The notes under the pieces: model-generated
The model's database searches: none
Seen by the model: the letters and a program-made list of their open reading frames with translations, nothing else
Told to the model about the DNA's origin: nothing
Part shown: in pieces, positions 1 through 64,000 of the stretch
Numbering within the stretch: position 1 is the first letter of the stretch
Layout: every line of letters begins with the position of its first letter
Source of the DNA: Lama glama
Taxonomy: Eukaryota
Assembly (NCBI GenBank): GCA_028534125.1
Contig: CM052816.1
Span: forward strand, 27,902,001 to 27,966,000
Reading direction: 5' to 3'
DNA length: 64,000 bases
Made by a program: the position numbers and the translations under genes

Positions 1-984
1 ATTTCCAATCAATTGATATTGGATACAAATGAACACATATACAGTTTTAGATGCTAAATTAGGAAACTAGCAGAGGTGGGCTTTTTTGGTAAATAATAAA
101 AACCACATAGCAAATGTATGTTTATAAAAACTACATTCACTCTTAATTTCTATTATTTGATTATTGTCACAAAGTACATAAAATTGCCACTGAGTTATCT
201 GAAAACAATGTCTTCTGGATTGGTTCCTGGATTCAGGCTTAACAGCAGCATGTCTCTTTTCTTAACTTCTCCCCTACTAACTAGCATTTGTGCCTAGTGC
301 CACTAAAAAGAGTATTATCCATCAGGAATCTAATCATAAATATTTAATTGGGACAGTTCGGGGAATGTGCATATCATTTCCCAATATTCAATTTTTATAA
401 CATTTATAATTCTTATAGTTGCAGTTAAATGGCCCATTCCCTAACCTTGTGTTAGCATTTGCCACTCTTTGTGAGTTAGTCAAAACAAAATAAAAAATTC
501 TGCCATATGCTACTTAAAAAAGGAAAAATATATTTAACTAAAAGTTATTATAAAAGAATAACTATATACATCTAGTAAGGATAAAGGCTAGACTGAAGTG
601 GCCTACAGATTGTGACAGTCTTACCACCTTCTAACTTTTCTTCTCTAATAATACATATTTTTTCTTATCTGAATGGCAAAATATTTTTTTCTCCTTTATC
701 TTTAAGTTTTTGTAACTTCAGCGAGATATTTCAAAATGTATGTGTCAACATTATGCGTTTTTCCTCTGGGATGTGATATTTTTTAGTTTCAAAGTTAGTC
801 ATCTATGATTTACCATTTTGAAATTTTGATAAATATTTATAGTAACACAACCATTACAGTACCATCATATATAAATATAGAATACTTCCATCATCTTAGA
901 AAATTTACCCTGCAAGGGGCTATTAATATTATTCTTAGTATTCTTCTAAGGTTCAGAGCTATGTAGTAATGTCTCTTTATTCTT

Positions 985-1315
985 TATGCCAGTACTCTGT
1001 TTTTGTTATTGTACCTTTGTAGTATTTTCAAATCAGTGTGATAATTCCAGCTTTATTCTTTTCCCTTAGGATTTCTTTGCCTATTCAAGGTCTTTAATGG
1101 TTCCATACAAATTTTAGGATTTTTTTTCTATTTTTGTGAAGAATGCCATTGATATTTTAATGGAGATTGTGTTGAATCTATAGATGACTATAAGTATTAT
1201 CGACATTTTAACAATGTTAATTCTTCTGATCATGAACATAGCATGTATTTCCATGTGTTTGTGTCTTCAGTTTCATTAAGCAAAGTCTTACAAGTTTCAT
1301 TGTACATATCTTCCT
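985..1315 (-). mobile_element. LINE-1 ORF2 fragment (degenerate)
   Basis: Typical antisense L1 ORF2 text: ttccatacaaattttaggatttttttttcta, gtgaagaatgccattgatattttaatggagattgtgttgaatctatagat. Confidence 0.85.
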
Positions 1316-1614
1316 TTTTTCCTCCAGAATTTTATTTTAATACGTATTGTAGTTTATATATATATAGCATAATGAAGTGAATTACTGAAGAAAACTTGTT
1401 AATAGTTGCTTTAGAGACTGAGCTTTGTAAATTACAGTATCTATATTGCAACTTCAAGGTAAATATAAATTTGCTTGGCATCATCTTTCATTTCACTTTT
1501 CTTTTCATTTTTAAAATTCAGTAGTTTCTTTTCATTTTTCAATTTTATTAGGTAGAGTTGTTAGAATTTGGCATCACATATACGATATCTTGCATGTAAA
1601 CAGATATACACATA

Positions 1615-2915
1615 TTTTTCTTGCTCGTTTCTCTTTCTGGGACCCTTATAATGTGAATATTAGTGTGCTTCATGTTGTCCCAGAGTTCTCTTAAACTATC
1701 CTCATTTCTTTTCATTTCTTTTTCTTTTTTCTGTTCTGCAGTAGTGATGCCCACTAATCTGTCTTCTAGATCCATTCTTCTGCCTTGTTTAGTCTGTTCT
1801 TGGTGTCTTCTAGTGTGTTATTCATTTCAGTGATTTTATTCTTCAACTCTGGGTATTCTTTATATTATCAAACTCTTTGCTAAAAACTTTGCTCTGTGCA
1901 TCTATACTCCTCTCGAGTTCTCTGAACATCTTCACCAACATTACTCTAAACACTTTCTTGGATAAATTGCCTATCTCCTCATCACTTATTTCTTCTTCTG
2001 GGATTTTATCTTGTGCCTTGGCCTGGGAGATATTCCTTTGCCGCCTTATATTGCCCATCTTTCTATTTGTATTTTTAGGTAGGTTAGTTAGGTTTTTCAG
2101 TCTTGGAGAGGTGACCCTCTCTGGGAGACATCCTATGCGTCCCAGCAGTACATTCCTCTCTTGTCACCCAAGGGTCAGGGTCTAGCGGGTCCCAGGGTAG
2201 AGTCTGGCCTGTGTTTGTGGATTCCTTCCACAGGATTGGGGACTATTCTTTTCTTATTTTTGGTATCTGCCCCCTGATAGATGAGGCTGGACTAGAGGTT
2301 TATGTAGGTTTCCTGGCAGGAAGAGCTGGTGCCTGCCTTACTGTTGGGTGAAGCTTGGTCTTGGACCTCTGGTGGGTAGGAGTGTGTCTAGAGACCAGTT
2401 TGTGGCTCAGGAAGTCTGCTGATGGATGTGGCTGTGTTTCCACCCAGCATGTGGTTTGGCCTTAGGCTTCCCTACAGGCTGTTGGGTGAGGCTAAGTCTT
2501 GGTGCTCATGATCCAATCAAGGTGTCGTCAGCCTCTAGGAAAGCTCATGTATGTAAACAGTCCCAGAATGTCCGCCACCAGCTTTTATGTCCCCTGGGTG
2601 AGCCGTGCCGTCCCCTACATCCCTAGGAGACCTTTCAAAACCAGCAGGCAAGTCTGGCCCAGGTATCTATGAAATCACTGCCTCTGCCCTTGAACTTGGT
2701 GCGTGCGAGATTCTGTGTGTGCTCCCCAAGAGACTGAAGTCTCTGTTTCCCCCAGTCCCATGGGGCTCCTGGAGTTAAGCCCTGCTGGCTTTCAAAACCA
2801 GATGTCCTCGGGTCTCCTCCTCCTCCCAATGGCAGAAACTCAGGCTGGGCCTGACATGGGGCTTAAAACTCTCACTCTTGTGAGAGGGCCTCTGTGACTT
2901 AATTATTCTTCAGTG
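1615..2915 (-). mobile_element. LINE-1 5' UTR plus N-terminal half of ORF1 (disrupted)
   Basis: ORFs 1843..2058 (RRQRNISQAKAQDKIPEE..FRVMLVKMFREL) and 1548..1775 (LEDRLVGIT..EDSLRELWDNMKHTNIHIIRVPE) match the L1 ORF1p coiled-coil and RRM start; GC-richer 5' UTR-like sequence at 2060-2915. Confidence 0.9.
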
Positions 2916-2919
2916 GTGC

Positions 2920-5310
2920 ACTCTAACTAGGAAACTCACTGGGGAGCAGACTCAGGTTCTCCAGTGAGGAGTTTTGCCAGCTCTAGTGCCTGGTTTGGCC
3001 AGGCCCAGCCCAGGAGAAGAATAATAAATAGCCCCATCTTCCAGGGAGAGTGTCTCCCAGCCTTACCTGACGGAAGGGTCTGGCGAGGGCACCTGGCAGT
3101 TGTGTAGCCCAGCAATGCTCAAGCTGAAAGATGGGCAGGTAGAGTGAATCACCCCAGAGTAAAGTTTGTACTGGGCATGGAGAATTCCCTTGCTAAACCT
3201 AGGCAAAGGTTTAATTTATAGCCAAAGCTAAAGCTAGCTCCTGAGTGGAAAGCCTGCTTGGAAAAAAAACCTGGGAGAGGTCTGGAGGGGCCCCTCCCTG
3301 TCCCACGCAGGCAAGGGAATTGAGACACACAGCCCCGCCTACTGTTAATTGTGTTTCCAGCCCCCTCTGACTAGAAGGGCTTGTGAGAACACCTGGAAGC
3401 TGACAACACTCGAGCCTAGATACAGGCAGGCAGAGCTCACAACCTGTAGAGCAATACCAGTGGCCCTGTTCACCCAGGAAACTTGGAGTGTGGTTTGGCT
3501 TGAGTTAAGACAACAAAGAGCTTTACCAGCATTATAGCTGCTTTTCACACTGTACCCAGGCAGGGAAACTGATTGATTGAATGTTCATTGCTGAATATCA
3601 GCCTGCCTGAGCTGGGGAAATAACCAGAATACACAGAAGCTGCAGAGCCCAGCCAACAGTCCGTGCTTACAATAGCCCTTAAACAGAGAGCAGAGCCTGT
3701 GGCTTTCCAGTCTGGAGCCCGAAACTGGTAGCCTTGTCCGACCAGGAAATTCAGCATACCCTCTTGCCTGGTTTGGATCCTCAAACAAGTTATACGAGCC
3801 CTGGGTCCTCTCCTGTGGCCCTGCCAGAGCAGGGAAACTAACTCATAGACCCATCTGTCACTGAATGGAGTACACAGAGAACCAGGCGACTGTGGAGCAC
3901 ATCTTACAGCCTCACTTTGGTAACGAATCAGCCCAGCGGTCTTCCCTACCTCTTCTCAGCCAGTGGCACACTCCGCCATCCCTGACCTCAGAGCTTGAAC
4001 AAAAATAGACTGTGACAGCAGGCTACAGCTGCCCAAGGACGTTACCAGCAGACATGCCCAGAAATCCAAACTGGGCTGACTGGTGAAGATCTATCTGTTC
4101 TAGGGCAAACATGTAAAATCTGAAAAAGGAGCCTAATTACCCAAATGTGCAGATATCAAGGTAAGGAATCAAGAGAGACTAAGAAAGTTCCAATAACTGA
4201 CCCTAAAGAAACGGAGATCTGTTAACTGTCAAGGAGTTCAGAATGATTCTCTTAAGGAAATCTAGTAAACTACAAGAACACAGACAGACAACTAAATAAA
4301 ACTTAGGACAACGATGCATGACCAAAATGAGAAGTTTGACATAGAAATGAAAACCATCAAAAAATAAACAGAAATCCTAGAGTTGGAAAACAGAGAAACT
4401 GAAGAATTCAGTGAACAGGGCCACCGGCGTTGCTCAAAAGTGACCTGACCACAGAAGAAAGAATCAGTGACCTGGATGATACAGCATTTGAAATTATCCA
4501 GTCAGAGAAGCAAAAAGAAGAAAAGGTTGAGAAAGAATGAAGAAAGCCTATGGGACTTACAGCACACAAGGAAAAAAAAAGTTTACGTTATGGGAATTTC
4601 AAAAGAAAACGAGAGAGAAAGGTGAAGAAAGTATACCTAAAGCAATAGTGGATGGAAGCTTGCTGAGCTTGCGAAGAGAAATGGACATCCAGATCTATGA
4701 GGCACAAAAGAGTCAAAATGGGTTGAACCCAAGTAGTTTTACATTAAGACGTATTATAATTAACTTGTCAAAAGTGAAACATACAACTTTAAAAGCAACA
4801 AGACAAAAAAGAGAGAAGTCTTAGGGAAGTTCCCTGTCAATCACTGGATTTCTTATCAGAAGCTTTTTAGGCCAGGGGAGAATAGGGAATTCCATACCCC
4901 TCCTTCATCTCTGAAGGACGGCTTTTCCAGGTAAAGACTTTCCCCTAGAAACAAAAACTAAGGAAGTTCATTACCAGTAGACCCATCTTATGCTGAGTGG
5001 AAGTAAATGATGCTAATTAACATAAGAAACACAAAAAGGCAGTGTAAAACTCACTGGAAATGGTAAATACATAATCAAAATTAGATTCTGTCATCTAGTT
5101 GTGGTGGTGCGTAATACTAGTTTAAAAGTTAAAAAACTAACGTAATAGAAATAACTGTAAATACAACAGTCTGTTATCAGTTACATGGTGTGACAGATGC
5201 ATGAACAGCAGTAACCTAAAATGTGAGAGAGAGGAGAAGTAAAAGTGTAAAGTTTAGAAATTTTACTGATGTTGTTATCAGCTTAATAGAGTGTGTTATA
5301 AGTTTAAGAT
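2920..5310 (+). mobile_element. LINE-1 5' UTR, ORF1 and post-ORF1 region (degenerate, different subfamily)
   Basis: GC-rich leader 2920-4150, then ORF1-like remnants (EMDIQIYEAQK..RRIIINLSKVK..LKATR; caaaaactaaggaagttcattaccagtagacc). Confidence 0.8.
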
Positions 5311-5337
5311 ACCAAAAGACCTCAAAACATGAAAAGA

Positions 5338-5360
5338 GGGGGAGGAGGAGGAGGAGGAGC
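5338..5360 (+). repeat. (GGA)n microsatellite
   Basis: ggaggaggaggaggaggag. Confidence 0.9.
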
Positions 5361-5444
5361 AGTAATTCATGAGTTCATAGGTATTTAACTTACTCTAGAA
5401 GTTAAATGGTATTACATATTCTTTATCAAGATATGCTGTATAAG

Positions 5445-5872
5445 GCACTGTGTGACCCAGTCTACTTCTAGTCTGCTGCTCCTTTCTTTTCCTCACTTTG
5501 TCTGGACAGCTATGCCTCTTTCTGTTCCTCTGATGCTCCAAGCTCTTTATAGTCTATCCTTTTATGCATGCTGGTATCCCTACCATGTTTCCATCACTCT
5601 CACTCAATCCTGAAGCCTCAGAATGTCTTCCAAAGAGAAACTACCCTTAATCCACATCTAAATTTGTTCCCCATGCTTCTCTCTGCCTTTTTTTGCGTTT
5701 CTTTCAAAGGTTTTTAACAATTTAAAATCTTATACTTATTTGTTTAAATGTCCAAGATCTGTCTCCCTTATTAAATTGTAAGCTGTGTTTGCTGAGTTCA
5801 CCGTTGTATACTCAGTGCTTAGCTGATTAAATCACCACTTTATCTAAGTATTTATTGAATGAGTGAATGAAT
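5445..5872 (+). mobile_element. L2 LINE 3' fragment
   Basis: Pyrimidine-rich L2-like body ending gttcaccgttgtatactcagtgcttagc..aagtatttattgaatgagtgaatgaat (L2 tail). Confidence 0.75.
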
Positions 5873-7424
5873 AGCAGAAAATCTTAAGATGAGAAATAGA
5901 AATACATAACCGCAGCATTTCCATTCTATTTCTATAGTGAAGTTGAAGAAATTCTGAGTGAAAGGAGATAAGTGAGAAAGGTGGCCTGACCCTGGCAAGG
6001 CCAAATTTTTGTCTCTTAATCCATTTTGGGTTATAAAATTGATTAGTCAAATCTAAGTTGAAATTTATAATAGATTATTTGCTTTTACATTTTTCCAGGA
6101 TAATGATTTCCCTGATATTTTAAGTTAATTGTAAAAATAGTGACGTGTAATACGAAGTATTCAGAAATATGTCCCCAAATATACAATAGTAACTTTGAAA
6201 CCAAACCCTTGGGCATTCTGACTCCCTAGCTCAAGTCATATACATGTGTGTCAAATGTGAAGAAAAGTACCTCTTTATAGATGACTTCCTCTTGATTTTC
6301 TTTAAAGGATCAATTCTTTTGAGTTTATTTCTTGGTTAAAAACAGAAACCAGGCCAAAATAAGATATTGACAATGCAAAACATCTCTGAAGTAAAGAAGG
6401 CAAGTTTCAAAGATTGTGAGATGATTCCTCTGTTGACTTCAATCTTTTCTCTCTGAAATTAGATGTAGCTATTATCTTTCTGATTTATAGAATGATAACT
6501 ATATGCTCTCAGGCTTTATAATTATTTGTAGCATAGGCTGTTAAACATAGTGAGAACAGAGTTTTTTTTAACTGTATACATTTATTGTTTTTTAAAATAA
6601 AGGTGGTTCTTCTTTGTCATGTAAAGGGTATAGACAGAAAATGTGGGCATAAGGAAACATTTGCTGTGAAATGTGTATAAGTAGTGCACATGTTCCCCGT
6701 CCCCCACACCCCAGGCTTTCTCTGCATTACATAGAGAAGTGTGCTGATCTAGGAACGACTAGAGACTATGGAAAGTGCTCCAGTAGAAGGACCTGGTCTC
6801 ATTATTGTATGTATTTATAGGAAAATTAGAGGGTGGGCCCATGTAATAGTAAGTGTTTTCTTTGCTGGGGAAATGGCCTCATTTAAAAGGGGAAGAAGCA
6901 GGCAGATCATGGAAGAGCAATTTGCGTAAAACTTCTATCAACTAGACACTATTGTTCTGTTGAGTTGGCTCAGTTATGTCAAAGGAAAAAAAAAAACAGT
7001 GAAAAACAACAACAGAAAAGGCAGTTAGTGTCATCCAGAAGAGGAAAGTATTTTCTCTCCTTAATCTTCATGCAGAAAGTAGAGAAAACTGTAAACTACA
7101 TAAACACTACTGAATCCTGACAGGAAAAAGAAATCTCTAACCAAATGATTTAAATATTAAAAGCAAGGAATTCACCAGTAGCAAGACAAAACCATTTTTT
7201 AAAGCATACATCTAAGGAGGTTGTAACAGATGATTCTCTCATGCATTGGCAAAGATACACAAGGGTGAGGGAAGAGAAGAAGGTGAAAAGTTTGCTAAAC
7301 TTATCAGTTGACAGAAAAGCAGACTGTATATTGAGCCAACATGTGTCTTAAACCTGTATGACTAGCCATCGTGCTAAGCTCCTGGAAGGCTAGTTACACC
7401 CTGCTCCCAAAGTATGATCTGGAT

Positions 7425-8330
7425 TGTCGGAGCCAGTCGACAATCGATCAGGTCCAGAAACCTGTGCTGCAGGACTGAGAAAAGAAAGACAAGACTAAAA
7501 GATGGGGTTGAGAGGGTCTCACTCTAAGCCTGCAAGACGCTAAGCCAAGAATGGACATTGAGTTTATTTTCAGCAGTTAATTTATACAATNNNNNNNNNN
7601 NNNNNNNNNNNNNNNNNNNNNNNNNNNNNNNNNNNNNNNNNNNNNNNNNNNNNNNNNNNNNNNNNNNNNNNNNNNNNNNNNNNNNNNNNNNNNNNNNNNN
7701 NNNNNNNNNNNNNNNNNNNNNNNNNNNNNNNNNNNNNNNNNNNNNNNNNNNNNNNNNNNNNNNNNNNNNNNNNNNNNNNNNNNNNNNNNNNNNNNNNNNN
7801 NNNNNNNNNNNNNNNNNNNNNNNNNNNNNNNNNNNNNNNNNNNNNNNNNNNNNNNNNNNNNNNNNNNNNNNNNNNNNNNNNNNNNNNNNNNNNNNNNNNN
7901 NNNNNNNNNNNNNNNNNNNNNNNNNNNNNNNNNNNNNNNNNNNNNNNNNNNNNNNNNNNNNNNNNNNNNNNNNNNNNNNNNNNNNNNNNNNNNNNNNNNN
8001 NNNNNNNNNNNNNNNNNNNNNNNNNNNNNNNNNNNNNNNNNNNNNNNNNNNNNNNNNNNNNNNNNNNNNNNNNNNNNNNNNNNNNNNNNNCAAGTAAACT
8101 GAGATAACTAACTTGTATGCTGATTGTATCTCTCTGTTCTAAGGTCATCAGTGACTTAATAGCTCTGGATGTTCCTAGAGCTTTAGAACACCTGGTGCAT
8201 TCTTCTTCAAAGGGGTGGCGGGACAGAGATTGTCTTTGCTAGATCAATCTCAGAGCCTGACGCCAGCACTTTGGGATTTTCCGTCCCGTCCTGTGCTCGG
8301 CAGTCCTCAGGTCATGAGTGGCTCCCCGCA
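7425..8330 (-). mobile_element. Young endogenous retrovirus LTR element (class II/betaretrovirus-like), interrupted by an assembly gap
   Basis: Minus strand starts TGCGGGGAGC (8330) and ends ..CTCCGACA (7425). Perfect 5-bp TSD TGGAT at 7420-7424 and 8331-8335. TATAAA (7581-7586) and AATAAA (7563-7568) on the minus strand; CpGs retained. Confidence 0.85.
7591..8090. other. Assembly gap (500 N)
   Basis: Run of exactly 500 n; the three long X-containing ORFs are artefacts of it. Confidence 1.
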
Positions 8331-8389
8331 TGGATGAAGATGACATAAAGGTCATTTGAAAAACAAACTAAGTGAAAAATCTGTGTACA

Positions 8390-9054
8390 TGTTATTGAGA
8401 AATATAATTAGAAAACAAAATCTACTCCAACCCAGAAAACCATCCACAAAGGTAGCAGAGATAGAAAATGTTTGTATTAGAGAATAAGTATTAAACCACA
8501 ATGCAATGCATATCACAGGCACTCGGGTAATGCATTCAAAAGCAAAAGAATCTTACTTCCTTATATAGCCAAGCAGAGAAGACGCATTAAATACATATTA
8601 AGATAAACAACTAGTCCTCACATAAGAGGATCTGACAGCACCATTTGTCACACACAGATCATCCTGACTTTACATAGTATTTGGGTTGACTGTCTGTGTT
8701 AGTTTATTGGCTTAATCCAGAGGAGAAACAAACTTCTCATATCTTTATGACAGAAGGTAGTTTTGGAACTTGGAGCAAGGGTTAGGCTTCTACCGTCTCA
8801 GAAACTGGCGTATAGGGGTGCTATCTCTTGATGTTTACATTTCAAAGAGATGGCTTCCAGATCCTGGAGAAAGCCATCTCTGGGTCTTAGAGCTGACAAA
8901 AAGGCCTAGCGAATTTTCTACATTTCAAAGAAAGGAGAAAAATATTTGCAATTACAAGTTCTCTAAACCTTGTGCTCTAAGGAGGAGGAGGCGGGAGAAG
9001 TTTCTTCCCATATTTTGAAAAGGGAGAATTCATTTATTTTTATTTGTTCTAACA
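8390..9054 (-). mobile_element. Old ERV1-class solo LTR (MER67-like)
   Basis: TG..CA ends. Minus strand reads ..gccatctctttgaaatgtaaacatcaagagatagcacccctata.. and gaacttgtaattgcaaat, recalled from MER67-type LTRs. TSD not clear. Confidence 0.65.
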
Positions 9055-11961
9055 GCATGCATGTGTGTGTTTAAAAGAGAGAGTTTAGTTCTGGAAGAGA
9101 ACACAGTCTATCTGTAACTTCCTAGAATTATCTAAAATATGATAATATTAATATAAGTCAGGATATGAATGTGAGCGAGTCATTCAAGGGATTGAGCTCT
9201 CATAGTTCAGGGGCAGATTAATTTATTCAGATGAAATTAAATAAATCAGTAAACTATATATATATATGTATGGGAAAATTAAACATAAACACATAAGTGC
9301 ATTTACCTAATGGGAATGGGGGCGATGGATAAAGAAACTTTTTATTTTAGAACTTTCAAAATGTTTTTTATTTTTCAAAAACAGATATAATTCTATCTCT
9401 CAAACTATCATGGAAATTAATAATTAAAAAGGGACTTTAGCAGTTCTGAGAACGAGGATGGACAGCATTTGTAGTTGATCAGTGATGGCCCTCATTCTCA
9501 GGGTCTGTACCCCCACAGGAGAGAACTGCAGTAGGGTTGAGGTGCACCCGGGCTGTCTTTATAGGAGCTTGATGGAGTTCTACCTCACTTACATCCCTCT
9601 AGGTATCTTAAGTCACATGTTCTGGATGTTGACCTTTAAATTTACGAAGATTAAAATTGTCTAAATTATCTGTGCAATGAAGCCAACTATTTATAAGGAA
9701 TTTACTGTTAATAGGTGTGGTATGATTTACAAATCAGTAAAATTGCAAACATTGCAAGGAAATGGAGCAAAATTAGAAAGTATTGCTATGTAAGAAGATA
9801 GGAGTGCAATAACATACATACTCTTAATACTTTAGTTTCTTTGTTTCTCAAATTTTTTATTTATATAATACTTCGTTAATTTAGGCTGTCTATATATTCT
9901 TTTTATCTTGATTTTTTCATTTAATAGTGAATGAGTATTTTCTCAATTAAAATTCACAAAGTTTATTAGTAGTTAACTAAAATTCCATTTTTTTCTAGAG
10001 ATACTGTCATCATGAAAACATACTTTACTCTGGGATATTTAATCTGCTTCAAATTTAATACATTATAAATAATACCAGGATGATGATTCACATACTACAG
10101 ATCTGTCTTTCGTACTTATCTTCTCATGTTGTGTTAAATTCAAGGAAACTGAATAATTTCTTCAAACTGTATAAACATTTTGAGGTTTCTTAGACATAAT
10201 GGCAAAATACCGTTCAGAAATTTTGAACAGCTTAATACTTAAATAAATAACAAGGAAAGAGAAAAATGGATCTTTGTATCTTGAATTTGTGTAGTGGTCC
10301 GTAATGCATAAATCACTTTCTTCTGACCTACTTTTTTCATTGTTGAGATTAGCCTCCTTTTAGAATTTAGACACTGGTATTCCATTTTATTCCTCTTCCT
10401 CAGATATTTTGGTAGAAATAGAAGTTGTCACAACATCACTGAAGAGGAAAGGCTCATTGCTGGTGAAATGTTGTTAACTTTAAGTTTTTCTTAGTGTTAG
10501 CAGCTCTCTTTTAATAGGTTATAAGACTGTGACTCTCAGGAAGTGAAGTGTTGTTGGATAACCCACTTTTAAAAAAAAGTCTTAGTCATTGATGTGATGA
10601 CAATTTAATGCTACTATAGTGCAGTGAAATTTCTTTTTTTTTTAATTGTAGGCTACCTTTTGATCCTAAATTTTCATTTGCATTGGTATGAAAGGCACAT
10701 GAAGGTGCCTTGGTCCTTGCCAATTGCAAGTTTTATAGTCTTAAACATGTCCCTTAAAAAATCCCTTTCTCTCGGTGTCCTCTCTGATGTAACACTTTGT
10801 CACAAACTGTGAAAATTAGCTAGTGTACTTTGGGTTTACAGAAAAGGAGTAAGGAAAGAAAGGTCAGAAAGAAAGAGGAGAGAGGCTAAGAAGGAAACAG
10901 AGAAAGAGACAGAGACTGCCAAAAAGGAAAATAAAGAATATTGAGGCAAATGCTCTATTTCCTCGTGGATGCTGTATAAGTACCTTGTAGAGGCCCCACT
11001 GATTAGTGATTTCTCACTGGGGAAAAACAAAGGAGGACACCAAACAGAGCAAAAGAGGTCGGCTCTGATTATTCTTGGAAAACAAAGCAAACCATACATA
11101 CACTCCCATATATTTTATCATGTTTTTATGTTTCTACTTATAATTGCATAATTAAATTCACTGTTATAAACTGTATCACATACAGAAAATTTTAAAAAGG
11201 GAACAATTTTAAATGACAGAGTACATACTGGGTTACTTATTAATACTTCACTTTCTAACAGTCGCTCCATTTATTAGACTTTATTCAGGCGACCTAATAA
11301 AGATTTCAATTGTTTGTGATAATATAAAATGAGTTAACGTTAGTTGGTTTATACACATAACTGTTAAAATTTTCATTAAATATCTTTAGTACCTACGAGG
11401 GATAAGATTCTGTTATTTCATATACTGCACATTTAAAATTACAAGTTTGGAAAAGATAAAATTGCTGTATTGATATATCTTCATTTTTGGTCACGTTTAT
11501 CATAGCCACACCATGCCAAATGTTTGTCAGCTTATCCTGGATTGCATTATTTTCTATCTTCTGTAAAGTTCAGTGAATCTATAGCTCCTAGCTTTAAAGT
11601 TTTTTTCTCTTTGGTATTCTCTCGTGGACTTATGCCAGCTTGAGTCATGCCTCCTCTGTGTAATAAAACAGCTCTTATGGGAAGTCATATTTGCCTTTTT
11701 AGGACAACAGCTTTCCAAGTTGAAAGCTACAACAGCAGTTTATGAAACAGTTTTCTATGACTGCCAGAGAATTATTTCTTAACATCTGCCATGGCCTCTG
11801 GGACCCTAAAATAACTTCTCCATTTGATGATATTAACTAGAAAATTTAGACATATAAATTCCAATTTGTTTTTTTCTTGCATGAAATTTTTTTAAATGCA
11901 TTAATTGGTTAAGTTGATGAATTTGATTTAGTAGGATCAATCTAGCAACGCTTTACATCAG

Positions 11962-12277
11962 GTAATAGCAGAGGAATTCAAATATATGGTTCACCAGTTT
12001 CCTGTAATTTTGTCACTTCCTGACAAATCTGTGGTATGTACTCGCTGCAGGAGACCTTCCATCCACCCTTGGTATCTTGAGGCTCTTAGCCAGTGATTCT
12101 ACTAATTTGTATTATGATTTCTTGAGCCACTTCACTGAAATCATTGGACTAATGGAAATGATTTTGAATCCTTGTGACTGAAAACTAACTTGAGCTCATT
12201 AGAAAAATCAAAATCAGGACTACAGTGACAAAATCAGGAAACTGGTGAACTATATATTTGAATTCCTCTGCTATCAC
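11962..12277. repeat. Long inverted repeat (~55 bp arms, ~206 bp spacer)
   Basis: 11962-12017 versus reverse complement of 12224-12277: 2 mismatches plus a 2-bp indel. Confidence 0.95.
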
Positions 12278-14240
12278 GTAACTGGGAAATAGAGGTTAAC
12301 CTGGCTTAAAGTATGACAGAGTTAACACATCAAATAATGTAGTTATGACCCTATTTACAGAAATCCCTCCCTGCATTGTTCTGTATAGGGAGAGCTTCTC
12401 ACATATGACTAGAGAAGATGGTTATCAATCAGATTAAACATACATGGTCCTTTATAGCTCATGAGCTAACACAATGGGCTACTTTGATTTTTTTTTCCTG
12501 GATCTTATCACCCTTCTCAACCATACCTTTAGTAGGGGTAGGGAGCTGAACCAGACATTATGATCAATATGCTGTGGAAGAGGTGGAGCTAGGAAGCAGT
12601 GATTTCCAAAGTAAAACAGTATTGATTTTATTAGGTTACAGAGAAAGTGTTGCTCGAAAAGCCAAACAATGGATGTCTATTTTAGCCACTCTGAAATCTG
12701 GTGCTATGGAGAAAAGCCTGATTTTTTTGTGGCATCTTTATTTAATAGCACATTTTCTTGAAACCAGAAAAAAGTTACAGGAATGTTTTCTTGCTTAAAA
12801 TTGGAATGACTGAAGAGTTGCCATTGTGCTAATGAAGCTGAAAGGAAAGCAATTAAAAATCTAAATGTCTGAAAAATGACATCCATTAAACCTGCATTAC
12901 AGTGCTATTAACTAAGAGACTCTATTCTGTCATACAATAGATGTTTAAGATAATCAGTTTGGGAAAGGTAAATTTGCCTTCTTGCATACGTTTACTTTTT
13001 CATATTTACCATAGCTGTGTCTATTTAACTTGTTTTGTTGTAGAGTTCTAAACATAGTTTGTATAAAGAAATTGTAGGTATAAACATTCAAAAATCAGTA
13101 GCTTTACATTGATAGCAATATTTACAATTATATCTACAAGTTGCATATTCTTTTTATGCTTAAATTTAATGTGGTCGCTGCTCCAATGGTCCATAGTTTA
13201 GCTGAATTAGAACTGAAGGAGAATGTGAGCATTTTAAAAGACCATTTTAAATGGTATCTATACAAAACAATATTAATTCATATCTTCCAAATAAAATAAG
13301 ATTACTTAGTTTTAATTACCAAACAGCAGCACTTTACAATAACATCATGTGCACTTCAGTGAGAATACTGCCTTTAAAGCCATATGCTTTCAGATACCAA
13401 ACTCCAGAAATGGTCAGAAACAGAAAAAGTGTAGTTAATTCTTTAGTAAATTGAACGATATAAACTGGTTGTAAAAATCGAAGTTGTAAAGATAAACTGA
13501 TACACAACATTGGAATATGTTGGTTGCACTTACCTCTACTTTAAAGGTAGACCACACTTACAGATCTACTGTCTAATTTGGGTTTCTGCTTTTTTGTTTA
13601 TCTTATCTCCCCCAAACACTACCTTTTCCTGGGCCAGTGTATTTCCATTCAGTCTTTTTTTTTTTTTTTAATTTTCTGTGGTTGGCATCAAGGTCCACAA
13701 CCATAAAAAAAAAAAAGCACCTTCTTTGAAAAGAAGATGCATAGTCAATCTTAAAGAATTTATTTTACCTTGATAATTCCACACTACTGGCTCATAGAAC
13801 TACAAAACAATTCTTGCTGTCTGCCTGGAGGCAGTCAAATGTCCAGATTAAGGGCATTAGCTTTGGAGTCGCACACATTAGAGTATTTACCAATGATTTG
13901 ATACTGATGACGTTTCTGATACTCACTTTCTTCATGTGTAATATTAGTACAGTTACAGCCTCATAGATATATAAACACTCAGTAATTAGTAGCTTCACTT
14001 TAATAGCATAAAAGTATTTCCCTTCTGCAGATCCGTAGTATGCAAGTTTCAGAGGCATAAATTGGAATTGTATAGTATGAGGATCTTTCTCTCCTCAGCG
14101 TGTCGTGTATCAGAATTAAGATGCTTTGTTAAACAAAACTAGTATCCAGAGTGCCAGGGAATAGTTTTACCCCAGTTTCTTTTGGTATAGTACCAAACAT
14201 GTGTTACACATTAAATACATATTTCTTTCTTCCATTTTCT

Positions 14241-15322
14241 TTTTTTTTTTTAACATTTTTTATTGAGTTATAGTCATTTTACAATGTTGTGTCAAATTCC
14301 AGTGTAGAGCACAATTTTTCAGTTATACATGAACATACATATATTCATTGTCACTTTCTTTTTTTGCTGTGAGCTACCACAAGATCTTTTATATATTTCC
14401 CTGTGCTGTACAGTATAATCTTGTTCATCTATTCTGCATATGCCTGTCAGTATCTACAAATTTTGAACCCCCAGTCTGTCCCTTCCCACCCCTCTCCCCC
14501 TTGGCAACCACAAGTTTGTATTCTATGTCTATGAGTCTATTTCTGTTTTGTATTTATGTTCATTTTTTTTTAGATGCCACTTACGAGCGATCTCATATGG
14601 TATTTTTCTTTCTCTTTCTGGCTTACTTCACTTAGAATGACGTTCTCCAGGAGCATCCATGTTGCTGCAGATGGTAGTATGTTGTTGGTTTTTATGGCTG
14701 AATAGTATTCCACTGTGTAAATATACCACATCATCTTTATCCAGTCATCTGTTGATGGACATTTAGGCTGTTTCCATGTCTTGGCTATTGTAAATAGTGC
14801 TGCTATGAACATTGGGGTGCGGGTGTCTTTTTGAAGTAGGGTTCCTTCTGGATATATGCCCAGGAGCGGGATTCTTGGGTTATATGGTAAGTCTCTTCCG
14901 AGTCTTTTCAGAAATCTCCATACTGTTTTCCATAGTGGCTGCACCAAACTGCATTCCCACCAGCAGTGCAGGAGGGTTCCCTTTTCTCCACAGCCTCTCC
15001 AGCATTTGTCATTTGTGGACTTTTGAATGACAGCCATTCTGACTGGTGTGAGGTGATACCTCATTGTAGTTTTGATTTGCATTTCTCTGATAATTAGTGA
15101 TACTGAGTATTTTTTAGTGTGCCTATTGATCATTTGTATGTCTTCCTTGGAGAATTTTTTGTTTAGGTCTTCTACCCATTTTTGGATTGGGTTGTCTGTT
15201 TTTTTCTTATTAAGTCGTATGAGCTGCTTATATATTCTGGAGATCAAGCCCTTGTCAGTTTCATCATTTGCAAAAATTTTCTCCCATTCCGTAGGTTGTG
15301 GTTTTCTTTTACTTATGGTTCG
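14241..15322 (-). mobile_element. Young 5'-truncated LINE-1 (ORF2 C-terminus, 3' UTR, polyA)
   Basis: Poly-T at 14241; 15-bp TSD tttcttc(c/a)attttct at 14226-14240 and 15323-15337; open ORF2 frame. Confidence 0.97.
14570..15320 (-). pseudogene. L1 ORF2p C-terminal fragment including the CCHC knuckle
   Basis: [57 protein letters not shown]; uninterrupted for ~250 codons but 5'-truncated. Confidence 0.95.
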
Positions 15323-16539
15323 TTTCTTCAATTTTCTATCATGACTTATTTTACAAAACAAACTCCCTTGATCATCATGTCCTATTATTCCAAGTTACCT
15401 AGTACAGTCTCTTTCTATGACTTGAGCATTTTGCCTAACACAATATCCTTGGTGCGTACCAGCTATAAAAAGGCAAATGACCCAAGCTTATACTGGATCT
15501 TTGAGATATTCTACATTACTACATTCCTACTGAAATATCTGTTAGTTTTCCCCGGCCAGCTTTCTCTTCTACCCCACTTACCCAGGCAAACTCAAGCTTC
15601 AGCCTTATCTGTACACTATGTTGAATCTTTTGGTATCTGGCTCACTTTACTGAAATCTAGTCTGTGTGACCACATTAGGTTCCATGGAGAGGGTCTTCCT
15701 GTTTGCACTAGGATAAAGATCTTTGCCTAGATCTTCTTACCCCCTCACCTCTTCCAAAAGTCATACTTTGCAACAAAGACAGAAAATATGCATGACCTAC
15801 CTCTACACAGTAACTAGATGACAGAGAAAATTATAAACCTCGACTTAGGTTTAAGGGGGAAAATAAATATGTGACCCCAGCAGAATCAGTGCCAATACCC
15901 ACAGAGGTGCCATGAGTCTGTTGGTACGTACACACAAGAATAGGGAGTGGCCAGACCTTAGGAATAGAAGAATCCAGATAACGTCAACAGAGCTGTATTC
16001 CCAGAAGTGGAAAGCCCCATCATAATGGGACTCATGGGCCTGTCTCTGAGAAAACACAGTTCAGAGCCATCACAGTGGACAAATTAAAAGGAAAATGTGT
16101 GACACATTGGGATTCCCTTAGGGGAGACAGCTGATATTAAGGCAGTAGAAGAAGGCAGCTAACACTAAGGACTCTTCTAAAATAGAGAAAACTAACAACA
16201 ACAAAGAGTTCATTATATTATTGAATATATTCAGTATATTATTGAAATCCATGTAAAAGTCTTGCTCCTCCCAATGAGAAAAAAAATCTCCTTCTAAAAG
16301 ATAGTACAGGAAAAATGCATTCAGATGTTAACAAGAGAAATGAAATTACAACACAATTATTTATACAAAAAAATGTAGCAAGATTCAGGGAAAACACAAT
16401 CTCACAGATGACAAGTAAAATTCCACTAGTTTTACTAGTCAGCTTTTACCCCAGAGTTTATTGCTGAATTTTAAATGGTATAGAGCAATAGATAATCAAG
16501 AAGTATTCTGCTGAGAAATTGAAAATGTAATTAGAGATG

Positions 16540-17560
16540 TGCTTCCAGGAATTTTGGGATAACAAGTCCATCATGACCATTCTACCATAAATAACTTGAA
16601 AACTGCAAACAGAATACATAAAATAACTTTTCAGATACTGGACCTGAGACAGCACAGGACTGTTATCTTTGAGGAAAGTAGGGCATAGAAATGAAATCAG
16701 CTCTATAATTCCTCTGGATTGTTTTCCTTCAGGCAATTTCAGTAAAACAGGAGAGGGAACACAGACAGAACTCAACAGATATGAGTTTGGTGAGCCTAAG
16801 GTGATTGAAATTTTGGGTCAGGATTGAGAGAGGAGAGAATTATGCAGAGAAAGAGTTCAAAAACAAATCTGCAAATGAGGCCCCTTCAAGGCTTTGTATG
16901 AACACCAATATGTATATTTATGTGGTAGAACTCCTAGTGTCCAAACAAAGAAAAACTCCCAGAGAAAGAAAACTTTCTGAGGAACTCCAAGCCCAATAAT
17001 TACCAGGACTCTCAGAAAGATGACAGTTGTTTGAGTTTCCACCAGTCAGAGTAGAAAGACTTCACTGAATGCACAGGGTATTCAGTGGAGACCCCGAAGG
17101 GGTTGCACCATAGTAATGGGGTTGAACTCACAAATGAGTAAGGCTACTTGGAGTCTCCCTTTAAAGAGCATGAAAACAAGTCCCCGAAGTATCAAGCTAA
17201 TTTGTAAGTAACTGCCTGCCAGAACAAAGATCACACTCTTTAAAGTAAGACAACAGAGTTTAAGCATTGAATAATCTAACATCACCAGGTCCAACATCTA
17301 GTAAATTACTGGACAGATGAAGACACGGGAAAATATGCTGTACAGGAGAAAATCACTTGACAGAAACAGAAGCAGCAATCACAGAGATGCTGGAATTTGC
17401 AGACATGAACTTTAAAGCATTTTTATATATATGCTTTATATGCTCAAATATGAAAAGGAAAACATGAACATAATGAGGAAGGAAGTAGATGCTATAAGAA
17501 AAAGAATCAAATGGAAACTCTAGACATGAAATATACAATATTCAAAATAAAATTTTTACT
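16540..17560 (+). mobile_element. Ancient L1M 5' region and start of ORF1
   Basis: cttccagga..aactgcaaacagaatacataaaataacttttcagatactgga; cagagatgctggaatttgcagacatgaactttaaagca. Confidence 0.7.
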
Positions 17561-17749
17561 ATAAACATTGGCCAGTAGAAATCTAGTATGGCTGATTAGT
17601 GTCAACCAGAGGGCATGTGAGGTGGCTAGAAACATTGGTATGACATGAGTGGTCACATAGATGGGCACTTTATATTAATTTTTGATTTTGATCTGCTTGT
17701 TTAATATGGATTCCTATGTATCTGTAATATTAAAAATATACAAAATTAA

Positions 17750-19170
17750 ACATGTACTGGAGATAAGAGTCTATGAAATTAGATAAGGGAAAGCAATTCG
17801 ATGTGTAACAATTGTATAGAAAACAGATAAAAGTAACGCTATTAAGTGATTACTTTTTTATATAGCTGGCAAACCAAAAAGAATCAATGGAAAATTACTA
17901 CAACCATAAGAAAATTCAGTAAGGGAGCAGGATATGAAACTAACTTAAATCTATCTATCTATCTCCGTTCATATATACAAACACTATCATTAGAAGACAT
18001 AACAGAACTCATTTTCAATATAAAAATATGAAATACAACAATAAGAAATATGTTCAACTTATGTGAAGAAAGTGGTAGGTAGGCCCTGAGAAACAGCAGT
18101 AGGCATGAGCAGTGCTAAGAACAGTGGGTAACACCTACCACAAAACCTACTAGATAGTAAAAAAATAAAATGAAGTCTCAATAATAAAAATCATTATATC
18201 TGGCAGAGTCATGGGTAGATTAGTGGAACAAAGTATAAAATCCATATATAGATTATTCAGTACATAAGGAAGTTAGAATGCAAAAAAGATGGCATTTCAA
18301 ATCAATGGGAGAAAAAAGTAGACTTTAATAAGTGGTGTTAGATCATCTGGGTAGCTATTTGTACAGTGTTCTCATATTTTATAATCATTTCCACATTGGT
18401 CAGAGATTTAGATTAAATAGATAACCATGCTGTTATTAAAACAACATTGGTTGAATTCTTTTAGAACCTTGAAGTGGAAAAACATTTTTAATATTATTCG
18501 AATTCCAGAAGAAGTACAAGAAAATAATTATTTTTATTATAAAATGTAAAGTATTTTTATAGAAAAAGTGTCATAAGCAAAATCAAAAGACAAAATTATT
18601 GGGAAATAATTGCTATTTATATGAAAGGCAAAAGATTAATTTCACAAACTCATCAAAACATCCTTGAAAACAAGTACAGAAAAAGTTCAAGCTCCTGATA
18701 GAAAGATGTAAAAGTCATTAAAAAGTTTATAGTTAAAGAAATGCCAATAGCATTTAAACATGTGAAAACAATGCTCAGATTTACCCTTGAGAAAATCAGA
18801 CTAAAACAAAATATGTCACTTATCTCTCAAGGTGATAAAAATCAGACAGTTTAACGAGCTTATTAGAAGAGAGATCCCTTTCAAAATTGTAGAATAGATA
18901 AACAAGATTACACTGTATAGCACAGGGAAATATACACAAAATGTTATGATAAATCACAGAGAAAAAAATGTGACAATCAGTGTGTATATGTCCATGAATG
19001 ACTGAAAAATTGTGCTGAACACTGGAATTTGACACAACATTGTAAAATGATTATAAATCAATAAAAAATGTTAAAAAAAAGAAAAAAAATAAAATAAATT
19101 AAAAATATATAAAAACAGAAGAGAGATCCTTTTATTTATCTCTATATGGATAGTATTTGGCAATATTTTA
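17750..19170 (+). mobile_element. Highly decayed L1M (L1ME-like) ORF2
   Basis: A-rich ORF2 remnants: gatggcatttcaaatcaatggg, tttaataagtggtgttagatcatctgggtagctattt, catttaaacatgtgaaaacaatgctca. Confidence 0.7.
18882..19116 (+). mobile_element. Young L1 3' UTR fragment nested in an older L1
   Basis: Same 3' UTR as the 14241 element; A-rich tail; TSD agaagagagatcc at 18865-18877 and 19117-19129. Confidence 0.95.
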
Positions 19171-19174
19171 TCAT

Positions 19175-19900
19175 TTCAAAGCAAGCATTTTTCACATCTC
19201 TAAAATCAGTTTGTATTTTGCATGTGATAGTTACGTGTAGGGTTGGTGGTGCGCATGTGGGGGTTACACACCAAGTAATGCAAGTGAAGGCAAAAGAAAT
19301 TGCCAAATTTTGCAGCACAGTTGAAGACTTTTAAAACAGTAACAGGCTAATGGGGCTTATTGATATGTTAATCAGTATCATCTTTAAGACTGTAAATCAA
19401 TTTGTCAAAAATGTCCTACAGAATTTGAGTAAACATGTTAAGTTTAGTTAAACGATAATGTACTCAAATGGATGCCAGCTGCTTGGGGAAAAAACCTGAA
19501 AGACAGTAATGTGCACCATTTAATAAATGCTGCTCAACCAACAATTTTTTTTAGATTTATTTATTTATTATTTATTTTAAACATTTTTTATTGAGTTATA
19601 GTCATTTTACAATGTTGTGTCAAATTCCAGTGTAGAGCACAATTTTTCAGTTATAAGTGAACATACATATATTCATTGTCACATTTTTTTCTTCACTGTG
19701 AGCTACCACAAGATCTTGTATATAGTAATGTGCACCATATAATAAATGCTACTCAACCAACAATTTTGTGACTAAAAGGGACAGTGTAGGATAGAACACA
19801 GACTTTCCTGACTAACTTGAGAAGTGACAGAGAAAAATAGGTCTATGAATATGAAAAGTTTTAGAAAGAGCTTAACTAAATTATTGTGCTAATAATTGCT
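19175..19900 (+). mobile_element. TcMar-Tigger/pogo DNA transposon remnant (Tigger13-like)
   Basis: atggatgccagctgcttgggg..aataaatgctgctcaaccaac resembles the pogo transposase C-terminus (W..AAW..FKKCCI.N); interrupted by the L1 at 19549. Confidence 0.5.
19549..19723 (-). mobile_element. Young L1 3' end (~175 bp) with a 44-bp flanking duplication
   Basis: aacattttttattgagttatagtcattttacaatgttgtgtc..; direct repeats at 19505-19548 and 19724-19767. Confidence 0.95.
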
Positions 19901-20224
19901 CTTTTAAACAAGCACACTTTTGAATATATATGCTTTAATAATATGCCTAGATCCAAGAATTTCAATGACTAGATAATTGTGTAAATAAACACAGTGCTTA
20001 AAGACAAAAAATACTAAAATATTTTGTTTCAGTATTAATCTTGCTGTAAATGTAATATTTGTATAGTCATTTGAAACTATTTTATATATGTTGTATGAAC
20101 AGCGAATCATTATTGTTTTTAAAAATCAAATTGTTATGTGAAAGAAAACAGATACGATTATTTTTGTTCTTTATGTGTAATTAAAACCCTCAAATGTTAA
20201 ATTTGAACTGGAAGTAAGTTATAC

Positions 20225-21400
20225 TTTGTATTCCCTAGTCTATTGAAAGAGTTTAGAGTCACTGATACTCACTGACAATAAACACTGGTCCCTAAATACC
20301 AATAAACCCCACTCTTTACTAAGAAACTGGGGCTTTTTGGAGGACTGGCAGACTAGAGTTCTTAGGAGGGAATATGTGAGAAGGGCCTGGACCGTCTTAC
20401 TGTGAGAAAGCAAAAAGCAAAGGAAAGAAAAGATGGTGCTAAAAAGACATAGGAGCCTGTGGGCAATTTTCGAACTACTTGAGCATCAAACAGAGAAGTA
20501 ATTCACTACCTTGAAATACACTAGATACGTGAGAATTCATCTCTATAATAATGTTCAAAAAGAGGAAGTGAAAATCAAGCAAACAGTAACAATAAATACT
20601 TATTTGCCATCACTAGAAATGACCCGCTCTCTCTCTCTCTCTGAATATCAGTCAGGGGAAATAATTATGCATTAATCCACACTTTACTGTAGGAAATGTT
20701 TTTGTCATTAAAATCATGCAATAAATGAGAAAAATCGCTGCTGAAGAAGAGCAGTAAATAAATATAGACAGAATGATAACATACTTCTAATTTTCCAGTA
20801 TTTTTACCTCTAAAATATTGATCTGGATAGGATCTTCAATGCATGCATAAAACAGTAGGTAAAATGTTGATGACAAACTCAAGATGAACTTCAGCATCAC
20901 TAATGGTGGGACAACAGAACATGACAGGCTTCCTAATGTGATGTAATCCATGGTACACAACATCATCCTCTAAATACCCTTGCCAAGATTACCTTAACCT
21001 AAATCTGTCTAAGCGTTTAGATATAACATCTATTTGGCCAGTAATAAAAGGTGGTTAGAATGTCACATGCCACCATGATAAAACAATCAGATCAACACAG
21101 AAGGTAAGAAACAGCTGCAGAACATTGTCATGTCAAAGGGAAGACCCTTCTAGATGAAGAGAGTTTTAAGAGACTTGGTAACCAGAAGCATGCCTTTAAG
21201 TAGATAATTATCTATTCAACAAGCTATAAATGATAGTGGAGAAAATTGAGAAAATATGAATATGGATTTGATATAATTAGAGAATTATTTCTCCTTTTGT
21301 TAGGTCTGATAATCATTTTCATGGTTATGTAAAGAAGTTCTTATTTTTTAGAGATTCATGCAGAAGTATTTACTGTTGAAATAAAATTATTTTTAAAATA
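20225..21400 (+). mobile_element. Ancient L1MC4/5-like 3' UTR
   Basis: aagaaactggggctttttggaggactggcagac..gggcctggaccgtcttactgtgagaaagcaa; tttttagagattcatgcagaagtattta. Confidence 0.65.
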
Positions 21401-24305
21401 GTTGAATGGTTGCATTCAGAATTCCTAAATCAAAGTAATATGCATATAACTTCTCATTTTAGTATTCTCCATATTCTGTTTGTTTTAATCATTGGCATAG
21501 TTGAAAGGAAAAGCAAATTAAAAGATTCCTTGGGGAATTTTATTGTTTCTTATACCTTTCTTCACCCTTCCCCATAAACTCTGAATGGAAGGAATTTTAA
21601 TTCCTTCCATAAAGACCATTGATTAAAAAACTCAGACTCATGGTTGATTTCTTTAAAATAAAAATAAGTGTTTAAATTTCAGCTGACTTTTACAGTTGTT
21701 TAATGGTAAGGATATCTTTAATAACCGAAAAATAAAAATACATGTTAAAATAGATATGATATTTAACTGCTTTTTTGAACTTTTCAAAAAGACTAAGATT
21801 AGTGGCTAATTAGAAAATGAATATTTGAATAGCTGAGAATTGTTATAATCTTCATAAAATCTATAAAGCCATTCTTCACATCCTTTTAAATTAAAAAAAT
21901 ATGATTGTTTAATATCTGACCCATATATTTTCTTAAATGTATCTAAATTGTTTATTAGACTTATTTTACATTTGATAATCCTACCATTTTTCAGCAAATG
22001 ATAACTTCTTTTCTTAATCTCTTTTTCCACCCTCTTCCACTCCTTCATTCACCTTATTCTGGGAACTTAAATGAATAATATCAATGTAAGCAATCTGATT
22101 ACATCCACTATAATTAATGTGATTTGATCATTAGAAAAAAAAAGGTACATTGCAGTGCTTACAGATCTAGTGCTTTTCACTATATTGAATTACATATAAG
22201 GTCATTAAATAAATCCAGAGTCACCTGAATTGCCATTTAGTTCACCCTGTCTATGCCAAGCACAAGAGTTAAAGTTATGACATAGTTTGAAATTTATGGG
22301 ATGAGATGAAGCTCTCTGACTACCCCACACCCCACTGTTTAATCTCAGAAGGTCTGATATCTGCACACAACAGATAAAACAGGTAATTGAGCAGGGTCAG
22401 AGCCTTAGGAAAATGTCAGTTGATAATAGAGGAAAAAACTGTAAAATATAACCAAAACCATAAAACTGCATTATATCATCAAGAAAAAAAATTAAAGCAT
22501 ATTAAGAATTTAATAAACTCAGAAACTGAAGTTTTCATAGAAGTAAAAGAATAATGTAATCCTGGATATACTAGATGTAATATATGTTCATAGGGTAAAG
22601 ATGGTAGTGAATTTTTAACTGCAAATTTGTATGCAGCTAATATTACAATAATTGGATAGCATGCAGGTCTAGCAATATATTTAGACCCATCCCTTTTATT
22701 TTATATAAAAACAATTTCTAGATGGAGCAAATGTTTAAATGCCAAAAAAATAAGATATTTTTATTATCTTAAAGCAGAGAAACATTTTTGTGTCACCAAC
22801 CTGTAAGAAATACATGAATATGGGAAGGAAATCATTAGCAGGTGGCTTGGAATCCAGTGTCTCCCTTTATCATGGAGTTGCCCCCAGGAACAAAGGAAGG
22901 AGAGTGACCCAGACAAACCTTGAAAATATGCTAATAATTGGCCTCCTGGCAAATACACTAATGGTATTTTTTTATGGTCTAGTCCTTATCTATAGTGTGC
23001 TGTACCAGTGTGTAATTGGTCTGTCTAGATTATTTATGGCAAACAAACATGGAATCTGTGTATTTATGGATCATGAAAAATGCTGTAATTTATACTAACG
23101 CAATATAAAAGAGTGATAGGCAGTCACTAAGACTCTTCTCTTCTGTTTAAAGAATGTGATCACATATATAACTTTGAGACCTCAGATATTAATTATTCTG
23201 ACCTACACAGAGAACGTACTAACCAGTTAAGAAAGAACCGTATGGGGCTGTGTTGATTTCAACTACTTCCTACTCTGCTTAGGGACTATGTCTATCTGTT
23301 TTCATAAAATTATTAGTAAAACTTGATACTGGATAAAATGTCTAATTTGTGCTATCCTAGGCAAGGAGACTGTGTCTCCCTGTCTGAGAGGCTGTCCTAA
23401 TAAATGATACTGAGCCTCCTCCCTACCTCTCCTGAATCATCTAATTTCCACTGTTGCAAAAGTATTACAAGATGCTTTATTCATTTACCAGCCAGGTTTT
23501 TGTCTTCCCAGAGACCTTTCATTCACTTGTTATCTACATGATGCTTTTAAAGTTTCTTTTATATATAATACAATGTTTTTAGGTTTCCTCAGCTTAAGAG
23601 GTTTTAAGAATTTTCCAATGCACTATTCCCTGAAGCAGAATTTTGGGTCTAATGCCAAAGACCATTTATTTCTTCTCTACATATGATGAAATTTACCTGA
23701 TACGAATTGTCGTTCCTCCACCACCCCATCCAATGTGTATGGCTGCCATAATAATGAACATCGATGCATTTTGCTACCAGTCCCACTGTAGCTTACAACA
23801 AAGATAAGTGTTGCTTTAATACAGTACTTCAGGAACCCCTTACTAATCTATAAAGTTCAGTACTCAGAATGAAATGTATTTTTCATCCTAGTTACTCAGT
23901 GTGTACCAGGAGCCATATTAATGGCTGGGGCAGGTGAGCATTAGAGACTGAAATAAAATGCTGGAGAAGAAAGCCTCAAGGTATGTCCAGGGATGCAGAG
24001 AAGCGCTAAATCAGCATCAAGGTCATAGGAAAATGTCAATTGTATAAGAAAAGAAAAAACTGTAAAATACAACCAAAGCTAAAATCAAATATAATATGGA
24101 CTTGAAACTGGCTAAAAAGGAATAATAAAATGACACAACCATACCCTAACTGTAACGGAGTGAAAAAGAAACACTTTAGTTTGGGATGTCCTGGAACTAT
24201 TTCTTTTATGTGATGATCGATGTTTATAATATACCACATCAGCCTTAAATCAAGAATGCAATTAAGAAAATAATGTATATTTTGTAAAAGTGATCCAAAA
24301 CTTAC

Positions 24306-24360
24306 CTCTCTGGAGGTACAGACATGGCTGAGAATGCTTCCTGCGGCTCTAACAGATAAG
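24306..24360 (-). other. Candidate 55-nt internal exon (unsupported by transcript data)
   Basis: Minus strand ttttttttaatatatgacag|CTTATC..CCAGAGAG|gtaagt; two open frames. Confidence 0.3.
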
Positions 24361-25234
24361 CTGTCATATATTAAAAAAAAATACCATCAGTCTGCTATTC
24401 GTATTTGCCTTGGAGGATATCTATGTATTTCACAGCACTGCCTCCAGCTAAAAATCAACACTGGCTAATTTCACCTATACCTTATATAAGAATTCTGGGT
24501 TTTCTTGTTGTTTGTTGTGTTCTTAAAACTTTATAAGAAGGATATTTATGCCACATCATTCTACTTAAAAACCTAAATCCAAGAATCTATAGTGTGCTGT
24601 AGTGTGTAGTGATGACTGTTTTACCAAAAAAGGTAGATCCAGTTGGGTAACAAAGATGTTAACAATATGCTCTCATGAAAACCAGCAGGTGTTAAGCTGG
24701 GTCAAACACTACTACTGTTTTTGGAAGAGGACGATCAAAGCTATTTACTGCATCAAATACCGAACTTTCACAGAATTCCCCTGTGGCAGTGTTTTTTGTT
24801 TGTTTTTTCTGTCAAGTACTTAAACCAAACTGAAACAAAAACCACAAAAAAACAAAAACTATCCTGTTTCAAATGTTCACTTCATGCTGAGTCAAATCTT
24901 GAAGTGCACAGTGAATCTTTATAATAAAGCCACTAATATATGAATAGACTGATGAAAAATACATGTGGCCTTCCATATAAAACATAATTAAATAGAAATC
25001 TCCCATGGTCTCTGCTCCAGCTACACCAGCCTTCTTTCATGCCTTCAGGTATCCATTCTTTTTCCTAACTTATGGTCTTTGCTACTTCTCTACTTCTGCC
25101 TGGAGAAAAGCAGGGTTGTCTAATGATCAACCCTAGTGATTTACTAGGTTTTCCTGGCAACAGGCTAACTTGTAAAGAAGACACTTCCTTAAGACCATCT
25201 CCTTTATCCTCTTAGTAACCCACCCCTCCACCCC

Positions 25235-25440
25235 CCACAGGGGCATGGGTGCTGACACAATGCTTTTCTTCCCATGCTACCTGATTATGTGGGAATCTTT
25301 CTTGCGGCCTTGGTTGCATAGGAGTTACTCTGCCAGTTTCCATTTAGTTTCCTATGAGAATTATGGATGCATTTTTGATGCATTTGTTGGGGGAGGTGAG
25401 TGCCACATCCTCTTACTCTGCCATCTTGATTCTCCTCTTG
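25235..25440 (-). mobile_element. L1 extreme 5' end fragment
   Basis: ttgttgggggaggtgagtgccacatcctcttactctgccatcttg (antisense of caagatggc.. YY1-type L1 start). Confidence 0.75.
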
Positions 25441-25599
25441 CTATACCTTTTCATTCTATTTTTAAAATTTTATTTCTACAGTACATTCTTATATTTTCAA
25501 ATCGTCAATTCCTTATTAGTTTTACTATCTTTTTAGTACTTTACCCTTCAGCCCATCTTACCTTTTAAATCTTGCAGTTAGGATGAAAATAGAGCCATT

Positions 25600-26375
25600 A
25601 AAAATTCTTTAGCACAGTTTAGTTTGTTTTCTGAAGACAATTTTATCTTGACCTTGTTCTTTAAATATATCTTTGCCAGGAATTAATTTATTTATTGTTT
25701 GGTAGTCTGTTTCAGCACAGAAGAAAAGATCATTCCTCTGTTTTCTGGCCGCAACTCTTGCTGCTGAGAAGTCAACTCAGTCCAAATGTTGCTTTTTGAA
25801 GATACTCTATTTTACCATTTTGGCTTCTATTTTGAAGTTTTACTGAAATGTGTCTGGGTCTGTTTTCTTATATTTATCTTGCTTCAGATTTTTTCTGTCT
25901 TAGTGTATTTATGCTGCTATAACAAATATGACATAAACTGGGTGGCTTATAATCAACACTTACATCTTTTCACTGTAGCTTCACATGACAGAAAGGGCAA
26001 GGGAATTTTCTCTCAAATCTTTCTTAGAAGGGCACAAATCTTACTAAAGAAGGCTCTGTACTCATGACTTAATCATCTTCCAGTGGTCATAGTCCTAAGA
26101 CTATATAGCCTTAGGTTTTAACACATGCATTTCGGGGGATACAAACATTGGGACCATAGCAATTCTTTTGATTCTGGAATGTGTGGATTGGTATCTTTTA
26201 TCGTTTTGAAAAATCCTCAGTTAAGGTCTCTTATGATATGGTTTTGCCCAGTCACTCTGTTATCTCCTTCTGTAAGTTTGATAAGATGCATATTTGGTGC
26301 ATTTTACATCCACAACTTTAATAGTTTCCTCATATTTTGCATCTTTTTTTTGCTATATTATGATTTTTTCTGCCA
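25600..26375 (-). mobile_element. Decayed L1 ORF1 fragment interrupted by a MaLR LTR
   Basis: cattcctctgttttctggc..tgctgctgagaagtca; ttctggaatgtgtggattggtatcttttatcgttttgaaaaatcctcag. Confidence 0.6.
25896..26161 (-). mobile_element. MaLR solo LTR (MLT1A/MST-like, internally deleted)
   Basis: tgtcttagt..tgctgctataacaaat..actgggtggcttataa ... gggggatacaaacattgggaccatagca. Confidence 0.85.
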
Positions 26376-26379
26376 ATTC

Positions 26380-26725
26380 TGTTAGAATCTAGTATAATAT
26401 AAAAATTATCTATTGATATACTCAAAATTGGTAATTGAAAAGAGTTTAATGAACAGGCTATTTACAAAGGTACAAATAGGGTTAAAGAAAATCAATAAGG
26501 GATGGTAATGTACCCCTGGCCTAGGAGCAAAAGGAGGTTCCTACCACCCCTATGCCTGAAGGAAGAACTGGAATGAGTTATAAAAATCCAGCAAGACCTA
26601 GAGCTAGTAGGAGGGAGCTGCCATGGTCCAGCAAGAAAAGAGGCAGGGGACTAAATCCCAACTTTCCTCTTGTCCCCACATTTGATATTTTAATGGTCTT
26701 CTAATGATCTCCTAAAGGCCAAACG
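26380..26725 (-). mobile_element. ERVL LTR fragment (LTR33-like)
   Basis: ctcaaaattggtaattgaaaagagtttaatgaacaggctatttacaaagg..taccacccctatgcctgaagg. Confidence 0.7.
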
Positions 26726-26739
26726 CTTTAAAGAGGCAA

Positions 26740-28480
26740 AAGTTTCTGCTGAAAAATTGGCTTATAGTCTTGTGGAGGTTCATTTGTGCATAATGAGTTG
26801 TTTTTCTCTTGTTGCTTTTAAGATTCTCTCCTTGTCTTTCAATTCCAGCACTGTAATTATAATGTCTTTATATGTGTCTCCATGGATTCCTCTTATATGG
26901 GACTCTCTGAGCTTCCTCGAAATGGATGTCTTTCTCCTTTTCCATGTTAGGGGAGTTTTCAGCCCGTACTTCTTCACAGCTGTACTCTGCCCTGTTATAT
27001 CTCTCTTTTCCTTCTGATACCCTTATAATTTGAATCTTGATTTGATGTTGTTGCATAAGTCCGTTAAACTGTCTATATTCACTTTTTAAATTGTTTTCTT
27101 ATTACTGCCCTCATTGGGTAAGTTTCACAGCCCTGTCTTTAAGTTTACTGATCCTTTTTTTCTGCTTCATCTCGTTTGCTAGTGTATTTTTCAGTTCAGT
27201 TGTTACATTTTTTCAGCTCTGACTTCTACTTGATCTCTTCTATTTTCTGTCTCTTTTTGAAGTTCTGTGTTCATTCATTCTTCTCCTGCGTTTGGCAGAT
27301 ATCCTTAAGACCATCATTTTTAACTCCTTGTCATGTATATCACTTATCTCTGTTTCATTAAGGTTTATTTTTTTCTGAGGTTTTATCTTCTTTCATTTGG
27401 ATCAAATTCCTGTTTCTTCATTTTCCTTTACTGTTGGTTTCTATGCTTTAGTTAGAACAAGTACTTCTCCCTGTTTTGAAGGAAAGACCTTGTATAAGAG
27501 ATGAATTAAATTGTTCAACTCTACCCTAGTTCTTGGTTGTTTCTCTCATCTTTGTGATTGTTTGAGCACCCTATTTTATTTTTTATGGCTCCCAGTAATT
27601 GAGGGTCTGCTGAGATCTATCAGTGTCCCAGGGGAAAGTAATGGAAATCAGACCCTCATGTGGCAGCTTTAAACATATGCAAATCATAGAGTACAGTGGG
27701 ACCACAAGCGTAAGCCCTATGGAGCCAGGCAATCTAGCAGTGTCCCCTGGGTGACAGCCACAAAAATCAAGTAACCAGAGGTGGTTACAAGCTCATTTCT
27801 GGGAAATATTACTGAGCCGGAGCATGAACATGATGCCTACTGACTGGCGTGAGGCAGAGGGAGAGTGCAAGGACGGCTTCTGACAGCCTTCATCCCTAGA
27901 GAGTATCCAAGCAGGCCCCTAGATGTATGTTAAGTTACATGCTACCCCCAGGCTGATGTTTTAAGATAAACACATAAGGCTCCTTCATGTAAAGTTGGGG
28001 TATCTGTCAATTGGCAGCTTTTGTGCTGGCCCCTGGGATGGGTGAGTCCAAAGGTACAAGCCCTTTAAGAGCCATTTCTCAGTGTGCTGCAGCCTTGTGA
28101 GTCGTGTGGGAATGAGCCCCACTGGTTTTCAAAGCTAAATGTTTCAGAGCTCATCTCTCAGGTGCAGGTCTTAAAAGATAGGGTTCCTGGTGTGGGGTTC
28201 AAACTCTTTACTTCTTAGGGAGAAGCTCTAGGTTTTGAGTTCCCTCTTGATTATAGATTGCAGTTACCAAGGTTGGGTTCTTTGGTGAGATTGTGTCTCA
28301 ATCTCTGCTTCCCATTTTGATGTGGATTTTTTCCTCATTTGCCCAATATATAGGAGTCAATCACCTAGTTTTTACATTTTTTCCAGAGAAAATTTTTTTC
28401 TATGTAGTTATTGATTCAATGTGTCCATGGGAGGAGGTGAGTTTAGGATCACCCTATGTTATCATCTTGAACTAGAACCC
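26740..28480 (-). mobile_element. LINE-1 5' UTR plus ORF1 (degenerate)
   Basis: ORF remnants LKDKERILKATREKQLIMHK and IQIIRVSEGKE..AENSPNMEKEKDIHFEEAQRVP; 5' terminus ggaggaggtgagtttagg..catcttgaactagaa. Confidence 0.9.
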
Positions 28481-30174
28481 TATATGTTAATTAAATTACA
28501 TCAGAAAATTATCTTTAACGATCTCAAACTTTTCAATAACAGCAGTATTAAGTCTCCCAATTTACAGTACTTTTTGCTTTAATATAGTTTACTTGGCAAT
28601 GCTTATTGTCAAATTGCTAAAAGTACTTACCATTTAAAAGCTCCTGGACCGTGTTTTTAGATAATTAAAAATAAATGCGTTGGTGAAAAACCGATTGGGC
28701 CTTTTGACTCACAAATAGAACTATTTCCCCAGTGTACACTATTCCAACCTCTTATGGAAATTTTTCCAGTATTTTAAAGATTCCTCAGATGAAATAACTT
28801 TGAGAAAGAAAACATTAGGAGAATGCTTTTAACCCACACATATTTTTCACTATTCAAATTGATCGTTAACCTTTGGTAAGTTTTTTCATCGAGATAGTTC
28901 CATAATTCTATGGATAAAAAGTATCACTCTCCATTGTCTACTTTAAAACAAAATTCAGCTTTAACTCAGTGGGAAATTAATAAAATGGAAAATTTTCACT
29001 CTATTTAAAAAAATACATATTTTATCTTGTCTGTCCCTCTGGAATTAAAATATATATACTTCATTAAAAAAAAAACCTGGTTATACCTGACCATCTTCAA
29101 ATCTAAAATACAAAAACAAACAAGATAACTTCCAAAGAATGAGTATGGCATCAGGAAAGAAATGCCAAGGAGTCTTCACACTTACTTGAAGTTGTTACTT
29201 ATGAGAATAAATTTGTTAATGCTTCTGTCTGGTCATTTTCTTCAGCTATGGGTTGAATTGTCTCTTGAGAATTATGAAGAAGCTTGTATAGAATAGTGAG
29301 TGTCAGACTTGGCCCCACGCTTCTTTTTCCTAACAAGGTTTTGGTCTCCCAAATCACCTTAGCTGCTTTACGTACTAGGTTTTCAAATAATACTTCATAT
29401 CAAAATGTTTGAAAACAATAACTGTAGGATGAATATTGTCATTTGAATCTCCTACCTTTTAGGATACAAGTTATGGGAACTTATATTAACATTCTTATAT
29501 AATAAATTTGAGAGATATTTTATCAATAAGTAGATTAGATTTTTCAAATAAATTTTTATTAGTGCACTGAACTCTTTTGTATACTTAATTCTAGATTAGG
29601 TGTGAAAATCAAGTTTCTCATTTTTTATTCAAAATGTATCCATCAAATAATGCTACGAATGAGGCTGTATTAAATGTGGTTAACACATTTTCTAATGTAT
29701 TGCTTTGTTAATATAGTATTAGTAAAGATAACCTGTGTTAATTACTTGGCTGGCTTAACCTATGCTAACAGTTAATGTAGGCTATTTAGAATTCGTATAA
29801 AATCTTAGGGTTAACTCTATAGAATATACAGTGCTTTTGCGTTTGTTAAATATATTGGATTAGTGTTAAATCACTTTATCCTCTTATTTCCTCCCTTTCT
29901 CTCTTCCTTCCTCCTATCATTCAGTAGACGTTTATCAAGTACCTTCTATTTGTTGATATAGGAAGTACCTAACATATAATAAAAATGAGAATGTCTAGAT
30001 ATTGTGTCTATATTTAAGATAAATTGCTTACAATATATGTGTAGACTGGCTGACATATACAAACTGAGGCAAAAATAAGATCTTTTTTGGAGGTCCCTAA
30101 CTTGATACTTATATTCTGAAAAGTAAGAGGAGTAGAAATTCTAGAAATGTTATCCTGAACTAAAAAAATCATAT

Positions 30175-30445
30175 CATCATCATCACCTCTACATTTTATT
30201 GATTGTTTACTACTTATCAGGAATTGAGTTATGTTGTTAACATGCATATTCTTACTTAATGTTCATAACTCTGTGAGGTACATACAATAGTCCTTATTTT
30301 ATCAATGAATAAATGGATGCAAAGATAGTTGAGTACCTTGCCTTGTACCATTTTCTACATCCTGTAAGTGACATAGTGACCATTTGAATATAGGCATTCT
30401 CACACCAGAGTCTGTGTTCTTAAGACTGCATTATACTGCTCCATG
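30175..30445 (-). mobile_element. MIR SINE
   Basis: cattttattgattgtttactac..cataactctgtgaggtac..ccttattttatcaatgaataaa..ccagagtctgtgttcttaa. Confidence 0.8.
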
Positions 30446-30890
30446 CTTGGGTAATACAGAAATGTTAATTTATCATTCGTTTACTCAAGTATCTTACAGT
30501 CTATCTATATTATGATTTTGGATGCTCTGTTGCATATACTTTTAATGAACATATGTTTCACACCCCTTTAGGAGACACACGTGTTTAACATGATATACTA
30601 TTGCTTGGTCCTTTTATCATAAAACTTCTTCAGAAGCTTCTGCCATTGCTCCTGTTGGATTTATAATTAAAATCAAACATTGAGCTCCTATAAAAATTGG
30701 ATATTACAGTACAGTTTTTAAAGGCAACATTTTTCAAATTATTTTGATAGTCCCAGTTTTCTATGTTATCTCATTTTGGCTGGAGGCCAGAATTTTCTTT
30801 TTAACGAAGGAAGATAAATATATATGTATAAAACTACAAAAATCACTCATTATTTTTTCTACAGTATGTGTGGTTTTGGACTTTCCTTTT

Positions 30891-30926
30891 TTTTTTTTTT
30901 TTACATTTTTTATTGATTCATAATCA
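30891..30926 (-). mobile_element. Ultra-truncated young L1 insertion (36 bp)
   Basis: Poly-T plus acattttttattgattcataatca (L1 3' terminus) between perfect 14-bp TSDs tggactttcctttt at 30877-30890 and 30927-30940. Confidence 0.92.
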
Positions 30927-31699
30927 TGGACTTTCCTTTTCTTTACTGTTAACTTTTTAGCTTTCAGATTTTCTATTAAAAAATAATCCTCTTTCCTATC
31001 TTATCCCTCTCTTTTCTTTGTCCTTACACATAAGTCTGTTTTTCTTTACTTTCAGAAGATAGTTGTTGAAGAGTTGGCTATATTGTTTCTCAGTATTTGC
31101 TACTGGTTAATAACCCTGGATACCAATGAGTACTGAACTGGCACTTTGAGCTTTTTTGGGTAGGTTATTCTGATTTCTTTCCCTGTACTCAGTGTTAAAT
31201 AAACTATGTTCTTTTTGCAGCTCTGAGACATTCATAGTCAGTGTATGTTACTCTTATGTGGTCTCAATGCTAAATTTTTTAAAGAAAGATTTATTTTCCT
31301 TCTCTATAATTAAAACTTTGAGTGGTGAACGAACGCACTAAGATAAGTGTGTGTGTAAGAAAGTGGTGTTATATTTTAGTCTAGTCTGGTAATTTAGTTT
31401 GTTTCTTTAGGTATCTTAGGTTCTACTTGAATGACCCAGATGAGCTCTTTCATAGTTTTCTGGTATCTTCATCTTCGTTTCCCTTCTGGATGCATATCAT
31501 TGAGGTGTTTCATATGACCTCAGTAGTGGAGAGGAGACGGGAGGCTTGAAATTCATGGTGAGAGGCCTGGTCCTTTGGTCCATTCTGATGTGGAGGGACA
31601 AACCTGACCTGACTGGACTTTTGATTGATTACTGATCTGGGATTAATACTGCCCCTGGGCAAAGGTTGCAGAACTTGAGATGGAGTAAATTTCTCTTCC

Positions 31700-32425
31700 T
31701 CTTTTCAGTGAAGGCCCTATCATCTCTCATGCTAATTTGGCCCCATCTTAGCCACTTTATCTGTACAATATGAATGTCTCTTGCCTAGTGTACTGGAATA
31801 GTATCCTAAGAAGTCTGCCTGTTTCCTCTTTTGTCTCTTTCTATTATAAATAAAATAGCCAAAGACATATTTTTAAAATATTAAGCCGTATCACATCACT
31901 CTCTAATGACTTCTCACATTTTGAATAAAATCCCAAGTTATTACTATGACCTGAAAGCCCATATATGTTCTGTGCCATAATCTATCTGAATTCACATTCA
32001 ATTGTTATTACTCAATAATTTTGCTCCATTATACTGGACTTTTTGCTAATCTCAGGAAAAACAAGTAGTCAACTATTTTTAGGTTTTTGCACTTTCTATT
32101 CTCTCTGTATATATTATCTTCCCCCCAATAATTCAGTGCCTCACTTCATTTATGGTGCTTTTACCTCCACAAAGAGGAATCTCCTACCTATCCTACCTAA
32201 AAGTGCACTTCTAATCGCTATGTTCTTATCCTGTGTTACTATTATTAATTACAGAATATTTATCTTCCTGTAACAAATTTATATTCATCTACATTCATGT
32301 TTTTTGGTTCATGCCTTCACATTAGATAAGAGTCATACAAGAATAGAGGTAAGAGTCATAGAAGAATACAGGTATCCTTGAAGAGTACATTGTAGATACT
32401 CAATATATACTGACTAAATAAATAG
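31700..32425 (+). mobile_element. L2 LINE 3' region
   Basis: tctcttgcctagtgtactggaatagtatcctaagaagtctgcc..gaataaaatcccaag..cattgtagatactcaatatatactgactaaataaat. Confidence 0.7.
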
Positions 32426-32649
32426 TAAGCATTCAAAACATATTTGATTAGTAAATACATATATTAAAGAACTCAGGAATTCTACCTCCACCTATGTAGG
32501 AACACTTTGTATCAAACAAAGACTCTTAGAATGCACAACTGGGAAATCTGAGTAATATTTAGTCAGTATCATCTAAAAGTGTGGGAGAACTACAAACGCA
32601 TCTAAAATATGGGTGGGGGCAATATCAAAGAGATAATGTTAGCAAGGAT

Positions 32650-33375
32650 GAATTTACATTGAGAAATCATAATCACTCAAAGTCCATAGTTGACATTAGG
32701 GTTTACTCTTGGTATCATGTATATTATGGGTTTGGTTAAATGTGTAATGCTATACTCACCATTATAATATCATATAGAATATTTTCAACACATTAAAAAT
32801 CCTCTGTGTTATGCCTGTTCATTTTCTTTCCCCCATCTCATCAGCCACTGATCTTTTTATGGTCTTATTCGTGTTACTTTTTCCAGAATGTCATATAGTT
32901 AGAATTATACAGGATGTCGGCTCTGCAAATTGGCTTCTTTCATTTAGTGGTACACACTTCAGATTCCTCCACATCTTTTCATGGCTTGAAAGCCCATTTC
33001 TTTTTAGCACTGGATAGAAGTCTATTGTGTATCAGAGTTTATTTATTTTCCTACTAAAAGAAATCTTGGTTGCTTTTAAAATTTGACAATTACGATTAAG
33101 CTGCTGTAAAAACCTGTGTGCATATTTTTGTGTGAACTTAAGTTTTCAGCTCCTTTGAGTAAATAGCAAGGAGCATGACTATTGAATCATATATTAAAAG
33201 TATGTTTAGTTTTATAAGAAATAACCAAACCATCATCCAAAGTGGCTGTATTTTGCATTCTGGCTAGTAATATACTGGTGTTCCTGTTGCTCCACGCCCT
33301 CACCCACACAGCATTTGGTGTGGTCAGTATTGTGGATTTTGGCCATTCTAGTAGATGTGTAGTGGTATCTCGTTT
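32650..33375 (-). mobile_element. L1MC1/2-like ORF2 end and 3' UTR
   Basis: caaagtccatagttgacattagggtttactcttgg..ttccagaatgtcatatagttagaat..ggccattctagtagatgtgtagtggtatctc. Confidence 0.8.
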
Positions 33376-33399
33376 TATTTAAAATATATATAGATTTTA

Positions 33400-34190
33400 A
33401 GTGATATATATGACATAATTCAAAGGTTTAGCAGATGTGTTTTTTGAATAATAGAAGGAAATAACAAAGTGGGACAGACATAATAAATAAGGAAATACTA
33501 GCTAAGCTTATTTCAAACTGCTAAAATTCATCAATTCATACATTTATAAAATGTTGTGGATCCCAGATAGGATAAACACAAAGTAACCATATGGGAACAC
33601 ATTATTATAAAGCAACAGATAACCATATACAAAGAGTGAAAATAAAAATGACAGCTGAAATATCAATAGAAAAAAATGGATGTCTATTTCAAGTTATATA
33701 TTTATCAAAATATAATATCCCAAAATAAGGATGTTTTAGAACAAAAACTTAGAAAATTCATCACTAGAAAACCCAACCAGAAGAAACTCAAAAGAAAGTT
33801 CTTTAGACAAAATGAGAAAGAGATCCCAGATTAAAGCCCAAGATGTAGGAAGGAATGAAAATTTGAGGGGGGTTATATGAGCATTGGTTATTATAAGAAA
33901 TACTAATATCTTACTTAGTTTAAAATATATGTATTATTAAAGTGCATAGGATCAGCAATAAAACAATAGGCTTTAGGGAGGTAGTTGTAGTTAGTGTTAA
34001 AATCACAAAACATTTCATGTATTTTAGATTTATTAAGACATAGGTGCAAATATAATCTCTAGCAAATGTGCTAAATTAATAATGTAAAAAAGTATATCAG
34101 GAGTCTACAAAGGCAAACATGTATAAGTAAAACATATGTGATTAACCTGAAAGAAGGCCCCCAAAGTGAGAGAAATGGAACATAAAGTGA
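33400..34190 (+). mobile_element. Ancient L1M ORF1 and spacer remnant
   Basis: aacaaaaacttagaaaattcatcactagaaaacc..aaagttctttagacaaaa. Confidence 0.6.
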
Positions 34191-34625
34191 AAAAGTAAGA
34201 TGAACCAACTGCAGAAGGACAAATAGAGCATGCTGTCACTTATATAAGGTAAAGTATCTAAAATATTTAAACTCAGGAAAGCAGAGAGTAGAATGGTGGT
34301 TGCTAGGGACTAGAGGGAGGGCAAAATTGGGAAATTGTTGTAAAGGGGTAAAAAGTTTCATTTGTATAAGATGAATAAATTCTAGGGATCTGCTGTTAAC
34401 TATAGTGCCTGTAGTTAACAATGCTATATTATTCACTAAAAACTAAAAAAAACCAATCCCCTTTAAAATAGCACTCAAAGTAATAAAATACCTAGGAATA
34501 AATCTAACCAAGGAGGTGAAAGAATTATACAGAAAACTATAAACCATTGATGAAGGAAATTAGAGAAGACTTTAAAAAATGGAAAGATATCCCATGCTCT
34601 TGGATTGGAAGAATCAATATTGTTA
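34191..34625 (+). mobile_element. L1 mosaic: older 3' UTR (to ~34440) joined to a less diverged ORF2 fragment
   Basis: gcagagagtagaatggtggttgctaggg; then aaatacctaggaataaatctaaccaaggaggtgaaaga and [17 protein letters not shown]. Confidence 0.85.
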
Positions 34626-34629
34626 ATTC

Positions 34630-34860
34630 ATTGGTTTGGCATACATCCTGTATGATATTCTTAGGACCTTCTGGATTTGTTTTTTGGGATCTGTCATTCA
34701 TTTGTAAAAATTCTCAGCCATTATGTCTATAAATACTACTGCTTCACGTTCTCTTTTCTCTGATGTTCCAGTTTTATTTGTGTTAGATTATCTGTTATTG
34801 TCCCACAATTCTTGGAAGCTCTGAATTGCTTTTTCCTGTTCTTCTTTTTCTGTATGTTTC
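34630..34860 (-). mobile_element. L1 ORF1 fragment
   Basis: tcattcatttgtaaaaattctcagccattatgtctataaatact..ttgtcccacaattcttgga. Confidence 0.6.
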
Positions 34861-35329
34861 TAAGGAGTATTTTTAAAAGTCTGAATATAAAGCATGTAGG
34901 ATAGAAAGTGCCATAAAATTGGATTAAGAGAAATTTAGGAGGAAAGAATGGAAGTGATAAAGCATTAGGAGAAAAAATTGGAAGTGACAAGACATATGGG
35001 AGTGGTTAATGCCTAGAAGTAAGATTTGCCATGCATGTAACTCTACCACAGTATGTAATTTTTTCTTCACTTAAAAAGTTAAATGAAATCATGAAAATGT
35101 TATTTTTATGTAAAGCTTGATTTTCTAGTACAGCATAAAACTTTTTGAAAAAGGAGAGGAGCATCTTGTGTAGTAGATTGATAACCATATCAATGAATGA
35201 TGTCATTTATTATCACATTGATAGAGTAAAAACATTGAATACCTTTTAGGATCTGAAAATGATGAAGAAATAGGTTAGAAATGAGTTATTATATTTTAAC
35301 ATTTAAATAAATGGAATATAGTTTCCTAC

Positions 35330-37080
35330 TATTTCAGAATTCATAATCCAGATTTTTAAAAGAGATTTATAATATTTAGATAATCACAGATGCAATATTA
35401 AAGAATCAATATTTGAATGTTTTCCAGGAAAGATAAGACTTCTAAATTTAGTTTCAGGAAATTAAAAAAAATAACCCAAACAAGGTAAATGGGAAGGAAA
35501 TCTAAACTGGAAACATGGTAGTAAAATTAAGGAACAAAAAATTAAAAATATTTACAGAATAGATAGAATAGACCTGAAAAGTTATAAATAACCTGATTTT
35601 TAAGGATAACAATAATAGACAGAAAAGAATAAAATATCCTCATAATGGTCACGGAAAGTATCAGAAAAAAATGAGGAGTAGATGCCCAGTGACAACACTT
35701 CAAAAATGCAAGGAAGTCCACTCTTAGAAGAAAACGCTCTGTGGGAATTTATTAATAGTAGGTGTAACTAAAGGCAATTAAAGTGCTTTACATCAGAGAG
35801 TTTGATTCATTTGATTAATAAAATGACAGTAAAATAATGAAAAAATCTAATAAGAATGGAAGAGGTTAGAATAATTAAAGTTTCTATCTTCTGTTGTTGA
35901 ATGAGAAATATTTTTTAAAGTCTACTTTTAAGGTTACATTAAAATTTTAATAGTATCAGTTGAAATGAAGTTTTAAGATGTCTATCGTATCCATATTGAT
36001 CTATGGTCTGAATGCAATCTCCATAATTATTCCATTACACGAATTAGAATGTCCCCCAAAAACATTTTGGAAGACTCAAAGGTTTGATTTCTTGACTTAT
36101 TACAGGCTCCTAGTATCGAGAGAGTGTGGTATTAGAATAACATAGACAAATAGATTAAAAAAATGGACCCAAACATATGGAAATTTTACTTTCAACAAAG
36201 ACATCAAAGAAATTCAGTGTGCAGCAGATGGTGTTGGAATAACTGGATATCCAACAGAAAATCCTGAACTTCAAATGCTACTTCCACCATGTATGCAAAT
36301 GAACTTGAGATAGATCACAGGTGAAAACCTGAAGGTAGGCAAAGATTCCTTAGACAATACACAGAAAGCACTAACAATTAAAATACCTTAAAAAATCAAT
36401 AAGAAACTAGGAAAAGAAAGGCATGAGAGAACTTTCTCAGGTGAGGAAATTGTCTTATAACTTAAAGGGTTGTTATAAACATTCATAAAAACTCATACTA
36501 CTTGCACATGAGTTCTATACATTTCATTTTACACAATTTATATACCAATAAAAGAAATTATATATATATACATAAAATGTTATGCATTCTGTGATAATTT
36601 CTTAATTATCTTCTTCAAAGAACACAATAAAGAGGATGAAAAATAAGAAATACACTAGGAGTAAAAGGCTTATATTCAGATTACTTAAAGACTATCTCCA
36701 GAGAAAAACAACATGAAACTAAACATACAATTTTGAAAAGAGGATAACCAAATGGCAAAGAAAGGGATATTTAACTTCATTAGTAACTAGGAAAATGGAC
36801 AGTAAAACTAAATGAGATACCATTACATGCACAGCAGATTGGCCACGTTTTTTATGTGTGTAAATCTGACAAAGCCATGTGCTGATGAGAAAAACAAAGG
36901 TTGGGGTCTTTCAGAGGCCGCTTGTATGAACATAATTTTGTTAAACCCCTTTGGAAAGCTTTCTCACACTATGTAGTGTAGCTAAACATACGCATATCCT
37001 AATACCCAGCAATTCAACCCTTTATAGCTATCAACAGCGGATTTGATAAATAGTTGGTATTTTCAAACAATGAAATGTCA
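35330..37080 (+). mobile_element. Highly decayed L1ME-like ORF1/ORF2 remnants
   Basis: gacttattacaggctcctagtatcgagagagtgtggtatt; cagatggtgttggaataactggatatcc; catatcctaatacccagcaattc. Confidence 0.65.
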
Positions 37081-37149
37081 TTTCTGTGCTGTTTAGCTTC
37101 TGGAGTTGAATGTTTTCTTTAAAATTTCAGTTTGAATGCTGTGAGTGTA

Positions 37150-38745
37150 TAAGTTTCTGGTTTTCCTCTTACCCACAGTAAGTCTGACTGGGTGTCTTTT
37201 GCAGGTTTTCTTGCCTGTCCTCAAAATGCCGGTGCCCTTCGAATTTTGTATTCTGTTCCATCTTCTTCCTATTCTCCACATTAGTGACAGTTAATCTCAT
37301 TTATGCACAGTGCTGTAGCATCTACATACTCTTAGCTGCAAAATCTACATATCTATTAGAGGTATTTCTACAGCTTCAGAAACTTTTATCATTTAATTGA
37401 TCATCCAAATCGAGACTAGGGAGAGTGAAAGGGACTGCTATGCTTGTGGGCAGCAAGAATAAATTACTGTTCTCTGGGGCAAACAGAGGTGCATATTGTT
37501 TTACTTATATCCAACTTCTTTCTGATATATCATCTTGTTTACATCCCACAGTCACCCCAAATTTTTATGTCCTTTGCTGAATTCACCATCTCTTGATTCA
37601 ATCCAGCTTTCCCCGCACCGTCCCCCCACCCCAATGGTGGTTGGTGCTGGAATCCACTGTTTTCCAAACCACAAAGCAGGAATCATCCTCAATTCCTTTT
37701 TTCCTTTTTCTCCACATTGTCTCAGTTGCTGAGCTATTTATATTTTACTTTAAAAATATTATCTCAATATTTATATTCCTCACTATCCCTAAACTTCTAA
37801 GCATTTCCAGCTTTTCTTCCTTTCATAGTATAGTAGACCCATCAGACTCTTTCCTCTACTCCTAATCTTGTAAGCAAGCCAATTTCTGTACTTCGGCTAG
37901 AGATAACTTGACACAAAAACCTTGTCATATTATTCCCTTCACCTACTGCCCCTTGAGTTTAAGACGAGATTTTAGAAGTCATCTTATTATCTCTGCCAGT
38001 CTCTCGAGGGCTCTCTCTCTACCACTGCCTCTGTCTTTGAGACATTCCGAATTCCTTTGCAAAAATTTATTTTTTCTTTCATTTTTCTTTTATCCTTTGC
38101 AGGTGCTATTCATTCTTCTTGGAACGCTTAAATCTATAAAGCCTTCTTTGACTTCCCAAGTCATTTAGATGGCCCTGCTGTGTGCCCTGTAGCATTTCTA
38201 TATTGACACTGTCTATCTAGCTTTCTGCACTGTAAGGGTTTCAAGAACAGAAGCGAACCTGTTTATCACTGTGCCTGACACATTGTGTGCTCAATAACTA
38301 TTTATTTCTTTGATTTGACTTGTTTTATATCTCATATAGTTAGGTACTTTAGTGCTTACACTGTCATTCTGAATTTTTATTTTATTTTTGACTGAACTCT
38401 CATTTTGTCTTTGTTCTTATATTCCTAAAACATATAAACTTTGAAATGGGGAGACTTTATTCCCTATGCTTAGCAATGTTTCTCCAAATATTTTCTGACT
38501 TTTTTGCCCGTATCTCTTTTTCCTCTCGACTTCTGCTTAAGTGACTCCATCCCTAATCACTCTCAACGTTCTTCATTCACATCTATTGTCCTTATAGTAT
38601 TCTCTTCATATCAATGATAATACCTAACATATCATTCAATTTGTAGTTTATTATCACTCATTCAGTTATTAAGTCCCATGAGGGCAAGGACTTTGCCCAG
38701 GAATTGGGCCTTGTACCAAATAAATAATTGTTGATTGAGTGAATG
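37150..38745 (+). mobile_element. L2 LINE fragments (two tails, ending ~38310 and ~38745)
   Basis: gtgcctgacacattgtgtgctcaataactattt; aagtcccatgagggcaaggactttg..aaataattgttgattgagtgaatg. Confidence 0.7.
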
Positions 38746-39224
38746 GTAAATTTTATTAATAGATACCCTATTATTGAGCTTGTTTTTATTTCTAGACTAA
38801 ATCCCAAATGATCTTGGATTTTAATGAGCAGTCATCTTGGTTATTTTTAATATTTTATTCAGTGATATCAATATTTAAATTTGATGAATCCTTTATATTC
38901 ATCTTTAGTTTAAATATAATTTGATGTCTGTCCCTTAGAATCGTATCTATTCCTATTCCATTCGTAGCAACAAACTAATTTACTGAAATTTCCTTGCAGT
39001 TAGTCTGGTAATTCATGGGATTTCCTATTTAGTAATATGGATATTTTGTTCTTTACCATGTTCTGTCATACTTTTTCATGAACTTAATGATTACAACATC
39101 AGTAGTTTCTGTGCTCATTGTCAAAGGTGACTAGAGCTAGCTGCTTCAACTCAGTGTGTCACCATCAATGGCTGTCCTTGGCCTTTTCCTCTTACTGCAG
39201 ACAAGTTGGCCAAAAAATTGTATA

Positions 39225-39424
39225 TAGTGGAACCTTGAACAACAGGATTTGAACTGCATGGAATATTTTTCACTAAAATGTAGATAGTACAACAGGATCT
39301 GTGGTTGGTAGAATCTGCAATTACAGACCATGAATAAGGAGTACCACCTGTAAAGTTATCTTATGATCTTCTGTAGCACAAAGGGTGCGTGCCTCTAATC
39401 CCTGAGTTATTCAGTGGTCAACTA
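39225..39424 (+). mobile_element. Tigger2-family non-autonomous DNA transposon
   Basis: Imperfect TIRs tagtggaaccttgaacaac / gttattcagtggtcaacta (14/19 match), flanked by TA; similar to the Tigger2 terminus CAGTTGACCCTTGAACAAC. Confidence 0.8.
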
Positions 39425-40499
39425 TATTTTGTAGGACAAATTGAGGTAAATAATGTAGAGTTTAATTCCCAGTTCTAGGCAGTTAAAAAAATAACATTCA
39501 AATGCAGTTTTACCCCTCTTACGCTACTATTTCTGTGACATTCTGAGTAGATATACTGCCTAAATACTGCAATTTTGAGCATGCACAGCCACTAGGGTTA
39601 CTTCCTTATCTCCCACCTATGTCTGGTTTGAAGGGAATACAAATAGTATAATGCATTATGCCACCATCATGTGTTTTGACTTTTTGATTAGTTGTTTTCT
39701 GTAATGTTTCAGAATGTACTTGATTGCAGTAAGTTAAACCATTCACAGATCAGCTACTTTATTATCGTCCTCATTTTGTCTCATTCTTGAAGCACAGCCA
39801 GGGAATATCCCAAGCTAAAGGCTGCATTTGCTAAATTATGCTCTGTTTATTTTATAATGTCTATCTATATCCCCTATATTGTTGCTTTATACAACATACT
39901 GTTCCTAGATAGTTTATTTGTTCTTAAGATAGAAAAAATTTAATTTTATTCTCTATTTTTAGCTGAAAAAATTAATAGGAAATTGCCATTTTGAGCCAGG
40001 TATTAAATGTTATAGCAAATAACTGGTAAAGGGTTATCATTATTCAAGTTCCATATACATTTCAACTTAGAGTGCTTAAAGCAGCTCTTGAATAGGTGCT
40101 ATAACCCTTATAAGAAATAACGAAACAGAACACAAATAGTCAATGTGAATTTCCTGTATATTTGGGGCAGAAAGTCACCAAACTGTGAAATGTTAGGATG
40201 CATATGGGAAGATACCAGTGTAATATATGACTAAACAATATTGGTGGTGGGTAAATGCAGATGAAAGGTTAACCAGCTGTGACTAAAGTGTGATCAATAA
40301 AACTAGCATTAAATGGTGGCTAAAAAAAAAGTGTAGTTAATGTGAAGGAGTGGTAGAAATGAATGTAAGAAATGGCTTAGTGCAAAGCAGTGGAAAAAAA
40401 ACAATTTTTCCAGGATTCCTCCCCAAATTCTGTTTTTAAATGCAGTTTTTTAGTGGTGATGTGTTCTATGAAGAAAGTCAAGTATGACAAAAATGCTAT

Positions 40500-43240
40500 T
40501 GTTAATTAATTAAACTTTATTGTGGCATAACACTTAAAAATTTACCAATTTTAAGCATACAATTCAAAGTATTTATATATATGTATATATAAATAAGTAT
40601 TTATACATGTATATATAAGCAGAGTTATACATGTTCATGCAACCACTGTCATAGTCAAGATATTTAAGTTTTCTGTCCCCCCATTCAGTTCAAAGTGTTT
40701 TTATCATCTCCTTTGTGATTTCTTTTCTTTACTCAGTGGGGTTATTTAAACTGTATTATTTATTCAATTTCAAAATATTTTTGCTAGCTGCTACTATTTT
40801 TTTGTCTTTTTTTTTTTTTTCACTTCAGGTACAAGTTCCTTGGGTACTCTGATTCCTGTTTTTAAATATGTACTGTGATTTGTTTTATGACTAATAATAC
40901 GGGCTACCTTGGTGAATGTTTTATGTGCACTTCAAAAAATTATTATCTTGTGGAAATGTTATCTTGCTGAATAACATCTTATTCAAATAATTGTTAGATG
41001 AAGCATCCTATCAAGGTTGATAATGTTCTTCCAGCCATCTGCGGTCTTACTGATAGGTTTCTTCCTACTTACATCATTCATCATGGAAAGCTGAAAACTC
41101 CATCTATAATTATGGATCTGTTCTTTGCTTCTTAATTGTATCAGATTTAATTCATTTGTTTAATGTTCTTTTATTAGGTGCATATATACTTGAAGGATCA
41201 TGAAACCATTTTGATGACTTGTGCACTTTATCATCATGAAATGTCCCGTCTTATTCCCAAATCTACTTATTATTCCAAAATCTACTTTGCTGATAATATA
41301 GTCATAACAGCTTTCTTGTGTTTAGTGTAGCATGGTATATCTTCTTCCAGCGTTTATCTTTAACACATCTGTGGCTTTATAGTGAAACTAGATCTTTGAG
41401 AAGCACATGATTGGATCTTGCTCTTTAATCTTCTTTACCATCTCTGGTTTTTAACTGGGTGTATAGACACTTTACATTTAACTGACTGACGTAACTGGAG
41501 TTAAGTCTATTGTTTTGCTTTTGCTTTTCTGTCTCCTTTGTTCCTTGTACATTTTTAACATTTTTCTTCTCCTCCAATGAACTGAGAACGTTTTATGAAT
41601 CTATTTTAAATCCACTATTTACTAGATTACCATGGTTTTTTTAGTGGTTACTCTGTCCTATACTATTTATATCTTTAACTCAGTCAACCTTAAAATAATT
41701 GTACATTTCATAGATTTTTAAAGAAACTTACAGTGGATTTATTTAGTATCTTCTGGTTCTCTCCTCTTCATTAACATTTCTTCATTAACATTTCTGCTCC
41801 TACTTTTTGGAGACAGTGGCAGTATTTATAACTTTTTTAACCCCCTTGTCTGTCAGTTGTATTATTTATGTCATTCTTGGGTCTGCTTTTATTGATTGGT
41901 TTTTTTCCCTTGATTATAGGACCTATTTTCTTGCTTATTTTCATGAATGGTAATTTTAAATTGAATCCCAGACATTGTAAATTGTATGTTACTGGATGTT
42001 GCATCTTGCTATTTTCTTAAATGAGTGCTGGGTTATCTTTTTTTCTGTCATATTATTAATTGGAATCGGTTTCAATCCTTTTCACGTTGTTTTTAAATTT
42101 TGTCAGAGGTTGCAGAGAAGCATTTAATCAAGGGTTAATTTTGACCCCCTACTATACAATAACCTTTTAGAGAATTTTATTTATTACAGTGTGTTTTATT
42201 CTGGCTTATGGAAACACAAACGTTTCCCAGTTCTTGGTGACCTCCAAGAAATTTCTGCCTACTACTCTTTGAGAATTCTTTCTGGAGAGCAAGGGTTTTT
42301 TTTTTTTCATTCTTGCCTAACTCAGTGTATAGTCAAAAATTGAAGGGGATTGATGCCTCACCTCTAGACATTGTTCTCTGGGTGCAGTGCTCCCCTTTAT
42401 GGTACTCTTTTTCATAAAGTCTAGTCACCTTCACCTGCTGGGGCTCATCTCTCTCTCTTCAGTTCATCAGAACTGGTAGGTTTTGGTTGGAATTAATCTT
42501 ATGCCCTGGAAACTGCCTTCAGGTGGTATATTTCTACATTTTTTCTTTCTCCTCTCTTTACTCAAGAATGACAATCCTGTGTTTAATACTTAAAAACTTG
42601 TTCCAAATATTGTGTTTGGTTTTCTGTCTAAGAAGGAAATAGTCACTATATCTGGTCTGTTATGCTATTGCCCTAAAGGGTAGGTGACTATTTACTTCAT
42701 TTCAACTAAATTTTTGTTCATAATTTCAATCATGTTAACCTCTTTTGGAGAGTAGCTCTTGAACAATTTTCTCTATTTTATTTATTGCGATTGGTGAGTT
42801 CACTTTCTGTCTTCTGAGGTCAGTTTTTATAATTGTATCTGCCTATAAAGTTATCTATTCCATTGATATTTTAAAAGTTATTTGTACAGTAATCTATATT
42901 TTCTCTTAAGATTCTTTTAAATTAGCTTTGTGGGGGGGGTGGTTATTTCCATATAAGCATTTCTTGTGATTTATGCTTGCTTCCTCTTTTTGTACTCTAT
43001 TTAATCTACAGGTTTATCATTTCACCACAACAGATCAAGTTCTCACTTTAATTTATTAGTGCTGTTATGTCTTTGTTTTCTAATTATAACACTTATATTT
43101 TTACCTTTATTATTTTATGCTTTGTATGCTTTCTTTAGGGTTGTTATTGTCTTCAGCTGGTTGCTTAATTTACTTATTTTCATCCTATTTACTAATATAT
43201 GCTTCAGACAACGAATGCTGCTTTAACTGTATCTAAGGCC
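40500..43240 (-). mobile_element. Ancient L1M fragments (3' piece, ORF2 endonuclease region, 5' region)
   Basis: ctaccttggtgaatgttttatgtgcacttcaaaaa; tctttattaggtgcatatatac; ttgaatcccagacattgtaaatt. Confidence 0.7.
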
Positions 43241-43385
43241 GTACTGTAAAGAATCTCAAACCACTGCACATAGACTACCTGGGTGCAAATCCTCTTTGTT
43301 TCATTTACTAATTGTGAGGATAGGAAGCAAGTCACTATGCCTTGCTATGGCTGTAATTCGTCATCTGTCAACAGACAACTATGGA
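43241..43385 (+). mobile_element. MIR SINE
   Basis: agactacctgggtgcaaatcctc..catttactaattgtga..gcaagtcact..tcatctgtcaa. Confidence 0.7.
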
Positions 43386-44359
43386 AAATTGAAAAACATT
43401 CTTAAAAAATAATATACTATTAACAACTATAGTTTATTCTAGGAATTCTAAATTTAGTCAAATGATTTTCTGTTGTTAAGGGGAAAAGCATTCAGTTATC
43501 TCCATGGATGTTAAGGCGTTTTGTGAATATAACATCTCTTGGTTAAAAACTCTTTGGGAGAAATATTTGGATAATTGTTTTTTCACTCTGGAGAATGCCT
43601 TTGGGCATATGTACTAATCTTCTTGCAGGAAAATCCTTTTCCTTTTCGGCTGTCTTTCAAGTCTTGACAGACTTGAATGAAGCCTCGCTTTCCTGTATTA
43701 AATACTTGAAGAAGACATACAGTGTTGGATAGTTTTTGTTTTCCCTCAGCATACAGTGGGGTTTACTTGCTACAGGTTTCTTTATATTTTTATGATTTTG
43801 AAAAATTGTTATTAAACTGTTTATATATATTATTTCAGGATTAATGAGCTGCAGACACATCTTAATCGTACATTATGAAGAAATTACACGTGCTCATCTC
43901 ATCCTCTAGATACTTTCGCCTGGGGGCATTTCTTCACTTTATGACCAGTGCTGCCCGCCTCCATTGGGCTATGAGGATGTTCTCTCTCTCAGGTTTGCTG
44001 GTAAAACCCTTTATATTCTTGGTTTAAGTGTACATTGATTTGGTATTTATACATATTTTTTTAGGTTTCTATGACTAACAGCTGTAAAGCTGTTTACTGC
44101 CTACCTTTGCTTAGATCAGTATGGTTTGTTCTTAGCCTTATTACATCTCCCTTTTTGCATACAGAATGTGCTGCAGAAAGGGTCTCTGAGGCTAACGATA
44201 CTAGACCTCACTCTCCAAGTAAGGCATCTCTGGGTAAGCCGTCCCATATATACCTACTTTGTGCCGGGTGCATCTCTATAGTGACTTATGATCTGCAACA
44301 GCTATTATCCCTTTATTTGGTCCAAATTTCCTTGTATTTATCAGTCATTCTAAGTATCC

Positions 44360-46070
44360 TATGGTTTGGCACGTTGTCATATATTCCCTCCATATCCACT
44401 TTGATGAGAGAGATCTTACCATACGTTGATGCTGAATTTTTTCAAAAGCTTTTTCTATATCTATTTAGATGAACATTCAGTTTTTATCCTTTGTTTATTA
44501 ATGTGGTGTATCACAGTGACTGATACATGGAATCATCGTTTCATTCCTGGAATGAATCCCATTTAATCATGATGTATGATCATTTTCATTTATGTTTATC
44601 AGGGATACTGGCCTATATTTTCTTTACTTGTGGCATCTTTATCTAGTTTTGGTCAGGGTAGTTCTGGCTTCATAAAATTAGTTTGGAAGTGTTACCCCTC
44701 TTTCAGTCTTTGCCTTTGGAAGCATATGAGGAGGATTAATTAGTGTTAGTGTTTGATATTTAATAGAATTCACCACCAAAGCTGCCTGATCCTGGACTTT
44801 TGTTTGTTCGGAGGTTTATTGTTTCTGATTCAATCTCCTTTCTAGTAATCAGTCTGTTCAGATTTTCTATTTCTTCATGATTTGGTCTTGGTAGGCTGTA
44901 TCTTTCCAGGAATTTTTTCACTTCTTCTAGGTCATCAAACGTGTTGACAAATAATTGTTTGTAGTAGTCTCTTTTGTATTTCTGTAGGATCAGGCATAAC
45001 ATCTCTTTGATTTCTGAGTTTGAGCCCTCTTTTTTTCTTGATGAGCCCAGCTAAAGGGAAATCAATTTTATTTATCCACAAAAACAGCTCTCATATTTAT
45101 TGATTTTTTTCTGTTGTCTTTCCATCTCTATTTCATCTATTTTTACTCTAATTTTTAGAATTTCCTTCTACTTCCTTTGGGCTTTATCCTTCTTTCCCTG
45201 GTGCTTTGAGGTATAATGTTAGGTTGTTTGAGACTTCTGTTATTTCTTAATGTAGACATTTATTGCTGTGAACCTCCCTCTTATTTTGTTTTGTCCCATA
45301 AGTTTTGGTATATTCTATGCCTATGCCTTAAATTTATTAAGACTTGTGAGCTAACATATCATTGATCCTGAATAATGTCCATGTGCACTTGGAAAGACTA
45401 GGTATTCTGTTGCTTGGGTTGGCATTACTATGTATGTTTGTAAAGTTAACTTGGTCTAATGTGTCATTTAAGGATATTGTTCCCTTACTGATTTTCTGTC
45501 TTGATGATCCAATGGAGAAGACGGATATTAAAGTTACCTACTGCAATGGTATCACTGTCTATTTCTGCCTTTAACTCTGTTAATGTTTGTATGTTTAGGT
45601 GCTCCTATATTGGGTGCATAAATATTTACAAATATATTCTCTTGGTACATTGAGGCCTTTATCATTATGTAAGACTCTTCCTTGTCTCTTACATCAGGCA
45701 AAATATACTTTCAAAGACTAAAGTATAGTAATACAGGCTTTCTGACTAACATTTGCATGGACTTTATTTTTTCATTCCTTCACTTGAGAGTTTTTCTAGA
45801 CAATACATAGATGGGTCTTGTACAAGCCAGTCTATCTTTTGACTGGAAAATGTACTCCAGTATGAACTTACTGCTATTTTGTTAATTGTTTTCTTGCTGT
45901 TTTTAAGTCTTCTGTTTTCTTTCCTTTTTCTCTTGCTCTCTTTATGGTTTGCTAAGATTCCTTTCTTTTTATCTTATATGTATCTACCATAAGTTTTTGT
46001 CTTGTGGTTACCATGAGGCTTACAGAAACCACTTAGATTTATAGCAGTCTATTTTAAGTTGATAACACAA
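44360..46070 (-). mobile_element. LINE-1 ORF2 (endonuclease to RT) fragment
   Basis: ORF 44760..45002 (DLEEVKKFLERYSLPRPNHEEIENLNRLIT..KSPGSGSFGGEFY) matches L1 ORF2p. Confidence 0.9.
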
Positions 46071-46079
46071 TTGAAGTTT

Positions 46080-46880
46080 TGGGTTTTCTTTATTGACATA
46101 TAGTCAGTTACACAATGTGTCAATTTCTGGTGTACAGCACAATGTCCCAGTCATGCATATACATTTGTAAATTTGTTTTCATTTTCTTTTTCATTAAAGG
46201 TTATTATAAGATGTGGAATATAGTTCCCTGTGCTATACAGAAGAAATTACATATTTTTAAATCTATTTTTATACATAGTGGCTAACAGTTGCAAATTTAT
46301 CCCTTCCTACTCCCTTTCCCCCAGTAATCACAGGATTGTTCACTATGTCTGTGAGTCTGTTTTTGTTTTGTAGAAGAGTTCATTAGTATCCTATTTCTTT
46401 TTTTAGATTCCACATAGCGGGGGTGATAGCAAGTGGTATTCTTTCTTCTTACTCTTTCTGGCTTACTTAGAATGACATGCTCCAGGTCCATCCATGTTGC
46501 TGCAAATGGCATGATTTTATTCTTTTCTAAGGCTGAGTAATATTTCATTGTATATATACCACATCTTCTTTATCCAGTCATCTGTCAGTGGACATTTAGG
46601 TTGCTTCCACGTCTTGGCTATTGTAAATAGTGTTGCTGTGAACATTGGGTGCATGTATCTTGTTGAATTACAGTACCCTCCAGATAAATGACCAGGAGTG
46701 GGATTTCTGGATGGCATGGTAAGTCTATTTTCAGTTTTTAAAGGAATTTCCATGCTGTTCTCCACAGTGGCTGCAGTAAACTACATTCCCACCAACAGTG
46801 TAGGAGGGTTCCCTTTTCTCCACACCCTCCCCAGCATTTATCATTTGTAGAATTTTTAACAATGGCCATCCTGACTGGTT
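46080..46880 (-). mobile_element. L1 ORF2 C-terminus and 3' UTR (intermediate age)
   Basis: [36 protein letters not shown]; 3' UTR related to the 14241 element. Confidence 0.92.
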
Positions 46881-47475
46881 ATACTGCATCTTCTTTATCC
46901 ATTCATTTGTCAGTGGACACTCAGGTTGCTTCCATATCTTGGTCATTATAAATAACGCTGCTGTGAACATAAGAGTGCATATACCTTTTCAAATTAATTT
47001 TTTTATTTTCTTCTGATACATACTCAGGAATGGAAATTCCTGGATCATTTGGTAATTAAAGTTTTTGAGGAACTTCTATACTGTTTTGCACAGCAACTGT
47101 ACCAGTTTACATTCCTACCAACAGCGTACAAAGCTTCCCTTTTCTCCACATCCTTGCCAACATTTGTTATTTGTGGATATTTTGATGATGGCCATTCTGC
47201 CAGGTGTGAAGTATGTGACATGATACCTCACTGTAGTTTTGATTTACATTTCTCTGATGATTAGCCTGTTGGCTAATCTGTAAATCTTTGGAAAAATGTC
47301 TTCTACCACTTTTGAAATCAAGTTTTTGTTGTTGAGTTGTATAAGCTCTTTATACATTTTGGAATAGTAACCCCCTTATCCACCATATCATTTGCAAGTT
47401 TTTTCTCCCATTCATAATGCTTTTATTTTTGTTGATGGTTTCCTTTGCTATGCAAAAGTTTTTAAGTTTAATTCC
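46881..47475 (-). mobile_element. Older L1 ORF2 C-terminal fragment
   Basis: [19 protein letters not shown]; ttttgatttacatttctctgatgattag. Confidence 0.85.
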
Positions 47476-47489
47476 TCACAAGTTCCTCA

Positions 47490-47822
47490 AAGCCAGAAAG
47501 AGAAAGAAAAATACCATATGATATCCCTTATACATGGAATCCAAAAAAATGACACAACTGATCTCACATAGAAAACAACGTACGGTTACCTGGGGATGGT
47601 AGAGGGATAAATTCAGAGTCGAGGATTTGCACATACTAATTACCATAAATGAAATGGGTAAACAACAAGGTTCTACTGTGTAACACAGGAAACTATGTCT
47701 TGTAATAGCCTATATAGTGAAAAAGAATATGAAAAGGAATATATATATGTATAACTGAATCACTTATGCTGTACACCAGAAATGAACATACTGTACACCA
47801 ACTATATACACTTCAATAAAAA
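47490..47822 (+). mobile_element. L1 3' UTR fragment
   Basis: agccagaaagagaaagaaaaataccatatg..aacaacaaggttctactgtgtaacacaggaaac..cttcaataaaa. Confidence 0.85.
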
Positions 47823-48182
47823 AGATGTGGTATATATATGCAATGTAATACTGCTTACTCAGCCTTAAAAAAATGAAATTTTGTCATTTGCAGCCAATAT
47901 GGATGAACCTGGAGGACATGATGCTTAGTGAAATAAGTCAGACGTATTACTTCTATGTAGAATCTAAAAAATAATACAAAATAGTGAATATACAAAGAAA
48001 CAGAAAAAAAACGGGACATGAGATTAAGAAATACGAACTACTATGTATAAAAAACAAGCTACAAGGATATACTGTACAGCACAGGGAAGATAGCCAATAT
48101 TTTATAACTATAAATGGAGTATAACCTTTAAAAGTTGTGAATCACTATTTGTTCATGTGAAACTTATAATAGATTAAAAAAA
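47823..48182 (+). mobile_element. Older L1 ORF2 end and 3' UTR
   Basis: agatgtggtatatata..atggatgaacctggaggacatgatgcttagtgaaataagtcagac..aagctacaaggatatactgtacagcacaggg. Confidence 0.85.
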
Positions 48183-48189
48183 TCCTAGC

Positions 48190-48790
48190 TGACCTATCAA
48201 AACACAACCTGAATCTAATCATAAGGAAACAACAAATCAAGCTAACTTGAGGGATAGTCTACAGAATAACTAGACTGTTGTATCTAAGAATGTCGGGCTT
48301 TCATACACACACACCTACCTTCTCCCCTGCCAAAGAGAAGTCTGAGCAACTGTTCCAGATTCCAGAAGACCAAGAGATACTACACCTGAAGGTGATACAG
48401 GATTCCAAGTGCATCCTCCTGGACCATGAAGGAAAAAAAAAGAAACAGGGTTCATTGTGCATTTTGCAAAATTTCAGTATGAACTATGGATTAGAAGATA
48501 ATAGCATGTTTTAAAGTTCATGAATATGATAATGATACCCTTAATTATGTAAGAAAATATTCTCATCCTCAGGAAATAAATACATATTACGTATAAATAT
48601 CCTTGATCTCTATTCTCCAACGTTTTCCAGGTGTGTATATATGTGTGTATGTGTATTTTATATATATATATAAAACCATATACCTGTATAGAGATATGTA
48701 TTTTTATGTGTGTGTATATATATACAGAGAAGGTAAATGTTCATAATTGGTGGATCCGGCTGCTATACCTGTGAAACTTCACTCATCAAT
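48190..48790 (+). mobile_element. Ancient L1MC/ME 3' UTR with embedded (TA/TG)n
   Basis: cacaacctgaatctaatcataaggaaac..ttgagggatagtctacagaataact; gaactgttccagattccagaagaccaagaga. Confidence 0.65.
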
Positions 48791-48809
48791 AAATTCTCAT
48801 TGTTAAAGG

Positions 48810-48960
48810 TAAGTAAATATACCAATAGAGCGTACTTCGTTTCAGGTACTTTACTTTATGTCTAGTGATCATTTTATCCTTATAACAACTCTATGCTAAG
48901 CTTTTGTCATTAACTTCTATGGACAGCCCAGAGGGCTGAGGTAATTCCTGAAACATGTGT
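48810..48960 (-). mobile_element. MIR SINE
   Basis: cattttatccttataacaactctatg..cccagagggctgaggtaattcctg. Confidence 0.6.
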
Positions 48961-49269
48961 CTGTTGGTCTCTACACTGCAAGTTTTTAAGTATGATGCTG
49001 TCTTCCTGCCCTGGTCAGTGTTTGATGCTCTGTCTTCCAAACTACTGTAGCACTTTCCACAGACATCTTCTATTGTATTTATCATGTTATACTGTCATTA
49101 TTTTTTAAAGGATGTTCACCTTAATCTCACTTCCCACTGCTTAACACAAAATGTGACCCACAATAGGCATCTAAAAATAAGCAAATCAAGGAAGCAAGTG
49201 TGTGCACACCACTACAGGAAGGACAAGTCAGTGCAGAGTGGCTGGTTGATACAGCATCATCTACAGTTG

Positions 49270-49532
49270 CTCTGTAAATATGACATCTGTGCACATCCTG
49301 AAATGTCACTGGACCAAACTGAGATGTGCTATAAGTATACATGCGCATTAGAATTTATAAGAAAAATTATTATGAAAACATGTAGACTATCTCATTACTA
49401 TTCACACTGATTTACTCCTAAAATAATATATTTTAACCAATACATCCAAAATATTATGAAAATTAATTTTCTGTATATTCTTACTTTTTTCCGATGTGAT
49501 GACTCACATTCCATTTCTTTTGGTAGTGCTGG
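49270..49532 (+). mobile_element. hAT-Charlie MITE (MER33-like)
   Basis: gaaatgtcactggaccaaactgagatgtgctataagtat..atgtagactatctcatta..catttcttttggtagtgctg. Confidence 0.7.
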
Positions 49533-49627
49533 TCTACCCACTGCTGTGCCAATCCTGATTACCCTTCTGTGAATATTCATCTCTGTTACTGTAAAGTAGT
49601 TGACCATGTAGATTTTCACTTCATGCA

Positions 49628-51050
49628 GACAGATACTAGCTGCCTCCAACTCTTCCATTAGATAAGTAGATAGGTAGGTAGAAAGAAAGATATGTAGGTA
49701 GCTAAGTAGATAGACAAGTAAAGAGATAGCAGGGAAGTAGATAAAAAGAAAGACGGACACACAAAGACACTAGCCATCTCCTCCTTCTTCATTAAGCAGG
49801 TAAGAAGGTAGGTATATAGATACAGAGACACTAGCTGCCTCCTCATTCTCTATTACTTTGGTAGGCAGACAAGTACATACGTAGGTAGGTATATAGATAG
49901 GAAGAAAGTATGACAGAGACACTAGTTGTGGCCACCTCCTCCATTAGCTAGGTAGGTAGATAGATGGGTACAAAGATAGATGAAAAAAGAGACACTAGCC
50001 GGTGCTCTTCCCACATTAGGTAGGTAGGTAGGTAGGAAAATAGAAAGTCAGAGACAGTAGCCGATACATTAGGTAATTAAAAGATGGGTAGGCAGAGAGA
50101 AAGGATGACAGAGACGCTAGCTGCCTCCTTCACTATTAGGTAGGTAGGTAGATAAGGTAGTTAGGAAGATACATAAATAGATAGAAAGGCAAACAGACAC
50201 TTTCTGCATCCTCCACCTGTAATTGTAATTGATAGGTAGATAGGAAGACAAAGAATGACACAGCCATTAGCCGCCTCTCCTACTACATTAGGTACTTAGC
50301 TAAGTAGGTAGGTAAATACACAGAGACACTAGCTGCCTCCTCATCCCCCAAAACGTGGATAGACAGTGAGACAGGTAGATAGGAAGGTAGGCAGATACAA
50401 AGACAATGATAGAGCCGCTAGCCACCGCCTCCTCTTCCATGAGGGAGGTAGACAGGCAGATAGAATGATAGAGACGCTAGCCGACTCCTCCTCCATTAGG
50501 GAGGGAGATAGGTAGGAAGGTAGAAAGGTATGAGGGAGATAGAAAGATAGACTCATAGAGATGCTATACGCTTCCTCCTCCTCCATTGGGGAGGGAGGGA
50601 GGGGGATAGGAAGATAGAATCATAGAGATGCTAGCTGCCTGCTCTTCCTCCATTATGTAGGTAGGTAGGTAGAGAGGTACGGAGGTGGGTAGGAAAGTAG
50701 GTAGGTAGGTAGATAGATATGTTGTTACATAGATATATAGGCAGGTACTTACGTAGGTAGAAAGGTAGATATATAGAAAGAATGTCAGAAAAGATAGTTG
50801 CCTCCTCCTTCTACATTATGTAAGTAGATAGATAGGTATGTAGGTACATAGATATGTCAATAGCAAGAGAGACAGACAGAGACACTACCTACGTCTTTCT
50901 CCTCCATTAGGCAAGTAGGTAGTTTAGGTAGGTAGGTAGATATATAGGTAGATTGGTAGAACGACCGAGACAGAAACACTAGCCTCTCTCCACTAGAGGG
51001 AGAGAGGCAGAGACAAAGCTATAGAGAAAAGTACTAGCCTGTTCCTCATA
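49628..51050. repeat. Composite minisatellite: ~17-18 copies of core AGAGACACTAGCTGCCTCCTCCTCCATTAG separated by variable (GGTA/GATA/GACA)n spacers
   Basis: Cores start near 49628, 49762, 49824, 49915, 49988, 50050, 50110, 50193, 50258, 50322, 50411, 50470, 50557, 50624, 50787, 50878, 50972 and 51025. Confidence 0.95.
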
Positions 51051-51397
51051 CCGTGTCACCCTTTTCTTCTTCTTTGCTCATGAAGGAAACCTGGTGTCAT
51101 ATTCAATGTCAACTTCTCTTCTTTCTAACGAAAAATAGAAAAAAATATTGGTACATGTATGAATTACACTCTACATTTACTCTCCTTTCATATATTTTAA
51201 AGATCAAAATCAGCTTAATCGAGCCAAGCCCATAGCAACACTTGATTAATAGAACACCTTCAAATCACGTTAGCATAAAAAATGGCACACTATGTATTTT
51301 GCTTGGTGTTTCAAGAAAGATATGTCAATAAAAATTTTATTTCACAGGTATGGAAATATAAATCTCTTTCTTTTGCTGTTATAATTTATTTGGAATA

Positions 51398-52961
51398 TCA
51401 GAAATTCTCCAAGAAAAGTTTTGTACCCTTTGATGAAGTTATAGATGAGCTGAGAACAATTTTTGTGGGAGAATACTATCAAACTATATATATATATATA
51501 TACACACATATATATACACACACACATATATCAATAAATATGGAAAATACGGGTTTTCCCCTATTCAATTTAAAATACCAAAATCCCATATATATTGAAA
51601 GTGTGAAGAAGAAAACAAATTTCAAATTACATCTGGTACAACAAATTTTTCTTTAAAAAATATTTAAGATTTTCAGTGGGAATAATGTGTTCCCAGCACA
51701 TTGCTACTCATAAACCAGCTATTTATACTTAGTTTATTTAACTTCATTCTGTTACACTGAGATACTATAATCTGGGGAAACCTGAGTATAATGAAGATTC
51801 TGTTTCAAAGAAAAATAAGATTACTTTTTCTCTTAAAAGTCTTTTATATGTGTCAATAGGTTTGTATATATTTGGTGTAATCGTTATACTCTAATGGACC
51901 TCCAGAAGCAGTTGTCTGTATTTGAAGTCATGTGATTCTAATTATTAAACCTCAAACCCACTTATATGTTTAATCCTTATTTTCCTTTAAAAAAAGTCAA
52001 TATAAATTTAGTTAGATAACCTAAAATAATCTGCCAATTTGGATATTACATTTATCCTGCTCTAATTTTAAATAATGAGGACAGTTTTGTTGTTCCCAGA
52101 TGAGATTACAGCACAGTCAGGGGAAAAAATCGTGTTATTCCTGATATACTAAAAATCAGGTGAAAGTTTCTCTAAAGTTTTTTCCTTTATTTAGAAACCA
52201 GGCTGAGGGATTTTGTTTTGAATGACAACATATCTAAAGGAAAATTACTAATCAGATCTTGGAGACAAAGTAGAAAAGATAAGGTTGGTGTCATCTTTTT
52301 TTAAAGGCCATTGAACATTAGAATCCACATCAGTCTGGCTCTAGACTGGGAAGATACACCAAATTAGATCAAATTGGAGCTTAAAATTGTGATTCAATCT
52401 GTTCATGTAGATAAAACCTCAAAGTTCCATCATGTCAAATATACCATCTTAACCACTTTGTTTCCTTATCATCTTTCCTTTGCCATCTTATTACAGACAG
52501 AGAAACAACACTGATTTCCCTTGGAGAGTTTAAATCACATCTGGTATCTTTTAGAAGGCTTTCCTGACAGGAATAGCAATCATAATATGAAATCATTCAC
52601 TTTTAATAATATCTTTAAATATCACATGATTTACCTGCACACAAGTTTAGGTCCTAGAAGTAATATGTCAAAGTGGATTTGATGCTGATAGAGCTGAATT
52701 CCTTGCCGAGACCTAAAGAGAAACAGAGTGACCTCAGACACACTCCCAACTTTATTTACAGGACATGGACAGGCATCTGACTGCGCCTGGGAAAACATAG
52801 GCAGTATAGTACTTTGTGAATTTTTCCACAAGGGACTATTTAAGCAACATGGGCTTATTAGAGAAAATTCCCCTGGGGAAGTTGAGAAAGACTGGACACA
52901 GTGATGCACAACTCACTCACTCTGTACACCTCTCCCCATTTCTTCTGTAAAATATCTCCAT
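51398..52961 (-). other. Candidate three-exon small ORF (56 aa), unverified
   Basis: Exons 52961-52921, 52712-52635 and 51449-51398; GT-AG introns, consistent phases, Kozak gtcATGG, AATAAA after the stop; no homolog recognised. Confidence 0.25.
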
Positions 52962-53320
52962 GACAGCACACAACAGAGCCCTTTAATTTTGTTTTGTGAT
53001 TATGGTAACTGTTGCAAGTCTATTAGGAAGGTAGCAGAATCCAGTCTCTCTGTTCACAGAACCTGAGACTCTTCACCAAATGCTCCTCAGTGCTCTTGAC
53101 ACTGGAGGGTAATGTACATCTGAAACTTGGCCAGCTGCAACAGGGCAATGGGAAATTTTTTTAGTGCCCATTTCACTTGGCTTCGGTTGGGGAGGAAGTG
53201 CCCAGTACACTCCTTCACTTCAAAAGACAGCAAATTCACAACATTCACCATGGGGCTGATAACTCAGAGGCATCATTTCCTTTTGAAAGTGGAGTTTTCC
53301 CACTTTGTTTGTGACTAATT
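52860..53320. promoter_or_regulatory. Putative immune-type enhancer/promoter motif cluster
   Basis: PU.1 GAGGAAGTG (53192-53200), kB-like GGAGTTTTCC (53291-53300) and GAAAATTCCC (52863-52872), AP-1-like TGACTAA (53312-53318), TGATAA (53257-53262); unique sequence. Confidence 0.35.
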
Positions 53321-53409
53321 TACTGCTAATAGCACACTTTGTTCTTCACTTTTCTAAAAAGTTATAAAAAGTAAGTACCTTTTGCTTACATAAATATTGT
53401 ATTTCTACA

Positions 53410-53600
53410 GTGAAGGAAAAAGAGTGGTCAAATAAGCTTAAGTTTTAGCCCTGGCTATTTGGCATGTTTCCTAATCTTTCTGTACCTCTGATTACTGTGT
53501 AAAATATCAGTAAAAACTGTGATTACCTCATAGATTTGTTTTGGAATGTGATATAGCATATGTTATTTAGAAAAGTATTTGCTAAGAACTAAACATTAAA
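53410..53600 (+). mobile_element. MIR SINE (decayed)
   Basis: cctaatctttctgtacctctg..tgtaaaat..tacctcatagatttgttttgga. Confidence 0.6.
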
Positions 53601-54965
53601 AGAAAACATTACTAGGTCTGCAGTAGACATGCTGAATATTAATTTGCATGGTCCAATGTTACAGTTTACATAGGGGAACTATGCACAGCATTTCTGAGAC
53701 CTTTGGCACTTAACATTTTGTTAATTGGTTTTATTGTCTAACTGAATGGTCACCATTGTGTTCCACCACCACAAAATGTTATACGGGAAACAATTATGCT
53801 CATTTCTGATCACGAAGGCACCTCTATCCATTCATGTGATTACCAGTTGTGAACACTAACTGGAGAGGCACAGATTCTTCGTGCGATACCTGTTTCTTAG
53901 ATCAACAAAGCTGGTTATGTTTACAAGTCTATCTTAGAACATACAAGATAGTGAAAAATGGGACCAGCTAGTGGTGAACTGTGGACACTACTGACTGATC
54001 TCACCACAGAAGAGAGAGGTGTGGCAGAAATTATTAGTTCTACTTTTCTGCAGGAATACCAAACTTAAAACCTGAAAAGTTCAAAAACAGAGTGAAGGTA
54101 AAATTTGGGGGAAGAATATAGTCAGTGGAGAGACCTATCTGAACCCATGCGGTAGGGAACATAGAAATTTCATAAATGACTTCTCTGTCCAGGAATCTGC
54201 TGAGGACATTTCCTTATTGCATCACATACATTAAGAATAAGAATATCTAGCTGTTATTACTCAGAGGAGCAATTCCTTATTCTGTATTTTGGATGTTAGT
54301 AGAACTAAAGTTATAAAGTACTCTGTCCTCAGCTCATATGATACCATGGACAGACTTTAATTTTGTACCCTACCACTCATTCACACACTGAAATTAATCA
54401 CATTACCGAGGATAAATCATATGAGGATAAATAAAGTTTTATTTATTTCTAATGAAAATGTATTACCTATCCCACACAAAGATTCCCTTCTGATAGTAAC
54501 TCACTAACTGAACTCTCAGTACAATTCCCTAACTTTATAATTGGCTTTGAGTTAGTAAAATACTTTCACCACACTTAAAACTTACTCTAGTTTTCTTTTT
54601 AATGCCAGTCTCAACTTTAATATAAAGCTTTCCTTATATCTACTCCTTACGATTGGGTTTTTCTTGATTTGGCATGATACGGAAGAGGTTTGTGAGGATA
54701 AAGGGGGAAAATGAAAGGTAAGTCTATATTACCAGAATTAGTTACAGTCTGCCCTTGTTCTTGATCTGTGGGATTCAAGGAGATGCCATGACAGACTCAA
54801 TAATGGATAGATCACTCCAGAGCAGTTCAGTCTGGAAATGGTTTTCCTTTACTTGGTTAGTCACAATTTAGAGCTGCTTTTCAGTTGGTTGTATTACCCT
54901 ATACTCTGCTGCTGCGCATTGCTGTTTGCAGCCCTTACTATGGCCGTGCCCTTCAAAAAGCCTCA

Positions 54966-55285
54966 TTTTTTTTTTTATTGAGTTATAGTCAGTTTACAAT
55001 GTTATGTCAATTGCTGGTGTACAGCACAATTCTTCAGTCATATGTGAATATACATATATTCATTTTCATATTCTTTTTCATTGTGAGCTACTACAAAATA
55101 TTGAATATATTTCCCTGTGCTATACAGTATAAACGTATTTATCTATTTTATATATACCTGTCAGTATCTGCAAATCTCAAACTCCCAGTTTCTCTCTTCC
55201 CACCCTACTCCCCGCTGGCAAGCACAAGTCTGTATGCTATGTCTGTGACTCTGGTAAATAAGTTCATTGATCTTTTTTTTTTTAG
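54966..55285 (-). mobile_element. L1 3' UTR (lineage-specific family)
   Basis: ttttattgagttatagtcagtttacaatgttatgtc..ttccctgtgctatacagtat; related to the 14241 element. Confidence 0.92.
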
Positions 55286-55289
55286 GGTA

Positions 55290-56965
55290 CCCATTCTCAT
55301 TACTATTGAACATAGTTCTAGAAGTTCTAGCTAGACTAACAAGGCAAGGAAAAAATAAAGGTATCCAGCTGAGAAAGAAAGAAAATTGTCTTTGTTTGCA
55401 GATGATATGAAATTATATGTAGAAAATCCCAAAGATTCTACTAAAAAAAACTGTTAGAACCAATCAACAAATTCAGTACAGCTGCAAAATACAAAATCAA
55501 TATACAAAAATCAGTTGTGTTTCTGTATACTAACAGTGAAATATCTGAAAGGAAACTTTTAAAAATTCCTCTTTACAAACCTTCAAAAACAGCAAAATAC
55601 TTAGAAGAAAATTAAGCTGAGGAGGTGAAAGTTCTACACAATAAAAATGACCAGCATTCTATAAAAGAAATTGAAGGACAAACTGTACTACAAAGCTACT
55701 GAATATGATTAAATTAAAAATATGATACTGGTAAAAATAGACATATACCCGTAGATGAGAATTTAGAGCCCACAAGGTTTCTATCATCACATATATAGTC
55801 AACTCCTGTTTAACCAGAGAGCCAAGAATACTCAATGGGAAAAGCATAGTCTCTTCAGTAAATGGAAAAAGTGAACAGTCAGAATAAAAGATGAACTAAG
55901 ACCCCTGTCCTACACTACTCCTCACAAAAGTGAACTCAAAATAGATTCACAGGCAAACGTGACATGAAATGATTAAAAAAAAACTCTTAATAGAACACAT
56001 AGGGGCAAAGCTGTTTGATTTGATTTTTTGGGGTATGGCATTAAAAGCATAAGCAGCGTAAGTGAATGTGTAACAGACAAGTGGGACAATGAGAAACTAA
56101 AAAGCTTCTGCACATCAAAAGAAATGGTAAGCAAAATGAAAAGGCAAGCTACAGAATGGGAGAAATAGTTGCAAAGCATATAGCTGATAAAGGACTGATA
56201 TCCAAAATATGTAAGGAACTCCTACAACAGAACAGAAAAAAACTGAAAACTTTCATAATCATCATCATCATCCAATTAAAAATGGGCAGAGTACCCCAAT
56301 AAACATTATTCCAAACAAGACATATGAATGTCCAACAGTTACATGAAAATGTACTTGATAACATTAATCATCAGGGAAATACAAAACAAAACCGCGGTGA
56401 GATATTACATTACACCTGTTAGAATGGCTATTGTCAGAAAGATGAGGGATAACGAGTGTCAGTGATGATGTGGAGAAAAGAGAACCCTTGTGCACTGGTG
56501 GTAAGAATGTAAACTGAGGCACTTACTATGGAAAATAGTATGGAGGTTCATCAAAAAAAAATAGAACTGTTATATGATCCAGTAATTTCACTTGTGTTAT
56601 TTATCCAAAAAAATGAAAACACTAACTCAAAATTATATTTGTACCTTCATGTTTGTTGCAACATTATTTACAATAGCAAAGACACAGAAACAACCAAAGT
56701 GTTCACCGATGGATAAATGGATAAAGATATGGTGTATATATTTAATGGAGTATTATTCAGCTAAGAAAAAAAGAAAAACACCGTTTGAGGCATCATGAAT
56801 GGACCTTGAGGACATTATGCTAAGTAAAATAAGTCAAACAGTGAAAGACAAATGCTCTATTATATCATTTATATGTGAAATCTCAAAAAGCTGACCTCAT
56901 ACAAACAGAATACAATGTGTTTACCAGGGACTTAGGTGGCTAGGAAGATACTGGCCTAAGGATAC
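55290..56965 (+). mobile_element. L1 ORF2 (RT to C-terminus) and start of 3' UTR
   Basis: tttgtttgcagatgatatg (FADD motif), aaatcaatatacaaaaatcagttg; MFVATLFTIAKTQKQPKC. Confidence 0.92.
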
Positions 56966-56969
56966 AGAC

Positions 56970-57870
56970 CGCCTGGCTCTGGTGACCAGGGAGGCTTATG
57001 TCCCTGGGTCCCACTGGACTTTAACAATGGTAGAGACAGCTTGTCGCAGGCTACCACCCTTGGGCACTGCACAGAAAGCAGACTGAAATACATCCACAGT
57101 CTTTCTGGGAAACCGACCTATTTGCGTGTCCAACAGCCTCAGCCCGAGGTGCAGACTCCTGGTCTGGCACACGTCTAGGAGCCTAAGGAGATGCTCTCAG
57201 GGAACACAGGGCAGCAGATGTGCTCCTCGTGCCTCGTTCTGCTTCACTAGTAATTTCTAGAAGGTGCTGATGATATTGACTGTGCCCCAATTTTCTGAAG
57301 TCGTAGAGCTGAAGAATGTATTAACTGAATTGAAAACGATATTAAACAGGTTCAACAGCACACTAGTCTAACAGAATAAAGGATCAGTGAACTGAAAGAA
57401 ATGGCAGCAAAACACCTAATTAGAGCAGCACAAAAAAAATAAGAATGAAAAAAGTGAAGATAGAATAAAGGACTTATGAGACAACATCAATTGGAAAAGG
57501 TTTCATATTATAGGGGTCTCATAAGAGGAAAGAAAAATAGGCAAAAAAAAAAAAAAAACCAACCCTTGTAGAATGACTGGAAAACTGTCCTAACCTGGAA
57601 AAGGACATCTACATTCAAAACCCAAAGAACTCTAAGATGAACCCAAAGCGACCAATGAGTCATAATTTAAGTGTCAAAAGATAAATAAAAGAAGGAATCT
57701 TAAAAGCAAGAAGAGAAAAACCTGTTACATACAAGGAACCTCCATAAAACTATGAGAGAATTTTTCAGCAGAAAGCTTGCAGACCAGAAAGGACTAAACT
57801 GATAAATTCACAGCTAAAAGAGAAGACAAACATAATCTTCCAACTAAAAATATTCCACCCAGCAAAGCTT
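56970..57870 (+). mobile_element. L1 5' UTR fragment plus ORF1 remnant
   Basis: gcctggctctggtgaccagggaggctt..; aaggacttatgagacaacatcaa..tattatagggg; gaatcttaaaagcaagaagagaaaa. Confidence 0.8.
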
Positions 57871-58229
57871 TATCTATAATAATCCAATACCCAAAGAATT
57901 TAAATCATCTCACCATGCATATTTCTCACCAAAGCTAAGCATCCTGCTCTGTATATTATATACCATTCTTTCTTTAACGCTAGCAATTTAAATTGTTGAA
58001 CATTTCAAAATTCTGTAAGGCTGTAAGTGAAATTTACAATTTTAGTAAGTTCATCCATCAGGAGGTTCTAGTCATGAAAACAACCTCTGATTGGTTTTCA
58101 TTATTTCCAGCTTAAGAAATATACTTGAGTTTAAGAATCTAACAAGTCATACAAAAGCAAGTCAAATTTTTTAAAAATCAGAGCAACACAAACTTACTGA
58201 ACTCTCCACTCTTCCCAAAGCACAACTAA

Positions 58230-58820
58230 CTAAACACACGTGGGCAGGGCCAGGTAGCAGTCTCCCAGCTCAGCTCCTGTGTTCCAAAAACTGGGAGGGA
58301 GTCAAGGGGACTGAAATGAAGCCCCTCGATTTACCACTGGGAATGAGTTTTTTGTTTTTTCTTCCTAAAAGGGAAATTTAAAAATCTACAACAAATCATG
58401 CCAAATGCATTGAAATGATTAAAACAACAATAAGAACAAAAACAAAAACCAGCCTCTCCCTCCTTGCTTAAGCTTCAGACGTGGCTAAAAACGCTGAGTA
58501 CGGAAGTGACCTGGCCTGTGGCTCAGCCCAGTGCAGGTCCCAGAGCTGGGGGAGAACTGCCGTCAGCTGACAGTGTGGGACAGACCCAGCCACCAGCCTT
58601 CGTCTGGGAAAACTGGGCGGGGAGGGAACTAGGGAGAGGGAGACACCCCGAAAGAAAAAGCACATTTCCAAGGGAAAATTCTAAAAATAACAGATACTTT
58701 ATTGGTGGGTATCAGAGGTCTTAGTGCCAGGGAGGCTGCAGGTGGGGGCACCACGTGGCTGTCACCAGCTGCGCTGCTCCAGGTAAGGGGACAGGAGCAG
58801 TCCCAGGGCAGGAAGTTCAG
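58230..58820. promoter_or_regulatory. Promoter-like GC-rich patch with a candidate first-exon donor
   Basis: ETS CGGAAGTG (58501-58508), GC box GGGCGGGG (58615-58622), E-boxes CACGTG (58237 and 58752), CAG|gtaagg at 58782/58783; local CpG retention in unique sequence. Confidence 0.5.
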
Positions 58821-59500
58821 GTGCCAAAATGTGTTTCACTCTTTACATGTAATTGAAAGATGAGAGCATTGAATTTTTTTTAATTTGTCAATTTAGCAAG
58901 TGTCTCTTTTACCAAACTGACAAAATGTGTAGGTAAATACTTTCCCAAGACTATTGCAAATAATGAGACCAGACGCATATTTTACGGGTGAAATATCAGC
59001 AACAGAAAAGATAACAAGAACTGGTCCTGTTTTATCACATTTAAGAAGAGAAGGAATAAGCCAGTTTTCTTTGAACATCATTCCTAATTCCAAGGTTACT
59101 TCTCACTCGACATAATTAGAAAAGTGCTATGAATGATGATATCCCTAAGCGCCAATTATGTTCTGCAAATTAAAGTTAGGTCAGATGTTATATATACTGG
59201 ACGTGAACAGTCTTAACAAATTTGCCCAGAAATATTGAAAATGAAGACAAATTTCATTAACTGTAAAAACATCTGTTTCTATAAAGAGAGACTATTCTTT
59301 TAGAAATAAATATGTCCCAAAGAGATAGAATGCCATTAGAGGTAGAACTCTGGATTTAATTGATAACTAATGCAATATACTAAAACACATAGATGTGAGC
59401 AGTGTTTCAGAGCACACTTTAATCTGAAGTACGGGTTCTTTGAAGTTACTTCTTGGTAAATTACTTTAATGTTGTTCGTTTTTCTCCCTCCTTGAGACAG

Positions 59501-59570
59501 TGAATTGACCTTTCGTCATCTCAAGGCCCATCTGCTTGAGCCTGTTATTTTAATCGGTGACTCCAGTGAA
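59501..59570 (+). other. Candidate 70-nt exon
   Basis: cgtttttctccctccttgagacag|TGAATT..AGTGAA|gtgagt. Confidence 0.35.
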
Positions 59571-59959
59571 GTGAGTAAGAAAGCAAAATACCATAATTAA
59601 ATTGATCACTTTAAAGAGAGTACATTTTGTCACTTTTAGTTAGATTTGATTTTTTGTGGCAGTTTGAACCTACACGAAAAGGGAATATATTTTACTTCTT
59701 GAAACAGATAATCTAGCGTAGGACAAAAAGATGTGCACATACTGACATGTCGTAGTATATTTCTGCTTATGTAAACAGATGGAAATCTACATATTCTAAT
59801 TTATACAAGCCTCAGTCACTCAGTTATTTTAGTCAAAGGATGGGTCACCTAATGGGAGAGAGGGGGTTGCCAAGTCTCAAAGCTAAAATTTTTTAGAATC
59901 ACATGTGTATGGATACATTATTTTTCACTATGGTGTTGTTTTAAAATTATTTAAAATTA

Positions 59960-62180
59960 TTAAAAGTATTTGAAGAAATAACAAAAACTTCTCAAATTTG
60001 GTGGGAAACTCAAGTTTTCAAATTCAGGGACCTCCATGAACCAAGAATTGAATAAGCCCAATAAATCTCTGTCCAGATGCATCATAATCAAACTGCTGAA
60101 ATATAAACATGAAGAAAAAATATTGGAAGCAGCCAGAGAAAAATGACATATTAACTATAAGATACACCACTTCAAATGACTGTATTCTTCTCATCAAAAC
60201 CATGGGGTCCAGAAAGAAGTGGTACTTAAAAAATTGTATTTTTTAATAAAAATTGTTTCTATTTAAGGTGTACAACATGATGACTTTTATATATTTCATA
60301 TGTAAATGATTACTACAGTCAAGCTAACATATCTCCTCACAGTTGTCATTTTCTGTGTGACTAATACAGAAACCTACTCTCTTACATATTTCCAGAGCAC
60401 AATACAGTATCATTAAGTACAGCAATCATACCTCTATAATAGATCTCTAGACTTACTCATCCTACACAACTGACCTTTGTTCCCTTTCACTAACACCTCC
60501 TCATTTAGCCCATCTCTCAGCCCCAGCCTCTGGTAACCAGCAACCTATGCTCTGCTATCTAATTCTATGAGTGTGATTTTTTTTTTTAGATTACACATGT
60601 AAGTTATATCAAACAGTATTTGTTTTTCTGTATCTGGCTTATTTATCTTAGCATAATGTCCTCCAGGTTCACTCACCCACATTGTCACTAATGGCAGGAT
60701 TTCCTTCCTTCTCGTTGCTGAATAATATTCCATTATATATACATGTAACATATATATATGTATATAAATAATTCTGTCCTATTGATATTACTATATATTA
60801 TATAATGTTACTGTTATTAATGTTTTATTATATATTAATTACATAATGCTAATTTATCATATGTTATATATATATGAATTTTTTGTCCATTTATCTACTG
60901 GCTGCAGTGATACATATTTTAAATGCTAAATAAAAATATCTGTCAACTCAGAATTTTGCATCTAGTGAAAATATCCTTAAGTAATGAAGGTAAACTGACA
61001 ACATTCTCTGGTTAAAAAAAAAAGAAAAAACTAAGAAAATCATAGCCAACAGACCTGATCTAAAAACACTGCTTCGACACAGTAGACTAATTCCTCAAAA
61101 AAAAGCCAACTATTGCAAATCACACAATGTGAAATAGATGATATGAGTATTCCTATGAGTTCAGCTAGTGTCACTGAAGAATTCTACCAAATGTTTAAAG
61201 ATAAATCAACACCCGAACTGGACGAACTCTTCCAGAAAACAAGAGGAGAAAACACTTCCCAAATAATGTTATGAATCTAGTTTTACCCTGATATCAGACA
61301 AATACAGTATAAAAAAGAAAGAAAATTTATAAACTAGTATCTCTGATGAATATAAATGCAAAAAACATTAATAAAATATTAAGAACAAGATTCATCATTA
61401 TATAGAGAAAAAACTACATCATTATACAGATGTAAAACTGGCTCAATATTTAAACACCTAGCGATGAAATCCACCACATTAAGACGGTAAGAGAAAAAAG
61501 TCACACAACTGTTATCAGTCAGTACAAAAAGAGTTCTGACAAAGTTCATCAGTCATTCACTACAGAAACTCAATAAAAAACTCCCTCAGCTTGATTAACA
61601 GTATTTACATAAAACCTACAGCAAACATGATACCTAATGTTGGACTTGCATTACTTTTCCACCTAAAGATCAGGAACAAGGCAATGATGTCCACTCTCAC
61701 TATTCTTATTGAAAATGCAAATGAAATTCTGGCTGGTGCATCAAGGAAAGAAAAGGCACGAAGTTCAGAAATGAAGATATAAAATTATCCTTATTTGCAG
61801 GAGGCATCAGTTTCTACTTAGAAAATCCCAAGGAATGTATGATTAAACAAATAAGGAGAAAAACAAACAAACAAAAACTAGAGCTAAAAAGTGAGTTCAG
61901 CAAGGTTATAAAAACTAAAAATTTATGTTCACACAAAAACATGGATACAGATGTTTATAGCTGCTTTATTTGTAATCGCCCAAAACTAGGAAAAAGGTAG
62001 GTTTCCTTCTACAAGTGAACTGTTAAATGAACTATGATACAACCATACCACACACTACTACTCAGCAATATAAAGTGAAGTATACCGATACAAATAACAT
62101 CTTGAAAGGTCACCAGGGAAATAGTCTGGGTGGAAAATAGTCATTCTCCACAGACTATATTTATGTAACACTTTAGAAAT
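59960..62180 (+). mobile_element. Old L1M (ORF1 and ORF2 remnants, internally deleted)
   Basis: catcataatcaaactgctgaaa..ggaagcagccagagaaaaatgac; ttatccttatttgcagg; agatgtttatagctgctttatttgtaatcgcccaaaactagg. Confidence 0.85.
60230..60905 (-). mobile_element. L1MA-like 3' end nested in the L1M ORF1
   Basis: tatttaaggtgtacaacatgatg..atagatctctagacttactcatcc; MEYYSATRRKEILP. Confidence 0.85.
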
Positions 62181-63069
62181 TTATTAATTTTACATTTGCT
62201 AAAAGCAATATATCAGGAGAGAAGATTAAAAGTCAAATTAAAACTTAAGTCCTATTTTACTGATGTAATGAAGTTTGCCTTGTCATTAAGTATGCCTAAG
62301 AGCCTGAGAAGTACCAAAATATATTCAAAAGACTCATCTTGTATGCCTTTGGTAATATTAAAATGCATTTCAGGACACTTAATATATCATTTTATGTGTT
62401 AAAAATCATGTCTTCTAAATGAAAACTACCCCAGCTTGAGAGAAATTTAGTTATTCATTCATTCTTCTGGGGTATTCGTTTTAGAAATCTAATTTAAATG
62501 GATGTCTCAGACAATTAATTTCTTAAGCTTAATTTCTCCATACTTGAACTAACTGGCAATTATTAACCATATAACAAATATCATTTTACCACTAATATTA
62601 CAAACAAAATATTCCTAACTAGATTTTTCTCCCTTTCTAGGCAAGACTAGAGGTTCCTCTTCATGTCAAAATTTCTTAGAGAGCTGAAAATTTATTTTCA
62701 TGATATTCTTTTTCAAAATACCAAATTTTTCTTTCAAACATGTTTACTAAAACTGGTACAAAGTCTTAAATCTTAAATAGTATAATCTAAAAAAATATTT
62801 AAAATATACAGACAGTAACTTGAATCTCAAGCCTCCATCTTCTTACATTATTAAATTCACATTTAACACATCACATTACCACAATTGACATTATACTTAA
62901 AATAAAAATGTGTATATACTATTTATTTTGGTAAGAAATAATATTGTGTACTTAATATGTGCCAGGCTACATGACTGAGATGCATCATTGTTCTAAATTA
63001 AGCTGAGCTTATACTCTAGGGGTGAAAAAGAAAAGTCTGAATGTCATTTAAAAGACTTAGGATTAAAAG

Positions 63070-64000
63070 ATGACAGACTAGGAAAACCCTGAGCTCTTCT
63101 CTCATAGGCACACCAAAATTACAACTATTTACAGCGTAACTATCTATGAGAATAACGTGAAGACTAGCAGAAAAGAAAAAAAAAAAGGACCCAAATCACT
63201 AAATCATAAATAAAAAAGATATTACAATTAACATCACAGAAATACAAGAGATCATAAAAGATCACTACTGACATTTATACACTAATAAAATAAACCACCT
63301 AAAAGATTTGGATAAATGCTAGAGATATATAGTCTTTAATAACTGAGTCAGGAAGAAATAAAAAATATCAATACACCAATTACCAGTAATGAAGTAGAAT
63401 CAGTAGTTAAAGAAAAAAACACTCCCAACAAACAAAAGTCCAGAGTTAGATAGCTTCACAGGTGAATGCTACCAAACATTTAAAGAATAAAGGATTGTTT
63501 CTTGTAATCTATTACAAAACATTGAAAAGGTAGCAACTCTTCCAAACTGATTCTATACGGCCAGCATTTCCCAGATACAAACCAGACAAATGCACCACAA
63601 AACAAGAGTTACAGGTCAATATCACTGGTGAACAAAGATGCAAAAGTTCTGAACAAAATACCAGCAAACCAAATTTACCCATACATTGAAAGAATCATAA
63701 ACCATGATAAACTGGATTTTATTCCAGAGATAATAAAGATGGTTCAATATTCACAAATCAATCAGTGCGATTCACCACAACAGAATAAATAAAAATAGTA
63801 AGATTATCTCAGTAGAGGCAGAGAAAGCTTTTGACAAAATTAAACATCTACTTATAATAAAAACTCTCAATAAAGGGCATACAGAGGGAACATATCTGAA
63901 CATAATAAAGGCCACACGTGACAAATCTACAGCCCAAATCACTCTCAGCAGTGAAAAGCTGAAGATATTTCCTATAAAATTAGGAATAAGACAACTTTAT
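63070..64000 (+). mobile_element. L1: ~100 bp of 5' end joined to ORF2 RT region (runs off the window)
   Basis: ccctgagctc..gcacaccaaaattacaactatttacag; then aaaagtccagagttagatagcttcacaggtgaat, aagatggttcaatattcacaaatcaatcagtgcga. Confidence 0.88.

Follow-up and report, generated by a model that had tools for sequence, protein, structure and literature searches.

The repeat array at the centre of this analysis lies in a 64-kb stretch of llama DNA (64,000 nt, hereafter the window) and is best explained, with a probability of about 0.6, as an old, neutrally decaying compound minisatellite that belongs to a dispersed camelid repeat family and carries no selected function. An ancestral unit of about 60 bp, comprising a 33-bp core and a short TAGG/TAGA tract, would have been amplified head to tail. 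Point mutations would then have struck core and spacer alike, and slippage would have altered only the length of the spacer and of the CCT tract inside the core; because slippage was presumably confined to these tracts, the core looks conserved. Whole units would occasionally have been gained, lost, exchanged or converted through unequal exchange, a turnover suggested by the likeness of neighbouring units, by the loss of unit 11 in one allele and by an apparent second array that unit 12 resembles more closely than it does its neighbours. The ancestral unit probably also lies within VpaSat10 and VpaSat02, two alpaca satellites with monomers several kb long, and in one RNA run a minus-strand transcript crosses the locus and loses the whole array in a single intron, whose donor was formed in the decayed edge unit. 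Against this reading, the stable place of the array and an intron that matches it almost end to end are unlike pure chance. Nothing shows that the array has a function of its own.

Table 1 Features of the array and of the transcript that crosses it (positions in the window).
Feature	Coordinates	Strand	Remarks
Compound minisatellite, 18 units	49629..51051	.	~33-bp core plus purine-rich tetranucleotide spacer
Core layout			12-nt head, variable CCT tract, 7-nt tail
Units 11-14, more homogeneous block	50411..50656	.	21% apart vs 35% for all pairs
Intron, GT-AG, 1,485 nt, holding the whole array	49567..51051	-	Joint 49566/51052, ends CT..AC, depth 17, run X17
Internal exon, 73 nt, directly upstream of the array	51052..51124	-	Bounded by both joints
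Downstream exon, ~82 nt	49485..49566	-	Start given by joint, end predicted from donor at 49484
Intron, GT-AG, 1,510 nt	51125..52634	-	Joint 51124/52635, depth 6, run X17
Upstream exon, at least 471 nt in the spliced contig	52635..53105	-	Run X17 contig

Anatomy and decay of the repeat unit

Iterative local alignment recovered 18 core copies, 17 clear and the last degenerate. The units lie head to tail in one orientation with start-to-start periods of 51-164 bp (15 of 17 below 100 bp), and core matches scoring at least 24 occur 3-5 times per 400 nt in the array, while none of 306 background windows of 400 nt, which are AT-rich and not matched for complexity, holds two or more. The array of about 17-18 units, mostly of about 55-165 bp, that a preliminary description had proposed is therefore real and far beyond chance. 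Cores account for 559 of the 1,423 array bases (39%). The spacers between them measure 26-131 nt, are 73% purine on the plus strand and are dominated by the tetramers GTAG, GGTA, TAGG and TAGA. Tandem Repeats Finder picked up short spacer repeats and left the array as a whole unreported.

The same description had called the ~30-bp core conserved, a word that proves too strong: with the degenerate unit 18 left out, the 17 remaining cores share a mean pairwise identity of 68% (52-83%) against 46% for shuffled sequence, and the cores, which align to a 33-nt consensus, differ in how long their CCT tract is. The spacers hold a 4-nt phase with 6 phase jumps in 678 nt and stand 16% from an ideal (RTAG)n repeat, compared with 40% when shuffled. 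Since they keep this phase yet vary in length, the description of an old minisatellite whose embedded microsatellites changed independently holds. A unit resembles its neighbours more than it does a randomly drawn partner (P=0.002), with a homogeneous block in the middle of the array (Table 1); over all units, the rank correlation between unit distance and divergence is not significant (P=0.14).

The array is set in AT-rich, L1-laden mammalian DNA, in a window that, by comparison with human coordinates, would lie roughly in the block matching human 5q23. At its borders no insertion-site duplication stands out, the best border repeat being 7 nt, a length reached by 26 of 60 control pairs; such a duplication may have decayed. 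We set aside a CRISPR-like reading, because the spacers are simple repeats rather than unique sequences, and an origin as a retroelement leader, because the flanks carry no LTR by eye and are at single-copy depth. A scan of the 64-kb window against Rfam returned no match. Elsewhere in the window, its one 500-N assembly gap (7591-8090) sits between LTR-like sequence recognized by eye, and a 274-codon open stretch on the minus strand (14570-15394) is the 3' end of L1 ORF2, an ordinary younger L1 fragment.

We next compared how far the two parts of the unit have decayed. Whole cores differ from their own consensus at 98 of 535 positions (18.3%), and 16 spacers, counted without the last 10 nt before each core, depart from ideal (RTAG)n at 96 (19.0%) of the 505 positions that are not degenerate. 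The two loads are equal (P=0.81), in a weak comparison that uses two references, own consensus and ideal tetramer, and so is no strict neutrality test. Head plus tail columns alone give 49 of 323 (15.2%; P=0.16 against the spacers). C/G columns have changed more than A/T columns (33/153 vs 16/170, P=0.003), as AT-biased decay would give. Among head and tail columns there is mild overdispersion (P=0.04), with 4 invariant columns against 1.2 expected, and all 4 are A or T. The core thus looks neutrally decayed, and the earlier view that it persisted while the spacers changed finds no echo in these loads. The simplest reading is one point-mutation clock over the whole unit, with slippage in the simple tracts only.

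These data bear on the proposal that the core is a reiterated protein-binding site of zinc-finger, PRDM9-like or homeobox TAAT type, or that the array acts as a small heterochromatin seed bound like related satellites, which we consider distinctly improbable. The TAAT-type motif CTAATGG in the core tail occurs 5 times against 0.14 in shuffles, and this count, the mild overdispersion of columns and reports that short satellite-like arrays near genes affect expression in other taxa would all suit a bound site. However, such motif counts follow trivially from tandem copying, core and spacer carry the same load, the invariant columns are all A or T, the human-type PRDM9 pattern has no match in the array, and cores are lost in relatives.

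Neither structure nor coding potential adds a signal. Folding of the minus strand as RNA, in two overlapping parts, gave z scores of -0.56 and +1.02, and folding of the plus strand as DNA gave +2.26 (20 shuffles each). The complementarity between core and spacer seen earlier is thus compositional only, with no folding excess over shuffles, and the suggestion of non-B DNA likewise meets no excess folding; the G-quadruplex pattern occurs twice on the plus strand, within GGGA-rich spacers. Of the 18 units, 13 have an ATG at the start of the core, spread over all three frames and giving 1-86 aa, and the (CCTA)n and (TCTA)n tetramers are free of stop codons. The MEEE-type open reading frames pointed out before are therefore a by-product of stop-free tetramers, and the longest array ORF had no protein relative at E<=0.01 among 34 candidates of near length.

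The locus in relatives and a probable second array

To follow the array in related genomes, we used sequencing runs. DNA runs of four organisms (16 of the 24 listed runs) contain 82-99% of the sampled words of 49000-53500, and contigs of 4 of the 24 were compared over 49000-54900: X11 and X14, which are DNA, X17, which is RNA, and X19, whose RNA status is a guess. Uncovered parts in X17 and X19 were not counted as absence. X11 and X14 are more than 99% alike to the window and colinear across the array, whose flanks both runs show at single-copy depth. For X17 and X19 the likeness is about 96%, which in the case of X19 would correspond to the distance of an Old World camel. In X19 both array ends join the same flanks as in the window, so the array is older than that split.

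At this stable orthologous locus, the array itself carries length differences. X11 lacks 16 nt at 50062, which removes the tail of core 6; X14 has 19 nt added at 50321; and a 3-nt indel at 50530 is found in both. A 65-nt skip in X14 (50388/50454) removes unit 11 at depth 4.2, beside an intact form at depth 5.9; being a single contig under depth 5, it may be an error. A relative at ~96% likeness has changes at two core positions, 50892 and 50992. Such core changes and losses again speak against persistence of the core. In X19, array-touching contigs differ at 35 of 721 positions and flanks at 54 of 1,749 (P=0.043), a comparison based on 7 of the 8 listed records (of 26), record 21 being dropped as probably another locus. 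The 9 listed in-array substitutions comprise 7 spacer changes and 2 core changes (P of about 0.25, estimated by hand); with 101 further differences beyond those listed, core and spacer rates are not separable in the relatives.

Additionally, both DNA runs hold contigs with repeated unit-12-like pieces, of 542 nt at depth 9.1 in X14 (record 10) and of 402 nt at depth 11.6 in X11 (record 4). Both are at about single-copy depth and occur alongside separate records that cover the studied locus, and the spacings in the X14 contig are 138 and 96 nt as against 59 and 87 at the studied locus. One 89-nt piece has 5 differences and 3 gaps relative to unit 12 and is closer to it than unit 12's own neighbours. 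A further contig, common to X17 and X19, agrees with the array from position 50441 but carries another flank, one absent from the 64-kb window. These findings point to at least one more array besides the studied locus, nearer to unit 12. No high-copy contig matched cores 8-10 at >=85%, the bin 50182-50378 being at single-copy depth. Two scans of metagenomes gave 0 and 3 loci, and viral contigs gave at least 120; we regard these matches as chance, since none among the 123 loci listed holds more than one core-like piece. All these collections contain little mammalian DNA.

Two known systems help to place the array. In the excerpted text of PMC7719264, euchromatic arrays of human alpha repeats are, as here, short satellite-like arrays in L1-rich euchromatin that are stably inherited, and such dispersed repeats show, apparently as here too, some copy-number variation and divergence that follows species. 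Unlike that type, the studied array has no border duplication, and its units are heavily decayed and irregular. DXZ4 resembles it in that internal microsatellites account for most of the length variation between monomers and the non-simple part stays constant in length (PMC3081327, in part); its monomers, however, are 3 kb long, 99% alike and less than 5% microsatellite, whereas the studied units measure 50-165 bp, are 68% alike in the core and are about 60% microsatellite. In open-licence PMC and bioRxiv literature we found nothing on this locus, and four 17-18-nt unit motifs were unmatched there.

Likeness to alpaca satellites

The closest catalogued sequences are three alpaca satellites, VpaSat02, VpaSat03 and VpaSat10, from a catalogue of 2026 (PMC13751797). 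In the parts of the catalogue used here, their monomers measure 3.1-5.0 kb (VpaSat10-3126, VpaSat02-5021, VpaSat03-3224), FISH places them below the centromere on 8-10 chromosome pairs, and they amplify only in South American camelids and are without known relatives; its main text on alpaca satellites mentions no microsatellites, sub-repeats or introns. Our comparison covers the first 400 nt of each monomer and is a hand alignment of low-complexity DNA. Over that span, VpaSat10 and VpaSat02 are built like the array, with a GGA/CCT-rich core alternating with a GATA/GACA-type tetramer tract in the same polarity, and VpaSat03-3224 shows a weaker likeness. Specifically, a VpaSat10 piece matches unit 4, and a VpaSat02 piece unit 14, each at 25 of 33 positions by hand. 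Search terms derived from the core matched only these three among the 14 satellite rows of the catalogue table, the terms having been picked after the table was seen, and terms derived earlier from the window matched none of the same 14 rows. A 16-nt motif of VpaSat10 has two sites in the window, both inside the array (chance 0.11; one of 100 shuffles reached two).

The preliminary description had considered a match to a catalogued satellite. What we find is a resemblance, by hand alignment, between the unit and pieces of these satellites, and homology of the unit with them is probable on this basis. The array is nevertheless not a member of VpaSat02, VpaSat03 or VpaSat10 as defined, from which it differs in monomer size and species range. 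The satellites have GC-rich parts and multi-kb monomers, whereas at the studied locus one array of 1.4 kb stands between single-copy flanks; and they are restricted to South American camelids, as far as the catalogue excerpts go, whereas both array ends are present in the ~96%-alike X19.

A neutral array born locally, with its likeness to VpaSat10 and VpaSat02 due to convergence of GGA-triplet and GATA-type simple sequence, is unlikely. Array and satellites are both of low complexity, and single-unit hand scores of 24-28 fall within the window's background maximum of 30; the lack of a target-site duplication and of a high-copy contig for cores 8-10 at >=85% would also fit local birth. Yet VpaSat10 holds three pieces scoring at least 24 by hand, on one strand and in the same polarity, within the 400 nt compared, where none of the 306 background windows holds two, and the non-simple core head aligns too. 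The second array-like contig, moreover, places the unit at more than one locus.

Taking the dispersed, neutrally decaying minisatellite one step further, we tentatively offer a fuller account that we hold to be possible though doubtful: the array would be an old euchromatic relic of the building block that was later amplified into VpaSat10, VpaSat02 and VpaSat03, would predate the camelid split, would have traded units with one or more further arrays, and would have supplied, from its edge unit, the donor that made it an intron of a reproductive-tract non-coding RNA. If so, the locus would be a datable 'library' copy that shows the origin of a lineage-specific heterochromatin family. A true family link would join three separately catalogued alpaca satellites through a shared sub-unit, one that would also be present in euchromatic arrays that are single-copy and predate the apparent range of the satellites, and the 'library' idea discussed in the catalogue (PMC13751797) would thereby become testable. 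Neither the satellite link nor the array-intron implies function, and as a decaying compound minisatellite the array is ordinary.

Two observations concern the satellites themselves, again from the catalogue in part (PMC13751797). An origin from rDNA spacers was set aside, because FISH places the satellites below centromeres and the NORs are tied to a different satellite. The first 400 nt of VpaSat01-3503 resemble, on inspection by eye, the 3' end of an L1; this would account for VpaSat01 being the only one to amplify consistently outside camelids.

A minus-strand transcript that splices out the array

The RNA run X17 shows two splice joints on the minus strand, one of which removes the whole array (Table 1). 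This evidence comes from one RNA run of one study, and the strand is inferred from the intron ends. The joints, at depths of 17 and 6, compare with about 3 for unspliced contigs, and both are absent from the DNA runs X11 and X14. The array fills 96% of its intron (1,423 of 1,485 nt), whose donor lies inside the degenerate unit 18 and is weak (6.0) and whose acceptor is very weak (1.9), as scored with approximate matrices; the locus is a tidy example of an intron made up almost entirely of one tandem array, its donor lying inside the edge unit. X19 contigs, if RNA, are unspliced across both donors. The array had been placed beyond the poly(A) signals of a candidate small gene. This is not simply so: the poly(A)-like hexamers (51336-51341 and 51385-51390) sit inside the 1,510-nt intron, and the spliced form of X17 skips them and removes the array. 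An RNA signal from the locus is thus present, while the array itself is spliced out.

The transcript is apparently low-level and non-coding. The exon frames hold stops in most cases, and the upstream-exon ORF had no candidate relative among proteins of near length. Two matches of a 37-aa frame in the downstream exon to bacterial-type repeat proteins were rejected, since the scores were built up from 13 and from 5 weak stretches and are artefacts.

Could the array serve its own removal? It might have been co-opted as an intronic splicing element whose CUAC/CUAU tracts and GGAGG motifs recruit hnRNP-type proteins, and would then help to define a weak-sited intron and tune the host RNA; we think neither the co-option nor this role likely. 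The near-complete filling of the intron, its weak donor and acceptor and the unspliced X19 contigs across the donor would fit, as would the motif content of the transcribed strand, where GGAGG occurs 18 times against 0.9 in shuffles and TCT[TC] 44 times against a window average of 18 per equal length. The TCT[TC] count, however, is not above dinucleotide shuffles (39), the ACUAAY motif is absent from the transcribed strand of the array, and branch-point-like pentamers are not enriched (15 vs 17.7 expected). Relatives lose cores, and the host transcript shows no coding frame, protein relatives or function signal. Like the repeat domains of XIST (repeat E), MIAT and NORAD, the array has, on its transcribed strand, a reiterated motif separated by pyrimidine-rich linkers. 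In those long non-coding RNAs the mature transcript retains the repeats, whereas the studied array is spliced out in X17.

On the opposite strand, the units could be read as an array of recursive (zero-length exon) splice sites in a long intron, a far-fetched proposition. In 5 of 18 units an AG-ended pyrimidine tract is directly followed by a good donor on the plus strand, scored with approximate matrices, but TAGG repeats generate such motifs by themselves, and each core contains an upstream AG, which interrupts the AG-free zone normally expected. No GT..AG plus-strand joint is among those listed, the splice-like joints being on the minus strand only; contigs drop rare forms, so rare plus-strand joints could be missed.

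Several further observations concern the surroundings of this transcript. In X17, the contig leaving the internal exon (51052-51124) has depth 17 as against 6 for that entering from 52635, so other upstream partners outside 49000-54900 are likely. A predicted 100-nt exon on the minus strand (48319-48418; acceptor 8.4, donor 10.2) is a candidate next exon and lies inside an apparent old L1 3' relic, recognized by eye. Sequence at 49200-49450 presumably represents a MER3/MER33-type DNA-transposon relic and is overlapped by a 119-aa ORF at 49051-49410. X17 lacks 39 nt at 49177-49215 and carries 66 extra letters at 51933-51934 (depth 3.3). In X19, one 912-nt contig of depth 17 covers 52781-53693, a possible transcript start region, and the minus strand has, around 53650-53730, what we take to be two promoter-type motifs, one octamer-like and one CCAAT-like. 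Finally, a GC-richer unique stretch at 58434-58863, which presumably contains an ETS-like motif (58501-58508) and has a strong plus-strand donor at 58783, could represent a first exon or a promoter, perhaps a bidirectional one.
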